Positions 1 through 64,000 of a stretch of DNA of 64,000 bases are shown piece after piece. The position numbers and the translations under genes were made by a program. Position 1 is the stretch's first letter. Every line of letters starts with the position of its first letter. Location of the stretch: positions 2,903 through 66,902 of the forward strand of contig DAOUEJ010000204.1 of the NCBI GenBank assembly GCA_034430615.1, read 5' to 3'. Under the pieces are notes generated by a model that did not search any database, was not told the origin of the DNA, and saw only the letters and a list, made by a program, of their open reading frames with translations. The DNA comes from Anaerolineales bacterium. GTDB lineage: Bacteria; Chloroflexota; Anaerolineae; Anaerolineales; E44-bin32.

Positions 1-1185
1 GCAGCGCAAGACCCCGAGCTGATCGAATATGCAAAGAGCAAGGGTGCCAACGGCATCACCATGGGCGGCATCTGCTGCACGGCGAACGAAACACTGATGC
101 GCCAAGGCGTTCCGCTGGCAGGTAACTTCCTGCAGCAGGAACTGGCGATCATTACCGGTGTCGTCGACGCGATGGTCGTCGACATTCAATGCATCATGCA
201 GGGCATCGTCAAATTGGCAGATCAGTTCCACACCGAAATCATCACGACGTCCCCGAAGGCCAAGATCACCGGTGCGACGCATATGGAATTCGACGAACAT
301 CGGGCGATGGAGATCGCCAAAGACATCGTCCGGAAAGCATGCGACCGTTTTCCCGATCGTAAAACAGAGATCAACATCCCAGATATGACCAGCGAGCTGA
401 TCCCCGGTTTCTCCCATGAGTATATAAACTACGCGCTCGGCGGCACCTACCGCGGTTCACTGCGACCGCTCAACGACGCCATCATGTCTGGACGAATTCG
501 CGGCGTTGTCGCCAACATCGGCTGCAACAATGCCCGTGTCTGCCATGATGAACTGCATCGATATGTCGTGACCGAGTTCATCAAGAACGACGTGCTGGTT
601 GTCGAGACGGGCTGCGGCGCGATCGCCAGCGCTAAGCAAGGCTATATGCGGCCCGAAGCGGCCCTCGAACACGCAGGACCGGGCTTGCGCGAGGTGTGCG
701 AGGCAGTGGGTATCCCGCCGGTGCTCCATATGGGATCCTGCGTCGACAACTCCCGCATCCTGACCGTTCTGGCGCAAATGGCCACAGAGGGCGGATTGGG
801 CGAAGACATCAGCGACATCCCGGCCGTCGGCATGGCTCCGGAGTGGATGAGTGAAAAGGCAATCTCGATCGCGACCTACTGCGTCGCCTCCGGCGCCTAC
901 GTGATCATGGGCCACTCCAGCCCGGTCTCAGGGGTCGATGGAGTTACTGAGATCCTCACGAACGGGTGGGAAAGTAAAGTTGGTGGACGATTAGAATTCA
1001 CCAACGACGGCGATGAAATCGTACGTCGTTCGCTAACACACATCGATAAGAAACGAGCCGAGCTAGGCCTGCCCGAATACGATCCATCGAATTGGGGCAA
1101 GAGTGGCGACTGGAGGATCGATGAACTGATCGAGCTCCCGTTGGCCGAAAAAATCGGCGCGGTTTACGGCAATTCATCGAACTAG
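1..1185 (+). CDS. acsA: Anaerobic Ni,Fe carbon-monoxide dehydrogenase catalytic subunit (CooS/AcsA type), C-terminal ~394 aa; 5' end lies outside the window
   Basis: The frame is open from base 1 (AAQDPELIEYAKSKGANGITMGGICCTANE...), so listed ORF 61..1185 is only the part after an internal Met. GICCTxNE, IGCNNARV and HMGSCVDNSR stretches are typical of CooS-family CODH. acsB follows 15 nt later. Confidence 0.9.
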   Translation, partial: AAQDPELIEYAKSKGANGITMGGICCTANETLMRQGVPLAGNFLQQELAIITGVVDAMVVDIQCIMQGIVKLADQFHTEIITTSPKAKITGATHMEFDEHRAMEIAKDIVRKACDRFPDRKTEINIPDMTSELIPGFSHEYINYALGGTYRGSLRPLNDAIMSGRIRGVVANIGCNNARVCHDELHRYVVTEFIKNDVLVVETGCGAIASAKQGYMRPEAALEHAGPGLREVCEAVGIPPVLHMGSCVDNSRILTVLAQMATEGGLGEDISDIPAVGMAPEWMSEKAISIATYCVASGAYVIMGHSSPVSGVDGVTEILTNGWESKVGGRLEFTNDGDEIVRRSLTHIDKKRAELGLPEYDPSNWGKSGDWRIDELIELPLAEKIGAVYGNSSN

Positions 1186-1199
1186 GGAGGCAGCAGACT

Positions 1200-3488
1200 A
1201 TGTCACGGTATATCGCTACACGTGCCATCCAGGGAGCGAACAGGATTGTCGCGGAAGCTCAAGCCCTGTACGCCCGTGCGATCGAAGAAAAAGGTCCCGA
1301 AGCAGCCATCGCTTTCCCCAACACAGCTTACTACTTACCCGTCACCCTGGGAATGCTCGGTCATGAGGTGACCAAGATCAGCGAACTTGAACTCGTACTG
1401 GAGCACGCAAAATCCCTACTCCACGCCGTGCCTGATGAAGCCCTCTGGACGCCATACCTGGGCGAAACGTTGGATTCCGGCATGGCTACACTCCTGGCAG
1501 AAGAAGTCCTCGAGGCAATACGCTTCGCCTATAACCAAGAACCTCAACCCTACCCGGGATTGGAGCTCGCCGGGGCCACCTCCTTCACCAGCCCGGACGG
1601 GAACGGCGGAGGAGAAAGAGCGGACGGACACCTGAACGGCCCAATCGACGATATACAGCTGCGTTCGTGGGGCATACAGCTCGTCGATGGCCGAATGCCT
1701 GGTTTCGCCGCCATCGTCGGTGCAGCCCATTCAAACGAAGCTGCAGTAGCCATCGTGCGTGAACTCCAGCAGCGCAGCATCCTTACTTTTCTCGTCGGGA
1801 ATGTCAACGGTCGTTCGATCATCGACCAACTCGTCGAGGAGGGTGTAGAGATGGGGTACGACACTTACATCGTGCCCTTCAGCAAGGACACCATCGGGGC
1901 CATTTACCCGCTTGGTTTTGCCACCCGCTCCGCGCTGACCTTCGGCGGATTGAAGGGTGGCCAATGGCGCGACATCCTGCTCTATAACAAGAACCGCGTC
2001 TTCGCCTTCGTGCTTGCCTTGGGCGAGGTCGACGACCTGAAATATGCCACAGCGGCAGGTGCGATCTCTTACGGATTCCCCGTTCTAGCCGACACGGTGA
2101 TCCCCGAGATCCTACCCACTGGCGTGACGCAATACGAGCACGTGATTTCCATGCCCTGGAACGAGATCCAGGGAGAGACCGAGGCTGATAAAGCTCGCAA
2201 GCTCATCCAGAAAGCGATCGAGGTGCGCGGCGTCAAAGTCAAAATCTCCGAGGTTCCGATCCCGGTCCCCTACGGATCGGCCTTCGAGGGCGAGGTCGTG
2301 CGTAAAGCGGACATGCGGGTCGAGTTCGGCGGTAAGCACAGCCGGGCTTTCGAATACCTATTGATGGACGATATGGATCAGGTCGAGGACGGCAAGATCG
2401 AACTCATCGGGCCCGACTTCTCCGAGATCGAAGATCAAGGCAATATGGATCTGGCATTGGTAATCAAGGTCGCCGGCCGCAAGATGGAGAAAGATTTCGA
2501 GCCCGTACTCGAGCGCCAGATCCACTACTTCATCAACGGCGCCTCCGGCATCCAGCACATCGGCCAGCGTGACATCACCTGGATCCGCCTGAGTAAAGCC
2601 GCCGTGGAAAAAGGCTTCGAACTGAAGCACTTCGGCGACATCGTACACGCCCGCTTCCACGATGATTTTGGCAGCATCGTCGACAAGGTCGAGGTGCAGA
2701 TCATTACCGATCCCAAACTGCATGAGGAATGGCTGGCCAATGCACGCGCAGCCTACGAGGAGCGCAACGAACGCATCGGCTCGATGAACGACACCAGCGT
2801 CGATGTTTTTTATTCATGCACGCTGTGTCAGTCCTTCGCTCCCGATCACGTTTGCATCGTCAGCCCAGAACGGCTCGGGCTGTGCGGTGCGTACAACTGG
2901 CTCGACTGCAAGGCCTCCTACCGGATCAACCCGACCGGTCCGAACCAGCCGATTAAAAAGGGCGAGAACACCGATTCCCTTAAGGGCTACTTCACCGGCG
3001 TGAATGAGTTCGCGGTTACCGCTTCGCACGGGACCGTGACCGAAGTTTCCATGTACTCGATCATGGAGAACCCGATGACCGCCTGCGGCTGCTTCGAGTG
3101 CATCGCCATGCTCATCCCGGAGGCGAATGGGATCATGATCGTCAGCAGGGAGGACACCAGCATGACACCGGCCGGCATGACCTTCTCCACCCTGGCCGGC
3201 ATGGCCGGCGGTGGTTTGCAGACCCCAGGCGTGATGGGCCATGGAAAATTCTACATCCTCAGCCCGAAGTTCATCTCCGCCGATGGAGGCTTCAAACGAG
3301 TAGTCTGGATGTCCTCCGTCCTTAAAACGCAGATGACCGACCAACTCAAGACTGTCGCCGAGCGCGAAGGCGATCCCGATCTGATCGAAAAAATCGCCGA
3401 CGAAACGATCTGCACCGATGTTGAAGGCCTGGTGGCGCACTTGACGGAGAAAGGCCACCCGGCGTTAGAGATGGCATCAATGTTCTAA
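1200..3488 (+). CDS. acsB: Acetyl-CoA synthase (CODH/ACS alpha subunit)
   Basis: 762 aa. Cys pattern CTLCQSFAPDHVCIVSPERLGLCGA plus the A-cluster CGC motif (MTACGCFECIAM). gggagg RBS upstream. Position matches acetogen acs operons. Confidence 0.92.
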   Translation: MSRYIATRAIQGANRIVAEAQALYARAIEEKGPEAAIAFPNTAYYLPVTLGMLGHEVTKISELELVLEHAKSLLHAVPDEALWTPYLGETLDSGMATLLAEEVLEAIRFAYNQEPQPYPGLELAGATSFTSPDGNGGGERADGHLNGPIDDIQLRSWGIQLVDGRMPGFAAIVGAAHSNEAAVAIVRELQQRSILTFLVGNVNGRSIIDQLVEEGVEMGYDTYIVPFSKDTIGAIYPLGFATRSALTFGGLKGGQWRDILLYNKNRVFAFVLALGEVDDLKYATAAGAISYGFPVLADTVIPEILPTGVTQYEHVISMPWNEIQGETEADKARKLIQKAIEVRGVKVKISEVPIPVPYGSAFEGEVVRKADMRVEFGGKHSRAFEYLLMDDMDQVEDGKIELIGPDFSEIEDQGNMDLALVIKVAGRKMEKDFEPVLERQIHYFINGASGIQHIGQRDITWIRLSKAAVEKGFELKHFGDIVHARFHDDFGSIVDKVEVQIITDPKLHEEWLANARAAYEERNERIGSMNDTSVDVFYSCTLCQSFAPDHVCIVSPERLGLCGAYNWLDCKASYRINPTGPNQPIKKGENTDSLKGYFTGVNEFAVTASHGTVTEVSMYSIMENPMTACGCFECIAMLIPEANGIMIVSREDTSMTPAGMTFSTLAGMAGGGLQTPGVMGHGKFYILSPKFISADGGFKRVVWMSSVLKTQMTDQLKTVAEREGDPDLIEKIADETICTDVEGLVAHLTEKGHPALEMASMF

Positions 3489-3562
3489 TCGATGGCACCC
3501 TCCGCACACGCATAGCGCGTGTGCGTGGCTTGTCTACCTGAACGAACGGAGGAACCCACCCT

Positions 3563-4528
3563 ATGACGATCGAGATCCCCAAGGATAAGTGGTCGGGGCA
3601 TGTACGCGAAGTTACACTCGGGGCCAGCGCGAATGAAGGGGGTACCCGGGCACGCACGCTGACAGTTGGCGGAGAGACGACCCTACCTTATCTGTACTTC
3701 GAAGGCGAAATCCCACATCCGCCAGCCCTGGCATTGGAAATTCGCGACCGGAAACCCGAGGATTGGTCCAAACTGCTGCTCGAGGCCTGGGGAGATGCGG
3801 CCGAAGATCCAGCAGCCTGGGCGAAGGCGGCTGAAGCAGCCGGGGCTGATCTGCTGTACCTTAAGCTCAGCCTCACAACCGCCGATGGGAAACCCAACAC
3901 TGCCGAGAATGCACGGGCTGTAGTGCGAGCTGTGCTTGAGGCAAGTGGCCTGCCACTGGCTGTGGTCGGCCCGGGTCAGGCCGAGATCGATAACGAGTTG
4001 ATGGTCGCCGTGGCAGAAGAAGCTGTCGGCGAACGCCTGCTGCTAGGGACCTGCGAGGAGGGCAATTACCGCACGATCGTCGCTGCAGCACTGGCACACA
4101 ATCACCTCGTACAATCCCGCACCCCGATGGACGTCAACCTTTCCAAGCAGCTCGTGATCCTGATCAACGACATGGGCTTGCCCCTTGAGCGCATCATCAT
4201 GGACCCGACAACGGGGGCGCTGGGTTACGGGATTGAATACGGCTACTCCGTGATGGAGCGGCTGCGGCTTGCTGCTCTGCAGGACGACAAGATGACCCAG
4301 CAGCCGATGATGGTCACACCAGGCGAGGAAGCCTGGAAGGTCAAGGAGTCTAAGGTCGGTGAAGGCGTCCCTGTGGAGTGGGGTGATTGGGAGACGCGCG
4401 CCCTGGAATGGGAAGCAGTCACCGCCACCACACTCATCCACTCGGGAGCCGATATCATCGTCCTGCGGCACCCTCAAACCCTAAAACGGGTCAGGTCGGT
4501 GGTTAACGCCCTGACGAACGGCGCCTAG
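3563..4528 (+). CDS. acsD: Corrinoid iron-sulfur protein small (delta) subunit
   Basis: 321 aa, the size and position expected for CFeSP small subunit between acsB and acsC. ggagg RBS upstream. Confidence 0.8.
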   Translation: MTIEIPKDKWSGHVREVTLGASANEGGTRARTLTVGGETTLPYLYFEGEIPHPPALALEIRDRKPEDWSKLLLEAWGDAAEDPAAWAKAAEAAGADLLYLKLSLTTADGKPNTAENARAVVRAVLEASGLPLAVVGPGQAEIDNELMVAVAEEAVGERLLLGTCEEGNYRTIVAAALAHNHLVQSRTPMDVNLSKQLVILINDMGLPLERIIMDPTTGALGYGIEYGYSVMERLRLAALQDDKMTQQPMMVTPGEEAWKVKESKVGEGVPVEWGDWETRALEWEAVTATTLIHSGADIIVLRHPQTLKRVRSVVNALTNGA

Positions 4529-4541
4529 CGTGTGGAGGTAG

Positions 4542-5891
4542 ATGATGGCACTGTCAGGTCTTGAGATCTACAAAATGCTTCCGAAGACCAACTGTAAGGA
4601 CTGCGGATTCCCGACCTGTCTGGCTTTCGCGATGAAGCTCGCCGCCAAACAGGCTGAGTTGAAAGACTGCCCCCACGTCACCGCGGAAGCAGCCGAGAAG
4701 CTCGAAGCCGCCTCCGCACCGCCGATCCGGTTGGTGGAGATCCAGGGGGGAAATGGCAAGCTGGCCGTCGGCAACGAGACGGTGCTCTTCAGGCATGAAA
4801 AGACCTTCTACCACAAACCAGGTCTCTTCCTGCGTGTAGTCGACACGCTTGAACCTTCGGCGATAACGGAGTCTGTCAAGCAAGCGAATGACTTCTCCGT
4901 CGACTATGTGGGCATCGACCTGCACCTCGATGGGTTTGCTGTGGAAGCCGCTTCCGGGGATGCTGCCAGGTTTGCGGCCGCGGTTGGAGCCGTAACTGCG
5001 ATCAGCGACCGCTCGCTGATCCTGCTCGCACCCACACCCGAACTGGCAAAAGCCGGCCTTGAAGCAGCTAAGGGACGACCCTTGCTCTATACAGCCAACG
5101 CCGAGAACTGGCAGGCCATGGGCGAGGTAGCGAAAGCTGCTGGTGTGCCGCTTGTCGTGAGCGCCGCTGACGTGGATGGTCTGAACGAATTAACTGGAAA
5201 ACTACGCGAGTTGGGCCTAGAAGATCTGGTGCTCGACCCGCAGAGTCTGGGTTACAAGGACGATCTGCAGGCCTACACCACACTGCGCCGTCTGGCCCTG
5301 AAGAAGAACCTCCGTTCATTAGGGTACCCCATCATCAGCTTCCCCGGCGCGGTTGAGGGCGGCGATGAAACGCTCCTGGCCGCACAGTACATCGCCAAAT
5401 ACAGCGGCTTCGTCGTTCTGGATACATTCAACCCGGCCACAACCTATGCCCTGCTCGTGCTGCGCGAGAACATTTTCACCGATCCACAGAAACCGATCCA
5501 GGTACAACCGGGAATCTACGAGATCAACAATCCAGATCCGAGTGCACCGCTCTTCGTCACCACGAACTTCTCGATCACGTACTTTTCTGTAGCAAACGAG
5601 GTTGAAGGCTCGGGTTTGCCTGGGTGGTTGCTCGTAGCCGACGCGGAAGGCATGAGCGTGCTCACTGCGTGGGCGGCAGGCAAATTCGACGCCGAACGCA
5701 TCGCCAAGGACGTCAAGAACTTCGGGATCGAGGAGAAGCTCAATCACAAGAAGCTGATCATTCCCGGCCACGTTTCCGTGCTCTCCGGTGAGCTGGAAGA
5801 GGAGCTGCCGGGTTGGGAGATCATGGTCGGGCCGCGTGAAGCGGTTGATATCGGATCCTATCTGAAGACGATGTGGCCCAAGGGAGGGTAG
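4542..5891 (+). CDS. acsC: Corrinoid iron-sulfur protein large (gamma) subunit
   Basis: 449 aa. N-terminal 4Fe-4S motif CKDCGFPTCLAFAMKLA...DCPH typical of CFeSP large subunit. Starts 13 nt after acsD. Confidence 0.88.
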   Translation: MMALSGLEIYKMLPKTNCKDCGFPTCLAFAMKLAAKQAELKDCPHVTAEAAEKLEAASAPPIRLVEIQGGNGKLAVGNETVLFRHEKTFYHKPGLFLRVVDTLEPSAITESVKQANDFSVDYVGIDLHLDGFAVEAASGDAARFAAAVGAVTAISDRSLILLAPTPELAKAGLEAAKGRPLLYTANAENWQAMGEVAKAAGVPLVVSAADVDGLNELTGKLRELGLEDLVLDPQSLGYKDDLQAYTTLRRLALKKNLRSLGYPIISFPGAVEGGDETLLAAQYIAKYSGFVVLDTFNPATTYALLVLRENIFTDPQKPIQVQPGIYEINNPDPSAPLFVTTNFSITYFSVANEVEGSGLPGWLLVADAEGMSVLTAWAAGKFDAERIAKDVKNFGIEEKLNHKKLIIPGHVSVLSGELEEELPGWEIMVGPREAVDIGSYLKTMWPKGG

Positions 5892-5893
5892 TG

Positions 5894-6622
5894 ATGGACC
5901 GGGTGGCCCACCGGGAGGCGTCCACCAGTACGTTCCGGCGTGTAACGCGGGTAGGGGCCCTGCTCATTTTCCTGGGCGCTATCCTTCTCAACAGCGCCTG
6001 CGGGCGGGATACAGCGTTCTACAGCGACATCCCGCTTACTCCGGCCTCTCTACCGGCTACCTGGACCCCAACTACAAAGCCAGTCTTCGCCCCTCCTGCG
6101 GGGTGGATACTGTTTGACTCGCAGGAGGTTGAGATCTGGCTACCGGATAGCTTCAAAGGGGGGGATCCCGAGCAAGACATCCCCGCCCTGATCGACCAGA
6201 TGCGCGCCGATGGCGGGCACTTCGCCGAGGCAGCCGAGATCCTCGAATCTAACCCGGGGAGTTTTCTGCTCTGGATGTTCGACTCGGCTGAGAGCGCATC
6301 GGCAGTGCTTACCAACCTAACGATTGTCAAGGAGATCGTACCGGTCGGGATCACAGTGGGGCAGTACCTGGAAGCAGCACAATCGCATTTTCCAGACTCC
6401 TATAATGTTATCGTTTCGGGCCCGGTCACCCTCGCGACTGAGTTCGAGACCGGACGTATCGTCCTCGAAACCAGCTATGATGGGCTGGCCATTAAAGAAA
6501 TCGTATATGTTCTAAAGCTGGGGGACATCATCTACGGGTTGACTTTCGCAACGAGCGTCGAGGAGTTCGACTCGCGTCTTCCGGTGTTCAAGCAGAGCGC
6601 GGAGACATTTCAACAGCGCTGA
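5894..6622 (+). CDS. Predicted secreted lipoprotein of unknown function (PsbP/DcrB-like by eye)
   Basis: Start moved to ATG 5894 (ggaggg RBS; acsC stop at 5889-5891). Signal peptide with lipobox (LLIFLGAILLNSAC). Co-directional inside the acs operon. Confidence 0.55.
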   Translation: MDRVAHREASTSTFRRVTRVGALLIFLGAILLNSACGRDTAFYSDIPLTPASLPATWTPTTKPVFAPPAGWILFDSQEVEIWLPDSFKGGDPEQDIPALIDQMRADGGHFAEAAEILESNPGSFLLWMFDSAESASAVLTNLTIVKEIVPVGITVGQYLEAAQSHFPDSYNVIVSGPVTLATEFETGRIVLETSYDGLAIKEIVYVLKLGDIIYGLTFATSVEEFDSRLPVFKQSAETFQQR

Positions 6623-6659
6623 TCATGGGCTAGGTGCCCGTTCATGAAGGTAGGAAGAG

Positions 6660-6953
6660 ATGACCACCCGTATTTCCAACCTCCCGCGTGACCCCTACCT
6701 GGGGTATGACGTTCGCCAGGTCGCGCGCTTGGCCGCCTCCTGCCTGCAGTGCGCCTCGCCTGCCCCGTGCACGCTCGCCTGCAGTCGGGAGGCTGATATC
6801 CCGCACATTATGCGCATGGCCGGGCAAGCGGCATGTGAGGGCCTGGCGCTCTCACGCTGGTTCTGGGATGAAGAGCGTGTACAGGCTGCACGGATCACCG
6901 ATGCAATCTGCGACACGTATAACCGAGAGTACTTCTCACCGCCGGTGAAGTAA
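6660..6953 (+). CDS. Small Cys-motif protein resembling the N-terminal 4Fe-4S domain of GltD/NfnB/DPD-type oxidoreductases
   Basis: 97 aa. CLQCASPAPCTLACSREADIPHIM fits C-L-x-C-x5-C-x3-C-x5-I-P of the GltD N-terminal cluster domain, with Ser where Pro usually follows the 4th Cys. ggtaggaag RBS-like upstream. Confidence 0.45.
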   Translation: MTTRISNLPRDPYLGYDVRQVARLAASCLQCASPAPCTLACSREADIPHIMRMAGQAACEGLALSRWFWDEERVQAARITDAICDTYNREYFSPPVK

Positions 6954-6975
6954 TCGAGCCGGACTGGAATTAACC

Positions 6976-8916
6976 GTGGCATTACACCACATCACCATCC
7001 AACCTGGGGGTATCGCGCTCGAGGTACCGACCGGGACGCTCGTTTCCGAAGCAGCGCAGACGGCCGGCCTCGAGATCTCCCAGCCATGCGGCGGCCAGGG
7101 ACGCTGCGGCCGCTGTGCGGTGCAAGTGGATGGTGGAATCCGCCGCCGATCGACGATCCGCCTTTCCACCGATGACCTTGCTTCCGGCTGGGCACTCGCC
7201 TGCCAGGCGGTGATTGAGGGCGATGCCAGCATCACGATCCCCGAACAGGAACGCGTTGAACGCCGCCTGGTGACTGAGCAGACGGCTCGCAAGGTCGAGT
7301 TGCCCTTTCACTATGATCCGTTGGAACTGCAGCCGCTGCTCGCTTTACAGGTCAAGCTCGAGCCTCCCACCATCGAAGATTATCGTGACGACCTTACCCG
7401 CCTGGAAGACGCCCTGGCCGGCGCCGGTCATAGCCCAGCTCAGGTCCCGCTCACCATCCTGAGGGAGCTGGGATCCGTGTTGCGGGGCAGCGACTGGTCA
7501 CCCTATGTACTGCTGGAGCGCTCGAGTCGCCCAAGTGAAGCGGTGCGGGTTCTGCAGGTTAGCGCCGATCCGATCGATCCGCTAGGTATTGCGCTGGATA
7601 TCGGGACGACCACCGTCACGGCCTACCTGGTGGACCTGGTCAGCGGTCAGGTTCGTGCCTCTGCCGCAGAATACAACGCTCAAATTGCGCGCGGGGAGGA
7701 TGTAATCTCACGCATTATCTACGCCAGCAAGGGGAAGGGTCTTCTCGAACTGGGTGAGTTGGTGCGTGAAACTTTCTCCATGCTGCTGGAACGCCTCCAG
7801 CGCCGTACGGGTGTTTCACCTGGATCGATCCATAAGCTCACCATCTCGGGGAACACGACGATGATCCATCTCTTCCTGGGTATCCCCCCGGAAAATATCC
7901 GTCTCACCCCCTATATCCCGGCAGTTAACCAGCCCCCGCCCTATCTAGCGGCGGACCTGGGACTGCCCATCCACCCCCTGGCCTCGGTTGATTGTCTGCC
8001 CGGCGTGGCTTCTTACGTTGGCGCTGATATCAGCGCCGGGGTACTGGCCTCCGGTCTCGCTTCGAGCGAAGCACTGACCCTCTTCATCGACGTCGGAACC
8101 AATGGAGAGATCGTGCTCGGGACGAAAGACTGGATGCTAACCTGTGCCTGTTCGGCCGGACCAGCATTCGAAGGGGCCGGGGTGGTGGATGGTATGCGGG
8201 CAACAGAGGGTGCGATCGAAGAGTTATGGATTCACTCTACGACCTTCGAGCCCACCTACCGTGTCATCGGCAGTGGTAAGCCGCGCGGCCTGTGCGGCTC
8301 TGGCTTGATCTCCGCCCTGGCTGAGTTGTTCGTGACCGGCGTGATCGATCGGGGTGGCAGCGTCAAGCTCGACCTGGACACACCTCGCGTCCGGATGGGC
8401 GGACACGGGCCCGAATATGTCATCGCCTGGGCAGATGAGACCGAAACCGGCCACGACCTGGCCCTGACCAAGGTCGACGTCGATAACCTGATGCGAGCGA
8501 AAGCCGCCATCTACGCCGGGTACAGCGTCCTTGCCAGCGGGGTTGGCGTCGATCTGGCCGATGTCGAGCAGGTACTGGTGGGCGGATCGTTCGGAAAATA
8601 CATCAACGTGGAAAACGCCATCAAGATCGGGCTGCTTCCTGATCTGCCCTGGGACCGATTCCACTTTCTGGGAAATACATCCGTGATGGGTGCGTATATG
8701 GCTCTGGCTTCAAGCATTGCACGGGAGCAGGTGCGCAAAGTGGCGGAGAGCATGACCTATGTCGAGCTGTCTGCTGATAATTCATTTTTCGATGCTTTTA
8801 CGGCTGCGCTCTTCCTACCCCATACTGATATCACGCTCTTCCCGAGTATGGCGGAAATCTGGGAGCGAGAGAACGAGGGAGCAGCCGTGGACGAAGAAGC
8901 GGGGCCGGCAGAATGA
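6976..8916 (+). CDS. acsV: Corrinoid activation/regeneration protein (RACo/AcsV): 2Fe-2S ferredoxin domain plus ASKHA ATPase
   Basis: 646 aa, GTG start. N-terminal plant-type ferredoxin motif CGGQGRCGRCAV. DIGTTTV and GxSxG/ASKHA-like stretches. Conserved acs-cluster position. Confidence 0.85.
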   Translation: MALHHITIQPGGIALEVPTGTLVSEAAQTAGLEISQPCGGQGRCGRCAVQVDGGIRRRSTIRLSTDDLASGWALACQAVIEGDASITIPEQERVERRLVTEQTARKVELPFHYDPLELQPLLALQVKLEPPTIEDYRDDLTRLEDALAGAGHSPAQVPLTILRELGSVLRGSDWSPYVLLERSSRPSEAVRVLQVSADPIDPLGIALDIGTTTVTAYLVDLVSGQVRASAAEYNAQIARGEDVISRIIYASKGKGLLELGELVRETFSMLLERLQRRTGVSPGSIHKLTISGNTTMIHLFLGIPPENIRLTPYIPAVNQPPPYLAADLGLPIHPLASVDCLPGVASYVGADISAGVLASGLASSEALTLFIDVGTNGEIVLGTKDWMLTCACSAGPAFEGAGVVDGMRATEGAIEELWIHSTTFEPTYRVIGSGKPRGLCGSGLISALAELFVTGVIDRGGSVKLDLDTPRVRMGGHGPEYVIAWADETETGHDLALTKVDVDNLMRAKAAIYAGYSVLASGVGVDLADVEQVLVGGSFGKYINVENAIKIGLLPDLPWDRFHFLGNTSVMGAYMALASSIAREQVRKVAESMTYVELSADNSFFDAFTAALFLPHTDITLFPSMAEIWERENEGAAVDEEAGPAE

Positions 8917-8935
8917 TTTCTCAACGGTATAGGAG

Positions 8936-9712
8936 TTGGTGACGATGACGAAGACGATTGCCCTTGCGGGAAAAGGCGGAACTGGAAAGACCACGGTTGC
9001 CGCGCTCTTGATCCAAGCCTTGTTGAGGCGTGTGCCTGGGCCGCTGCTTGCGATTGACGCTGACCCGGCCACGAACCTGCACCTGGCGCTTGGCCTCCCC
9101 ATGCCAACCACCGTCGGTGATGTGCGCGAAACGATGGCTGTTGAGGCGCAGAACCAGCAGCTTGGCGTCACCATAAGCCGGCACGATTATCTGACGCATG
9201 AATTACAGATGGCGTTGGAAGAAGGTGACCAGGTTGACCTGCTCGCCATGGGCCGCCCGGAAGGCCAGGGCTGCTACTGCGCTGCCAACCATTTGCTGCG
9301 CACGATCATGGATGACATGGGCCGGCACTATCCTTACGTCATCATCGATAACGAAGCCGGGATGGAGCACATAAGCCGCCGGACCACGCGCGATGTGGAC
9401 CTGCTGCTGATCGTGAGCGACCCGACCTTACGCGGATTGATAGCGGCCGGGAGCATCCTCGAAATGTCGTATGACATCGGTGTCAATGTCCATCAGCGCT
9501 GGCTGATCCTGAACCGGGTGGTTGGAGATCTCGTGCCACCGCTCCAGGCAGCTGTTGACGACCTAGAGATTGAGATCGGGGCGATCATCCCGGCCGATTC
9601 CCGCGTAAATGAACTTGATGCGCTTGGCGAACCACTCATCAAACTGAACGGCGATTCACCAGCCCTGCGAGCTATCCAGGAACTGACCGACTCGATCCTG
9701 CGATCGCTATAG
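8936..9712 (+). CDS. cooC: CooC/AcsF-type Ni-insertion ATPase for CODH/ACS (MinD/ParA fold)
   Basis: Deviant Walker A GKGGTGKTT, CxC metal motif (GQGCYCAAN), 258 aa, lies inside the acs operon. Confidence 0.85.
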   Translation: MVTMTKTIALAGKGGTGKTTVAALLIQALLRRVPGPLLAIDADPATNLHLALGLPMPTTVGDVRETMAVEAQNQQLGVTISRHDYLTHELQMALEEGDQVDLLAMGRPEGQGCYCAANHLLRTIMDDMGRHYPYVIIDNEAGMEHISRRTTRDVDLLLIVSDPTLRGLIAAGSILEMSYDIGVNVHQRWLILNRVVGDLVPPLQAAVDDLEIEIGAIIPADSRVNELDALGEPLIKLNGDSPALRAIQELTDSILRSL

Positions 9713-9750
9713 GGTGTGCCCTGATCTCGGGGCCACCGAGGAGAGGATCC

Positions 9751-10674
9751 ATGTACAAAATCGGCGAGAACATTCACATCATTTCACCCCGCGTAAAAGA
9801 AGCACTGGCTGAGCGGGATGGGACCTTCTTCGTCGAACTGGCGCGCAAGCAGAAAGCTGCTGGCGCAGACGCCATCGACTTGAATATCGGCCCACGTAAG
9901 AAGGACGGCCCAGAGGTCGTCGAGTGGCTGGTGGATTGCATGCAGGAGGCCATTCCCGGCATGACCATCTCCTTCGACACGGTCAACCTGGCCGCGATTG
10001 AGGTTGGCTTACAGCGCTGGGGCTCGAACGCCATCATCAACAGCACTTCAGCCGAGGAAGAACGCCTGGAGGCAGTACCCCTAGTCGCCGCTAAGTACGG
10101 CGCCAAGTTGATCGCTCTGTGCATGGAGAAGAGCGGCATTCCGGTCAGCGCCGATGCACGCGTCGCCATCGCTATGGAGAAACTCATCCCGCGTGCAATG
10201 GAAGTGGGCATGCCGATCGAGAACCTGCTGGTCGACCCGCTTATCCTGACCGTCTCCGGTTGCCAGGAATACGTGCCGGAAGCGATCGAAACCGTGCGCA
10301 TGTTAAAGATGGTTGCTGATCCGCCGCCGATGACCGTCGTCGGTTTGTCGAACGTCTCCAATGCTGTGCCGAATGAGATGCGGCCGCTCCTGAACCGGGT
10401 ATACATGGTAATGCTCATGGCTGTTGGGCTGGACGCGGCCATCCTCGATCCACTCGATCGGCAATTGATGAATGTAATCAAAGCCGTACAGGACCGTGAT
10501 GAGAGCACACCCGTGAACGCGCTTTACCTGAAGCTGTTCGACGCCGTCGCAGCGATGGAGCAGCTACAGGTTGAGCAGGTGGACATGTCCGATCCCGCCC
10601 AGGCCGAGATCTGGAAGACGGTGCAGGTACTGCTGAACAAAGTGATATACACCGATTCCTATCTGCAGTTCTGA
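9751..10674 (+). CDS. acsE: Methyltetrahydrofolate:corrinoid/iron-sulfur protein methyltransferase
   Basis: 307 aa pterin-binding (DHPS-like) barrel (IGENIH..., DAIDLNIGP, SFDT, GLSNVS). Last gene of the acs operon. Confidence 0.85.
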   Translation: MYKIGENIHIISPRVKEALAERDGTFFVELARKQKAAGADAIDLNIGPRKKDGPEVVEWLVDCMQEAIPGMTISFDTVNLAAIEVGLQRWGSNAIINSTSAEEERLEAVPLVAAKYGAKLIALCMEKSGIPVSADARVAIAMEKLIPRAMEVGMPIENLLVDPLILTVSGCQEYVPEAIETVRMLKMVADPPPMTVVGLSNVSNAVPNEMRPLLNRVYMVMLMAVGLDAAILDPLDRQLMNVIKAVQDRDESTPVNALYLKLFDAVAAMEQLQVEQVDMSDPAQAEIWKTVQVLLNKVIYTDSYLQF

Positions 10675-10681
10675 CACACTG

Positions 10682-10709
10682 GGGCCTCGATATTCTCGAG
10701 GCCCTTTTT
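10682..10709 (+). terminator. Intrinsic terminator after acsE
   Basis: 9-bp GC-rich stem gggcctcga / tcgaggccc, 5-nt loop, followed by TTTTT, 8 nt after the acsE stop. Confidence 0.8.
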
Positions 10710-10757
10710 GATCTGATTAGTACGGCATTGGCTGCCGCACTGAAGGAGGTAATGCCC

Positions 10758-12119
10758 ATGGCCGAGAAGGCCCAACCGCTCAATGTGGAGGAACTGCTGG
10801 CGAAAGCCCAGCAGCCTTCAGCGGACGCGATGGTGCTTCACCCTTTTTACAAGGGGAAAGTTGAAACTGCACTGAAGTGCTGTGTCCGCGATTTCCACGA
10901 TTTCGCAATCTGGTACACGCCCGGAGTGGCTGCACCCTGCCGGGCGATCGCCGAGGATCCCGAACTGGTCTACGAGCATACCCACAAGGGCAACACAGTG
11001 GCGGTAGTCTCGGATGGGACACGGGTGCTCGGACTGGGCGATATCGGCCCCAAAGCCGGGCTGCCGGTGATGGAGGGCAAGGCGCTGCTTTATAAATACC
11101 TGGGTGGCGTCGATGCCTGGCCGATCATGCTCGACACGAAGGACCCGGATCAGATCATCCAGACCGTGCTCCTGATCCAACCCGGTTTCGGAGGGGTAAA
11201 TCTGGAGGATCTTTCGCAGCCGAAATGCTTCCGCATCCTCGACACGCTGCGTGAGCAGGCCGAGATCCCAGTCTGGCATGACGATCAGCAGGGTACGGCC
11301 ACGGTCACACTGGCCGGCTTGATCAACGCCTTGAAAATCGTCGGCAAACCCATCGACGAGGCCGAGATCGTCTTCGTTGGCTCGGGTGCAGCGAATGTGG
11401 CCTGCGCCCGTCTGATCTTCCAGAGCGGGGCTAACCCGGCCCTGACGCGCATCGTCGACAGCAAGGGCATCCTGCATAAGGACCGCAAGGATCTCGAACT
11501 GCGCAAAGCGGAGTACGTCGACAAGTGGAAGTTCTGCCAGATCACAAATGAGGAAGGACGCGAGGGCGGTATCGAGGATGCGATGCGAGGCGCCGACGTT
11601 GTAATCGCCCTCTCCAAACCCGGGCCGGGTACGATCTTGCCGGAATGGGTGCGGGGGATGGCCAAGGGCGCTATCGTCTTTGCGTGCGCTAACCCGGTGC
11701 CCGAGATCTGGCCCTGGGAGGCGATCGAGGCGGGTGCGGCTGTGGTCGCTACTGGCCGCTCGGACTTCCCGAACCAGGTCAACAACTCGCTCGGTTTTCC
11801 GGGCATCTTCCGCGGCACCCTTGATGTGCGCGCCTCTACCATTACAGATACGATGTGCATTGCTGCTGCGCATGCCCTCGCTGGCATGGCGGAGGAGAAC
11901 GGCCTGCGGGCAGACTATATCATGCCCAATATGGATGAGTGGGAGGTCTTCCCGCGCGAGGCAGCCGCTGTGGCTGCGAAAGCCGTGGAAGAAGGGCTTG
12001 CACGCATTCCCATGACCTACGAGGAAGAGTTGAAGAATGCCGAGCGGATCATCCGTCGCTCACGCGATCTTACAGCGAACATGATGCAGGAAGGCTTCAT
12101 AAAAGCCTGTGAACTCTGA
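10758..12119 (+). CDS. NAD(P)-dependent malic enzyme (short form, no PTA domain)
   Basis: Start moved to ATG 10758 (GGAGG at 10745-10749, 8-nt spacing). [28 protein letters not shown] and GSGAANVA motifs typical of bacterial malic enzymes. Confidence 0.88.
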
Positions 12120-12147
12120 TGCGCAGGGTAAGGAGTGAGAAAATACT

Positions 12148-13047
12148 ATGTATGACTTGATCATCCTCGGCGGCGGCCCAGCCGGGCTAACCGCCACCGT
12201 CTATGCCCTACGGAAGCGTTTAAATGTCTTGCTCATCACGCGCGACCTGGGCGGAAAGACGAATTACCATCTGCAGCTGCCGTTCGTCGAGAAGCACCTC
12301 GTGATTACTGGCGCCGAGGTCGTCAGCCGCTTCGCTAACGAGATCGAGTATCTCGAGTTCTCCCGCGTCTTCGACAAGGCCGAGAAGGTGCAAAAAACGA
12401 AAGAGGGCTTCAAGGTATCGACGCACGAAGGCGGAGAGTATGAATCGAAGGCCCTGATCGTCGCCACTGGTGCGTTGGGACGGTTGCTCAATATCCCGGG
12501 CGAGAAAGAATACATGATGCGCGGCTTGTGCTACAGCGCTGTCTCGTACGCACCTTTGTTCATCGAACGCAACGTGGTCGTGATCGGCGACACGCAGCTT
12601 GCGCTGCGCTCCGCTGCTGAACTGGCGCACATCGCCCGCGAAGTGACTCTTGTTGCACCATCTCACGGCGACCTGGATACCTCACTTGGGCGCAACGTGC
12701 TCAAGGCAGAAAATGTTAGGGTGATGGAAGGCTACCGTGTGAATGAGGTCAAGGGCGACGAGTATGCCCGGCGTATCCTGGTCAGCAAAAATGGCGATTC
12801 AACCGAATTGGAGGCAGATGCTTTCTTCGTTGAACTCGAGCTTGAGCCCCAATCCGAGATTGTCTCCGGAATGGTAGCGCGCGATGACCGCAACAGGATC
12901 ATGATCGATGGCCGCAACCGGACGTCAACCGAGGGGCTTTTCGCCGCCGGTGATGTGACCGATGTCATCGCCGAGCAGGTTTTAATCTCGGTCGGGGAGG
13001 GTGCAAAAGCCGCCCTCTCGGCGTACGAGTACCTGCTGCAGCTGTAA
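12148..13047 (+). CDS. Thioredoxin-reductase-fold FAD-dependent oxidoreductase lacking the CxxC redox motif
   Basis: N-terminal FAD motif ILGGGPAGLTA and C-terminal GLFAAGDV. The position of the TrxR CATC motif reads SAVS (12535-12546), and GGGNTA reads GDTQLA. Confidence 0.7.
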   Translation: MYDLIILGGGPAGLTATVYALRKRLNVLLITRDLGGKTNYHLQLPFVEKHLVITGAEVVSRFANEIEYLEFSRVFDKAEKVQKTKEGFKVSTHEGGEYESKALIVATGALGRLLNIPGEKEYMMRGLCYSAVSYAPLFIERNVVVIGDTQLALRSAAELAHIAREVTLVAPSHGDLDTSLGRNVLKAENVRVMEGYRVNEVKGDEYARRILVSKNGDSTELEADAFFVELELEPQSEIVSGMVARDDRNRIMIDGRNRTSTEGLFAAGDVTDVIAEQVLISVGEGAKAALSAYEYLLQL

Positions 13048-13065
13048 ATAAAAGACACAGATCAT

Positions 13066-13093
13066 GTAGGGGCGCATGGCGATGCGCCCCTAC
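13066..13093. repeat. REP-like 28-nt palindrome, copy 1
   Basis: gtaggggcgcat-ggcg-atgcgcccctac: 12-bp perfect stem, 4-nt loop, 19 nt after the stop of 12148..13047. Confidence 0.85.
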
Positions 13094-13167
13094 GGTATCC
13101 AGATGACACATCACATGTATGGGAATGGTAGTCCCTGGCTGTCGCGGTAGTTGGAATTTCCCAACTT

Positions 13168-13195
13168 GTAGGGGCACGATGCATCGTGCCCCTAC
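13168..13195. repeat. REP-like 28-nt palindrome, copy 2
   Basis: gtaggggcacgatgcatcgtgcccctac is fully self-complementary. A small hairpin gttgg-aatttc-ccaac sits just upstream. Confidence 0.85.
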
Positions 13196-13294
13196 GCTGT
13201 CCTTTGCGACCTCCTGCCTCTTAATATTGCCATCTCACCCAACTACAACAGATGCGCATTACCATCTGTCCCTTCGAGATTTCAGATTTCCCAT

Positions 13295-13322
13295 GTAGGG
13301 GCGACCGGCCGGTCGCCCCTAC
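13295..13322. repeat. REP-like 28-nt palindrome, copy 3
   Basis: gtaggggcgaccggccggtcgcccctac is fully self-complementary. Lies 35 nt downstream of the stop of minus-strand gene 13357..14616. Confidence 0.85.
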
Positions 13323-13356
13323 GATAATCAGATGGACAATTACAGCGGGATTCGGA

Positions 13357-14616
13357 TTATCCTCGTCCCAGCAGTGTCAGGAAAAATCGGTGGGGCGTGA
13401 AGGCCTGGCCGGAGAGCAGATCCTGGACGCGAAACATCCGTGCCGCAATCCTGACTGCCAGGACAGCCGTCAGCGCCAGCAACCCGGCTGAGACCCCCAG
13501 CTGCCAGCCAGGGACGCCTCCGCTGGTCAATCGCATGACCATCCCGATCGGGGCCGTTAACGGGAAGAGGCTGATCGCTGTTGCTAACGGACCGTTAGGC
13601 ACGTCCATGGCCATAATCGACACAAAGTACCCCAGGAAGAGCGGGGAGGCCACTACCCAGGTTGCAGCCGATATCTCCTTCAGATTCGGCACCAGTGCCC
13701 CGGCACCCGCCATGAGCGAGGCATATACCGCATACCCCATGATAAAGAAGGCGATCGTCCACAACACAACCGAGGGCGGGATCGAAAACCCGGGCGGGAT
13801 GTTCAGAATGGCGGCGCCCACACCAAGCGCAAGGTATCCAGAAACAACCCATGCCGCGGCAGCCGCCAGCGCTGCCAGCCCGAGCCCCATAATTTTGCCC
13901 ACGAGCAGCTGCTGGGGCGACGCAGAAACCAGCAGCACCTCCATAACCCGGTTCTGCTTCTCGCTGCTCACGCTGCGCATCAGGATCCCAGCTCCGTTCA
14001 TCAAGATCACGAAGTAAAGGACTGTGACAAAGAGCGGCAGCATGCGCAGGACCGGGTTGGATTCGCAGTTTGGACCGGGGCGCGTGCAAGCGCCTTCCAT
14101 AGCCTGGTCAACGCTCAGATCCTGAACCTGTAACACCATCGGGTTCACCACCCGCTGCGCCACCTCCAGATCAGCTCCCAGCAAATTGTAGGTCAGGGCC
14201 CAGCGCATCACCCAATCACGCGGATCGGAGGAGAAGGGTGAATACTCTTTGCGGACAACGTCAAGCCTGCCGCTCTGCAGATAATCCGCCGGTATGAGGA
14301 AGTAGCCGCCGATCTCGCCTGCTTCCAGGGCCGCCCGTGCGTCCGCTTCATCTGCATAGGGCAGCAGCATACCAGCCTCAATATCACCAGGGAGGGCAGT
14401 GATCAACCCACTGTTATCCACAAACCCTTCTGGAGAGGCTGCTGGTTGATTTGATTGCCCGCCATCTGAAGATTGCACACTGGAGGTAGAGAAGCGGTTG
14501 AAGGCTGATAAACCGAGCATTGCTACGATCGGGAGCAACACCCCGAAGAACAGGAATGATCTGCGTGAAAGGGTTGTAATAAGTTCGTGCTTCAGGATCA
14601 GGAAGGTCTTCTGCAT
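13357..14616 (-). CDS. ABC-2 type (NatB-like) transporter permease
   Basis: Listed ORF 13357..15051 trimmed to Met146 (MQKTFLILKHEL...). Its ATG overlaps the upstream stop (TGATG at 14614-14618). One N-terminal TM, a large extracytoplasmic domain, then 5 C-terminal TMs. Confidence 0.8.
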   Translation of the reverse strand: MQKTFLILKHELITTLSRRSFLFFGVLLPIVAMLGLSAFNRFSTSSVQSSDGGQSNQPAASPEGFVDNSGLITALPGDIEAGMLLPYADEADARAALEAGEIGGYFLIPADYLQSGRLDVVRKEYSPFSSDPRDWVMRWALTYNLLGADLEVAQRVVNPMVLQVQDLSVDQAMEGACTRPGPNCESNPVLRMLPLFVTVLYFVILMNGAGILMRSVSSEKQNRVMEVLLVSASPQQLLVGKIMGLGLAALAAAAAWVVSGYLALGVGAAILNIPPGFSIPPSVVLWTIAFFIMGYAVYASLMAGAGALVPNLKEISAATWVVASPLFLGYFVSIMAMDVPNGPLATAISLFPLTAPIGMVMRLTSGGVPGWQLGVSAGLLALTAVLAVRIAARMFRVQDLLSGQAFTPHRFFLTLLGRG

Positions 14617-15845
14617 CACGCCACCCTCTCTTCCGGGGAGAAAATGCGGCGGGGGAGCAGTTCCCGCAAGCGAATGCGTTGGCCGTAACGCAGCATGCCA
14701 AGGCGGAAAGCGCGCCCGGCAAGCCAGACAGCTGCTCCCGCCACGATCCCCTGGACGATGAAGCTGATCAAAAGCTGCCCAAGCGGGATCACCATAAACA
14801 GGTTGCGGATCCCGATTGTCATGAGCGAGGTGAAAGGGATCATTGAGAGACCGACGGAGAAAGCCCCCTGAGGGTGGTCGCCAATTGCGGTCAGTGCATA
14901 GATCGGCAGGAAGAAAATCAGGATGAAAAACCCGGAGAGCGCCTGCCCTTCCTGGAGTTCGGCGACTGTTGACCCAATCATCACCATCAGTGCGATCGCC
15001 GAGATGTAGTTGGGCAGCGCAATAAGCATCACCGTCACCAAACCTCCCCAATCAACCTGTGCATCTTTTAACCAACGCAGGTCAAGGAGCTCACGGCCGA
15101 CAAGGAAGGCCCCAAAACCAATCAAGCCCCAACAAACCAGCAATGTCAGGCTAATGCCGATGATGCCCAGCATCTTCCCCCGCACGAGCGTGCCAGGCGA
15201 GACGGAGGTAATCAACACCTCCATGGTCCGCGATTCGCGTTCACCGGCCACAGCACCCATCGCATATCCCGCAGACATCATGAGTAAAAAGACAAAGCCG
15301 GCGCTGATAATCAAGGGTAAGGTTACCGAGAAAGGTGGACCACCATCCGGGTACGAACGACCGCTGTACGGTGTGGTTACGGTCGCCTGCGTACCAAGGA
15401 TTACCCGCTCGACGACGGGCTCAGGATAGCTCTGCATCAAGTGAAATTGTAGAAAGTCGTAGAAATCCGAACGCGCATTCTGGGAGACTTCTTTGTCAAA
15501 GGTCAGCGTAACCTCGCCCGACGTCCGGTAATCCGTCGCGAGCACGTAATAACCCTGTATCTCTCCCAAATCAAGGGCTGTCCGCGCCTCCGTACTGCTC
15601 TTGAAGGCGCGAATTTCGATTGCATCATCTCCAAGAACCGAATGGTAATCATGTTTGACCTCTATCACACCGGCCTCATCGACATATCCAACAGGGGTCT
15701 TGCTGGTGCTCAACACATCGGTGATGACCCCGATGCCGATGGAGAAGGTCAGGAAAAGCGGCAGGCTGAGGAGCGTGAGCAGGAAGCTGCGCTTGATGAC
15801 GTTCGTGCGGTATTCATTTCGTGCGATCAGCAGGATCTTCGACAT
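14616..15845 (-). CDS. ABC-2 type (NatB-like) transporter permease
   Basis: 409 aa with the same topology as its paralogue downstream. Its start overlaps the ATPase stop at 15845. Confidence 0.8.
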   Translation of the reverse strand: MSKILLIARNEYRTNVIKRSFLLTLLSLPLFLTFSIGIGVITDVLSTSKTPVGYVDEAGVIEVKHDYHSVLGDDAIEIRAFKSSTEARTALDLGEIQGYYVLATDYRTSGEVTLTFDKEVSQNARSDFYDFLQFHLMQSYPEPVVERVILGTQATVTTPYSGRSYPDGGPPFSVTLPLIISAGFVFLLMMSAGYAMGAVAGERESRTMEVLITSVSPGTLVRGKMLGIIGISLTLLVCWGLIGFGAFLVGRELLDLRWLKDAQVDWGGLVTVMLIALPNYISAIALMVMIGSTVAELQEGQALSGFFILIFFLPIYALTAIGDHPQGAFSVGLSMIPFTSLMTIGIRNLFMVIPLGQLLISFIVQGIVAGAAVWLAGRAFRLGMLRYGQRIRLRELLPRRIFSPEERVA

Positions 15846-16741
15846 CAGCGCACATCTCCCTGGACAACCCGGATGAAGATTTCGTCCAGTTCCGGAACAG
15901 CTAACTCGAAATGTTCGACCACCGCATGATTGTCAAGCAGCGCCCTCAGTAACGAATCCGGCGACACGCCTGGTTTGAGGCTGAGCTTGCTGGTGGCGTT
16001 ATGGTCCTCGATCGAGTAAACGATGTCCAGCGATGGGAGTGGACCGTGCGTGCGGACAAGGACCTCCTCGCCGGAATACTTCTTACGAATGGCCTGGAGT
16101 TCACCATAAAGGAGCGTGACCCCCTTGTCGATCAAGACGATGCGGTCGCAGAGTTCCTCGACCTGATGCATCTGGTGCGTCGACATCAGTATGCTCGTGC
16201 CGGCCTGGCTCAAGTCACGCATCAAATCCTTAACCATCTGGGTGTTGATTGGGTCGAGCGCCGTGAAGGGTTCATCGATGATGATCAACTCGGGCTCGTG
16301 GATGATGGTGTTGATGATCTGGGCTTTTTGCTGCATGCCCTTGCTCAGAGTCTTTACTGGTTTCTTGCGGTGTTCAGCCAGGTCAAAGCGCTCGAGCAGA
16401 CCACCGAGCCGAGCGGTTGCCTCGGCTGCCGTCAGGCCTTTCAATGTCGCCAGGTACACCAAACAGCGTCCCAGCGGCAAATCCTGATATAGGCCGCGTT
16501 CCTCGGGCATGTACCCAATACGATTGTTCTTGGACTGATCCATGGGTCCGCCCAGGATCGCAACCCGGCCAGTATCTGGTTTAAACAAATCGAGAATAAT
16601 CCGGATCGTGGTCGTCTTTCCTGCGCCGTTCGGGCCTAGCAGACCCAGGATTTCACCTTCATGCACTTCGAAACTCACATCGCACACGGCCTGCGTTGTC
16701 CCAAACGACTTGGCAACATGTTCGACTTTAATCACGTCCAT
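15845..16741 (-). CDS. ABC transporter ATP-binding protein (NatA/ABC-2 subfamily)
   Basis: Walker A GPNGAGKTT, signature LSKGMQQK, Walker B IIIDEPFTALD, H-loop STHQM. Confidence 0.9.
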   Translation of the reverse strand: MDVIKVEHVAKSFGTTQAVCDVSFEVHEGEILGLLGPNGAGKTTTIRIILDLFKPDTGRVAILGGPMDQSKNNRIGYMPEERGLYQDLPLGRCLVYLATLKGLTAAEATARLGGLLERFDLAEHRKKPVKTLSKGMQQKAQIINTIIHEPELIIIDEPFTALDPINTQMVKDLMRDLSQAGTSILMSTHQMHQVEELCDRIVLIDKGVTLLYGELQAIRKKYSGEEVLVRTHGPLPSLDIVYSIEDHNATSKLSLKPGVSPDSLLRALLDNHAVVEHFELAVPELDEIFIRVVQGDVR

Positions 16742-16771
16742 GGCTGTGTTTTCTCCATTTTGAGTATATCC

Positions 16772-17686
16772 CTACCGGGACAGCGTCTCGACTCGGTTCT
16801 GTTCCTGGCGCTGCCGTACTATCGACTCGCGAGCGTAATAGGCCCCTCGCACCACTCGTTCTGATCTCTTTGAGGAAAGATACGCACGCATTATTGCTTC
16901 ACCCCTGTGGATCATCGCCTCCGTCTTGCTGAAATCAAACAGCGAGTGGCCATCGTAGTCCGTCATGGCGATATGATGGAGACGATCCCCAAGCGTCTGC
17001 CGGGCCTGCTCAATCTCAAACTGCGCCAGATGATAAAGAACAATATCCGCCTCGTGTAAAAGGATCGGGATGACCCCGCGCAACCAATTTTCCTTTATCT
17101 TAAGCGCGGTCAGGTCGAGCGCAAAGACCTCGTCCGCCCTCCGCTCAAGAGCGGTTAGGATCGGGAGATTCGATAAGTATCCACCATCGATATATCTACG
17201 ACCCTGGATCTCCCAGGGAGCGAAGAAGAGCTGAATTGAGGTACTCGCCATGATTGCATCAACCAGGTTCATCTGCCGTTCATCTCCAAAGATGACCAGC
17301 CGCCCCGTTTGAAGGTCGACGGCCGTGATATAGAGCTGCGCGCCCTGAATATCCTCGAAGGTTCGAGCCTGGGCGAGCACGTGGCGCCGAACAAAGCAGT
17401 GGAATTGATCATTCGAGACCAGGCTATCCCGACGCATGAGCATGCGCATGGCGATCGTGATCAGATTTGGGTCGTAGATACGCGTCGTCTCAACATTTCG
17501 CCAGAAAGTGATCAGCCGTTGACCGCCTGTGATGCTCGGATCGACGGCCAGGCCAGTGGCGTTGATTGCCCCGACCGAAGAACCGATGACGATGTCTGGT
17601 TTAATCCCTGCCTTGAGCAGCGCCTTTAACGCGCCCACCTGGAGGGCGCCTCTGCTCCCTCCACCGCTTAAGACAAAAGCTATCAT
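16772..17686 (-). CDS. Patatin-like phospholipase
   Basis: Start trimmed to MIAFVLSGGGSRG (ATG 17686). Oxyanion GGGSRG, nucleophile elbow GSSVGA, catalytic DGG (YIDGGYLSN). Confidence 0.85.
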   Translation of the reverse strand: MIAFVLSGGGSRGALQVGALKALLKAGIKPDIVIGSSVGAINATGLAVDPSITGGQRLITFWRNVETTRIYDPNLITIAMRMLMRRDSLVSNDQFHCFVRRHVLAQARTFEDIQGAQLYITAVDLQTGRLVIFGDERQMNLVDAIMASTSIQLFFAPWEIQGRRYIDGGYLSNLPILTALERRADEVFALDLTALKIKENWLRGVIPILLHEADIVLYHLAQFEIEQARQTLGDRLHHIAMTDYDGHSLFDFSKTEAMIHRGEAIMRAYLSSKRSERVVRGAYYARESIVRQRQEQNRVETLSR

Positions 17687-18280
17687 GCTGCACCTCTTGC
17701 TTCTCCGCCACTGCCGGGCGTCGGTTGTGGCCCCATCAGTTTGCACCCTATGCTCAATTCCTTCCTGAGAGTGCGCTGACGATTGAACGACCCCGGCTGA
17801 CATTCACTGAGATCAATGATCAGTTTCCCGCCCCTCCAGCCAAGGGCACTTAGTTGTACCCTTGGCTCCAGGAAGGAGAAGCGAAGCCTTAGCCACAGTT
17901 CCAGGTACAGCGACCCAGGAGAAAGGCGGTCTTGAGGACCGACATCAGCTTTCTAAAGGAGTTGGGAATCACACATCCCCTAGGTAAGGAAATCGTGCTT
18001 CCAATCCGAACGATGCCATCCCCTCTATCTATACGAATAAGTCTTCCTCGAGGATCAAGGGATCTCGGGCCAGATCCTATACACCCCACCGATCAGGAAT
18101 AATTGGATGAACCCTCGTCGCTCCGCTGGTAGTACCTAATGAGAGAAGATTCAGGCTGTTTTCTCCTCTCATGGATGGGTAGGCTATAGGGATCCACCTC
18201 CCTGGCCTGCCAGGAAGGAGATAGGTATCATCCTGCGAATAGGGGTTGGGCTTTCATCACCATCAATCTCTGGGGAGCGT

Positions 18281-19102
18281 ATGAAAAAGCGCCAGATCGG
18301 AAACATCACACTCTATTTTGATCCAAGCGAAGAGTCCACGGCCGACCTCGTTGCCGGGGTTATCGATGAAACCAGCTGGATCCTGCGCTCACGCTGGTCG
18401 CTGGAAATCCCCTCCGACTGTCATCTGATTGTAATGACTTCCTGGCAGCAATTCTTCTTCAATGCCGCGCCCCTTGCCTATAGGTTCGGCCTGGTCATCA
18501 GCCTACCGCTCTGGGTCTGGAGAGTGAAGGCAATGTGGCGCGTCGCAGGTGGCTGGACCAACCGTTTTGGCCATCGTGTTGCTGTCGGCGTAAAGCCGCC
18601 TTCCCTCCTAGCCGGGGCTGACCGGCGGATTGGTGAACGCATCTTCGTCTCAATTGACGATCCCCGCGAGAAGGTCCGCCAGATCACCTGCCACGAGCTG
18701 ACCCATGCTGCCAGCGCGGCCCGGAAACTCCCCATGTGGCTCAACGAAGGCTTTGCCACCCGCACAGTTGATCATCTTGCAGGTTACCCCACCATTCGAG
18801 CCGATACGCTCCAACTGCTCTCAAGTCCTGACACCGGTGTCAAGCCGCTCGGCTATCGCAACCTCCGTCTGAAGGACCAGGAGTCGATCGTGTACGAGTA
18901 TGCTCGCGGGTACTGGCTGACACGATTGCTCGACGAGCAATATCCCGATAAGCTCACCAATTGTATGACGAAGGGCTCAGATCGGTCACAAGAGGACATC
19001 GTCGCCGAAGCACTTGGCCTTCCCCGTGATGAGTTGTGGGCAGCCCTGAACCCGCTGCTCCTCGAACACTTTGCGATTGAAGCCGAGCTGCATCGGAAGT
19101 AG
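18281..19102 (+). CDS. Peptidase-MA-like (gluzincin) putative zinc metalloprotease
   Basis: HELTH followed 13 residues later by WLNEGFA, the HExxH...EG arrangement of Peptidase_MA_2-like proteins. 273 aa. Confidence 0.6.
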   Translation: MKKRQIGNITLYFDPSEESTADLVAGVIDETSWILRSRWSLEIPSDCHLIVMTSWQQFFFNAAPLAYRFGLVISLPLWVWRVKAMWRVAGGWTNRFGHRVAVGVKPPSLLAGADRRIGERIFVSIDDPREKVRQITCHELTHAASAARKLPMWLNEGFATRTVDHLAGYPTIRADTLQLLSSPDTGVKPLGYRNLRLKDQESIVYEYARGYWLTRLLDEQYPDKLTNCMTKGSDRSQEDIVAEALGLPRDELWAALNPLLLEHFAIEAELHRK

Positions 19103-19253
19103 CCACACCCGAACCCTTGACTGAGCAGTTGAGCCTCTCAAGTCCTGGAACGGCGATCTCGCCCGAATTTAACACTTGGAAGTGTGGGCCAGACGGGGTA
19201 TAAAGCCCTTTATTCTGTTCGTCCCAATACAGGCAAACCCAAGAGGAGCTCGC

Positions 19254-22200
19254 ATGAGTGAATCTTTACCGCCTACCGCATCGAACCGCCGGCTTTTCTC
19301 AACTCCCAACCTGGCGGTCATGGTCCTGCTTCTCATCGTAGCCCTAGGGCTACTCACGCGCATGGTCGACCTTGGCGCGCGCGTGATGAGCCATGACGAG
19401 ATCAACCATGTGTATTGGGCCTGGATGTTCTCTGAGAACGGCTCGTATATTGCCGACCCTCTCTCGCACGGGCCATTCCAGTTCCACATGCTGGCTTTGA
19501 GCTACCTGATCTTCGGCGATTCTGATTTCTCTGCGCGCTTCCCGGCTGCGTTGACCGGGGTCGCCGTGCTGGGGATTCTGTGGCTTTTCCGGCGCTGGTT
19601 GGGCCGGACAGGAACCCTGGCAGCAGCGGCAATGATCCTGATCAGCCCCTACATGCTTTACTACTCGCGCTACGCCCGGAATGAGATCTTCGTCGTGGCC
19701 GAAGTGCTGCTCACCGTGTGGGCCGTTTTCCGATACCTGGAAACCCGTCGCCCGGGGATGCTCTACGCGCTGGCCGGCCTGCTCGCGCTGCATGCGGCCA
19801 CGAAGGAGACCTATTTCCTTTTCACCGCCCCGCTCCTGATCATGCTCGGTTTACACCTGTGTATCGAGCTCTTCCAGCTGGCCTGGAAGAAGGAGCAGAT
19901 GAAGTCGGTCTTTGCCGTTGGCCTTGGCTTGACCGTGCTTGGATTCGGGACAGCACTGGGGAGTTTCCTACGCGATCGCACCCAGGCCGGCGAGGCTGCC
20001 GTCCCGATGGCTTCGTCGTTGGTCTTCATTGGCGTTGCGTTTGGCCTGATTGGGGCGGTCATGCTGCTCGTTGCGCTTATCCGCAATTTCGGGCGTGAAC
20101 TCCAGACCCGCTTCCCCACCCTTGATTTAATCGTCGTGATCGCCACCCTCACACTGCCTCAGCTCACTGCCTTACCCGCACAGGCCATGGGCTGGGATCC
20201 GCTTGATACGGCCGATCCCTTTAGCTACGGACGCACAGTCACGCTCTTACTCGTACTCAGCGCGATCGCGATCGCGCTCGGGGTGGCATGGGGCCGGCGT
20301 AAATGGTTGATATCAGCCGCCATATTCTGCCTGATCTTCATCCCGCTCTACACGACCTTCTTCACCAACCCCTATGGGATTTTTACCGGTTTCGTGCGCT
20401 CGCTTGGGTACTGGCTCGTCCAGCAAGGCGTGGAGCGTGGTTCCCAACCCTGGTATTACTACCTGCTGCTACAGATCCCGCTCTACGAATTCCTGGCTGC
20501 GCTCGGCGCAGCAGCTGCAGTGATCCTGGTCGTCATACGGCCTCCCTGGTCAAGGGGGCGTGCAGGGAACCGCCTGCAGCACTCCGATGAAGGTGAGGGC
20601 CTGGATGTGCAGCAGTTGTTTGTGTTGTTCCTCATCTTCTGGGCGATCAGCGCGCTCTTTATCTACACCTTTGCTGGCGAACGCATGCCGTGGCTCACGG
20701 TTCACATTGTTCTGCCGCTGATTCTGCTCAGCGGTTGGGCGTTCGACCAGTTCTTCGGCGGCCGCTCGCTGGCTGAAATCTGGAGTTGGAGGGCGGCTGC
20801 GGTAGTGCTCTTGACGGTGCTTACCGCACTCGGGATTGCCGCCACACTGAGCAACCTTTTTGGCTGGGGCCTGGCCGGGAATTCAGCCGCCCGGCGCTTC
20901 ACGGGTGCCATCATCCCGGCTGGCATTGCCGGCCTCGGGATCTGGCTTGGTTTGCAGCTACTGAAACGTGACTCCCAATCGCGCGTGCTGCGCCTGGGTG
21001 CCCTCACCCTGATTGCTCTTCTGGCCATCCAGACCGCACGCACCGCGCTGCGGGCAGCTTTCACCAACGCCGACAGCACTAAGGAATTTCTTGTCTACGC
21101 GCACGCCGCGCCAGGACCGGCAATCGCACTGCAGGAGATCGAACGCCTCTCCTATAATCTGACCGGCGGCATTGACCTGCCGGTGGCATACGATAATGAT
21201 GCTGCCTACCCCTACTGGTGGTACTTCCGGGACTACCCCCAGGCGTATTCGTTCGGAGTTTCACCAAGCCGTGAGCTCCTGCGCTACCCGATCGTCATCG
21301 CCGGCGAAGCCAACTACGCCCGGGTTGAAGCCTATCTTGGCGACCGATATCAATCTGTCGAGTACGAACGCTTATGGTGGCCGATCGAAGATTATGTCGG
21401 GTTGACCTGGGAGCGGGTGCGAAGCGCGCTGAGTTCCCCGGAGATGCGGCGCGCGCTCTGGGAGCTGTGGTTCAACCGCAACTACAAGCCCTACGAGCAG
21501 GTGACTGGGCGCGATCTTTCGCCCAGGGGTTGGTCTCCCGCCAGCCGGATGCGGGTGTACGTGCGCGAGGATCTCGCCGCCGGCTATCCGGGCGGGACCT
21601 ATACCGGTGAACTTTCAAATAACATCGCTTTCAGCGATGCGTATGCGGATGGCACGCTCACGCTGCAGCCAGTGCGGATCCTCGGCGGACCTGGCCAAGC
21701 CCCGGGGAGTTTCCAGGCGCCGCGTCAGATTGCCTTCACCCAGGAAGGTAACCTGCTCATTGCCGACTCGGAAAACAACCGCATCCAGGAGATCTCACCC
21801 GACGGCACGCTGATCCGCGTCTGGGGTGAGTACGCGGATGTGGGTGTGGAGGCCGCCCCGGGTGGGACTTTCAACCAGCCTTGGGGGATCGCCTCCGGAG
21901 AGGCAGGGATCTTCGTCGCCGATACCTGGAACCACCGAATTCAACGCTTCGATGGCCAAGGTGCGTTCCTGGGAAGTTTCGGTGTGTTTGGAACGGACGG
22001 GGGTGAGATGAGCTTCTACGGCCCGCGCTCGCTCGCACTTGACGGGGACGGTCGGATCTTCGCCGTCGATACCGGAAACAAGCGCGTGCTGGTCTTTGAC
22101 ACACAGGGGACACCCGTTGCCCAATTCGGCGGCGGTGGCGTTGAGAGCGGACGACTCGACGAGCCGGTAGGTATCGCAGTAGGGCTGCAAGGTCGTATCT

Positions 22201-22538
22201 ACATCGCCGACACCTGGAACCAGCGTGTGCAGGTATTTCACGAACGCGGAACCGGGTTTTTTGAGGTCGAGAGTGAATGGCCGGTGGAAGCGTGGTACGG
22301 CCAATCGATCGAGAACAAACCCTACATCGCCGTCAGCCCGGATGGCCAGGTTTGTATCAGTGACCCAGAAGGCGCCCGCGTGTTGTGCTTTGACCAGGTG
22401 GGGCAATTCCTGCACGGGATCGTAAGCCCGGGCATAGCGCGCCCTAGCGGAGTTGCATTCGACTCATCCTGTCAGCTCTGGGTGGCCGATGCCGAGACGG
22501 ATCAGATTCTCGGGTTCGATCTCGGGGGCTGTCATTGA
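19254..22538 (+). CDS. GT-C fold membrane glycosyltransferase (PMT/ArnT-like, TIGR03663-like) fused to a C-terminal six-bladed NHL beta-propeller
   Basis: Start moved to ATG 19254 (aagaggag RBS). MSHDEINH loop after TM1 and more than 12 predicted TMs. C-terminal 330 aa carries six NHL-like units (NNRIQEISPDG, WNHRIQRFDGQG, GNKRVLVFDTQG, WNQRVQVFHERG, EGARVLCFDQVG, ETDQILGFD). Confidence 0.75.
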   Translation: MSESLPPTASNRRLFSTPNLAVMVLLLIVALGLLTRMVDLGARVMSHDEINHVYWAWMFSENGSYIADPLSHGPFQFHMLALSYLIFGDSDFSARFPAALTGVAVLGILWLFRRWLGRTGTLAAAAMILISPYMLYYSRYARNEIFVVAEVLLTVWAVFRYLETRRPGMLYALAGLLALHAATKETYFLFTAPLLIMLGLHLCIELFQLAWKKEQMKSVFAVGLGLTVLGFGTALGSFLRDRTQAGEAAVPMASSLVFIGVAFGLIGAVMLLVALIRNFGRELQTRFPTLDLIVVIATLTLPQLTALPAQAMGWDPLDTADPFSYGRTVTLLLVLSAIAIALGVAWGRRKWLISAAIFCLIFIPLYTTFFTNPYGIFTGFVRSLGYWLVQQGVERGSQPWYYYLLLQIPLYEFLAALGAAAAVILVVIRPPWSRGRAGNRLQHSDEGEGLDVQQLFVLFLIFWAISALFIYTFAGERMPWLTVHIVLPLILLSGWAFDQFFGGRSLAEIWSWRAAAVVLLTVLTALGIAATLSNLFGWGLAGNSAARRFTGAIIPAGIAGLGIWLGLQLLKRDSQSRVLRLGALTLIALLAIQTARTALRAAFTNADSTKEFLVYAHAAPGPAIALQEIERLSYNLTGGIDLPVAYDNDAAYPYWWYFRDYPQAYSFGVSPSRELLRYPIVIAGEANYARVEAYLGDRYQSVEYERLWWPIEDYVGLTWERVRSALSSPEMRRALWELWFNRNYKPYEQVTGRDLSPRGWSPASRMRVYVREDLAAGYPGGTYTGELSNNIAFSDAYADGTLTLQPVRILGGPGQAPGSFQAPRQIAFTQEGNLLIADSENNRIQEISPDGTLIRVWGEYADVGVEAAPGGTFNQPWGIASGEAGIFVADTWNHRIQRFDGQGAFLGSFGVFGTDGGEMSFYGPRSLALDGDGRIFAVDTGNKRVLVFDTQGTPVAQFGGGGVESGRLDEPVGIAVGLQGRIYIADTWNQRVQVFHERGTGFFEVESEWPVEAWYGQSIENKPYIAVSPDGQVCISDPEGARVLCFDQVGQFLHGIVSPGIARPSGVAFDSSCQLWVADAETDQILGFDLGGCH

Positions 22539-22565
22539 TCTGAGTGCCGCGTACCACCTTGAAGG

Positions 22566-23510
22566 TTGCTGATGCCCTCGAAAACCAAAAACCGCGGAAC
22601 CCGACGTCCACGGCCTGAGGACGCTCAACGCGTCCTGGATTTCATCCGTGCCTGCGACGTCGCTGATTATGGTGAGCATGACACCGATCTGCAAGACCTG
22701 CTCTATGATTGGAAGCAGGCTGACCTCGCCCATGACGCTTCGCTTATAGAGGATTCCACCGGCGAGCTCATCGCCTACGCCGCCTTGATCCCACATGCCG
22801 ATATCCTGCGCCTCGATCTGTACCTCGACCCGCAGGGGCGCGCCGACAACTTGATGGCCAGCCTGCTGGCGGACCTGGAAAGACGCACTCTAGAGCGATT
22901 GGAAACAGATCCGCCTGCCAAACGCGGTTTTCTCATGACCCACCTGGCGCATAGCAACGCTCGTGATCGCGCCTTTTTCGAGGATGCCGGCTACAGGCCG
23001 GTCAGGTATTACTTCCAGATGCGCCACATCCAGGATGGACTATCCTTGCCGATCGAATGGCCAGAGGGGATCAAGGTGCGTTCGTTCAACCCGGGGGAGG
23101 ACGATCAAGCTGTTTACCAATTCGTCCAGGAAGCCTTTCGCCGACCTGATCGAGAACCTCCCACACTGAATGCCTGGCGGGAGTTCATGATGCGTCCTGA
23201 TGATTTTCACCCTGAGTTGTGGAAGCTCGCCTTCTCAGACGAGTTGTTGGTGGGGACCTGTCTTTCATTCGACTACTCCGAGGAAGGCTGGGTTCGCCAA
23301 CTCGCCGTGGCAAAAGAGCTTCGTCGGCATGGCCTTGGATCGGCGCTCCTCAGTGATGCATTTTCTATGTTCTATATCAGGGGTCAGCCGCGAGTGGCGC
23401 TCTCTGTCGCCTCCGATAACCCGAATGCGATCAACTTTTACCAGCGACTGGGGATGACGCTTGTCCGGCAATATGATGAATACATCAAACCTTATGACGA
23501 TTTCTCGTAA
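22566..23510 (+). CDS. GNAT family N-acetyltransferase (two-lobed, mycothiol-synthase-like size)
   Basis: Acetyl-CoA motif A QLAVAKELRRHGLGSALL. 314 aa; the true start may be ATG 22572. Confidence 0.7.
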   Translation: MLMPSKTKNRGTRRPRPEDAQRVLDFIRACDVADYGEHDTDLQDLLYDWKQADLAHDASLIEDSTGELIAYAALIPHADILRLDLYLDPQGRADNLMASLLADLERRTLERLETDPPAKRGFLMTHLAHSNARDRAFFEDAGYRPVRYYFQMRHIQDGLSLPIEWPEGIKVRSFNPGEDDQAVYQFVQEAFRRPDREPPTLNAWREFMMRPDDFHPELWKLAFSDELLVGTCLSFDYSEEGWVRQLAVAKELRRHGLGSALLSDAFSMFYIRGQPRVALSVASDNPNAINFYQRLGMTLVRQYDEYIKPYDDFS

Positions 23511-23536
23511 TTTGACCGCAAACAAACCGGGAGCAG

Positions 23537-24250
23537 GTGAACGCCATGCCCGGGGGAGAGGTTAAGATGGAGAACAAGATGCTCGCTCTGCGCAGAAAAC
23601 GATCGCTTGGGATCGTCACTTGTGCCATCCTTGTGGCGGGCAGCGCCTGCATCATCTCCATCCCAACCAATCCGGATCGAGACGGTTCGGTCAACGCGAA
23701 TCCAATCCCTACCAAACCAGACCCCGCCAGAAGCCTGGAGCGCCATATCGCAGTACAAGCAACTCAAGTCGCAGCGCTTGCGGCCGAGGTCCGAGGTCTG
23801 CAGGAACAGGTGCAGGCACAGGCCACGTTCATACATTACCTGGCTACCCGAGGACCGGCTCTCCCCCCACGCAACGACCGGGCAATCACCCCGACGCCAT
23901 ACCATCCACTCACAGGAACGATCGAGATTGATGGTGGACTCTGCTGTGTGGGTGGCATCGCGGGAGATACCACGACAATCGAGGTCGCGTTCAGCGCCCA
24001 GAGCCCATTTGCCGAGATCTCGGCGATGCGGGTGCACGCCGGTGGGAGCCCGCTCGCACCAGTGGAATTCGACCAGATCGCATGGCAGCCTTACCTCCCA
24101 GGTGTGTCATTCGAAGTTCCCCTCACCATCAACTGGGTTGGGTTCTATGTCCAGGTGCAGTTTCGTGATGCACTTGGCAACCTCTCACCTATCTACGTGG
24201 ATGACATCTCGGTCGAGGGCATGCCTTCGCTGACGCCAACCACGCCATAG
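23537..24250 (+). CDS. Hypothetical secreted/lipoprotein
   Basis: Signal/lipobox-like IVTCAILVAGSAC, coiled stretch QATQVAALAAEVRGLQEQVQAQ. The start is probably the internal MENKM. No recognisable family. Confidence 0.45.
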   Translation: MNAMPGGEVKMENKMLALRRKRSLGIVTCAILVAGSACIISIPTNPDRDGSVNANPIPTKPDPARSLERHIAVQATQVAALAAEVRGLQEQVQAQATFIHYLATRGPALPPRNDRAITPTPYHPLTGTIEIDGGLCCVGGIAGDTTTIEVAFSAQSPFAEISAMRVHAGGSPLAPVEFDQIAWQPYLPGVSFEVPLTINWVGFYVQVQFRDALGNLSPIYVDDISVEGMPSLTPTTP

Positions 24251-24617
24251 TCTCATGTGAACTGGCGCCCGATAAGCCTTACGGGTGATGGAACCGGACG
24301 AGCTCCCCCATCTTACGATCCAAGCGATGTGCGCGTCACATGGTCTTGCGGCCAGGATGAGCGCTGAATTCCAATTCTACATCCCACCAAATCCCCAAGA
24401 ATAAGGATGCATTCTCCCCCTCCCCTAGATTAAACTGGCGCTCTTACATAGCCTGGTTATCGCGCTCCTTGATTACCTGCCCGACCAAACCTGGTCATTC
24501 TTCCAGCTCAACTGGCGGAACGCACGTGTATTTCCAACGATCGCGCTGGCAATGGTCGGGGGGATCATTCTGATCTCGCTCTACAAGCGAAGAGCACATA
24601 TCTGAGATAGAGGGAAA

Positions 24618-24654
24618 TCTCCTAACCCCTGCTGAATTAACAGGGGTTAGGAGA
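24618..24654. terminator. Strong hairpin between convergent units, probable terminator of the XRE operon
   Basis: 14-bp perfect stem tctcctaacccctg / caggggttaggaga with a 9-nt loop. On the minus strand it is followed by TTTCCCTC, 34 nt after the XRE gene stop. Confidence 0.65.
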
Positions 24655-24687
24655 GAGCAAAGCTCGAATCCCAGATCAAAATCAATC

Positions 24688-24900
24688 TCAGTCAGAGATG
24701 CTGCGATCATCTCCAGGATCAAAGATATCCTCAATCGTCTGTCCGAAGATATTTGCCAGCTTGAAGGCAAGCGGCAGGCTGGGGTCGTATTTACCGGTTT
24801 CCACTGCGTTGATCGTCTGGCGCGAGACACCGGCGCGGTCAGCCAGATCTGCCTGAGACCAATCCCGCTCTGCACGTAGGATTTTGAGCCTGTTCTTCAT
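24688..24900 (-). CDS. XRE-family helix-turn-helix transcriptional regulator (YozG-like, 70 aa)
   Basis: Trimmed to MKNRLKILRAERDWSQADLADRAGVSRQTINAVETGKYDPSLPLAFKLA. ATGA overlap with the upstream membrane gene. Confidence 0.85.
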   Translation of the reverse strand: MKNRLKILRAERDWSQADLADRAGVSRQTINAVETGKYDPSLPLAFKLANIFGQTIEDIFDPGDDRSISD

Positions 24901-25466
24901 CGATACTTCCAGAGGGTCCAGGCTTTCCCGATCCCCCAACTTAGGATCATTACCAACCCGACGAATAGCCAGTTAGGTTGCCCCAGGCCAATTTCATTCA
25001 GCAGTCCCACGCTGAATACGATCATTGCTGTCAGTCCAAATCCGATCGCAATTGCCTCGGTTTGGATCCGACGCTGCAATTCGTCCAGGCAAGCAATGGC
25101 CGTCCCAACTGCAAGCACTAAGAGCAGGAACGCGATCACCGGCGCAAGCGTGAATGCCAGCCGTAGCTCTGGTTTGATCACATCATCGATCCAGGTGGAC
25201 CACGCAAAGAGTGCCCCGAGAAACAAGAGCACGGTTATTATGACCTGTCGGGCGCGATGCGGCGGATACTGCATAAACTGGTCCCTGCGTTCGAACGCGG
25301 CACCAAGCGCCAGACCGATGATTAAACCAAAACCAAGCCCATCCAGTAAATCCCCCTGGATGAGACCAACGATCACACCCACTGCAAGCCCCATCATCAG
25401 GCCTCCGGCAAAATTCCAAGGCGCTCCCGGTTTCTCGCCTTTAATTTCCGATCTTGTGTTCATCAA
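24897..25466 (-). CDS. Small polytopic membrane protein (DUF2178-like partner of YozG-type regulators)
   Basis: 189 aa, 5-6 hydrophobic helices, translationally coupled to the XRE gene. Confidence 0.55.
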   Translation of the reverse strand: MMNTRSEIKGEKPGAPWNFAGGLMMGLAVGVIVGLIQGDLLDGLGFGLIIGLALGAAFERRDQFMQYPPHRARQVIITVLLFLGALFAWSTWIDDVIKPELRLAFTLAPVIAFLLLVLAVGTAIACLDELQRRIQTEAIAIGFGLTAMIVFSVGLLNEIGLGQPNWLFVGLVMILSWGIGKAWTLWKYR

Positions 25467-25496
25467 CCTCCTCCTGATGCTCTCAAAGTTAATGTG

Positions 25497-25548
25497 AGTG
25501 TAAATGATACTTTACCAATTGTCAAGTTTCCTTGACATTTTATTGGTA
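25497..25548 (-). promoter_or_regulatory. Sigma70-like promoter (TTGACA-N17-TACACT on the minus strand) embedded in a nested inverted repeat (candidate operator)
   Basis: Inner IR tgtcaag(25520-25526)/cttgaca(25531-25537) and outer IR taccaat(25513-25519)/attggta(25542-25548). The -35 hexamer is one arm of the inner IR. Lies 47-82 nt upstream of the membrane-protein/XRE operon. Confidence 0.5.
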
Positions 25549-25651
25549 ATCAATTACTCCGATGAGCTTGCCCACTCAGGCGAGCCAGACTTTTACCGGT
25601 TCGCCATTAAAGGTATGATTGCCGCATAAACTGGTGCAATAGGGGTCGGAC

Positions 25652-26431
25652 GTGGCAATTCTTCAGGTGATCACGAGCGATCGGGGCCGCGCCAAAGCGC
25701 TGACCGAAACGCTTGAGGGTATGGGACACAGGGTCCAGGCTGGACCGATGAACGAGCCCCTTCGCCAGCAGCTGCTCAAACATCCACCGCAGGTGATCAT
25801 CATCGATCTAGAACAGGCACCGGCGACCGGTCGGGATCTCGACCTATTCCTGCGTGTGCAAACGGTAACCCGTCGTATCCTACTTATTTATCTCGGCGGG
25901 GAAGCAGCCCGGGTCAAAGAGATAAAGCTATTGCTCCCCGACGCGATCTTTACTCATGACGATGACCTTATCCACGACCTGGAACTCGTATTGGTAAAAC
26001 CTCCCCGCGACCCGGTCGTCCCCAATTCGGTCTTCGCCGGCTATAGCGGTCGCCCGCTGCCTGCCAAGCTGGGGATCAAGCCCGACATGCGGGTTTCCCT
26101 CATCGATGCCCCGCCAGACTTCGAAAAGACGCTCACCCCGCTTCCCGCAGGTGTCAAACTTGACCACTACGGCTTGCGCACACCCCAACTCACAATCTGG
26201 TTCGTAACCAGCCAATCTAAACTCAAGCGGGATTTGCAGTCCAACCTGCGTCGCTGCAACGGTGGCAAACTCTGGATCGTTTGGCCTAAGAAGGGCTCCA
26301 AAATTCCGGGCGATCTCACCCAGAACATCGTCCGGCAGGCCGGCCTGGAGACCGGTTGGGTTGATTTTAAGGTGTGCGCTGTCGACGCAACCTGGTCCGG
26401 GTTGTGCTTCACCTTGCGCAAGAAAGGCTGA
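25652..26431 (+). CDS. Hypothetical protein: receiver-like N-terminal domain plus DUF3052-like C-terminal domain
   Basis: GTG start. The C-terminal KLWIVWPKKGSKIPGDLTQN...WVDFKVCAVDATWSG resembles DUF3052. The N-terminus has a CheY-like alternation pattern but no clear phospho-Asp. Confidence 0.45.
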   Translation: MAILQVITSDRGRAKALTETLEGMGHRVQAGPMNEPLRQQLLKHPPQVIIIDLEQAPATGRDLDLFLRVQTVTRRILLIYLGGEAARVKEIKLLLPDAIFTHDDDLIHDLELVLVKPPRDPVVPNSVFAGYSGRPLPAKLGIKPDMRVSLIDAPPDFEKTLTPLPAGVKLDHYGLRTPQLTIWFVTSQSKLKRDLQSNLRRCNGGKLWIVWPKKGSKIPGDLTQNIVRQAGLETGWVDFKVCAVDATWSGLCFTLRKKG

Positions 26432-26438
26432 GCAAACC

Positions 26439-27092
26439 ATGCGCAACCTGGATCTCGAGACCTGGTCCCGTCGTGAGACTTATGAACACTTCCGGCAGGT
26501 GGATTACCCCCATTTCCAACTTACGGCAACCGTCGATATCACGGATTTTCACGCAGCCCTCATCCAGCGCTCGGCTTCCTTCAGCGTCGGGGTCATTTAC
26601 TTGCTCGCACGGGCGGCGAACGAGAACGCATCATTCCGCTTACGCATACGAGGTGACCAGGTCGTTGAGCATGAACGTGTTCATCCCTCATTCACCGTAC
26701 TACTCGAGGATGAGCGTCTCAGTTTCTGCACGGTGACCTTCGATAGCGATTACCCAAGCTTCAGCCAGGCGGCACACGCACGCATCCAACAGGTTCGGGA
26801 TGATCCCCTGCTTCAGGACAAGCCCGGGCAGGATGACTTGCTATTCATGACCGGGATTCCCTGGGTTTCCTTCACCAGCATACTGCACCCGATCCACATG
26901 CATCCCCCCGATTCGGTGCCGCGCCTGGCATGGGGCCGCTTCTTCAAGGAACAAGACCGGCTCCGCATGCCGCTCTCCGTGCAAGTAAACCACGCTCTGA
27001 TGGACGGCTTGCACGTCGGGCGGTACTTCGAGCTTGTAGAATCTCTGCTGATGGATCCGCAGGGCTTGCTCTCGACTCAAGACGCGGCGTAA
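26439..27092 (+). CDS. cat: Chloramphenicol O-acetyltransferase (type A CAT family)
   Basis: Trimmed to MRNLDLETWSRRETYEHF.... C-terminal catalytic region VNHALMDGLHVGRYF matches the CAT HHAxxDG signature region. 217 aa. Confidence 0.8.
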   Translation: MRNLDLETWSRRETYEHFRQVDYPHFQLTATVDITDFHAALIQRSASFSVGVIYLLARAANENASFRLRIRGDQVVEHERVHPSFTVLLEDERLSFCTVTFDSDYPSFSQAAHARIQQVRDDPLLQDKPGQDDLLFMTGIPWVSFTSILHPIHMHPPDSVPRLAWGRFFKEQDRLRMPLSVQVNHALMDGLHVGRYFELVESLLMDPQGLLSTQDAA

Positions 27093-27331
27093 CGCCCAAG
27101 CCCCCTTGAGAGCTGGCGCAGGTCGCGAGGCGATCTTCTTCTTGAGGTACTTGTGGATTTGACCCAGATGAGCTGACATTCTGGAAGAGGTAGGATCCAA
27201 CCCACTAATGTCATCCCGAGGCGTACTTTGCTGAGGGATACCCTTGAGAGCGGCGGAGCATAAACTGTACCCGAACAAGCCAGGCTGCAGTTGATACTCA
27301 GGGTTACAATTCCCGCAGGAGAGGATATCCA

Positions 27332-27931
27332 ATGAACCGTGTTGACTTTCCCGATGAGCCCTCCCGGATCCCATCCGGCCTTAAGACGGACCAATTCATA
27401 CTTCGGCCGCTGCGTGTGACCGACGTTGAGCTCGACTACGACGCCGTGATGTCCAGCCGGGCGATGTTGCGGGCATGGAGCCAGAGTGACTGGCCAGCAG
27501 AAATATTCACGCTTGAGGGCAACCTGGACGATCTCGAGCGCCACCAGCGTGAGCACGATGCTGGCAAAGCCTATACCTTCACCGTTATGAACCCAGAAGA
27601 AACACGCTCTCTGGGATGCGCATACATCAATCCTCTTCCGTTGGAACTTCAGGAGATCCAACTAAGCACTGACCTGGCAGATGCCAAACCCATGCAGGCT
27701 GCTTTTGCTCGCTTCTGGGTTCGCCGGTCTCTCCAGGAGGAAAAGCTTGATCTGCGACTTCTCAAGGAGCTCATGGCCTGGTTTCGTGACGAATGGCTCA
27801 TCGCCGCTCTGTTCTTCCGGGCCAGCCCGGTGGACAACCACCAGCAGTTCCTATTCACCTCGGCCGGACTCAATCGAATCCACCGGTTCGAGTCGCAGGA
27901 AAGTAATAGGACCTGGCTGGTATTCGGGTGA
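27332..27931 (+). CDS. GNAT-related acetyltransferase (RimJ/RimL-like)
   Basis: FILRPLRVTDVELDYDAV N-terminus typical of Acetyltransf_3-like proteins. 199 aa. Confidence 0.55.
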   Translation: MNRVDFPDEPSRIPSGLKTDQFILRPLRVTDVELDYDAVMSSRAMLRAWSQSDWPAEIFTLEGNLDDLERHQREHDAGKAYTFTVMNPEETRSLGCAYINPLPLELQEIQLSTDLADAKPMQAAFARFWVRRSLQEEKLDLRLLKELMAWFRDEWLIAALFFRASPVDNHQQFLFTSAGLNRIHRFESQESNRTWLVFG

Positions 27932-27987
27932 TGGATAGATCGAAGCTTTCCTTCCGAATTCACCCCGCTATGTGATTCCGCCCCCAT

Positions 27988-28146
27988 CGTGCCATTCCGA
28001 ACCCGCAGGGTGAGGAATCCCCATGATGCCTCAGGGCTATGATGGCTCAATAGGGATCGGGCGAAATGTTTCATCCTTTCGGCCCAAACCATCGCAATAA
28101 GCACTCTGGGGAACCCTCGTCGCCATGCTTCTCGGGAAGACATTAA
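27988..28146. repeat. MITE-like element, dispersed copy A (159 nt)
   Basis: 5' arm gccattccgaacccgcagggtgaggaatccccatgatg and inverted 3' arm ggggaaccctcgtcgccatgcttctcgggaagacattaa. Same family as 41455, 51841, 52015 and 52193. Confidence 0.75.
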
Positions 28147-28316
28147 GGGTAGACCGGGCAGAATCAGTCCACAATGGCATATCCCAAAACGTACACTCGC
28201 TAGTTGTGAGATATCATTAAACGGTCGTAGGTGACGGATCATTGGCGCTCGTATCACAACGTGGTTATTTACTCGAAGGATTTCTCTGCGCGTCGTTTCC
28301 GAACAGCTAGGATCGC

Positions 28317-28712
28317 GTGTTCACCTTAAAGGAGCAGGTCATACAGCTTGGAGCATTCTTAATCAGCCTGACGGTGAAAGATATCCATGCTTCGAAGGAT
28401 TTCTATCAAAAGTTAGGTTTTCAGGTATTTGGCGGAGATGAATCACAGAATTGGCTGATCATGAAGAATGGTGATCATGTCATCGGGCTCTTCCAGGGGA
28501 TGTTCGAGAGGAACACCCTCACCTTCAATCCTGGCTGGGATCGTGACGTACGCGAGCTTGACACATACACCGACATCCGTGAGCTGCAGCGCCATCTCAA
28601 GGAGCAGGGCGTGGAGCTCATCAGCGAGGTAGATGAGAGCAGTTCCGGAGCCGCAAGCTTTGCCTTGGTGAACCCGGATGGAAATCCTATTCTCTTTGAT
28701 CAGCACGTCTGA
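28317..28712 (+). CDS. VOC-family (glyoxalase/bleomycin-resistance/dioxygenase fold) protein
   Basis: 131 aa, GTG start. LTVKDIHASKDFYQKLGF and DPDGNPILFDQH are typical VOC beta-alpha-beta-beta-beta modules. Visibly AT-richer than neighbours. Confidence 0.8.
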   Translation: MFTLKEQVIQLGAFLISLTVKDIHASKDFYQKLGFQVFGGDESQNWLIMKNGDHVIGLFQGMFERNTLTFNPGWDRDVRELDTYTDIRELQRHLKEQGVELISEVDESSSGAASFALVNPDGNPILFDQHV

Positions 28713-28862
28713 GGCATCGTGCACGGCACCCAATACCAGCTTGCTGCAGTCCGGTTGCACGAACACGAGCAAGGACAGCTTTACCGGCAGGATTGGATAG
28801 AGTAGGCTGGTCCCAATCCTGGCAGCACAACCTGCCCTTGATACAAACTTCGGACGGATTAC

Positions 28863-29249
28863 ATGGGCGATCGGCTCCCGTTCCACTTAATAGAGCGCTA
28901 CCTGCAGTTCCACCCGCAAGCCCTTCAGGACCTGCTGCTCGAAGCACGCAACCTGGTATTCAAAGCCGCACCCCAGTCTTCCGAACACATCGCCTGGGGT
29001 GGATTCCTCTACCATGACGCGGACATCGGTGGACCGGTTAAAGGGGCCATCTGTGATCTATCCATTCAACGCGACCACCTGCACGTGGGCTTTATCCACG
29101 GTGCATTCCTGCCCGACCCGGCTCGCTTGCTCCACGGTGATCGAAAATCGAGGCGCAGCCTGACCCTGGACTCGCTCGAATCCACCCCTTGGCCAGCCTT
29201 GGAGACCCTGGTGGCCGCTGCAGCTGAGTATATCCAGCGCTGGCGCTGA
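28863..29249 (+). CDS. DUF1801 (YdhG-like) domain protein
   Basis: 128 aa with a pattern resembling the YdhG/DUF1801 family by eye. Confidence 0.5.
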   Translation: MGDRLPFHLIERYLQFHPQALQDLLLEARNLVFKAAPQSSEHIAWGGFLYHDADIGGPVKGAICDLSIQRDHLHVGFIHGAFLPDPARLLHGDRKSRRSLTLDSLESTPWPALETLVAAAAEYIQRWR

Positions 29250-29298
29250 CAATATCCGAGTTTCTCTATACAATGGAGTTAACCCACTCCAACGAGGA

Positions 29299-29886
29299 AT
29301 GATGGATATCTCACCCACGGCCGAAGTCCGGTTGCGCAAGATCTTCAAACGCCTCAACCAATTCATGCTCCTCCTATGGCGACTCGGACTGGCCAGTTAT
29401 GGCAACGGCAACAAATACGCCGGCTGGATCATGGTCATCAAGCATCGCGGCCGGAAGAGCGGGCTCATCCGTTATGCACCCGTGAATTACTTCGAGCAGG
29501 GCGAGTTCGTCTACTGCACGGCCGGGTTTGGCCCAAAGACGCATTGGTACCGCAACCTGCAGGTTGATCCGCAGGTTGAGCTCTGGCTGCCAAACGGCCG
29601 TTGGGCCGGCAGCGCCGAGGATATCAGCGATGACCCACACAGCGTGGACCTCCTGCGCCAGGTCTTGATCGCCTCCGGCTTCGCCGGCCCGTTGTTCGGC
29701 GCAAACCCGCGCCGCCTCAGCGACGGTGACATCAAGCGCATGTTTGAGACCTACCGGCTGGTCCGCATTCGTAAAGAACAAGCCGTAACCGGACCAGGTG
29801 GGCCGGGCGAACTGGTCTGGATCTGGCCGTTGTCGACGTTCCTCCTGGCCGGCCTGCTCCTACGCCGGCGCAAGGAGCGCACATGA
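29299..29886 (+). CDS. Deazaflavin(F420)-dependent nitroreductase-family protein (DUF385) with C-terminal TM anchor
   Basis: HRGRKSGLIRYAPVNY...GFGPKTHWYRNLQVDPQVELWLPNGRW matches the DUF385/Ddn-like signature region. Confidence 0.75.
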   Translation: MMDISPTAEVRLRKIFKRLNQFMLLLWRLGLASYGNGNKYAGWIMVIKHRGRKSGLIRYAPVNYFEQGEFVYCTAGFGPKTHWYRNLQVDPQVELWLPNGRWAGSAEDISDDPHSVDLLRQVLIASGFAGPLFGANPRRLSDGDIKRMFETYRLVRIRKEQAVTGPGGPGELVWIWPLSTFLLAGLLLRRRKERT

Positions 29887-30449
29887 CAAACGTGCTCGAT
29901 TGGCTGCGGGTCGGTGACCTGCGATCGGATGGCATGTCGAATGAAGTTGCAGCCTTCATCCTTGAGCACAATGAAATGTTTGACGACCTGTTGGCCGGGA
30001 TCGATGATCAAGACCCGGTCGTGCGCGCCCGGACGGCCGACGTACTGGAGAAAATCGGGCGACAGCGGCCCGACCTGATCCACCCGGCTCTTCCTGCGCT
30101 CACAGCAGCCGCGCGCCGGAAGGAAGCGGCGGTAAAGATGCATCTGGCAATGCTCTTCGGCCATCTCACGATCGATGAAGAACTGCGGGCTGACCTGTAT
30201 GCGCTCCTGCGACATATGCTGGAGGAACCCGGCGTCTTCACCCGCAGCTGGGCGATCGCCTCGCTCTGCATTCTTGCCCGGCAGGAACCGGCCTACCAGC
30301 CCGAGATCTTGAACCGAATCGGCCGCCTCGCCACGGATCCGAGCATCGCCATCCGCACCAGAGCCAGAAAAGCCATCTCCCTCCTGATCGACTCCTCGGC
30401 TCCCTTCCCCCCGGGTTGGGTGAAGAGCCACCACCTCAGTCAACTCTGA
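29883..30449 (+). CDS. HEAT/armadillo-repeat-like hypothetical protein
   Basis: 188 aa helical repeats (DPVVRARTADVLEKIG, DPSIAIRTRARKAISLL). ATGA overlap with the DUF385 gene. Confidence 0.4.
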   Translation: MTNVLDWLRVGDLRSDGMSNEVAAFILEHNEMFDDLLAGIDDQDPVVRARTADVLEKIGRQRPDLIHPALPALTAAARRKEAAVKMHLAMLFGHLTIDEELRADLYALLRHMLEEPGVFTRSWAIASLCILARQEPAYQPEILNRIGRLATDPSIAIRTRARKAISLLIDSSAPFPPGWVKSHHLSQL

Positions 30450-30744
30450 ACCAGAACAAAGAACAACTCCCCGGACATGCCGCCGCTGCCTGAAATCGGT
30501 TCAAATTCGAGTGACCTTGCCAGCAGGCTTCCGACCATCGCCGACCACCGGAAAAACCAGGGCATGCAAAGGCCCGGAGCATCCCAACACGGGATCTCAA
30601 ACCAACATCTTGGCTTGCAGGGTAGACTCTGGAATAACCATTCCACGTCAACAAGAATGCCGAGAAGCATGTATGATTGATGCGGATCCCAGCCTACATT
30701 GCGAGGTGCAGCCCGCCTAAAGATACCCATCCGGGAGAAGCAAC

Positions 30745-31863
30745 ATGAAGCCCTGCCGGCTATACAGATCGATCCTGGCTCTCACATTCGTCCTGCTCGC
30801 GGATTGCGCATCCCCGAGCTCGCAGCCGGATCCTGACCTGCTTTCGACCGCCGTTGCTGCAACTCTCCAGGCGATTTCTTCACCCACACCACTCGAGCCC
30901 AGGGCGACACCGGCACCACCGACCCCCGAGATCACGCTCTGGCTGGCCGATGGAGGCGGCGGGGACCGCATCTGGGTTCTGGGTGATGGCCAACCCCACC
31001 AGCGTTTGCTCCCTGTGAATGTCGGCGAATATTACGGCTATGCCCGATCGACGAACCGCATCCTGATGGCCACCCGGTGGGGCGTCTACGGGGCTGGACC
31101 CGGAAATGTATCCGTGAGCGACCTCTCGATCCTGGAATTTGGCACCGGCCAGATCACGACCCTGCTCACCGACAATGTGGTCGAGGCGGCCTGGGCACCC
31201 AATGGCCGGGAGCTGGCGTATATCCTGGCCACCCCGACAACCTATGAACTTCACTGGCGCTCTGATGATGGGACCGACCACATCCTAGCCAGCGACGTGA
31301 CTTTCACCTGGGGCATCTCACCCACAGGAGATAAAATCGCCTTCACACGCGAGAGCGGGTACGAGATCGACATCGACCCTGGTTTCTACGTGGTTGATGT
31401 CAGGACAGCTCAGGAGACCAAGCTTTCGGACGTGGACAAGTCCGGGACTGGCAGCATCGCCGACCGGCCATTCTGGAATTATGCCGGCGATGAGGTGATC
31501 CTTTCGCACTACAGCGGCCCGGGTGAGGCGCGCCTGGTGTGGGCTAAGGTCGATGGCAGCGAAACCCACGATCTCGGCCTGCAGTCCGGGAGCGGAGATC
31601 GCTGGGCGAACGTATCCATCCCCTATCTGCTTTGGGATCCGGATGGCGAACACTTGTACGCCGTCCAGGCGGCGTCGATCGGCGAAGGGGATATGGGTGG
31701 TCCCTCACCGCTCGTACGTTACCGCCTCGACCACACCAACTGGACATTGAGCGAAGGGGAAAAGATAAGCGAACTTTTGACTGTTATCGGCTGGGCCGTT
31801 CCCGGCTACTCGCTCTGGATCTGGGACGCCCAGGGTGATATCCAGGAGTTTGTGCTCCCATGA
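30745..31863 (+). CDS. Lipoprotein with TolB/PD40-like beta-propeller repeats
   Basis: Lipobox LLADCAS. Repeated xxAWAPNGRELAY / WGISPTGDKIAF / WNYAGDEVIL / LWDPDGEHLY motifs. Confidence 0.55.
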   Translation: MKPCRLYRSILALTFVLLADCASPSSQPDPDLLSTAVAATLQAISSPTPLEPRATPAPPTPEITLWLADGGGGDRIWVLGDGQPHQRLLPVNVGEYYGYARSTNRILMATRWGVYGAGPGNVSVSDLSILEFGTGQITTLLTDNVVEAAWAPNGRELAYILATPTTYELHWRSDDGTDHILASDVTFTWGISPTGDKIAFTRESGYEIDIDPGFYVVDVRTAQETKLSDVDKSGTGSIADRPFWNYAGDEVILSHYSGPGEARLVWAKVDGSETHDLGLQSGSGDRWANVSIPYLLWDPDGEHLYAVQAASIGEGDMGGPSPLVRYRLDHTNWTLSEGEKISELLTVIGWAVPGYSLWIWDAQGDIQEFVLP

Positions 31864-31878
31864 CGCTCGATCTGCATT

Positions 31879-32328
31879 TTGCATGCTGTGCATTTCCACC
31901 GCACATTGCCAGAGCATGGAGAAGAAGTGGCCGGGATCATGCCCGAAAAGGAAGATGACATGCTTGATACGCAGTATAAGGCAGTGTTCAGGAAATGGAT
32001 TTTTCAATCCACACTGGGTCTTATCGCCTACGCCGCCATCCAACGTTGCGGCGGGCGGCTTTACCCCTGGGGCTGGCTGCAGTTGCTGCGCGAACTGCGC
32101 CGGACAAGCTGGGTGAACGTCAACGGGGCGGGCATGATCGAAGGCTACCGCGGCCTGGGGGGGACAGCGATCCTCTTCAGCGAAATGTATAAAAGCGTGC
32201 GGGAAGGTGGGTTCGAACACGCCGACCTTGTTCAAATCGGCGTCGAGAATTCCAACATGCAGCTCGAGCTGCGCGGCCTCGGGATCGAGTTCCACAAGAC
32301 TCACCGTATTTATCAGCGGGATTTGTAG
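31879..32328 (+). pseudogene. Probable C-terminal remnant of a larger GNAT-family acetyltransferase
   Basis: Only the distal part is present (VNVNGAGMIEGYRGLGGTAILFSEMYKSVREGGFEHADLVQIGVENSNMQLELRGLG...HRIYQRDL). The space where the N-terminal two-thirds would lie is occupied by 30745..31863. Confidence 0.35.
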
Positions 32329-32377
32329 CGTGTTGCCTCATAGAACATAACGGGCAGCCTTCGCTGCCAGCAAGGAA

Positions 32378-33331
32378 GTGAATCTCTTGCCACCGATCCA
32401 ACACAGCGACGAAAAACGAGCACAGCTTGGAATCATCGAGCTCGCCTATGATACGTTCGGGAGCCCGGACCTCCCCCCACTCGTGCTGATTAGCGGTCTC
32501 GGCAACCAGCTCATCAGCTGGCGCGAGGAATTCTGCCACCAGTTAGCCCTGGAGGGATTCTTCGTCATCCGCTTTGATAACCGCGACGCCGGATTATCCA
32601 CCCGCTTCGACCAGGCACCGACCCCCGGCGTGTTCTCGATCGGCTCAGCCGCCGTCTGGGGTACCCCCCTGCACACAGCCTACGATCTTTCCGATATGGC
32701 CGCCGATGTACTTGGATTGCTTGGTCATCTCGGGTTGGAGTCAACCCATATCCTGGGCGCTTCCTTGGGCGGCATGATCGCCCAGGCACTGGCAATCGAA
32801 CACCCGGCACGCGTGCGCTCGTTGACACTGATGCTCACTACCCCACTGGGAAGTCGCCATCCCCTCCCCCACCCACGCTCGCTGGTCCTCTTCAGCCCTC
32901 CCGCGGTCGGGCTAGAAGCACAGGTTGAGCGCTACCTGCGGGTCAAGCGCGCGCTGCGCGGCACGCGCTATGCGTTGGATGAGGCTGATCTCCGGGCACA
33001 GGCCAAACGGCTAGCTGAGCGTTCTCCCCGTCCAGCCAGCACCCGGCGGCAGCTGGCAGCCATTGCTGCTTATGGCAACAAGACCCGGGCCTTGCGGGAG
33101 CTGGATATCCCAACGCTGGTGATCCACGGTACTCAGGACCCACTTATTCCACCTGGCCATGCCCGCCGGCTTTCTGATTTGATCCCAGGAGCGAAATTGG
33201 TCCTGGTGGAGGGGCTGGGGCATGAATTCCCGCCTGGTGTCTGGCCGGAAATCTTGCCGGCGGTCACGTCTCATCTCAAGCATGCTGAGGATAGATTTGC
33301 TCTGGTACGACCCGGGACTGGCGGTACGTAG
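32378..33331 (+). CDS. Alpha/beta-fold hydrolase
   Basis: HGxxxx oxyanion region (LVLISGLG), nucleophile elbow GASLGG, C-terminal GLGHEFP His motif. Confidence 0.85.
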   Translation: MNLLPPIQHSDEKRAQLGIIELAYDTFGSPDLPPLVLISGLGNQLISWREEFCHQLALEGFFVIRFDNRDAGLSTRFDQAPTPGVFSIGSAAVWGTPLHTAYDLSDMAADVLGLLGHLGLESTHILGASLGGMIAQALAIEHPARVRSLTLMLTTPLGSRHPLPHPRSLVLFSPPAVGLEAQVERYLRVKRALRGTRYALDEADLRAQAKRLAERSPRPASTRRQLAAIAAYGNKTRALRELDIPTLVIHGTQDPLIPPGHARRLSDLIPGAKLVLVEGLGHEFPPGVWPEILPAVTSHLKHAEDRFALVRPGTGGT

Positions 33332-33647
33332 GTTGTGCTAGAGCTTCTAACCCGTATTGCAGGACCTTGCTGACTGATTTACCCAGCCCGGCGTGACTTC
33401 TCAATACTGGATCAAGATTGGCGCAGAAACTTCATTCCGAATGGTCGATTACCGCACACCCTGTGATCTAATTTTAGGAAAAACACTAACCCGCGGATTG
33501 CGCTGAACGCGGCCGGGAGGACACCCGGCCGGATTCAAGGATTCACCAGCGTTAAGTTCGATTTCCTGACCCAATAGATTCCTTGCGTTTGAAATTCCTC
33601 GATGAATATCCTCCATTATGCGAGCCTTCGGCGTATGATGTCTGGTT

Positions 33648-36128
33648 ATGCAAACCTCAACCCTTGACCCGACACCACATGCTAACAATGCGGCCAGTGG
33701 GACGAACCCGATGTCACCGCAGGAGCAAGATCGCCGACGTGCACTTGGCATCCCTCCGGATGCTGAGCGTGTGCTGATCTTCGCCGAATCAAGCCATTGG
33801 GACCCCGACTGGCTCTACACCTCCGAACAGTATTACACACACTTTGTGCAGGGAAACCTCGATCAAGCGCTGGATGAATTGCGGCGCGAAGCGCGGCGTG
33901 TGTACTCCATCGAATGTATGTTTTTCCTACGCATGTACTGGGAACGACGGCCGGAGCGACGGGAGGTGGTGCGGCAGCTGGTGAACGAGGGCCGTCTTCG
34001 GCTGACCAGTTCTGGCGTCACAACTGCGGATACGCTCATTCCATCCCCGGAAGCGATCCTGCGAGATTTCCTGCTGGGGCAGGAGTGGCTGCGGAAACAG
34101 GGCATGAACCAGGAACCTGATCTAGCCTATTTCTCGGACAGCTTCGGCAGCTCACCAGCGCTGCCCTCCCTGTTGCGAGCGGCTGGCTTCTCTCAAACCG
34201 CGATTACGCGCATCGACGGGATGTACTTCATCGGTCTGGAATGGAACAACCCCCGCCGTTACCCCCGCCCGGGATCCAGCGCTGAGCTGCTCTTGAAAAA
34301 AGAGCGCACACTGGATTTCATCTGGCGCGACCGGGCTGGGGCTGAGGTGCTGGCCCACTGGAATGCCTTCACCTACGGACAGGGTGACTTGCTTGCTCAC
34401 CGTGGGCTGAGCCGCATTTACCTGTTCCCGTTCGCAGTACCCACCCGCTCCGATCGGCATATTGCCCACCGCATAAACAGCTTTGCAAAGAAGCTTTCGC
34501 CCTATAGCCGGACGCCTTACCTATTCTGCCCGATCGGTTTTGACTTCGTCCCCCCGATCCCGGGCCTGGTCGAGCTGCTCGACCGTTATAACCGCAACAA
34601 GTATCCGCATACGGGTATCTGGGCCGTAAACGCGGGGCTGGATGACTACCTCAATCTGGTTGCCTGTCATTGCCACGCTCTACCCACGCTCGAACTCGAC
34701 CCCAATCCCTACTGGACCGGCTTCTACACCGCCCGTCCGGCGCTCAAAGCTCGTGCCCACGAGCTCGTCGAAAAGCTTACATTAGCCGAATCGCTGGCGC
34801 TGCGGCCGGAAAATGAGAAGGCTGCGCTGGTCCTGAGGGATGTGCTGCAGGAGGCCTGGTGGACTGTTGCTGTCTCAAATCACCATGATTTCATCACCGG
34901 TACCTCGCCCGACCGCGTGGTCTACCAGGAACAAATTCCATGGCTTATTCAAGCGGAGGAGGGTGTATCACGTGCGATCACACAGCTGGCATCTGACTTC
35001 GTACCCGCTCCGATTGTTAACCGCAAGCGAGCGCAGCCCACATGGTCGCGACAAGGGAGCAGGATCGAGATACGTACAGCACACTGGGTGCTCGAGCTCA
35101 ACGAAGCCGCCGGTGGAGCAATCGTCCGGGCCGAGGATGCACAGACCGGCGAAGCTCTGCTGTCCGGGCCGGGAAACCATCTCATTCGCTATCGAGTGTC
35201 CGGCGGCCTGTGGCGCATGGGTTATGAATTTCCAGGCGGCAGGTGGAAGGAAGCCGGTCGCAGCAGCGAGAGCCATGCGGTGTTGGCCGTCCACGAGCAG
35301 GAGCACCGCCTAAAGATTAGTTGGGTCAACGGTTTTGACGGCGAGATCTTCGAACGCGATATGTGGCTTTATGATGACGATCCACGCCTTTACTTTCGCA
35401 TCATAGGCCGCGCCGGCCGGCGCCGGACGATGACGGTGCGTTTCGAATGGGGGCAGGATGCCGATGGGTTGCTGATGGACCAACCGGGAGGGATCATCAT
35501 GCGGCCTCGCGAGAAAGTGTATACGCCCACCTTCTGGCCCTTCCAGCATTTCGTCCACGTACGTGATAGAACCAGCGGTCGAGGGTTGGCGCTCTATCAG
35601 CGCTGGCCGGGTGCTGTTTCTTTAACATCAAGCGGATGGCTCAGCGTCATCGCGCTGCGTAATGCTGCCATCGAGCGCGCCTATGGCCTGATTCCCCTTT
35701 CGGGCAACCCGGCCCGGGGTTATGAGAAGGAAGCCTATACTTTCGACTATGCGCTCGAATTCACCCGTCAGGGTGACTGGCAGGAAAACAGCCTGGCGGA
35801 TAAAGCCTACCGGAGATTCCACACCCCCGATCCGGACAGCCGCTTCGAAGCCCTGCAGCAGCAGATGCGCTCGGCAGTCTTTCTTGATCGGCCAGATGTC
35901 TTCCTGCTGGCCGACAAGGCGGCCGACCGAGGGTCCGGTCGTATCGTGCGCATCTACACCTTCTCCGCGGTTGGCGAAACGATCCATTTGAGCCTCGATG
36001 GGCAGAAAATACGCCAGGCGTTCCTTTGCGATGCGCGCGAACGGGACCTCGCCACACTCGACCTCGACAACGGCCAGCTACACTTCACCATGCCCGGATC
36101 GCTGGCCAGCTTGAGACTGCTCACCTAG
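33648..36128 (+). CDS. Glycoside hydrolase family 38-like (alpha-mannosidase-like)
   Basis: 826 aa. N-terminal ESSHWDPDWL (GH38 HxD metal motif region) and YFSDSFGSSPALPSLLRAAG (nucleophile DxFG region). Confidence 0.7.
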   Translation: MQTSTLDPTPHANNAASGTNPMSPQEQDRRRALGIPPDAERVLIFAESSHWDPDWLYTSEQYYTHFVQGNLDQALDELRREARRVYSIECMFFLRMYWERRPERREVVRQLVNEGRLRLTSSGVTTADTLIPSPEAILRDFLLGQEWLRKQGMNQEPDLAYFSDSFGSSPALPSLLRAAGFSQTAITRIDGMYFIGLEWNNPRRYPRPGSSAELLLKKERTLDFIWRDRAGAEVLAHWNAFTYGQGDLLAHRGLSRIYLFPFAVPTRSDRHIAHRINSFAKKLSPYSRTPYLFCPIGFDFVPPIPGLVELLDRYNRNKYPHTGIWAVNAGLDDYLNLVACHCHALPTLELDPNPYWTGFYTARPALKARAHELVEKLTLAESLALRPENEKAALVLRDVLQEAWWTVAVSNHHDFITGTSPDRVVYQEQIPWLIQAEEGVSRAITQLASDFVPAPIVNRKRAQPTWSRQGSRIEIRTAHWVLELNEAAGGAIVRAEDAQTGEALLSGPGNHLIRYRVSGGLWRMGYEFPGGRWKEAGRSSESHAVLAVHEQEHRLKISWVNGFDGEIFERDMWLYDDDPRLYFRIIGRAGRRRTMTVRFEWGQDADGLLMDQPGGIIMRPREKVYTPTFWPFQHFVHVRDRTSGRGLALYQRWPGAVSLTSSGWLSVIALRNAAIERAYGLIPLSGNPARGYEKEAYTFDYALEFTRQGDWQENSLADKAYRRFHTPDPDSRFEALQQQMRSAVFLDRPDVFLLADKAADRGSGRIVRIYTFSAVGETIHLSLDGQKIRQAFLCDARERDLATLDLDNGQLHFTMPGSLASLRLLT

Positions 36129-36272
36129 GCTGGCAACCGGTGCAATGCCTTTAAGTTTCTCTAAAGGAGACGTTAATGGTAACCCGCCGTGGATCGGTTA
36201 CGATTATGAAGTTTAATACCAGGCAGCAAAGACACCAGCAGAAAACCAACGCCCGCAGTGAGACCGTGAGCT

Positions 36273-37307
36273 ATGTATAAAAGAATTGCGCCGTACCTGA
36301 TCGCCATCGTTCTTCTAGCGGGGCTGATCTTCATCGCCCTTGACCTTGGCCAGATCCGAACAGTCCTGGCTACTGCCAGCGCCAGGCCCATCCCCTTCGC
36401 TCTGGCTGCCACCCTGGTTTCCTACCTCTGCATCAGCTTCAGCTTCGCCCAGGTCGGCAAGTTGCTGGGAGTCAATATGAAAACACGCGACCTGACGCAG
36501 GTTGGGTTCGTGTCGACCGTGCTCAATCATGTTGTCTCCAGCGGTGGAGCGGCAGGATACTCCGTTCGCTACTCGCTCATGAACCGCCACGGGGTGAGCA
36601 TGCGTGAGGTGCTGGCTGTCTCGTTTCTGCACTTCTATCTCACCGCGCCAGCAATGATCGGCATGCTGCCGGTCGGGCTGCTCTACCTGAGCCGGCATGC
36701 CGCACTCAAATCCGGCACGGCCGCCCTGCTGGCGGCATTGGCCGGGGTGGTATTCCTGGCCGCAGTGCTGGCAACCATGATGCTTTTCTCAACCCGGCTG
36801 CGCCAGGGCTTGATAACAACCCTGATCAGGTTCATCCGCAGGCTAGCCAAACGAGATGTTGCCCCATCCCTCCTGCGCTTCGACGAAACGCTAACCCAGG
36901 GAGTGCAGGCCATGCGTCGTCAGCCGGCAATGATGATCGTGATCCAGTTCTTGGTGCTGACCGATTGGATTGCCAGCGTAGTGGCGCTCTGGTTCTGCTT
37001 CCAATCTCTCGGCGTAACGTTGCTGCCCGGGCAGGTGATCACGGGTTTCGTGATTGGCATTGTGGCTGGCGTCGCCTCGATGATCCCGGGCGGACTGGGC
37101 GTGCAGGAAGGTTCGATGGCGGGCATCTTCGCTCTACTTGGGGTTGGGATCGATCGCGCTGTGCTGGCTTCGATCCTCTTCCGAGTGCTCTACTTTTTCG
37201 TGCCCTACCTTGTAAGCTTGCTGTTCTACTGGGGGCTGCTGCGCCAAGCTGTTGCTCCCGAGTACGGGAGTTCATGGGAAGTGGAAAATGCACATCCTGA
37301 TGCTTAG
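36273..37307 (+). CDS. UPF0104 / lysylphosphatidylglycerol-synthase-TM-type flippase-like membrane protein
   Basis: 344 aa, about 8 TMs, GGLGVQEGSM motif typical of this family. Confidence 0.65.
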   Translation: MYKRIAPYLIAIVLLAGLIFIALDLGQIRTVLATASARPIPFALAATLVSYLCISFSFAQVGKLLGVNMKTRDLTQVGFVSTVLNHVVSSGGAAGYSVRYSLMNRHGVSMREVLAVSFLHFYLTAPAMIGMLPVGLLYLSRHAALKSGTAALLAALAGVVFLAAVLATMMLFSTRLRQGLITTLIRFIRRLAKRDVAPSLLRFDETLTQGVQAMRRQPAMMIVIQFLVLTDWIASVVALWFCFQSLGVTLLPGQVITGFVIGIVAGVASMIPGGLGVQEGSMAGIFALLGVGIDRAVLASILFRVLYFFVPYLVSLLFYWGLLRQAVAPEYGSSWEVENAHPDA

Positions 37308-38487
37308 CCATGGGTATCCGCCCACCATCAGCGGTGTAACGCTCGTGGTCCAAAAGATCGCGCGTGCGATGGCCGGTCGGGGACACCAGGTAACGGTCGT
37401 TACTGCCAGTGACCATGGCGCACCCTACCACGACGATGATCAGGGCGTTCATCTGTGGCGCGTTCGCTCTGCACCAAATCCTTTCTGGTCGGAAGGCCGG
37501 CTGCCGCTGCTGACCCACGAACGGTTGATCGAAATTGTCAACGAGGTCAAACCGGATGTAATCAACACCCACGATAGCGCGCTCTTAAGCTGGCAGCTCT
37601 ATCGTTATAAACGGAACAAAATCCATGTCCCTGAGATTTTAACCTGCCACTTTCTGCCGCGCTTCGTCACCTACTACCTGCACGCTGGCGAATCGATAGA
37701 AGATATGGTCGAGGACATCACTTGGGACGCTACGCTGCACCTGATGCACAGCTTCGATCATGTCATCTTTCCCAGCGGCACCCAGCGCACGGTATTCATA
37801 GAAGAAGGCCTGGATGTTCCCTCGAGCGTGATCTCGAATGGGCTTGATACTGGACGCTACACTCCCGATGGCGAGGATATCGACCTGGAGGGGAAGTACG
37901 ACCTGCCACACGGGCCGCGCATCCTCTCCGTCGGACGCTTGGCTCTGGATAAGAAGATCGATGTCCTTATCCGCGCTATGGCAGCATTCGATCAGGCGCA
38001 CCTTCTGATCGTGGGTCGCGGCGACGATCGCCATGAGCTGGAAAAGATCGCGGACGAACTGGGCGTGACTGAGCGGGTGCATTTCCTGGGATTTGTTCCG
38101 GAAGATGACATGCCAGGGATCTACCGGGCCTGCGATGTCTTTGCCATCGCCTCGGATGTCGAAGTCCAAAGCATCCCCACTCTTCAAGCAGCGGCGACGG
38201 GCCTACCGATCGTTGCTGCCAATGCCGCGGCACTGCCCGAATTGGTGCAGGATGGCCACAACGGCTATCTCGTGCCCGTCGGCGATGCGGCTGCATTTGC
38301 AGCCGGACTGGGGCGGATCATCGAAAGTCCGGCGCTGGCCGATGCGTTCAGAGCGGCCAGCCTTCAGATCGGCCGCCAGCATGCAGAAGAACTCACCTTT
38401 CAGGCGTATGAAGCATGCTTTGAGCTGATCACCAATGAAACTAGCGACAGGTTAAAAAATCCCCTTGCATCAAGAAAGTTCAGTTAA
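37288..38487 (+). CDS. GT4-family (GT-B fold) glycosyltransferase
   Basis: Start moved to MHILMLSHGYPP (ATG 37288, 20-nt overlap with the upstream gene). E-x7-E region EVQSIPTLQAAATGLPIVA. Confidence 0.85.
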   Translation: MHILMLSHGYPPTISGVTLVVQKIARAMAGRGHQVTVVTASDHGAPYHDDDQGVHLWRVRSAPNPFWSEGRLPLLTHERLIEIVNEVKPDVINTHDSALLSWQLYRYKRNKIHVPEILTCHFLPRFVTYYLHAGESIEDMVEDITWDATLHLMHSFDHVIFPSGTQRTVFIEEGLDVPSSVISNGLDTGRYTPDGEDIDLEGKYDLPHGPRILSVGRLALDKKIDVLIRAMAAFDQAHLLIVGRGDDRHELEKIADELGVTERVHFLGFVPEDDMPGIYRACDVFAIASDVEVQSIPTLQAAATGLPIVAANAAALPELVQDGHNGYLVPVGDAAAFAAGLGRIIESPALADAFRAASLQIGRQHAEELTFQAYEACFELITNETSDRLKNPLASRKFS

Positions 38488-38661
38488 TTGCGATATATCC
38501 TCTGGATAAATTAGGCGCTGTATTTCCCGATCCCCGCGTACGCCCTGACTATAATGTGGTCTCACTGCATGCATTCAGCCCTATGCGGATCGAATCGCTC
38601 AACCAGTCTTGTTGCGCTATCATGTTAGAAAACAGATCGACCTGGTTCAAACAAAGGAGGC

Positions 38662-38880
38662 ATGATGACAGAGAGTGTGTATAAAGTGATCGAGCTGGTC
38701 GGAACTAGCGAAAAGTCGTGGGAGGATGCTGCCAGGGCGGCGGTCGATCTAGCCGGTAAGCAGCTGCGCGACCTGCGCATCGCCGAAGTGGTTGACCTCG
38801 ACATGACGCTCGAGGATGGCAAGGTCCTCGCCTACCGGGCTAAGGTCAAGGTCTCCTTCAAGTACCACGGCGGCGACTGA
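38662..38880 (+). CDS. Dodecin-family flavin-binding protein
   Basis: 72 aa. VYKVIELVGTSEKSWEDAARAAV...AYRAKVKVSFK is a near-textbook dodecin sequence. aaaggagg RBS. Confidence 0.85.
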   Translation: MMTESVYKVIELVGTSEKSWEDAARAAVDLAGKQLRDLRIAEVVDLDMTLEDGKVLAYRAKVKVSFKYHGGD

Positions 38881-38910
38881 AGCTACAAGCTCACCAACCT
38901 AGCCCGACGT

Positions 38911-38943
38911 AGCCCGCCCGGTTAGCCGGGCGGGCTCGTTTTG
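38911..38943 (+). terminator. Intrinsic terminator after the dodecin gene
   Basis: 11-bp stem agcccgcccgg / ccgggcgggct, loop ttag, followed by cgTTTTgg. Confidence 0.8.
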
Positions 38944-39027
38944 GTTACCTTGTCTTCGACGCACCTGAGATAGTTAATAATATACTGGTTATTTATAGAC
39001 ATGATCAGCCGCTAAAGTGATCCGAGA

Positions 39028-39663
39028 GTGTTAATGCCAATCGATATGTTCCCTGCAAGGTTATCCGAAGCATCCCTCTCCACCGGCATCACCTATCTTA
39101 GCCGGATCGATACAGATCTGGCCGGCAGCGTGGCCAGGCTCGGCCCACCGCCTCTCTGGGCGCGTGAACCAGGTTTTGGGACGTTGGTCCACATCATACT
39201 CGAGCAGCAGGTCTCGCTCGCATCGGCGCGTGCCGCTTTTGAAAAGCTGACCACCGCGGCAGGTGTCCTCACCCCGGCCCGTTTCCTCGGTTATTCAGAT
39301 CACGAGTTGCGGGAAATCGGGTTCAGCCGACAGAAAACGGGCTACTGTCGCGGCCTGGCCCAATCGATCATGGATGACAAGTTCGACCTTGATGCCTTGT
39401 CGGAGCTGAGCGACTCACAGGCTCGCTCCAAGCTAATCGAAATCAAGGGCATCGGTCCGTGGACGGCGGATATTTACCTGCTGATGGCTTTGCGCCGACC
39501 CGACATCTGGCCGGCGGGTGACCTGGCGCTCGCTGCGGCGGTCCAGCAGGTCAAGCAGCTGCCTGCCCTTCCAGACCAGGAGGAGCTGCACGAGATTGCT
39601 GCAGGTTGGCAACCCTGGCGTGCGGTCGCCGCCCGCATCCTGTGGCATCATTACCTGAGTTGA
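39028..39663 (+). CDS. alkA: DNA-3-methyladenine glycosylase II (HhH-GPD superfamily, short AlkA type)
   Basis: HhH-GPD region IKGIGPWTADIYLLMAL...WPAGDLAL with the catalytic Asp. Confidence 0.75.
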   Translation: MLMPIDMFPARLSEASLSTGITYLSRIDTDLAGSVARLGPPPLWAREPGFGTLVHIILEQQVSLASARAAFEKLTTAAGVLTPARFLGYSDHELREIGFSRQKTGYCRGLAQSIMDDKFDLDALSELSDSQARSKLIEIKGIGPWTADIYLLMALRRPDIWPAGDLALAAAVQQVKQLPALPDQEELHEIAAGWQPWRAVAARILWHHYLS

Positions 39664-39757
39664 ACAATGTTTTGTAATGCTGACAAGATCAACCGCACAT
39701 CCCAGTCTTAAAGCACACTTTGCCGGAACTTCGATCAAGTGCTGATAAGCAATCAAG

Positions 39758-40084
39758 ATGAGCACAGGAGGTCTTCCCATGACGACGAACTTCCAACCCC
39801 CGGCCAACTGCAGCAAGTACGGCGGCTCCACGGAAGAGGGCCTGGCGGTCGACAACAGCAAAACCGTCCCGGCCGGCTACCCGGCCTACGGGGTACGTGT
39901 CAAGCTGGGCGGCAGTGCCTCCTGGTGGAGGATCGTGCCCAAGGATTCCGGATCGAAACCCGTGAACAGTATCCTGGGCGAATCGCTTGAAGCGGACATG
40001 GTGCTGGCCGGCGAGCCGATCCAGATCTTCAGCTACCACTGCGTGGATTGCGGCTTCCTGGAGGCCTACGCGCCTGAGGTCTGA
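39758..40084 (+). CDS. Hypothetical zinc-ribbon-like protein
   Basis: 108 aa. N-terminal CSKYGG and C-terminal HCVDCGFLEAY half-motifs flank a beta-rich middle. Confidence 0.4.
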   Translation: MSTGGLPMTTNFQPPANCSKYGGSTEEGLAVDNSKTVPAGYPAYGVRVKLGGSASWWRIVPKDSGSKPVNSILGESLEADMVLAGEPIQIFSYHCVDCGFLEAYAPEV

Positions 40085-40123
40085 GCAGCTTTGCTCTCAA
40101 GTACAGGAGCTTATCGAGTATGA

Positions 40124-40387
40124 ATGCCTGGAGTCTGGCGTGTGACTTCTCAAACTGATCTGGTCGATCTCGTATTTGAACGCCTCTTCGGAGCGCACCC
40201 GGATGCGGCCGAGTTGCGGAACCTGCTCGATACAGTTGGCGATCCACCCAGCCCGCGCTTGCAGTTGGCGGTCCTCAAGATGAGCGAGGGTGATCCGCAG
40301 AAACTCAAACAGAATATCGAGCTCGCCCGTATCGACTACCGCGATGTGCTGGCCTACGCCGAGTACCCGCAAGAGAAGCGTACCTGA
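40124..40387 (+). CDS. Hypothetical protein
   Basis: 87-aa ORF with plausible composition and no recognisable family. A further 27-codon ORF continues in the same frame after the TGA. Confidence 0.3.
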   Translation: MPGVWRVTSQTDLVDLVFERLFGAHPDAAELRNLLDTVGDPPSPRLQLAVLKMSEGDPQKLKQNIELARIDYRDVLAYAEYPQEKRT

Positions 40388-40593
40388 CCTTCGAAGATGA
40401 ATATGGCCGCGAGCGATCTCAACCAGATCCGCCGCCGTGACCGCCAGCAGTACGGAGCCTGGCTGGCAACATTTACCTGATCAGGTTCTGACAGAACCTG
40501 GCCCGAACCCCGCTTGCTATCAAGGACACTACATCCTCGGCTCTTCCCCCGACTCGATCCAGCACAATCACAAATATCCCTTAGAATTGGCTC

Positions 40594-40624
40594 TTGACAC
40601 TGACGTAACGTTATAGTTTAGGAT
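40594..40624 (+). promoter_or_regulatory. MerR-type promoter with 19-nt spacer (TTGACA-N19-TAGGAT) and internal palindrome
   Basis: ttgaca at 40594-40599, taggat at 40619-40624, spacer ctgacgtaacgttatagtt contains the palindrome taacgtta. Lies 19 nt upstream of the MerR-family gene. Confidence 0.55.
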
Positions 40625-40642
40625 ACGTCCCTGGAAGCTTCC

Positions 40643-41398
40643 ATGGGTGAGTACACGGTTAGCCAGCTGGCGGAGCTGGCCGGGGTGAGCGTGCGCACGC
40701 TGCATCATTTCGACCAGATCGGGCTGCTCAAGCCCACCCGGCGCACCCCGGCTGGGATACCGGGTGTACGGACGGGCCGAGCTCCTGCGGCTGCAGCAGA
40801 TCCTGCTCTTCCGCGAGTTCGAGATGCCGCTGGCCGAGATCCAAGCCCAGATCAAAGCACCGGACTTCGACCCGCTGGCCGCCCTCCAGCAACACCGCCA
40901 AGCGCTCGTACGACGCCAAGGCCAGTTGGGGCACTTGATCGAGACGGTCGACCGGCGATTGAGGAACTACGAGAGGACGAGATGAGTTTATCGGACGAAG
41001 AACTGTACACTGGTCTCACACCGGATCAGGCTGAAAGCTATCCGCGCCAGGCACGTGAACGCTGGGGTGAAGAACGTGTGACCGAAGTCGAGGATAAGGT
41101 GCGCAAGCTTTCGAAGGAACAGTGGGCCCGGATCGGTCAGCAGGGCGAGGATGCCACGCAGGCTATGGCCGCGCTGATCGGCCGACCAGCGGATGATAAC
41201 GAGGTCCAGGCGGCGATATCTCAGCACCATGTGTGGATCGAGAACTTCTATCCGGCGCCGGCCGAGGTCTATCGCGGGTTGGGGACGATGTACGTCGAAC
41301 ACCCCGAATTCCGCAAGTTCTACGAAGACCATGCTGAGGGTCTGGCCGGATTCATGCGGGCGGCGATCGAGGTTTACTGCGAGCGCAACCTTTCGTGA
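40643..41398 (+). pseudogene. TipA-like MerR-family regulator (HTH_MerR plus TipAS antibiotic-recognition domain) carrying two compensating frameshifts
   Basis: N-terminal YTVSQLAELAGVSVRTLHHFDQIGLLKPTRRTPAG in the frame of 40643. The MerR continuation YRVYGRAELLRLQQILLFREFEMPLAEIQ...LIETVDR is in the frame of ORF 40764..40985. The TipAS part (MSLSDEELYTGLT...) is back in the first frame. Confidence 0.7.
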
Positions 41399-41454
41399 AC
41401 CACCAGGACGAGAGGCGATAGGGGTGAGCCGACTGTCATCGCGAACCCGCCCCC

Positions 41455-41594
41455 TCTGTCATTCTAAGTCCAACGTGTGAGGAATCCCCATAATGGCTCA
41501 AGGGAACGGATCGAGCATCCCCGTGCTCACGTACCGAGCCGCCTCGCGCATCATCTCGGGGATCCCTCGTCGCCTTGCTCCTCGGGATGATATC
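41455..41594. repeat. MITE-like element, dispersed copy B (140 nt)
   Basis: 5' arm tgtcattctaagtccaacgtgtgaggaatccccataatg and 3' arm ggggatccctcgtcgccttgctcctcgggatga, same family as copy A and the 51.8-52.3 kb trio. Confidence 0.7.
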
Positions 41595-41672
41595 GAAATG
41601 CATTCCCCTCGCTAATATCCATCCAAATCACTCTTTTCGGTTACACTTGGCGCTCAACGAGAAGCCACCTGT

Positions 41673-42323
41673 ATGAAATCGGTAGCTTCATGTTTCGAGG
41701 ATGAAACCCTGACCGGCGAACAAGGCTTTTCACATATGCTCATCCGCAAGAACCCGTTCACATACGCTCTAGGCCGGCTGTGGATGCGCATATTCGGCTG
41801 GACCGTGGCGGGCGAGCTGCCGCCGGGCGGGAAAGCAGTGCTCATCGCCGCGCCGCATACCAGCAATTGGGATTTCACATTCATGCTGGCAGCCGCGTTC
41901 GTCCTGCGTGTGAAACTCTCCTGGATGGGCAAGGACAGCCTCTTCAAGCGTCCTTTTGGTAGGCTTCTCCGCCGGCTGGGCGGCATCCCCATCAATCGCT
42001 CCGCCGCGCACGGCGTCGTCGAACAAATCGCCGATCGCTTCAAGCAGGCGCAGGCGATGATTATCGCCGTTGCACCGTCTGGCACCCGTGCCCACCGCGA
42101 CTACTGGAAATCCGGCTTCTACTGGATCGCCGCCCAGACCCAGGTCCCGATCATTTGTGGTTACCTTGATTATGCGCGAAAGCAAGCCGGGCTCGGACTC
42201 TCGCTTATCCCCTCGCATGATCTACGCGCCGACATGGATCGCATCCGCGCTTTCTATCAAGACATCCGCGGCCGCTACCCCGAGTTGGAGACGACCATCC
42301 GCTTGCTCGATGAATCGGCCTGA
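41673..42323 (+). CDS. Lysophospholipid/1-acyl-glycerol-3-phosphate acyltransferase family protein
   Basis: HX4D motif APHTSNWD. Later GTR (PSGTRA) motif. Confidence 0.8.
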   Translation: MKSVASCFEDETLTGEQGFSHMLIRKNPFTYALGRLWMRIFGWTVAGELPPGGKAVLIAAPHTSNWDFTFMLAAAFVLRVKLSWMGKDSLFKRPFGRLLRRLGGIPINRSAAHGVVEQIADRFKQAQAMIIAVAPSGTRAHRDYWKSGFYWIAAQTQVPIICGYLDYARKQAGLGLSLIPSHDLRADMDRIRAFYQDIRGRYPELETTIRLLDESA

Positions 42324-42430
42324 GCACGAATTCGATCCAACCCACCAACCCTCGACCTCCTTGCACAATCCATCCACATCACGGCGTTATAGGCGATATA
42401 CTTTCCTCATCACTCAAAGGTAGGGTATCT

Positions 42431-43315
42431 ATGAAGATCGGTCTGCAAATTCCGCGCTTTAACTGGCCCGGGGCACCCGCAAACACGGCTTCCACCTTGA
42501 CCGGGATTGCCCGCGCAGCTGAGGCAGGCGGGTTCTCCAGCCTGTGGGTCATGGATCACTACTATCAGATTGCGCCCGGTCTGGGTGCAGCCGATGATCC
42601 CATGCTCGAGGGCTACAGCGTCCTGAACTACCTGGCGGGTATGACCGAGAAGTTGACACTCGGCACTCTCGTGAGCGGGGTGATTTACCGCCAGCCAGCC
42701 TACCTGGTAAAAACGGCCACCGCCCTCGATGTGCTCTCCAACGGCCGGGCTGTATTCGGTGTCGGGGCAGGCTGGTACGAACAGGAAGCACATGGGATGG
42801 GGTTTAACTTCCCATCGACTCGTGAGCGCTTCGAACGCCTGGAGGAGACCTTGCAGATCGCCCTCCAGATGTGGGCCGACGACCGCACACCTTTCACCGG
42901 TCGTCACTACCAACTGGCGGCGCCGATCAACAGTCCGCAGCCGCTCTCACAACCACATCCACCGATCATGATCGGTGGCATGGGGGAACATAAGACGCTG
43001 CGGCTCGTGGCCCAATATGGCGATGCGTGCAACCTGTTCATGCGGGCTGGCAGCGACACGCTGCGCAACAAGCTGGATGTGCTCCGCAACCACTGCCTTG
43101 ACCTGGGCCGGCCGTACGAAGCGATCGAACGCACAACCCTGGGAACCGTCCACCTGGCGCCGAGCGAGATGAGCGCTGACGAGATCCTTGCCTCCCTTCA
43201 GGAGTTGAGCGAGATCGGTATCCAGCACGCCATCTTCAACATGCCCAACCTGCATGAGATCAAACCGCTCGAGATCTTTGGCGAGCAAATCATCCCACAA
43301 GCAGCAGAATTGTAA
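42431..43315 (+). CDS. Luciferase-like (LLM class) F420-dependent oxidoreductase
   Basis: 294 aa. FSSLWVMDH, GRAVFGVGAGW and HPPIMIGGMGE stretches typical of the TIGR03560-type LLM family. Confidence 0.85.
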   Translation: MKIGLQIPRFNWPGAPANTASTLTGIARAAEAGGFSSLWVMDHYYQIAPGLGAADDPMLEGYSVLNYLAGMTEKLTLGTLVSGVIYRQPAYLVKTATALDVLSNGRAVFGVGAGWYEQEAHGMGFNFPSTRERFERLEETLQIALQMWADDRTPFTGRHYQLAAPINSPQPLSQPHPPIMIGGMGEHKTLRLVAQYGDACNLFMRAGSDTLRNKLDVLRNHCLDLGRPYEAIERTTLGTVHLAPSEMSADEILASLQELSEIGIQHAIFNMPNLHEIKPLEIFGEQIIPQAAEL

Positions 43316-43346
43316 CGGTCAAAGAATTATCTCGAGAAGCACTGGT

Positions 43347-43736
43347 ATGAGCCTATCATTTGAAATCTCGGCCACGCTGCCCGCGAGTCCCAAGCGGGTG
43401 TATGACGCCTGGCTGGATTCGCAGTCGCACAGCGCCATGACCGGCGCGGGCGCAATCGTCAGCCATGAGCCAGGTGGAAGTTTCCAGGCCTGGGACGGGT
43501 ATATCGAAGGCAGGAATCTTGAATTGGAGCCGGGTCGACGGATTGTGCAGGCGTGGCGCACGGTTGAATTTGCAGCCGATGAGCCGGACTCGAACCTTGA
43601 GCTCGCATTCGAGGCTGCGGAGGGTGGAACGCTGTTAACGCTTCGGCACAGCAACCTGCCTGCCCACGGCATGCAGTATAAGGATGGCTGGCGCGAGAAC
43701 TACTTTGAACCCATGCAAACCTATTTCGGTGCCTGA
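43347..43736 (+). CDS. SRPBCC/AHSA1-domain protein
   Basis: Trimmed to MSLSFEISATLPASPKRVYDAWLDS. C-terminal WRENYFEPMQTYF typical of Aha1-like START-fold proteins. Confidence 0.8.
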   Translation: MSLSFEISATLPASPKRVYDAWLDSQSHSAMTGAGAIVSHEPGGSFQAWDGYIEGRNLELEPGRRIVQAWRTVEFAADEPDSNLELAFEAAEGGTLLTLRHSNLPAHGMQYKDGWRENYFEPMQTYFGA

Positions 43737-43827
43737 CGGCTATAGCCTTTCTAGCAGGATGGAACATTGGCTTCCTGATAGAGACATTTGCCTGCCAGAA
43801 CACCCAGTAGTCTTGATTTCATAGGAT

Positions 43828-44277
43828 ATGAATCCCATGCAGAAAAAACTTGCACTCCTGATCCCCACTCTAACCATGCTCCTTGCGGCTTGCTCCTCTC
43901 CTACCCCCGTACTCCTGATCCCCAGCCCGGCTCCAACATTGACCAGCCCCCCCTCACTGGCCACTCCCTATGCGAACATGCCGGCAGCCGGGATCTGCGG
44001 CTCCTTTGAAGGCTACAGGGTCACGATCAGTATCGAACCGGGGATCGCCAACCCGCGCTGCGTTCAGGTCACTGCCAGCCAGATATTTACCGTTGTGAAC
44101 GTAACCGAAGGTCCGATCGATGTGTCACTAGGGACGTTTCAGGCTACGCTCGCACCCGGGCAATCCATCGACATCGATAAACCCTTCGGCGACTACCTGG
44201 CCAAGGGTGTCCATCTTCTGGGTGTTTCGCCGTGCTGCGGCGCCGAGCTTGTACTGGGGATCGATCTCAATTCATGA
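43828..44277 (+). CDS. Hypothetical lipoprotein
   Basis: Lipobox LLAACSS, Pro/Ser/Thr linker, then a roughly 90-aa beta-rich domain. Confidence 0.5.
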   Translation: MNPMQKKLALLIPTLTMLLAACSSPTPVLLIPSPAPTLTSPPSLATPYANMPAAGICGSFEGYRVTISIEPGIANPRCVQVTASQIFTVVNVTEGPIDVSLGTFQATLAPGQSIDIDKPFGDYLAKGVHLLGVSPCCGAELVLGIDLNS

Positions 44278-44820
44278 TCGCAGGGTGAATCGTTAGGCAC
44301 GAATTTCTCGATAGATTGTTGCCATAAAAGATGAACAATGGATACCAGGCCAATATCAAAACCTTACTCACGCCTGGCTGGGCCTCTCGAAGGAACCAAT
44401 CGCCTCCATCACACGGCGTTTCATACGATGGATGGCACTGATCCAGAATGGCCGCTCTAGTACGCGAAATTCCTGCCAGAACCCCTGTCGGCCTTGGGTA
44501 TCCTCAACCACCCTCACCAGAAATCCTGGCTGCTGTGATTGAGGAGCTCGATGCGAACTATCCTTTACAAGAAAGGGAAGACGCGTGGTCCACGTTCTAC
44601 GCGCATGGGTTGATCGACTTCTTCGGGCAATGATGCTCGCCCGCTGGACATCGCCCAACCAGTTTGACACCGTCGCCTGAATTCGGCTAAACTTCGCCCC
44701 ATTCACCACCAGTGGGGGATTATCTAGCATGCTCTGTTCGCATCCCAGATCATTCTGCTTCCAACCGACCGTCGACCGATGGTACGCGTAGACGAGGGAC
44801 ATACACCCCGGTTCAAGGGC

Positions 44821-46143
44821 ATGCAGGCTTTTTACGTCCTTTGGGGCGGTCAATTCATTTCGATCTTCGCCTCCCAGATGACATCTTTTGTCATCACGCT
44901 GTGGGCGTGGGAGCTTACAGGGTCCGCTACAGCATTGGTCCTGGTGGGTATTGCCTCCCTCGTGCCACGCACGATTCTCAGTCCATTCGCAGGAACGCTC
45001 GTCGATCGATGGAATCGGAAATTGATGATGGTCGTCTCAGACGGTGGCGCAGCCCTGGCTACCGCATTCCTGTTCATAATGTTCGTCACGGGAAAGGCTG
45101 AAATCTGGCATCTTTACCTGGCCGGCGCGTTCGCCGGATCGTTCAGCGCTTTCCAGTACCCCGCCACATCTGCTGCGATCACGACGCTCGCCCCCCAGGA
45201 CCAACTCGCCCGCGCCAACAGCATGAATTCACTCATCTCATCAGCTTCCGGCATAGGTGCACCTTTGCTCGCTGGTGGGTTGGTGGCTCTGCTCAACATG
45301 ACCGGAATCCTGCTCATCGATCTGATCACTTTTCTCATTGCACTGGGTACGCTTCTACTAATCCATATCCCTCAGCCCGAGGCGACACGGGAAGGCGAAG
45401 TGGGCCGTGGTTCAGTCTGGCAGGAGACCGCTCAGGGTTACCGCTACATCAGGACCCGCGCCAGCCTGGTGGGGATCTTTCTGCTATTCATGGTTCACAA
45501 CATCGCGGCCGGCTTCATCCTCCCCTTGATCAACCCCATGGTGCTCGCCCGCTCAGGCAATGATGCCGCCAGCCTTGGTTTGGTTCGCTCGGCGGGTTCC
45601 TTTGGTTTCCTTGCCGGCGGGCTGCTGTTAACAATCTGGAAGGGTCCCAGGAAGCGTATCATAGGCGTGAATACAGGATTCGTCGTCACTGGCATATCTG
45701 GCGCGATCTTGCTCGGTGTTGGTCAGGGCCGGGTGACCTGGATGACCGGCTTCTTCGTCTTCGGGATGGCGATCACGATCATCAATTCACTCTACATCGC
45801 CATTTTGCAGACCAAGGTTGAACCCGATATACAGGGTCGCATTTTTGGTCTCGAGTTCCTGGTTTCAGCAGCTTTCTACCCAATCGGGCAGCTTGCCGCA
45901 GGGATTAGCGCAGATCGCTGGGTCGAGCCTGCCATGCAAGCAGGCGGCAGCCTGGCGCCAACCTTCGGTTGGTTGGTTGGGACCGGTCCTGGCTCAGGCC
46001 TGGGGTTGTTGATGCTGGCAGGTGGGTTGGCCGCCATTGCCGTAGGAGCAGCGGGCTTTGTCATACGGCCCATCCGAGATATTGAAACCCTGCTGCCCGA
46101 CTACGAACCGGGGGATTCTCCATTTTCAGAGTCCACCCACTGA
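44821..46143 (+). CDS. MFS transporter (EntS/MFS_3-like, 12 TM)
   Basis: Trimmed to MQAFYVLWGGQFISIFASQM. GTLVDRWNRK loop 2-3 motif. Confidence 0.85.
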   Translation: MQAFYVLWGGQFISIFASQMTSFVITLWAWELTGSATALVLVGIASLVPRTILSPFAGTLVDRWNRKLMMVVSDGGAALATAFLFIMFVTGKAEIWHLYLAGAFAGSFSAFQYPATSAAITTLAPQDQLARANSMNSLISSASGIGAPLLAGGLVALLNMTGILLIDLITFLIALGTLLLIHIPQPEATREGEVGRGSVWQETAQGYRYIRTRASLVGIFLLFMVHNIAAGFILPLINPMVLARSGNDAASLGLVRSAGSFGFLAGGLLLTIWKGPRKRIIGVNTGFVVTGISGAILLGVGQGRVTWMTGFFVFGMAITIINSLYIAILQTKVEPDIQGRIFGLEFLVSAAFYPIGQLAAGISADRWVEPAMQAGGSLAPTFGWLVGTGPGSGLGLLMLAGGLAAIAVGAAGFVIRPIRDIETLLPDYEPGDSPFSESTH

Positions 46144-46354
46144 AGCGGGTAGTATGCGCGGCGTACATACCTCCGCCCGGGTTGGCCGGGCTACCTAGCA
46201 ATTGCCTCGCAAGAACACCAAACTCAATCCCGGATAACCCGGCATATGGATGGCAAAGCCCTCCATCCTCCGGAGCACCCCAATTTCCATTAGAATAGTG
46301 CTGGGAATGTATGCCCGGCCAGTACGAAAATCGAGGGTACCCACAAACTAAGCC

Positions 46355-47341
46355 ATGCCCACCAATCTGACCCCCGAATACTATAAGACAGAAGAACGCT
46401 TCCGAGAAGCTACGACTAACGAGGAAAAGATCTCGTTGCTCGAGGATATGCTCAGTTTAATCCCCAAGCACAAAGGCACCGACCACCTGCGCGCCGACCT
46501 GCGCCGCAAGCTCTCCAAGCTAAAAATCGCCCCCGGTGGTAAGAGCAAGATCAGCCGGCATGCCTCTGTTTTCCATATCGATCCTGAAGGTGCAGGGCAG
46601 GTCGCGATCATCGGCCCGGCCAACACTGGCAAATCAGCACTGGTGGACGCGCTGACCAATGCTGAACCGGAGGTCGCAGAGTACCCCTTCACCACACGCA
46701 AACCCACACCGGGTATGATGCAGATCGATAATATCCAGGTCCAGCTCATCGATACACCTCCCCTCGATCGCGAGATGGTGGAACCCGAGTTGATCGACCT
46801 GATCCGTCGTGTTGATCTTGTGCTGCTCGTCGTCGATCTACAGGGATTCCCCGTTGAACAGGTCGAACAAACCGTCGCCTTTCTCGAGCAAAATCGCATC
46901 GTCCCCGCCAGCCGCCGGGACGAATTTCCGCAGGACCGGCGCTGGTCCTATCCCCCCCTCATCATCCTTGTCAACAAGGTTGACGATGAAAGCTTCGATG
47001 ATGATTACCAGGCCTTCTGCGAACTGCTGGCAGGCGAATGGACTACGATCCCGATCTCGGTCCTCGGTGAGCGTGGCATCGACTCCATGAAGCAGGCCGT
47101 CTTCGACAAGTTGGAATTGATCCGGGTTTACTCAAAAGCGCCGGGCAAAGAACCCGACCGCAACTCACCCTTCGTGATGAACCGCGGCGGCACAGTGGAA
47201 GAATTCGCGGCCAAGATCCACCAGGATTTCTCTAAGAACCTCAAAATGGCCCGGGTCTGGGGGAGCGGTGAATTCGAAGGCCAGATGGTCAGCCGTGACT
47301 ACGAACTGCATGATGGCGACGTGGTAGAACTGCGGATCTAG
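46355..47341 (+). CDS. DRG/Rbg-like Obg-family GTPase with C-terminal TGS domain
   Basis: N-terminal helical KHKGTDHLRADLRRKLSKLK, G1 GPANTGKS, G2 YPFTT, G4 NKVD, C-terminal TGS (HDGDVVELRI). G3 reads DTPP rather than DxxG. Confidence 0.8.
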   Translation: MPTNLTPEYYKTEERFREATTNEEKISLLEDMLSLIPKHKGTDHLRADLRRKLSKLKIAPGGKSKISRHASVFHIDPEGAGQVAIIGPANTGKSALVDALTNAEPEVAEYPFTTRKPTPGMMQIDNIQVQLIDTPPLDREMVEPELIDLIRRVDLVLLVVDLQGFPVEQVEQTVAFLEQNRIVPASRRDEFPQDRRWSYPPLIILVNKVDDESFDDDYQAFCELLAGEWTTIPISVLGERGIDSMKQAVFDKLELIRVYSKAPGKEPDRNSPFVMNRGGTVEEFAAKIHQDFSKNLKMARVWGSGEFEGQMVSRDYELHDGDVVELRI

Positions 47342-47400
47342 TTCTACCCCCATTGCTACAACCGGCAAAATGAACCCGGGTGTTCGAACGCGAGTAAAAA

Positions 47401-48123
47401 GTGTGCGCGGCAAAGGTGCTCATGAACTCCGACTTCGATTTCGAACAGGCCTGGCAGAAGAAGCTCTCCGCAGCGCTGGATGCCGCCGCTGGAGAAGAAA
47501 TCCGCATCTCGATCACGAGCGGTGGCGATTTGCTCAGCGATACCTCCGACCGAATTGAAGTTATTCACTGGACCCAGGGACTTGTGCAGCGCAGCGAAGC
47601 CCTGCTCGATCCGGAGCAGCAGGCAGAAGTCTTCAGCGCGTGTGCCTGCCGCTATCCTGCCGATCAGCTCCAGACACTGCGCGAAGCCTATGCGGCAGAT
47701 GGCGACCTGGATTTTGTGCTTGAGGAACTACAGAAGCGATTCGTCCGGTTCCTGAGCGAAGACCTGGAGTTACCGCCGGAAAAGGTCGAAGATGTCGTCA
47801 ACCGCGGCTGGGGTCTGGCCGGTCAGCGGCAGGGCATGACGATTTACGCGACGAAGATCCCCAAGAGCGGCTACCTGCAAGCCTACCTGGAGGAACCGGA
47901 TCCCGAACGTCGACGAGCGATGTACTGCCACTGCACTCGTGTGCGGGATGCGGTCGCCGCTGGTGCTGCGATCCCGGCCACCTATTGCTACTGCGGCGCC
48001 GGCTACTACAAGGCGATATGGGAGATGATCATCGATCAGCCCGTCCGGGTTGAGGTCGTGAGCAGCGTCCTGGCCGGTGACGATACCTGCACGGTGGCCA
48101 TCTATCTCCCCCAGAAATCCTGA
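47401..48123 (+). CDS. Cys-rich hypothetical protein (DUF6144-like by eye)
   Basis: Cys motifs ACACRYP, YCHCTRV, YCYCGAGYYK, DDTCTV. The start may be ATG 47422. Confidence 0.45.
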   Translation: MCAAKVLMNSDFDFEQAWQKKLSAALDAAAGEEIRISITSGGDLLSDTSDRIEVIHWTQGLVQRSEALLDPEQQAEVFSACACRYPADQLQTLREAYAADGDLDFVLEELQKRFVRFLSEDLELPPEKVEDVVNRGWGLAGQRQGMTIYATKIPKSGYLQAYLEEPDPERRRAMYCHCTRVRDAVAAGAAIPATYCYCGAGYYKAIWEMIIDQPVRVEVVSSVLAGDDTCTVAIYLPQKS

Positions 48124-48349
48124 CCTCGTTACAGCCTGAAAAGATTTAATAAACAACGAGCCTGAGGAGGGCGATCAAGTGTCCTCATCCCCCTTGAATG
48201 ACTTGGGCGATCTTTTCTAACGTTTATTAGACCAGGCACTTGCAGTTATGCACAAAGCAATACAAACCTGACTTTGTCATTAAAGTGCTGTTCATTGCCC
48301 ATTCGAAATTCAGTGGCTGATACAATGCCAATAGCTCTAGGAGGTTGCC

Positions 48350-48910
48350 ATGCAGAAGGAGTTAAACGAATTGGGAAGTTCCGAGTTGGCCACTTTGGGT
48401 GGCGGGTGCTTCTGGTGTCTTGATCCGGTCTTTTCTGACCTCATCGGGGTCAAGAGCGTTGTCGTCGGGTACGCTGGAGGAGATAAACCAGATCCCACTT
48501 ACAAACAGGTCTGCGATGGCACGACCGGGCACGCTGAAGTTGTGCAGATTACATTTGATCCGGCACAGATTTCCTACCACAGCCTGCTCGAGATCTTCTT
48601 CAGCGTCCATGATCCGACAACGCTCAACCGCCAGGGGGCAGATGTTGGAACCCAGTACCGTTCAATCATCCTCACACACGATGAGGTCCAGTCAGCCGCA
48701 GCCCGCGCACTGATCGAGGAGATCGAACGCGAAAGGATCTTTTCCTCACATGTTGTCACGCAGATCGAACCACTGCAAACCTTCTATCCCGCCGAGGACT
48801 ACCACCAGCGCTACTTCGAGAACAACCCAGGCGCCGGCTACTGCCGGGTCGTGATTGCCCCCAAGCTGAGCAAATTTCGCAAGACTTTCGCAGCAAATCT
48901 AAAGGCGTAA
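48350..48910 (+). CDS. msrA: Peptide-methionine (S)-S-oxide reductase
   Basis: GGGCFWC active-site motif, YHQRYF, 186 aa, aggagg RBS. Confidence 0.92.
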   Translation: MQKELNELGSSELATLGGGCFWCLDPVFSDLIGVKSVVVGYAGGDKPDPTYKQVCDGTTGHAEVVQITFDPAQISYHSLLEIFFSVHDPTTLNRQGADVGTQYRSIILTHDEVQSAAARALIEEIERERIFSSHVVTQIEPLQTFYPAEDYHQRYFENNPGAGYCRVVIAPKLSKFRKTFAANLKA

Positions 48911-48986
48911 ACGAGAGTCGGCTACACCAGCCAGACCGGCGGTCTGGACGAAGATCGTCTGTGAAACCCCGACCCCTGGAAAATAA

Positions 48987-49238
48987 CCTACCTGCATCGA
49001 TTGCTGGAAATACGATCTCCTGCGCGCAGCGATCCTGAACGAGCTTCCTCTCGAGGGAGAAGGGGTACCATTCCGGGAGCTGGCAGAACGGATTCGAAAG
49101 AAGATCCCAGCCGGCGAGCTTGAAAGGCTGAGGTCGCTAGGCTTGTATACGACAACTGTCAAGCTCGATCTGGAAATCAAGGGCGAGATCGAACGCGTGC
49201 CCGGCATGCGCTTGCAATACCTGCGCCGGACAAGCTGA
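48987..49238 (+). pseudogene. Start-less about 80-codon ORF, winged-helix-like small protein (DUF6958-like by eye), possibly frameshifted
   Basis: Not in the ORF track (no ATG/GTG/TTG). Translates to ...KYDLLRAAILNELPLEGEGVPFRELAERIRKKIPAGELERLRSLGLYTTTVKLDLEIKGEIERVPGMRLQYLRRTS*. A GTG-initiated 25-codon ORF (48961) in the adjacent frame could supply the N-terminus. Confidence 0.3.
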
Positions 49239-49306
49239 GGCTATTACTCGGCCACATACTCTTTCCATTTCTGGGACTTGGTCTGTGTACTTGCTTATGA
49301 GACAAT

Positions 49307-49723
49307 GTGAGCAGGATCTGCCTTCGGGAGCTCAAGATGGCCTTACCCGGGTCCCGCTCTGTCCAAGCTTCAATCCGGCGGTTCGCTCGCGGCGCAAGCC
49401 TATTATGCTTCGGGTTTCTGTTGCTGATCGTCGCTGGAGAACTTTTCTTCCCCCAAGCACAACTCCCCAGCAATGCACGTGATATCGTCGGCCTGATCCT
49501 CTTTCCTGGTATCTATGCGCTCGGGCTGTTGTTGGCCTGGCGGTATGAACTGCTCGGAGGGTCGATATCACTCCTTAGTATGTTGGCCTTCTATGGCTGG
49601 TTGGGGTGGCAGGATGGCAGCCTGCCGCGTGGTTGGATCCTGCCGCTCCTTGCCTTACCAGCCATCTTCTTCGTGCTTTATGGGATATGCAAGCGGACAC
49701 CATCCGAGGATCCATTCATATGA
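49307..49723 (+). CDS. Hypothetical 4-TM membrane protein
   Basis: Four hydrophobic helices. The start is possibly an internal Met (MALPGS). Confidence 0.45.
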   Translation: MSRICLRELKMALPGSRSVQASIRRFARGASLLCFGFLLLIVAGELFFPQAQLPSNARDIVGLILFPGIYALGLLLAWRYELLGGSISLLSMLAFYGWLGWQDGSLPRGWILPLLALPAIFFVLYGICKRTPSEDPFI

Positions 49724-49754
49724 GGCACACACTTCAGAATGAGAGGCACGAACC

Positions 49755-50075
49755 ATGAGCCTGGTCCGTCTTTCGGAACTCCAACAGAAGGAAATCGTCC
49801 CGGGATACCGAGCACGCTTTGTCCACGGCTTGAACATGACGCTGGCCTACTGGGAGATCGATGCAGGCGCTGCACTTCCTGAGCACAGCCATCCTCACGA
49901 GCAAGCATCCAACGTGCTTTCTGGTGAATTCAAACTCACGGTGGCAGGAGAAAGTTACCTCCTCAAACCCGGGTTGGTTTTCATGATCCCACCCGATACA
50001 CCTCACGCTGGAAGGGCGATAACAGCCTGCCGGATTATGGATGTGTTTCAACCCGTACGGGAGGATTATCGCTGA
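49755..50075 (+). CDS. Cupin-domain protein
   Basis: 106 aa. Cupin motifs GAALPEHSHPHEQ and MIPPDTPHAG. Confidence 0.8.
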   Translation: MSLVRLSELQQKEIVPGYRARFVHGLNMTLAYWEIDAGAALPEHSHPHEQASNVLSGEFKLTVAGESYLLKPGLVFMIPPDTPHAGRAITACRIMDVFQPVREDYR

Positions 50076-50149
50076 GGTCTGTTGGCCAGGAATTTGCGTT
50101 CGTGCCAGCTTGCATGGAGAATGCAAGTTCTTGAGAAGGAGGGGTTGCG

Positions 50150-50467
50150 ATGGGCAAGGGAATCGTTCTGCTGCTCGTGATTATGTTCGGCGCCATGTGG
50201 GTGATCTTGCGGCCAGGTATCCTCATCGTCGAACCCACTTCTAGCATACCCCAGGGAACTACCCTGATCTACCTCAATAAGCCGGCAAACGTTCCCGTGA
50301 TCCGATCCACCGGATCGATGTGTATAGCTTCATTCGGCTCGGCGAGTGCCAGCTGCCGTGAACAGGTGCTGCAGGATCAAGCCGGGCTCTTCCAGCGTTC
50401 GCTGGTCGAGCTCCCTTACCTGGCCTGGTTGGAGGAACTGTTTACCAGTAAACCTCCCACACCCTAG
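50150..50467 (+). CDS. Hypothetical membrane-anchored small protein
   Basis: N-terminal TM (IVLLLVIMFGAMWVIL). No recognisable family. Confidence 0.3.
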   Translation: MGKGIVLLLVIMFGAMWVILRPGILIVEPTSSIPQGTTLIYLNKPANVPVIRSTGSMCIASFGSASASCREQVLQDQAGLFQRSLVELPYLAWLEELFTSKPPTP

Positions 50468-50660
50468 CGGATCCCGCCCCAGAGTTAGTCTACGCTCAAG
50501 CATCTCCTCACGGGCAGTGCACGCTATCCAGGGTTGGGCGGCATTATGAAACCAAGAGCATCGCAGACCATCCACCCAATCGACCAATACCCGTCACGAT
50601 GCCGAGGACGGGTGTCTAACGTGCAATCGAGCGGATTGCCGCCAGCGATCGAATGCAAGG

Positions 50661-51815
50661 ATGCACTTCGTTTCAGCGGAAACCATGGGGGCTGAAGTCC
50701 CTCTAAAAGCAGTTGCGAGGGCAAGGGCCGTCGATGCGCTGCGCGGTTTGATCATCGTCTTCATGGCGCTTGATCACGCCAATTATTTCATCGCCCATCA
50801 GCACAGCAGCGGAGAGTACTGGGGGGGCCCATTCCCAGTCTACAAAGACCCGCTCACCTTCCTGACACGCTTCGTGACCCACTTCAGCGCACCCGGGTTC
50901 TTCCTCTTGATGGGCATAGGTATGGCGCTGTTCAACTATAAACGCCGTACTCAAGGTTGGTCGCCATGGGCTATCTGGGGCCATTTCCTGATCCGCGGGC
51001 TCATCCTTGCCGGTCTCCAGTTGTTGATCGTGAACCGGGCCTGGGAATGGGGACCTGTGCCCTTTCCGAGCGTGTATATCGGCGTGCTCATCGCGCTTGG
51101 TGGGACGATGATCCTAGGTGGATTGCTGGTGGATCTACCAAATCTAGCGTTGGCGTTGATCAGCTTGACTCTGTTCGTCGGGAGTGAGGTTTTCCAACCG
51201 GCGCCGGAGATGTGGGGGTTGATAACCAACGATCTCCCGAACCTGCTCCTGGCCCGGCCGGGTGGGACCGGGGAACTCTGGTCGAATTACCCCATCCTAC
51301 CCTGGCTCGAGCTGGTCGTTTTTGGTCTCCTGCTGGGTTCCTGGCTGTGGAAGGATTCAAAGCAGGCTTTCCACCGCATCAGGATCCTGGGCGGGATCTT
51401 CTTGGTGGCATTCCTGATCCTGCGTCTGCTGGATGGGTTTGGCAATATCCGCCCGCGGGCGGGCAACACATGGATCGACTTCTTCAACCTGGTGAAATAC
51501 CCACCCAGCATGACTTTCACGCTCCTGACAACGGGTGTCAACCTGTTCCTGCTCTCTGGGCTGGATTGGCTCGAGCAACGCAAGGCGAGCTGGCTGGGGG
51601 TGTTGGAGGTCTTCGGCCGGGCGCCGCTCTTCGTATATGTCCTGCATCTATTCCTATATATGCTCCTGGGACGCATCTTCACGCCCAGCGGCTCGTCGCT
51701 GCTGGTTATGTATGCATTATGGCTCATTGGGCTGGTGATTCTGTATCCCCTCGCAGCCTGGTATGGTCAATGGAAGGTGCGCCAACCTGCCTCCTCGCCG
51801 GCACACTACTTCTAG
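50661..51815 (+). CDS. DUF1624 / heparan-alpha-glucosaminide N-acetyltransferase-like polytopic membrane protein
   Basis: RAVDALRGLIIVFMALDHANYF N-terminal signature and about 10 TMs. Confidence 0.65.
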   Translation: MHFVSAETMGAEVPLKAVARARAVDALRGLIIVFMALDHANYFIAHQHSSGEYWGGPFPVYKDPLTFLTRFVTHFSAPGFFLLMGIGMALFNYKRRTQGWSPWAIWGHFLIRGLILAGLQLLIVNRAWEWGPVPFPSVYIGVLIALGGTMILGGLLVDLPNLALALISLTLFVGSEVFQPAPEMWGLITNDLPNLLLARPGGTGELWSNYPILPWLELVVFGLLLGSWLWKDSKQAFHRIRILGGIFLVAFLILRLLDGFGNIRPRAGNTWIDFFNLVKYPPSMTFTLLTTGVNLFLLSGLDWLEQRKASWLGVLEVFGRAPLFVYVLHLFLYMLLGRIFTPSGSSLLVMYALWLIGLVILYPLAAWYGQWKVRQPASSPAHYF

Positions 51816-51840
51816 CAACTGGCTCCACCACCCACTCGTC

Positions 51841-51978
51841 AATGTCATTCCGAGCCCGTCAGGGCGAAAAATACCCATGATGCTGCACCAGGATAGATTA
51901 GCCGAACCCCTCCACTCCACCCTATATGTGTGTCGTTGCGGCTATCCCTCGTCGCACGGTTCCTAGAGATGTCATTAA
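51841..51978. repeat. MITE-like element, clustered copy C1 (138 nt)
   Basis: aatgtcattccgagcccgtcagggcgaaaaatacccatgatg ... ggctatccctcgtcgcacggttcctagagatgtcattaa. Confidence 0.8.
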
Positions 51979-52014
51979 AGGGGGCGATCCTCCACCCGAG
52001 TTCTGACACCCACC

Positions 52015-52152
52015 TTAATGTCATTCCCAGGCCGTCAAGCCGAGGAATACCCATGATATTGGCCGGATGGGCTCTAAAACCCTCCTACACTTTGCCTCTT
52101 TTTGTAATGTCGTGGGTATCCATCGTCGCACAGCTCCTCGGGATGACATTAA
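52015..52152. repeat. MITE-like element, clustered copy C2 (138 nt)
   Basis: ttaatgtcattcccaggccgtcaagccgaggaatacccatgat ... gggtatccatcgtcgcacagctcctcgggatgacattaa. Terminal 17 nt are inverted repeats (15/17). Confidence 0.85.
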
Positions 52153-52192
52153 AAGGTAAGGGCAATTCTACGAGAGGTTTTATGCCCATCTG

Positions 52193-52330
52193 TTAATGTC
52201 ATTCCGAAGCCGCAAGGGCGAGGAATACCCATGATGCTTCGCCGGAGCAGACCAGCCGTGTCCCTCTACTTCGTCTCTACTTATGTCGTTTCGTGTTTCC
52301 CTCGTCGCAGGGCTCCCCCAGGATGACTAT
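52193..52330. repeat. MITE-like element, clustered copy C3 (138 nt)
   Basis: ttaatgtcattccgaagccgcaagggcgaggaatacccatgatg ... gtgtttccctcgtcgcagggctcccccaggatgactat. Confidence 0.8.
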
Positions 52331-52335
52331 AGAAA

Positions 52336-52360
52336 CGGGGCTGCGTAGAATGCAGCCCCG
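52336..52360 (-). terminator. Probable intrinsic terminator of the ABC-2 operon
   Basis: 9-bp stem cggggctgc / gcagccccg with a 7-nt loop, 23 nt after the stop at 52383. Followed on the minus strand by TTTCT. Confidence 0.55.
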
Positions 52361-52382
52361 CATGACGTACCCGCTTCTTGCT

Positions 52383-53480
52383 TCAACGATCCATCTGCCG
52401 TATGCGCCAGATGCTCAACCCGAGAAAAACGACTGCCGGGACAAGCATGCGCAGCAGATCGATGACCAGCCGTCCCCAGTCGATGCTGGCGGTCATGCTC
52501 ATGCGGACCATCTCGGAAAGTGAAACGGTGGGTAGCAAACCAAAAACCGTAGCCAACCACGCCGGAAGGTTGCTTGCGAACTGCCCGACAAAAACTGGCA
52601 GCAGCAGAACCACCAGCAGGATTCCAAGCCACAAGTTCATCGACGCCGGCTCATCCGAGAACGTCCCGATCACTAACCCCAGCACAACCGCAAAAGCTGA
52701 TCCAGCCAGGACTGCGATCACGATCACAGACCAGTGCACGATCAACGCGGCAGCCATCAAGGAGAAGACAGCTGCCGCTGCCAGGCAATAGGTCAGGCCG
52801 GCCAGCGACTTGCCGACCGCGATGTGCGTCATTCTGGCCGGTGAGACCAGCAGTGTTGAAAACGTCCCGGTTTGTTTCTCCTCCTGGATCAAGCCCGGGG
52901 TCATGACGATGCCGATGATGAAGAGCGCGTTCACCAAGCCTGTTGCGACCATCACCATCTGTCCCGTCGACTCGAGGGTTGGGTAGACAGCGTTTCCAGC
53001 ATAGCTGATGATTACGGTCACACCCCACGACTTGCTCAGCTGACGCTCCACGGATTCAAACGTATCACGGACGACTTCCGCATCGATCCAGTAGGGATAG
53101 TAGCCCGGGAGCTCAAGAGTTCCATCCACGTCACCGGACGAAGGCAGTTCATCTGGCAGCAGCACGCCCAGGGCTGGAGAGAAGGATTGGCCGAGCTCGA
53201 TTTCCAACGCGGTCTTGTTCTCAAGCGCGAAGGTTGGGAGCTCCGATGCCCGGCGCAGCTCACGAACGAGTTCGCGCCCGGACGACCCGGCGAAAGCAAT
53301 GCGTGGCTGGTCGGCCTGTCCGACCAGCATGCGCATTGCGAAGGCTCCCACCATCAGGGTTGCTACACCGATCATGATTCCGATCATCACCCGGTTCTTG
53401 AGCGAGTCGAGGATGTCCTTCCAGGCAATCGCCAGGATGATGCGCAGCCCGCTGCCGGAAGTCCTTTGTGTTTCTGCCAT
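52383..53480 (-). CDS. ABC-2 type transporter permease
   Basis: 365 aa. N-terminal TM, extracytoplasmic domain, 5 C-terminal TMs. Starts 12 nt after the upstream permease. Confidence 0.8.
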   Translation of the reverse strand: MAETQRTSGSGLRIILAIAWKDILDSLKNRVMIGIMIGVATLMVGAFAMRMLVGQADQPRIAFAGSSGRELVRELRRASELPTFALENKTALEIELGQSFSPALGVLLPDELPSSGDVDGTLELPGYYPYWIDAEVVRDTFESVERQLSKSWGVTVIISYAGNAVYPTLESTGQMVMVATGLVNALFIIGIVMTPGLIQEEKQTGTFSTLLVSPARMTHIAVGKSLAGLTYCLAAAAVFSLMAAALIVHWSVIVIAVLAGSAFAVVLGLVIGTFSDEPASMNLWLGILLVVLLLPVFVGQFASNLPAWLATVFGLLPTVSLSEMVRMSMTASIDWGRLVIDLLRMLVPAVVFLGLSIWRIRQMDR

Positions 53481-53492
53481 GATCGACCTCCC

Positions 53493-54602
53493 TCAGCGAT
53501 CCCGGCGCCGGATCAGACTGGCCGTAAAGCCCAGCACCAACGCCGTGCCGACAAGGATGATGGCCAGGTTGCCCAGGATAACGGCGGCCGGGATCTGGGC
53601 TGCGGCGCTGGCCCGGATGAGCATGCTCATGGCGACCGTCGGAACCCATGTCATCAGGCCGACCAGCCACCCTGGAAGCAGATCGTCGAGCACAACCAGA
53701 AACGGCGGCAGCATCAGCGGCAGGACAGCAGCCCAGGCCCAGCCCATGAGCTGCTGACGGGTGTGGAACACAGTGCCAAGGAGCAGGCCTACGCTGATCG
53801 TAAAGATGCATCCAGCAAGGATTGCCAGCCCGGCTACTCCCCAGTGCTGAATCACGGGTCCGTAAATCAACAGCGAGGGGATGCCGATAAGCAGGCTATA
53901 GAACAGCCCGGTCAGCGCCTTAGCAACGACGACCATCCAGCTCGAGGCAGGAGAGACCATCAGCGCGTCGAGCGTGCGGGCGGATTTTTCCTCCATCATC
54001 AGGTTCGGAATGAAGGAAATGCCCAGCATGCACAGCGCAAAGATCGTCCCCAGCGAGGCTGTAAAGGCCGTACCATCGTTGTCCACCGCCGGGGAGATGC
54101 GGTTATCGCCAACTTCGATACGAACCGCCAAACCGGTTTCATTATAGATTGCAGTCTCTGCCTGCTGGACCAGTTCCTGTGCCTCGTCCCGCGAGACCCA
54201 CCGCACGATATATCCCTGCAGTTCAGGTGTCTCTCCGGCTGCAACCCGGGCGTCGAAATCAGCCGGAATCACCAGGCCGAGTTCGGGCTCGCTCCCGTCG
54301 CCAATCCGACGCTGAAGCGCCGGTAGGGATAAACTGCTCCGTACTTCGATCTCGCTGCTGTACTGCAGGTCAGCCAGTGATTCAGCCGGACCGGCCTCAT
54401 ACAGAAAAACACGCGCCGGATCGGTGCCGCTGATCAGCGGCATGAAACGGTACAGGGCGATCATCATGACCACCGTCACGATAGCAGTCAATGTGTTCTT
54501 GTTGCGGATGCCCTCAAGAAGGTCCTTGGCGGTAATCGCCATGATAACCCGGAGCTTGTCCCGCAACGGCATACCTCGGTGTGCGTTCATCGTTGTTTCC
54601 AT
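53493..54602 (-). CDS. ABC-2 type transporter permease
   Basis: Start moved to METTMNAHRG (ATG 54602, GGAGG 8 nt upstream). Same topology as its paralogue. Confidence 0.8.
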   Translation of the reverse strand: METTMNAHRGMPLRDKLRVIMAITAKDLLEGIRNKNTLTAIVTVVMMIALYRFMPLISGTDPARVFLYEAGPAESLADLQYSSEIEVRSSLSLPALQRRIGDGSEPELGLVIPADFDARVAAGETPELQGYIVRWVSRDEAQELVQQAETAIYNETGLAVRIEVGDNRISPAVDNDGTAFTASLGTIFALCMLGISFIPNLMMEEKSARTLDALMVSPASSWMVVVAKALTGLFYSLLIGIPSLLIYGPVIQHWGVAGLAILAGCIFTISVGLLLGTVFHTRQQLMGWAWAAVLPLMLPPFLVVLDDLLPGWLVGLMTWVPTVAMSMLIRASAAAQIPAAVILGNLAIILVGTALVLGFTASLIRRRDR

Positions 54603-54633
54603 GGTACGTACCTCCATTCTATTGGTCAACCGG

Positions 54634-55386
54634 TCAGCCTTGTTCTTCGGTAACCGGTGTCGGCTGGTAAAGTTCGTATCCGGTCTTCTTGAGGAAGACA
54701 TCCTCCAGTGTCGCCTCGCCGCCCAGTTCAGCCTTCAACTCAGATGGCGATGCTAGGGCGACGATCACACCCTTGTTAATAATCACTACCCGGCTGCACA
54801 GCCGATCGGCTTCTTCCATGTAGTGCGTGGTCAGGAAAATGGTGACATCCTCATCCGCAAGTTTGGCGACCAGCGAGCGGATATCGCGTGCCACACCTGG
54901 ATCGAGACCACGTGTGGGTTCATCGAGGAAGAGCACACTCGGTTGGTGCAGCAGCGCTCGAGCGATCATCAAGCGCTGACGCATGCCGTTCGAATATTTG
55001 CTCGTTCGCTCGCGGGCGCGGTCGGTAAGGCCGACCCGCTCCAACACCTGGCCGACACGCTCCTGCGGTATGCCGTATAGGCGGGCGTAGAATTTCAAGT
55101 TGTCAAGCGCGCTGAAGCGCGTGTAAAGGTTCTGCTGCTCGAATACCACCCCGATCTGCGGCTTGAGCCGCTCTCGGTCCTCGACGATGTCACAGCCCAT
55201 CACCCGTGCAGTCCCCGAGGTTGGGCGGAGTTGGCCGGTAAGCATGCGCAGCGTCGTGGTCTTGCCGGCTCCGTTCGGCCCGAGAAAGCCGAAGATTTCA
55301 CCCGCTTCCACATGGAATGAAATTTGATCGACGGCGGTCAGTCCGTTATAGGTGCGGGTCAGGTCGAAAGCTTCGATACTCTTCAT
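54634..55386 (-). CDS. ABC transporter ATP-binding protein (canonical)
   Basis: Trimmed to MKSIEAFDLTRTY (ATG 55386, aaggag RBS). Walker A GPNGAGKTT, signature YSNGMRQR, Walker B LFLDEPTRGLD, H-loop TTHYM. Confidence 0.9.
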   Translation of the reverse strand: MKSIEAFDLTRTYNGLTAVDQISFHVEAGEIFGFLGPNGAGKTTTLRMLTGQLRPTSGTARVMGCDIVEDRERLKPQIGVVFEQQNLYTRFSALDNLKFYARLYGIPQERVGQVLERVGLTDRARERTSKYSNGMRQRLMIARALLHQPSVLFLDEPTRGLDPGVARDIRSLVAKLADEDVTIFLTTHYMEEADRLCSRVVIINKGVIVALASPSELKAELGGEATLEDVFLKKTGYELYQPTPVTEEQG

Positions 55387-55497
55387 CGCAAACTCCTTTA
55401 TCAAGCGGCCAGGTCTCATCGATTGTGTTGCGTGTGCTCGGCCGACACTCGCTCCGAAAACCATCTACAGGCTACGTAATCAAGAAAGCGGCTGCAA

Positions 55498-55524
55498 CAA
55501 AAAACCGCCGAACGGCGGTTTTTC
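55498..55524 (-). terminator. Intrinsic terminator after the NBD-LytTR gene
   Basis: Minus strand reads ccgccg-ttcg-gcgg-type GC stem (55505-55518) followed by TTTTTT (55504-55499), 50 nt after the stop at 55574. Confidence 0.75.
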
Positions 55525-55573
55525 GGGGTTGAATGGCGCAGAGAATGCCTATTTTCGAGAATTGATTTAAGGA

Positions 55574-56569
55574 TCAGTAATCGAGAAGCTCGCGCAGCTC
55601 GGCTGCCGCGGTCTTGCTGAGTGGGATTAACGTCCCTGCGTCATCGTCCAACCGCAGGCTGAAGCTATCGCGTGTGAAGGGGATCACTTCGGTCACGTGC
55701 TGCAGGTTGACCAGGTAGCTGCGATGGGCGCGAAAGAACCCCCGCCGCAACAACCTTCCTTCCAATTCGCTGAGTGTGTATTGCGTGTTGAGCAAATCGC
55801 CATCCGTGGTCTGCAACGCTGCCTTCCCATCTTCAGCCGTTGCGAAGAGCACCTCGGCCGGGTTCACCAAGGTGATGCTCCCCCCGCCTCGAACAGGTAT
55901 CTTGAACGGCATGTCATGCTCGTCGCCCGCAGCGGCCTGATCTACCTTGACCAGGTGGCCCTCGCTCATGCGGTATAGGGCATGGCATAGCTGTGGGAGG
56001 TGGGCATCGTCATCGGCCAGGATAAGTATCGCCTTCCTGGCCTCGGCCAGCTCCCGTATCAGATGCCCGATCAACGTAATAGAGGCCTGGTCACAACGTG
56101 CAAAGGGGTCCCTTAAGATCAGGATCGGGGGATCGTGCAGGATGGCTCGACCTAGGGCCAGGCGGCGGGCGAGTCCCGTCGGCAGGTCGCTTGCCCGGAC
56201 ATCGCCCTGGTCGTCCAATCCAACTTCATGCAAGACCTGCCCCACCCGTTTACGGTCCAAGCCATATAAGCGAGCGTGGAAAGCCAGGTTGGAAGCTGCG
56301 GTCTTGGATTGATATAGGCCATCTTCGCTGAAGAGCACCCCGATCGTCCGGCTGATAGAGTCACGATCCCCGGCGGGATCCGAGGCGTGGAGACGGATGC
56401 TTCCGGCTGTTGGTCTTGACTGCCCCAAAAGCAGGCGGAAAAGCTCATCCACGCCGCTCCCGCTAGGACCAAAAACGCCGGCGATCTCCCCGGACCTGAC
56501 TCTCAGGGATTCAAGTTCGAGTACTGTAATCCCCTGCACAACCTTGTGCAGCTGTTTGATCTCGATCAT
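55574..56569 (-). CDS. Degenerate ABC nucleotide-binding domain fused to a LytTR DNA-binding domain (putative transcription factor)
   Basis: Trimmed to MIEIKQLHKV (ATG 56569). NBD-like fold but Walker A GPSGSGVD, signature LPTGL, Walker B ILILRD. C-terminal FFRAHRSYLVNLQHVTEVIPF...IPLSKTAAAELRELL is a classical LytTR domain. Confidence 0.8.
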   Translation of the reverse strand: MIEIKQLHKVVQGITVLELESLRVRSGEIAGVFGPSGSGVDELFRLLLGQSRPTAGSIRLHASDPAGDRDSISRTIGVLFSEDGLYQSKTAASNLAFHARLYGLDRKRVGQVLHEVGLDDQGDVRASDLPTGLARRLALGRAILHDPPILILRDPFARCDQASITLIGHLIRELAEARKAILILADDDAHLPQLCHALYRMSEGHLVKVDQAAAGDEHDMPFKIPVRGGGSITLVNPAEVLFATAEDGKAALQTTDGDLLNTQYTLSELEGRLLRRGFFRAHRSYLVNLQHVTEVIPFTRDSFSLRLDDDAGTLIPLSKTAAAELRELLDY

Positions 56570-56609
56570 GGATTCAAATACCCGTGATTGCCCATACCAG
56601 CCCATATTA

Positions 56610-56637
56610 GCATAATCCCGTCTGTCAGCGATTATGC
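56610..56637. promoter_or_regulatory. Inverted repeat GCATAATC-N12-GATTATGC in the divergent promoter region
   Basis: Perfect 8-bp arms, located between the NBD-LytTR gene (start 56569) and the M50-like gene (start 56700). Adjacent direct repeat gcccata x2. Confidence 0.35.
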
Positions 56638-56699
56638 AGCTTGCGGAAATGTAAAGGCTTGAAGATACTCGGTACAGTTCGCTGCTCAGGTGGCTCGAT

Positions 56700-57440
56700 A
56701 TGAAGAAACCGGCCGTCTACACACCAGAGCAACCCGGCCACACACTAACCCACCTCTGGGATACCCCGGTCGTCGTCGTTGGCCGTACGTGGCTTCCGCT
56801 GGTCGAGCTGGCTAGTTGGATGTTCTTCTCCTGGTGGTCCTCCAGACGTGATCCGGACCGCAAACCGGGCGTGAGCCTGGGTTTGGGGGCTGTTCACACT
56901 CTGATGGTCCTGGGTTCGGAATGGTGCCACAACCTGGCCCACGTCGCCGCGGCGCGCATGGTCGCTCGACCGATGGATGCCCTGCGCATTACCTGGGGCA
57001 TGCCGCTGTGCGTCTATTACGAGCTTGAAGATGAACGCGTCACACCCCGCCAGCACATTGCGCGGGCGTTGGGAGGTCCACTCTTTAACTTTGCCGCCTC
57101 GCTCACGCTTGGCCGAATACGCTCCAGAACAAAGAAGAATACTCCAGCCCGTGAAATCGTGGATACAGCACTCGGCGCGAATCTCATCATCCTCGGCGCG
57201 GGCCTGCTTCCCTACCCTGGCCTTGATGGTGGCGTGATATTGAAGTGGAGCCTGGTCGAAGGCGGCTCCAGTACACGGCAAGCCGACGCGATTACTCGTC
57301 AGATGGATGGCGCGGTCGCGGCTGGCTTGGCAGGTGCTGCACTCGGCTTGAGAAAGCGCCGGCCATGGTTGAGCGTGCTGCTTGCAATTCTCAGTGCGCT
57401 TGGCTTTAGCCTAGCACTGAGTCTTGTTCGGGAGTCGTAG
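56700..57440 (+). CDS. Site-2-protease (peptidase M50)-like membrane protein with HNLAH in place of HExxH
   Basis: SEWCHNLAHVAAARM (56928-56942) aligns with the M50 HExxH helix. GLLPYPGLDGGVIL matches the M50 NxxPxxxLDGG motif. 246 aa, about 6 TMs. Confidence 0.55.
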   Translation: MKKPAVYTPEQPGHTLTHLWDTPVVVVGRTWLPLVELASWMFFSWWSSRRDPDRKPGVSLGLGAVHTLMVLGSEWCHNLAHVAAARMVARPMDALRITWGMPLCVYYELEDERVTPRQHIARALGGPLFNFAASLTLGRIRSRTKKNTPAREIVDTALGANLIILGAGLLPYPGLDGGVILKWSLVEGGSSTRQADAITRQMDGAVAAGLAGAALGLRKRRPWLSVLLAILSALGFSLALSLVRES

Positions 57441-57734
57441 CCGCATAGCGAGGGTAGTCCCTGCTATTCGCAATCCACATCTACTATTATTCGAGGATGC
57501 AAACTGATGGATCCCAGGGAAAATTACCCTGCCACTTTGACGAGAAATTTGCTATTGGCTCTGACCCACCGACACAAACCAGGCCATCCCCTTGAGCCTC
57601 GATCTATATTCTGATACCATGATCGAGTCTCGAGCTGGTGGTCGCGTCAAGGGAACCTGCGAGCGGCGTCGGATAGCCTCATCCGTCGAAAAGTGCCAGC
57701 GAGCTCCACCAATAAGTTCAACCGAGGGTGAAGC

Positions 57735-58610
57735 ATGAGAATGTGGAACTCGTATGCCCAACCGGCCAACGTTGAGCAGGCCTTGCAGGCGCTCAATGAT
57801 GCGCAAGGCCATGCAGCGATCATCGCCGGCGGGACCGATCTCCTGCTCGATATCGACCAGGGCCGCCGACCCGCACCCGACCTGCTGATCGACGTCACCT
57901 GCATCAATGAAATGGGCGAAGTACGGCTTGAAGAGGACCATATCTACCTGGGTGCGGCTGTCACCCACAAGGCGATCACAACCAACCCAATCCTCATGGA
58001 ACACGCTGCCTGCCTGGTGGAAGGCTGTGCGCTGATCGGCGGCCCGCAAGTGCGCAATGTCGCCACGATCGGCGGTAACGTCGCACATGCACTGCCGGCC
58101 GGCGACGGGACGATTGGTCTCCTCGTGCTGGATGCACAGGCGCTTCTTGCCGGCGTGATGGGGCGAACCTGGAAGCCTCTGGCGAAGCTCTTCGCCGGAC
58201 CTGGCGAGACAACCTTTGATCGTTCACAGGAAATCCTGGTCGGGTTCAAACTCCCCTTGCGCGAACCGAACGAGTATTCTGCCTTTCAACGCATCATGCG
58301 ACCACAAGGCGTTGCAATCGCCATCCTGAACATGGCGGTCTGGGTCAAGCTGGCGCCAGCCAGCACGCTCGAATCGGTACGGATCGCGGTAGGCCCCGGT
58401 GGGCCTGTTCCCTTCAGGGCACATGCCACCGAAGCAGCTCTTGCTGACCGCACACCCGACGCAGAGGCGCTGGCGCAAGCCACCAAAGCTTTACTGGGTG
58501 AGATCCAGCTGCGTACGAGCAAACACCGCGCCAGCCTGGCATACCGCCAGCACCTTGCCGGCATCCTGCTCGAGCGCACACTGGGTGCCGCGCTCAGCAA
58601 GCAGGCATAG
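57735..58610 (+). CDS. Xanthine-dehydrogenase-family FAD-binding subunit (CoxM/CutM-like)
   Basis: AIIAGGTDLLLDI, NVATIGGNVAHALPAGD, C-terminal CO-dehydrogenase flavoprotein-like domain. Confidence 0.88.
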   Translation: MRMWNSYAQPANVEQALQALNDAQGHAAIIAGGTDLLLDIDQGRRPAPDLLIDVTCINEMGEVRLEEDHIYLGAAVTHKAITTNPILMEHAACLVEGCALIGGPQVRNVATIGGNVAHALPAGDGTIGLLVLDAQALLAGVMGRTWKPLAKLFAGPGETTFDRSQEILVGFKLPLREPNEYSAFQRIMRPQGVAIAILNMAVWVKLAPASTLESVRIAVGPGGPVPFRAHATEAALADRTPDAEALAQATKALLGEIQLRTSKHRASLAYRQHLAGILLERTLGAALSKQA

Positions 58611-58669
58611 GTGACGATCAACCCAGACCGTTCGATAGGTGCATTTGATGAAGTCAACAAGGCAGGATC

Positions 58670-61450
58670 ATGACCAACGAGCTTAAACTGACCGTCAATG
58701 GTATTGAACGGATAGTCGATGTCGAACCAGGTGCGATGCTTTCCGATGTACTGCGCTACCGGCTTGGATTGACCGGGACGAAGATCGCCTGCGGGGAAGC
58801 CGAATGCGGTTCATGCACGGTTCTTCTGGATGGTCAACCCATCCTCTCCTGCACGCTGCCAGCCATGAAAGCAAATGGAAAGGATGTACTAACGATTGAG
58901 GGGCTAAGAACCAATGGCAGTCTGCATCCACTGCAGGAAGCATTCGTGAAGCATGGCGCGGTCCAGTGCGGTTTCTGTATCCCGGGTCAGATCATGACCG
59001 CCTACGCTCTCCTTGCACAAAATCCAGATCCGACTGAAGAAGATATCCGGCACGCGCTCAAGGACACGCTCTGTCGGTGTGGTGGGTACCCCACCATTAC
59101 TCGGGCTGTTCAAGCTGCTGCGGCTAGCATGCAGCATGGGACACCGGTTGCAGCGCCGGATATCGCTGCGTCAGGTGATTTCCGCGTGATCGGCAAGCCG
59201 GGGATTCGCCCGGATGCACTGCCCAAAGTCGATGGCAGCGCCAAGTTCACCGATGATTATCACTTTCCAGGAATGCTTCACGCTCGCGTGCTGCGCGCCG
59301 GCGTTCCCCATGCAGTCGTAACAAAACTCGATATTACTGCCGCAGCTGACCATCCCGGCGTCAGGGCGGTTCTCACCGCCGCTGACATTCCGGGCGAGAT
59401 CAATCACGGCCTGGTCACACGCGACTGGCCGGCGCTGGTGGGTATCGGCGAGAAAGTGCGTTACGTCGGCGATGCGCTGGCGATCGTCGCCGCCGAAACC
59501 CGGGAACAAGCGACCGATGCGCTGGAGTTGATCACCTTCGAACTCGAGCCGCTTCCGATTGTCAGCAGCCCGATCCAGGCTCACCAACCAAACGCCCCGC
59601 ACGTTCACGCCGGCGGCAACCTGCTGGATGAAATCAAAGTCTCCAAGGGCGACATCGAGGCCGGGATGGCGCAGTCCGAAGTCGTCTTCGAGCAGACCTA
59701 CGAGACGCCGATCATGGAGCATCTCTTCATGGAGCCCGAGTGCAGCATCGCCCGCCCTCTCGAGGACGGCCGCATGGAGATCTACGTCGGTTCGCAAATT
59801 CCCTACGCTGATCGCGAGCAGGTAGCGGACTGCCTCGGGCTTGAACACGAGCAGGTGCACGTAATTGGCACACTGGTCGGTGGTGGGTTCGGCGGTAAAG
59901 AGGATATTGCCGGCCAGATCCATGCTGCGCTGCTCGCCCAGGCGACGGGCCGGCCCGTCAAGCTGCTCTACGATCGGCACGAGAGCTTGCTGACCCACCC
60001 CAAGCGCCACGCAACCCGGATCCGGGTGCGCATCGGCGCCCGGCCGGATGGTGAGCTGGTCGCGGTCGATACTGAACTGTACGGCGACACGGGCGCGTAT
60101 GCTTCCCTTGGCGAACACGTTATGACACGTGCCACCACCCACTCTTCCGGACCCTACATCATCCCCAACGTGCGCGCCGATTGCTTCGCGATGTACACCA
60201 ACAACCCGCCCTCCGGGGCATTTCGCGGATTTGGCGCGCTCCAGGCTGCCTTTGCAATCGAGACGGCGATGGACGAACTCGCCCACCAGATCGGCATGGA
60301 TCCAATCGAGCTGCGAAAGCTGAACGCGCTGCGCGAGAGCTCAACCACCAATACCGGCCAATTTCTTGACCACAGTGTCGGCCTGCTTGAATGCGTCGAT
60401 CGAGTGGAAACCGAGATGCGCCGCCTATCTGCTGGCGAGGATCCATTTACCCCTCAGTCCGTCCCCGGCAGCCCGAGCTTGCGCCGGGCCTGGGGTTTTG
60501 CCGTGGCTTTCAAAAACACCGGACTGGGAGGCGGAGCCCCCGATAAAGCTGGCGCCGAGGTCCAGCTCTATGAAGATGGCACGATCGAAGCCCGCACGTC
60601 ATCGGCCGAAATCGGCCAGGGATTGGTCAGCGTGCTACAGATGATCGCCGCCGAGGAAATGGGGGCCAACCTCGATCAGGTGCGTGTACTGCTTTCGGAC
60701 ACCGATCTTACGCTCGATGGAGGCCCGACGACCGGGTCACGCCAGACCTACGTGAGCGGGAACGCTGTTCTTCACGCCGCCAGCACGCTGCGCCAGGCGA
60801 TGAGCGCAACTCTCTCCGAGCGTTTCGATTGCCCGCCAGAGAAGATACGCTACATCGCTGGGTTGGCGCAGGTAAACGGCCTGGAGGTACCCCTGGGTGA
60901 GGTGGCCAAGCTCATGCGCCAGGAAGGGCGTGAAGCGCACGCCGCGTTTGAATACTGGGCTCCGAAAACCGAACCGCTCGGCAGCGGAGGCGATATGCAT
61001 TTCGCCTTCTCCTTTGCTGCCCAGGCGGCACAGGTCGAAGTCGACCTTGAGACCGGCGAAGTGCGCGTGCCGCGCGTCATCGCCGCCACAGATGTCGGCC
61101 AGACCATCAACCCGATCGGGCTACAGGGACAGATCGAGGGCGGCGTGGTGATGGGCATCGGTCATGTGCTGACCGAGGAGTTCATCCTCGAGAATGGGAT
61201 GGTGATCACCGACCGTATGGCGCGCTATCGCATGCCATCGATTGCACATGCACCGGAAATCATCTCATTCGTGGTCGAACACCCCACCCGGGAAGGACCC
61301 TACGGGGCAAAAGGCGTGGGTGAGATCTCGACCATGCCGACCTTGCCCGCCATCACGAATGGGATCTATCACGCCTGTGGCATCCGCATCCGCCGGCTGC
61401 CCGTGGATCAGGACTGGCTCGCCCTACAGCTCACACCCCGTAAGTCCTGA
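58670..61450 (+). CDS. Xanthine-dehydrogenase-family fused 2x[2Fe-2S] plus molybdopterin-binding subunit (aldehyde-oxidoreductase-like)
   Basis: 926 aa. CGEAECGSCTV and QCGFCIPG/CRCGGY Fe-S motifs, then GGGFGGKE and FRGFG molybdoenzyme motifs. Confidence 0.9.
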   Translation: MTNELKLTVNGIERIVDVEPGAMLSDVLRYRLGLTGTKIACGEAECGSCTVLLDGQPILSCTLPAMKANGKDVLTIEGLRTNGSLHPLQEAFVKHGAVQCGFCIPGQIMTAYALLAQNPDPTEEDIRHALKDTLCRCGGYPTITRAVQAAAASMQHGTPVAAPDIAASGDFRVIGKPGIRPDALPKVDGSAKFTDDYHFPGMLHARVLRAGVPHAVVTKLDITAAADHPGVRAVLTAADIPGEINHGLVTRDWPALVGIGEKVRYVGDALAIVAAETREQATDALELITFELEPLPIVSSPIQAHQPNAPHVHAGGNLLDEIKVSKGDIEAGMAQSEVVFEQTYETPIMEHLFMEPECSIARPLEDGRMEIYVGSQIPYADREQVADCLGLEHEQVHVIGTLVGGGFGGKEDIAGQIHAALLAQATGRPVKLLYDRHESLLTHPKRHATRIRVRIGARPDGELVAVDTELYGDTGAYASLGEHVMTRATTHSSGPYIIPNVRADCFAMYTNNPPSGAFRGFGALQAAFAIETAMDELAHQIGMDPIELRKLNALRESSTTNTGQFLDHSVGLLECVDRVETEMRRLSAGEDPFTPQSVPGSPSLRRAWGFAVAFKNTGLGGGAPDKAGAEVQLYEDGTIEARTSSAEIGQGLVSVLQMIAAEEMGANLDQVRVLLSDTDLTLDGGPTTGSRQTYVSGNAVLHAASTLRQAMSATLSERFDCPPEKIRYIAGLAQVNGLEVPLGEVAKLMRQEGREAHAAFEYWAPKTEPLGSGGDMHFAFSFAAQAAQVEVDLETGEVRVPRVIAATDVGQTINPIGLQGQIEGGVVMGIGHVLTEEFILENGMVITDRMARYRMPSIAHAPEIISFVVEHPTREGPYGAKGVGEISTMPTLPAITNGIYHACGIRIRRLPVDQDWLALQLTPRKS

Positions 61451-61565
61451 CCAGAATACACCCGGCAAGAAGATGATCCCGCGCCCCGGGTGACTTACGC
61501 CACTTTGCATCGCCCTCCCCAAGGGATAACATTTTGGATACAAATTGGCCGATTAGGTTGGCCTA

Positions 61566-61946
61566 ATGCTTCACCATCATTCGGCATCCAGGGAGCCATC
61601 AAGCTTGGAATCGAGCGACGGAAAACCGAAACCCGTAGCCGGTGCGCCAGCGCGCGGACCACTGCGCGCCATCATCCTCGCCTCAACCGGCCAGGATATC
61701 TCGCGCTGCACGCACTGTGATCTGTGTGACAAGTACCTGCAGCCGGGAATGGACCTGACCATCGCCGAACTTATGCAGGCCGCCAGCCGTGATGAATACC
61801 TAGCCTTGAACAGCAAGACCCTCTGGGTCTCTGAAAAACTGCTCGATCATGCCCTGCGCTGCCAATCCGGGCTCGATCTGGTCTCAATCCTGATAGTCAT
61901 GCAGCGCGAGGCGGTTGAACGCGGCATCCACCCACCGGAGTCTTGA
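61566..61946 (+). CDS. HdrC-like helical protein with degenerate Fe-S motifs
   Basis: ISRCTHCDLCDKYLQPGMDLTIAELMQ resembles the first CxxCxxCxxxCP motif region of HdrC but lacks the 4th Cys. The second motif region reads LRCQSGLDL. The start is uncertain. Confidence 0.4.
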   Translation: MLHHHSASREPSSLESSDGKPKPVAGAPARGPLRAIILASTGQDISRCTHCDLCDKYLQPGMDLTIAELMQAASRDEYLALNSKTLWVSEKLLDHALRCQSGLDLVSILIVMQREAVERGIHPPES

Positions 61947-61979
61947 GCTAGAATCAGCCCACGGAAGCGAGGATAAACA

Positions 61980-62756
61980 ATGAAAATCGCCATTACAGGT
62001 AAAGGCGGTGTCGGGAAAACGACCCTGACCAGTTTGCTTGCCTATGCCTATGCTGCGCGCGGGAACCGGGTGCTGGCCATCGATGGTGACCCCTCACCCT
62101 GCCTGGGACAGGCACTTGGCCTGCCCGAAGAACAACTGCGTGAACTGACACCGATCGCGGAGATGAATGAGCTGATCTTCGAGCGCACCGGGGCTCAACC
62201 CGGCACAACGGGGGGCTTTTTTAAACTCAACCCCCGCGTCGATGATTTACCAGACCGCTTTTCAGCTGAACATCGCGGGATTAAGATGCTCGAGATGGGC
62301 GCAGTCGACCTGGGAGGCTCAGGCTGTATCTGCCCCGAGAGTGCAATCCTGCGTTCACTGGTGACGCATATCCTGCTCAGGCGCGATGAAGTTGTGCTGC
62401 TCGATATGTATGCCGGCGTTGAACACCTTGGCCGGGCAACTGCAGATGCCGTCGACGCTATGCTGATCGTCGTTGAACCAACCGCCCGCAGCTTGGGAAC
62501 TGCAACCCAGATCAAAGCGCTTGCTCAGGATATCAAGCTGGATAAGCTCTTCCTCGTTGGGTGCAAGGTCCAGGATGAGAAGGATCGAGAGTTCATCCAG
62601 GAGAATTCCCCCGGCCTTCCCGTGCTGGGCTTTCTCCCCGACGATCCGATGGTCCGTAAGGCGGATCGTGATCGGGCAGCTGTGTACGACCTTGCTCCAG
62701 CCTTGGTTGAGGCGACCGAGAAGATCATCACCAACCTCGAATCTGCGCTTGGGTAG
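61980..62756 (+). CDS. cooC: CooC-type Ni-insertion ATPase, second paralogue
   Basis: MKIAITGKGGVGKTT deviant Walker A, CxC motif GSGCICPES, 258 aa. Confidence 0.85.
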   Translation: MKIAITGKGGVGKTTLTSLLAYAYAARGNRVLAIDGDPSPCLGQALGLPEEQLRELTPIAEMNELIFERTGAQPGTTGGFFKLNPRVDDLPDRFSAEHRGIKMLEMGAVDLGGSGCICPESAILRSLVTHILLRRDEVVLLDMYAGVEHLGRATADAVDAMLIVVEPTARSLGTATQIKALAQDIKLDKLFLVGCKVQDEKDREFIQENSPGLPVLGFLPDDPMVRKADRDRAAVYDLAPALVEATEKIITNLESALG

Positions 62757-62872
62757 CGAGAATGGTGCATACGTCATGCAGTCAGAACGACAAACTTCCT
62801 GTTATAGATTGACTTAGGCCGATATAAATTGACTCGGCTTTGATTGGACCTATACTCGAAATAGAAAGCGCA

Positions 62873-62905
62873 GGCAGCTGCCGTTTACCCTACCCGGCAG
62901 CTGCT
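62873..62905. promoter_or_regulatory. Twin 10-bp palindromes GGCAGCTGCC-N13-GGCAGCTGCT upstream of metVF
   Basis: 62873-62882 is perfectly self-complementary and 62896-62905 differs at one base. Lies 25-57 nt upstream of ATG 62930. The two copies could also pair as a stem-loop. Confidence 0.35.
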
Positions 62906-62929
62906 TGACAGTGGATCACGGAGTCCTAT

Positions 62930-64000
62930 ATGTCTCTCTTTTCACCACGCCGATACCAAGCCCCTTTTCGACCCTACCACCGCGATGATAAAACACTGAT
63001 GCTGCGAGTGTTCACAGCCGGGGAACAGGTCATTAAAAGCACACTCTTCAGCTGCCGGATGTGTGGGAACTGCATCCTGCAGGAGACTGCCTTCGTCTGC
63101 CCCATGACCTGCCCCAAAGGATTGCGGAACGGACTTTGTGGCGGTGCTTCTTCCGAACATTGCGAAGTCGATCCATCCCGGCCCTGTACCTGGTACAAGA
63201 TCTATGAGCGAGCCGAACGGCTGGGGCGCACCGAGAGGCTGCTGGAAGTGAATGCCCCACTCGATGGTGAGCGCGTAGGCCGGGAGACGTGGCTCGACCT
63301 GGTCCGGATCTATCGCGAGCGCGATGCTGGGCCACGACTGCGCGATTTCGTCTCCAACCGAGAAAAATGGAACCAGGAGTGGGACCAGTTTTTTTACGAC
63401 GTGCGCCAGCCGGATTGGTGGCAGGGTGATGCGCTCTACCACCCACCGGCCTATGAAGCGCCCATATCTCTCCTCGAAGCGAATCTGCGAACCGGTGAGT
63501 TCGTCACCACGGCTGAAATCGCTCCCCCTCTGGGGGCATCAGGCAATATCATCCACAAGAAGGCCGCCTGGTTGAAGGGCATCGTCACCGCCGCCAATTT
63601 CACCGACAATGCCTCCGCCTCGGCCCGCATGAGCAGCCTGGCTTCCAGCCACATCTGTCTGGAAACAGATTTAGAGCCGATCATGCAACTGCAGGCACGC
63701 GACCGGACACGGATCGTGCTCGAGTCGGACGCCATGGGTGCAGCCGGCCTCGGGATCCATAACATCCTGTGCCTGAGCGGTGATCATCACCGCTTCGGCC
63801 CAACCCCGATGACCAAGCCCGACCAGTTCGATATGGATGCCGTGCAGGTGCTCTGGATGCTGCGGCGCATGCGCGATGACGGCATATACCTGGATGGCCG
63901 CAAGATCAAGCAAAGGCCGCAGTTCTTCCTGGGGGCAGCAGGGTCACCCTTCGGCGCACCCCCGGCCTACGAAGCGATCCGGGCCCATAAAAAGATCAAC
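62930..64000 (+). CDS. metVF: MetV-MetF fusion: Cys-rich MTHFR C-terminal-type (MetV) domain fused to methylenetetrahydrofolate reductase; 3' end outside the window
   Basis: Not in the ORF track (no stop in the window); my own translation from ATG 62930 (ggag RBS). FSCRMCGNCILQETAFVCPMTCPKGLRNGLCGG is the MetV motif. Followed by TAEIAPP...ANFTDNASASARMS...LQARDR...ILCLSGD typical of MetF. Confidence 0.85.
   Translation, partial: MSLFSPRRYQAPFRPYHRDDKTLMLRVFTAGEQVIKSTLFSCRMCGNCILQETAFVCPMTCPKGLRNGLCGGASSEHCEVDPSRPCTWYKIYERAERLGRTERLLEVNAPLDGERVGRETWLDLVRIYRERDAGPRLRDFVSNREKWNQEWDQFFYDVRQPDWWQGDALYHPPAYEAPISLLEANLRTGEFVTTAEIAPPLGASGNIIHKKAAWLKGIVTAANFTDNASASARMSSLASSHICLETDLEPIMQLQARDRTRIVLESDAMGAAGLGIHNILCLSGDHHRFGPTPMTKPDQFDMDAVQVLWMLRRMRDDGIYLDGRKIKQRPQFFLGAAGSPFGAPPAYEAIRAHKKIN

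Follow-up and report, generated by a model that had tools for sequence, protein, structure and literature searches.

A LytTR regulator with a predicted catalytically dead ABC nucleotide-binding domain beside an ABC-2 exporter operon in an Anaerolineales bacterium

Regulator and exporter genes

The window (the whole stretch of DNA analysed, 64 kb of an Anaerolineales contig) encodes a putative transcriptional regulator followed by the genes of an ABC-2 exporter. The regulator carries a domain derived from an ABC nucleotide-binding domain (NBD), here called the pseudo-NBD. The genes and protein domains are as follows.

55574..56569 (-), regulator gene, 331 aa, with the Pfam domains ABC_tran and LytTR
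55940-56569 (-), pseudo-NBD of the regulator, residues 1-~210
Residues 212-220 of the regulator, disordered linker
55583-55879 (-), LytTR DNA-binding domain of the regulator, residues 231-329
54634..55386 (-), intact DrrA-like ABC ATPase, 250 aa (Pfam ABC_tran, E-value: 4e-35; TIGR01188, E-value: 4e-84)
53493..54599 (-), ABC-2 permease 1, 368 aa (ABC2_membrane_3, E-value: 2.2e-18); orthologues align from residue 1
52383..53480 (-), ABC-2 permease 2, 365 aa (Pfam matches to ABC2_membrane_2 and ABC2_membrane_3)

The regulator has the conserved domains ABC_tran (PF00005; residues 21-156; E-value: 8.4e-19; score 69 bits, cutoff 25) and LytTR (PF04397; residues 231-329; E-value: 2.3e-20; score 73 bits, cutoff 22.6). 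Its AF2 model contains a complete NBD fold (mean pLDDT 89.2, with values below 50 in the linker only). The top Foldseek matches of this model are NBDs, including LptB (target TM 0.84, rmsd 2.5 A, 226 columns), and the nearest solved LytTR structure is 3d6w (E-value: 3.7e-10). The Pfam search returned no Response_reg domain in the regulator, and no histidine kinase was found among the flanking genes checked (encoding an M50-like membrane protein and an acyltransferase). An ABC nucleotide-binding fold is thus joined to a LytTR domain by a flexible linker, and the protein is best explained as a soluble transcription factor of the one-component type.

The ABC ATPase has all of the catalytic motifs, its gene is preceded by the RBS AAGGAG, and it falls in the same DrrA-like subfamily as the regulator. 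Permease 2 is a paralogue of permease 1 (~27-30% identity). A preliminary description of this DNA had assigned the first ~210 residues of the regulator to an NBD, its C-terminus to a LytTR domain and the downstream genes to an intact NBD and two ABC-2 permeases, and the profile matches and model bear out all three assignments. It had also placed these genes 12-31 nt apart; the gap between the NBD and permease 1 is instead ~34 nt, given a permease 1 start at 54599.

Catalytic motifs and distribution of the family

Motifs were compared by aligning the pseudo-NBD to the neighbouring NBD (36% identity). Walker A is GPSGSGVD in the pseudo-NBD and GPNGAGKT in its neighbour; the Q-loop is FSEDG, without Gln, as against FEQQN; the signature is LPTGLARR as against YSNGMRQR; and Walker B is ILILRD (R153-D154) as against VLFLDE. 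The H-loop His is replaced by D186 and the A-loop Tyr by V11. Among 120 close relatives, the A-loop aromatic residue is present in one and the Walker B Asp in three, while the Q-loop Gln, the H-loop His and a canonical signature occur in none. The P-loop glycines are gone in 119 Bacillota-type relatives, and the whole P-loop is destroyed in that branch. The motifs are likewise dead in 39 diverse representatives, apart from a few distant lineages with intact Walker A and Walker B motifs (P0145, P0149, P0153, P0179 and P0256). The claim that every catalytic element is altered holds throughout for the window copy. It does not extend to the family for the Walker A Lys, which is present in 93/120 close relatives and whose loss is specific to the subclade of the window. 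From these alignments the pseudo-NBD is predicted to be catalytically dead, the residues that stack, bind and hydrolyse ATP having been lost. Most members, the window copy among them, are unlikely to bind nucleotide, because the A-loop aromatic residue, the Walker B Asp and the Bacillota-type P-loop are missing.

The Walker A, signature and D-loop faces of the pseudo-NBD are conserved while its catalytic residues vary, and family-specific motifs (EPFARCD, GLARRLAFGRAILH and GVLFxEDGLY) are invariant. These motifs, together with the family size and the constant pair of domains in the proteins listed (below), point to a family that is under selection and not decaying. Change has been quicker in the pseudo-NBD than in the LytTR half (mean identity 52% versus 72%) and than in the real NBD: between the window and one related locus (L003), the pseudo-NBDs are 63% identical and the real NBDs 90%. 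Such a rate is unexpected for a surface that would have to fit highly conserved permeases.

Two family searches gave 1,613 and 1,289 matches, and all 120 proteins listed from each have both ABC_tran and LytTR. The family has thousands of members spanning two bacterial phyla, from Chloroflexota to Bacillota, and its cultured members include Bacillales (Sporosarcina, Oceanobacillus, Cytobacillus and Virgibacillus). Database names are generic only; the JGI name, "ABC-2 type transport system ATP-binding protein", is misleading because, judged by their motifs, these proteins cannot be working ATPases. Full-text literature searches and NCBIfam yielded no characterised example of a dead NBD joined to a LytTR domain. 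As first supposed, the architecture appears to be uncharacterised. It is not rare, however: each of two lineages has over 1,000 proteins of this kind.

The suggested linkage to ABC-2 operons extends across phyla: an intact NBD and one or more ABC-2 permeases accompany the regulator in 17-18/19 close loci and 9/9 distant loci. In one distant locus (L069), the regulator lies downstream of the transporter genes, and a PWM scan of that locus detected no operator. The trees of the pseudo-NBD and the real NBD are congruent, with the real NBDs forming a clade of their own, and this phylogeny indicates that the two are co-inherited.

Predicted operator, promoters and terminator

The gap between the regulator gene and the exporter genes contains the following predicted elements.

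55528..55538 (-), distal repeat R2, CGCCATTCAAC, with the 9-bp core CCATTCAAC
55507..55517 (-), proximal repeat R1, CGCCGTTCGGC, with the 9-bp core CCGTTCGGC, 21 bp downstream of R2
55498..55524 (-), hairpin and T-run, GAAAAACCGCCGTTCGGCGGTTTTTTG, overlapping R1
55469..55497 (-), predicted exporter promoter: -35 TTGCAG (55492-55497), 17-nt spacer and -10 TAGCCT (55469-55474)

The predicted operator consists of direct repeats, CCATTCAAC and CCGTTCGGC, separated by 12 bp and ending 9 bp before the -35 TTGCAG. It is the sole zero-mismatch pair in the 64 kb. Two to three repeats with a 21-bp period are found next to the -35 in a gap-free alignment of 16-17 Anaerolineae loci, and in distant loci of the Bacillota type the repeats recur as GCTCCATTCAnC. 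With the window excluded from its training set, a PWM gave the window pair a score of 28.9 (next best: 14.4; background: -25.6 +/- 9.6). When ten independent distant loci were scanned, the best pair of the ~10-kb locus lay in the gap following the regulator gene (~100-280 nt) in six, and a pair in this gap ranked within the top three in eight. Published LytTR sites are 9-bp repeats that lie 10-13 bp apart and upstream of the -35 (PMC6193735, PMC11347149); activator sites have a 12-bp spacer and lie 4-11 bp upstream of the -35 (PMC6193735 Tables 2-3; PMC11347149). The geometry of the predicted site is canonical for LytTR-activated promoters.

Both hexamers of the exporter promoter were assigned by conservation, as their positions are kept in an ungapped alignment of 17 loci. 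The -35 is weak (TTGCAG or AATGCG), and a consensus promoter scan did not call the promoter, as would be expected if it is activator-dependent.

The regulator gene appears to be monocistronic and to end at a probable terminator of its own, and the next genes are the NBD and the ABC-2 permeases. An extended -10 of the regulator gene, TGCTAATAT (56604..56612, -), is predicted from cross-locus conservation, with TGCTAnnAT or CGCTAGAAT kept at the matching place in 16 orthologous loci. Because this element overlaps an alternative ATG at 56605, the ATG at 56569 is taken as the correct start. A search for conserved repeats had been suggested for the intergenic regions on both sides of the regulator gene. 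The LytTR pair was found before the exporter. Upstream of the regulator, a repeat search found none in the window, and the same was true of most orthologous loci. By this comparison the regulator would be transcribed from a promoter of its own that is free of repeats.

The preliminary description had also read 55498-55524 as the terminator of the regulator gene. The hairpin and T-run are real (-19.9 kcal/mol as RNA, z -3.55), and a compensatory C..G to G..C change preserves the stem in four loci (L004/5/6/16). The element is not a terminator alone, however, as it also holds R1 of the predicted operator, which is conserved. In this lineage it probably ends the regulator transcript as an intrinsic terminator.

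Proposed model and comparison with known systems

The regulator is most likely a one-component protein that activates the exporter beside it and needs no kinase. Judged by operator position and gene linkage, direct control of the exporter operon is highly probable and activation, as the direction of that control, is probable. The proposed model is as follows. At least two regulator molecules would bind R1 and R2 through their LytTR domains and recruit RNA polymerase, so that the genes for the ATPase and the two permeases are switched on. The pseudo-NBD would serve as the input domain and would still use the old NBD contact surfaces, either taking the place of an NBD on the two permeases or pairing head-to-tail with the real NBD. 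Such contact is plausible, and the conserved Walker A, signature and D-loop faces lend it indirect support. It is conceivable, at somewhat less than even odds, that the state or abundance of the transporter decides how much of the regulator is available for DNA binding. A fuller version, in which the dead NBD docks as a live one does, on the coupling helices of the permeases or against the real NBD, and the conformational cycle or substrate load of the exporter sets the amount of free regulator, is put forward still more tentatively. The outcome would be kinase-free feedback from transporter to promoter. As an overall explanation, a LytTR activator with a dead NBD and a transporter-coupled input is given a probability of roughly 55%.

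The input step has one rival of some weight, though it is itself unlikely: the pseudo-NBD may be a mere oligomerisation or ligand-binding module that never touches the transporter. Its homodimer, constitutive or induced by a nucleotide or small molecule, would set two LytTR domains on the repeats as a phosphorylated receiver domain does. The surfaces that come together when NBDs form a sandwich dimer (Walker A region, signature helix and the D-loop PFARCD) are indeed the best conserved parts of the pseudo-NBD, most close relatives retain the Walker A Lys, and nucleotide-dependent dimerisation may be ancestral, given the distant lineages with intact Walker A and B motifs. Against this, the A-loop aromatic residue is missing in 119/120 close relatives, the Walker B Asp is missing in 117/120 and the Bacillota-type branch has no P-loop; moreover, such a module would explain the near-universal linkage to an NBD and ABC-2 permeases by nothing beyond proximity to the target genes. 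That the protein is instead a working exporter ATPase subunit with an incidental DNA-binding tail is scarcely credible. It has a full NBD fold and falls in the DrrA-like subfamily of its neighbour, but the window copy departs from the consensus at each catalytic element, a pattern repeated across ~280 relatives, and an intact NBD gene always lies alongside.

The reading of the DNA site has rivals as well. A repressor, bound to the repeats and blocking RNA polymerase until a signal frees it, is improbable. R1 is just 9 bp from the -35, and CoxC is a known LytTR repressor with triple direct repeats and an operator that overlaps the -35 (PMC11347149). The repeats described here, however, lie wholly upstream of the -35 and none covers it, the weak -35 and the spacing are those of a LytTR activator (PMC6193735, PMC11347149), and the failure of the consensus scan is what an activator-dependent promoter would give. 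That the direct repeat merely arose by chance with the terminator hairpin, and that there is no operator, is very improbable. In the window R1 forms a perfect palindrome with a T-run after it and folds well as RNA, and the stem is preserved by compensation in some relatives; but neither R2 nor R3 is palindromic, the PWM recovers the pair in independent loci, and in L009/10/13/14/15 and the Bacillota-type loci the repeat is kept in register without a hairpin or T-run.

The predicted operator is new here, and the analysis also gives a predicted promoter and target operon for a dead-NBD LytTR regulator. Across a large family, an ATPase fold appears to have been put to new use as the input domain of LytTR proteins and to have stayed next to one exporter over a very long period. 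To our knowledge, exporter load is known to report to transcription in few systems (MalK-MalT and BceAB-BceS), all of which use separate proteins or kinases. If docking is true, the locus would encode a self-contained, kinase-free flux-sensing circuit, found from Chloroflexota to Bacillota, in which a transporter subunit has become the sensor of its own regulator. The cultured Bacillales members make the family accessible to ordinary genetics.

In degenerate-site heterodimeric ABC exporters, an NBD with a lost catalytic Glu or His and an odd signature likewise stands beside a consensus NBD, but those NBDs still bind ATP and form part of the pump (PMC7544095). The pseudo-NBD has also lost the A-loop, the Walker A Lys/Thr and the Walker B Asp, and is fused to a DNA-binding domain. 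CoxC and RcoM resemble the regulator in being one-component proteins in which a sensor domain is followed by a linker and LytTR, and in having operators built from direct repeats, two or three in number and spaced by about two helical turns; their sensors are MHYT or PAS-haem gas sensors with no ABC fold, and CoxC represses (PMC11347149). The LRS of Streptococcus mutans (HdrRM, BrsRM, SMU_433/434 and SMU_1070c/1069c) also use a kinase-free LytTR regulator; their sites, too, are 9-bp direct repeats that are spaced by 12 bp and lie a few bp before the -35, and several are co-transcribed with ABC transporter genes (PMC6193735). In both cases a membrane component may restrain the regulator. LRS regulators, however, are small stand-alone LytTR proteins, each is paired with a membrane inhibitor that has its own dedicated gene, and they activate the operons that encode them. 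The regulator described here carries a pseudo-NBD, and the adjacent genes include no co-transcribed membrane inhibitor. It has a probable terminator of its own and a promoter free of the repeats that would allow positive autoregulation, these being found in front of the transporter operon only.

NatR is a LytTR-type response regulator. NatK-NatR is the regulator system of the Bacillus subtilis ABC-2 exporter natAB (Ogura et al. 2007, as cited in PMC3498285). In that system, as proposed here, the LytTR output domain turns on the ABC-2 exporter genes next to it. NatR contains a receiver domain and depends on a histidine kinase. Here no receiver domain was found in the regulator and no kinase among the flanking genes checked, which separates the regulator from the two-component LytTR type (AgrA, NatR and LytR). 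Control of transcription by the state of an ABC transporter has precedents in MalK-MalT of E. coli, where the NBD itself sequesters the activator, and in flux sensing by BceAB-BceS of Bacillus. The permeases of those systems are of the maltose and FtsX types, respectively, while those described here are of the ABC-2 type (ABC2_membrane_2/_3) with no kinase among the flanking genes checked, unlike a Bce-type module. Both precedents have a catalytically active NBD and divide sensing and regulation between different proteins, whereas here a dead NBD-derived domain lies within the transcription factor.

Domain architecture and loss of catalytic motifs

Four minus-strand genes were called in head-to-tail order at the locus, encoding a regulator, an intact nucleotide-binding domain (NBD) protein and two permeases.

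Genes of the regulator-exporter locus
55574..56569 (-): regulator, 331 aa; Pfam ABC_tran (residues 21-156, E-value: 8.4e-19) and LytTR (residues 231-329, E-value: 2.3e-20)
54634..55386 (-): intact NBD, 250 aa; Pfam ABC_tran (E-value: 4e-35)
53493..54599 (-): permease, 368 aa; Pfam ABC2_membrane_3/_2 family
52383..53480 (-): permease, 365 aa; Pfam ABC2_membrane_3/_2 family

The preliminary description had read the regulator as a catalytically dead NBD fused to a LytTR domain, and both Pfam profiles match it accordingly. An AlphaFold2 model built with 64 relatives as input (mean pLDDT 89.2) has two well-folded halves and a disordered linker (residues 212-220). By Foldseek, the N-terminal half (the pseudo-NBD, approximately residues 1-210) has the NBD fold and resembles whole NBDs such as LptB (target TM 0.84, rmsd 2.5 A), and the C-terminal half matches the solved LytTR domain 3d6w. 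The nearest NCBIfam match of both ATPase-like proteins is the DrrA subfamily (282 bits for the intact NBD versus 93 for the fusion). The fusion has no dedicated NCBIfam model; it matches generic NBD families, far under their cutoffs.

The pseudo-NBD and the neighbouring intact NBD are 36% identical by pairwise alignment, and each of the catalytic motifs listed below is altered in the fusion, as had been claimed by name for Walker A, the Q-loop, the signature and Walker B.

Catalytic motifs of the fusion and of the intact NBD
A-loop: V11 in the fusion; Tyr in the intact NBD
Walker A: GPSGSGVD in the fusion; GPNGAGKT in the intact NBD
Q-loop: FSEDG, lacking Gln, in the fusion; FEQQN in the intact NBD
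Signature: LPTGL in the fusion; YSNGM in the intact NBD
Walker B: ILIL-R153-D154 in the fusion; LFL-D-E in the intact NBD
H-loop: D186 in the fusion; His in the intact NBD

Among the 120 close relatives listed (54-66% identity), the A-loop aromatic residue is kept in one, the Walker B Asp in three, and the Q-loop Gln, H-loop His and canonical signature in none. The Walker A Lys is kept in 93/120 and is Val or Ile in the window and its nearest relatives. The P-loop glycines are also lost in 119 Bacillota-type relatives. Walker A and B are both intact in only five of 39 diverse full-length representatives, and the H-loop His is absent from all 39. Judged by these motifs, the ATPase half of the regulator is dead, and the defect is common to its relatives rather than private to the window copy. 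The pseudo-NBD is nevertheless under selection, because GVLFxEDGLY, GLARRLAFGRAILH and EPFARCD are nearly invariant. They correspond to the former Q-loop, signature-helix and D-loop faces, through which a working NBD contacts the membrane domain and its partner NBD.

Distribution and linkage of the module

Fusion homologues were sought with an all-against-library HMMER search. Full-length fusions reach down to 29% identity and include one from Tenuibacillus multivorans, which as the query of a second search gave 1,289 matches (E-value ≤ 1e-10). All 120 of the matches listed have ABC_tran and LytTR under generic names only, and many are from cultured Sporosarcina, Cytobacillus, Oceanobacillus, Virgibacillus, Ornithinibacillus and Jeotgalibacillus. 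Because the architecture is visible in databases in this form, what is new is its reading and not the sequences. The earlier statement that no characterised example was known agrees with searches of full-text literature, in which no paper on an ABC_tran-LytTR protein was found (the 2002 paper defining LytTR, PMC117183, lies outside their coverage).

The linkage to an ABC-2 operon extends well beyond the window. The order regulator, NBD and two to four permease paralogues is found in 17-18 of 19 close loci (from Anaerolineales, Promineifilaceae and Ardenticatenaceae); L017 is rearranged and no partner gene was found by tblastn in L019. In nine of nine distant loci, the genes beside the fusion encode an ABC-2 permease and an intact NBD of 282-284 aa; in eight, the fusion gene directly precedes them in the same orientation. 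Neighbour-joining groups the real NBDs in a single clade that excludes the pseudo-NBDs, and the sub-trees are congruent. The pseudo-NBD was therefore rejected as a recent duplicate of the neighbouring NBD; on this phylogeny, the regulator-NBD pair is an old co-inherited module and not the product of repeated recent duplications.

Gene content varies around this core. Three or four permease paralogues follow one NBD gene in L004, L008, L011 and L012; the window has two. In at least seven Anaerolineae loci (L004:~7463-7693, L005, L006:~7156-7362, L016 and L009/L010/L014), the regulated operon opens with a gene for a small membrane protein of ~60-76 aa, placed after the operator/promoter and before the NBD gene. 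This protein is rich in small residues (…GMGxGMAL…DNPGxLGVGPAxGxSxGxAIGE…), belongs to no Pfam family and could serve as an additional subunit or be a peptide related to the substrate. The window lacks it: the spacer there is just 187 nt and tblastn gave no match.

A divergent gene (56700-57440, +) encodes a 246-aa membrane protein with a weak Peptidase_M50 match (E-value: 6.6e-4, under cutoff) and, as judged by eye, HNLAH in place of HExxH; its position is kept only in the three closest loci, L001-L003. A convergent gene (50661-51815, +) encodes a 384-aa HGSNAT/Acyl_transf_3/OpgC-like membrane acyltransferase, which L001 and L003 also have 3' of their permeases and which is possibly linked to the exporter substrate. 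Beside the locus (57735-61450, +), 291-aa and 926-aa ORFs look by eye like the FAD-binding and fused [2Fe-2S]-molybdopterin subunits of a xanthine/CO-dehydrogenase-family enzyme.

Predicted operator and promoters

Spacers between the regulator and NBD genes, taken from the window and 16 orthologous loci, were aligned with the -35 hexamer as anchor. All 17 align without any gap, and the sequence flanking the conserved part is unconserved. The conserved part consists of two or three direct repeats (approximately C[GA]CC[AG]TTC[AG][AG]C) with a 21-bp period. Because a consensus promoter scan made no call for the exporter operon, its promoter was placed by cross-locus conservation.

Predicted control elements in the window
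55528-55538: operator repeat R2, CGCCATTCAAC (cross-locus alignment)
55507-55517: operator repeat R1, CGCCGTTCGGC (cross-locus alignment), ending 9 bp before TTGCAG
55492-55497: predicted -35 of the exporter operon, TTGCAG
55469-55474: predicted -10 of the exporter operon, TAGCCT, with a 17-nt spacer from the -35
56604-56612: extended -10 of the regulator gene, TGCTAATAT, conserved across loci

The 9-bp cores of R2 and R1 are separated by 12 bp. CCRTTCRR-N13-CCRTTCRR has a single exact match in the 64 kb, and the window pair scores 28.9 under a weight matrix trained on the remaining loci (next best 14.4; background -25.6 +/- 9.6). Spacers of the distant loci carry two to four copies of GCTCCATTCAnC with the same 21-bp period. 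When the Anaerolineae matrix was run on both strands of ten independent loci (about 9-15 kb each), the locus-wide best pair fell in the 100-280-nt spacer 3' of the regulator gene in six loci and a pair there was among the top three in eight, the exceptions being L069 and L074. As the spacer is ~1% of the positions scanned, this placement is far beyond chance. In locus L071, another operator-like pair with a higher score (ATGCTCCTTTCACC … ATGCTCCTTTCAAC, 21-bp period; 9491-9525, +) is located ~3 kb away from the regulator, close to where the contig ends, which suggests that a further promoter can belong to the regulon. A small ORF in L071 (6291-6503) is probably a spurious call, since it is unlike the small membrane protein of other loci and overlaps the operator.

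The preliminary description had assigned the regulator gene a hairpin and T-run terminator. The hairpin and T-run are present (55498-55524; RNA fold -19.9 kcal/mol, z -3.55), but reading them as a terminator only is incomplete, as R1 of the conserved putative operator coincides with the hairpin. The L009/10/13/14/15 clade keeps the repeat in register, although its R1 is non-palindromic and precedes an A-run. Within the window's clade, the stem is preserved by a compensatory C..G to G..C change (L004/5/6/16). The alignment thus indicates that the repeat is the ancient feature, and its use as a terminator looks secondary and lineage-specific. Rfam gave no match in 52000-57000, so no known riboswitch or leader is present in the operon 5' UTR. 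Between the proximal repeat and the -10, many loci of both phyla (L013, L014, L065, L068, L072-L074) have an (A/T)-run followed by AATGC at the -35 position, e.g. ATAATGCGG or ATAATGCC, where the window's clade has a T-run and TTGCAG. RNA polymerase or the regulator may make a conserved contact here.

Conserved repeats were found between the regulator and NBD genes, but the region upstream of the regulator gene lacks them in the window and in most other loci. Together with the conserved extended -10, this indicates that the regulator is probably made constitutively and not autoregulated. As the extended -10 occupies 56604-56612, an ATG at 56605 is ruled out and the 56569 start is supported. 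In L010, L013 and L014 only, a conserved ACGGCCGTTTCC resembling a single operator half-site lies ~20-45 nt upstream of the regulator's -10 and may hint at autoregulation in that clade.

Proposed model and comparison with known systems

A poor -35, like that of the exporter operon, is expected of an activator-dependent promoter. In the LytTR Regulatory Systems (LRS) of Streptococcus mutans, the operators consist of 9-bp repeats that are 12 bp apart and located 4-11 bp upstream of the -35; their consensus is near ACCnCTTAn (PMC6193735, Tables 2-3), and PMC11347149 gives the same canonical geometry. Because repeat length, spacing and -35 distance match those of reported LytTR activators and the -35 is poor, direct control of the exporter operon by the regulator is likely (a probability of roughly 80%), and the regulator probably activates rather than represses it.

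The proposed model is as follows. The regulator would activate the exporter operon directly. Its pseudo-NBD would replace one NBD on the permease pair or pair with the real NBD, and the state of the transporter would set the amount of free regulator. Conservation of the former interface motifs and of the linkage to transporter genes suggests that the pseudo-NBD meets the transporter; that it still does so, in either arrangement, and thereby sets the free regulator level is a tentative proposal. Its main rival, in which the pseudo-NBD is a transporter-independent dimerisation or ligand module, is somewhat less likely. Arguing against transporter coupling is the faster evolution of the pseudo-NBD (mean identity 52%, versus 72% for the LytTR half), which is much faster than that of the real NBD and permeases: a comparison of the window with L003 gives 63% identity for the regulator and 86-92% for the NBD and two permeases. 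The observation in the preliminary description is confirmed and extended, and its interpretation is partly supported: the dead NBD, the LytTR domain, the conserved linkage and the absence of a characterised example are borne out, and coupling of transporter state to transcription is a putative mechanism.

The regulator was rejected as a response regulator for want of a receiver domain and of a kinase among the flanking genes checked, and the locus was rejected as a Bce-type module because its permeases are of the ABC-2 and not the FtsX type. In its predicted mode of action, the regulator is akin to LytTR one-component regulators. The system resembles the LRS (in some cases co-transcribed with ABC transporters) but lacks two of their defining features, a membrane inhibitor gene and autoregulatory repeats. 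The proposed link between transporter and transcription recalls MalK-MalT and BceAB-BceS, but there the components are separate proteins and the NBD is active.
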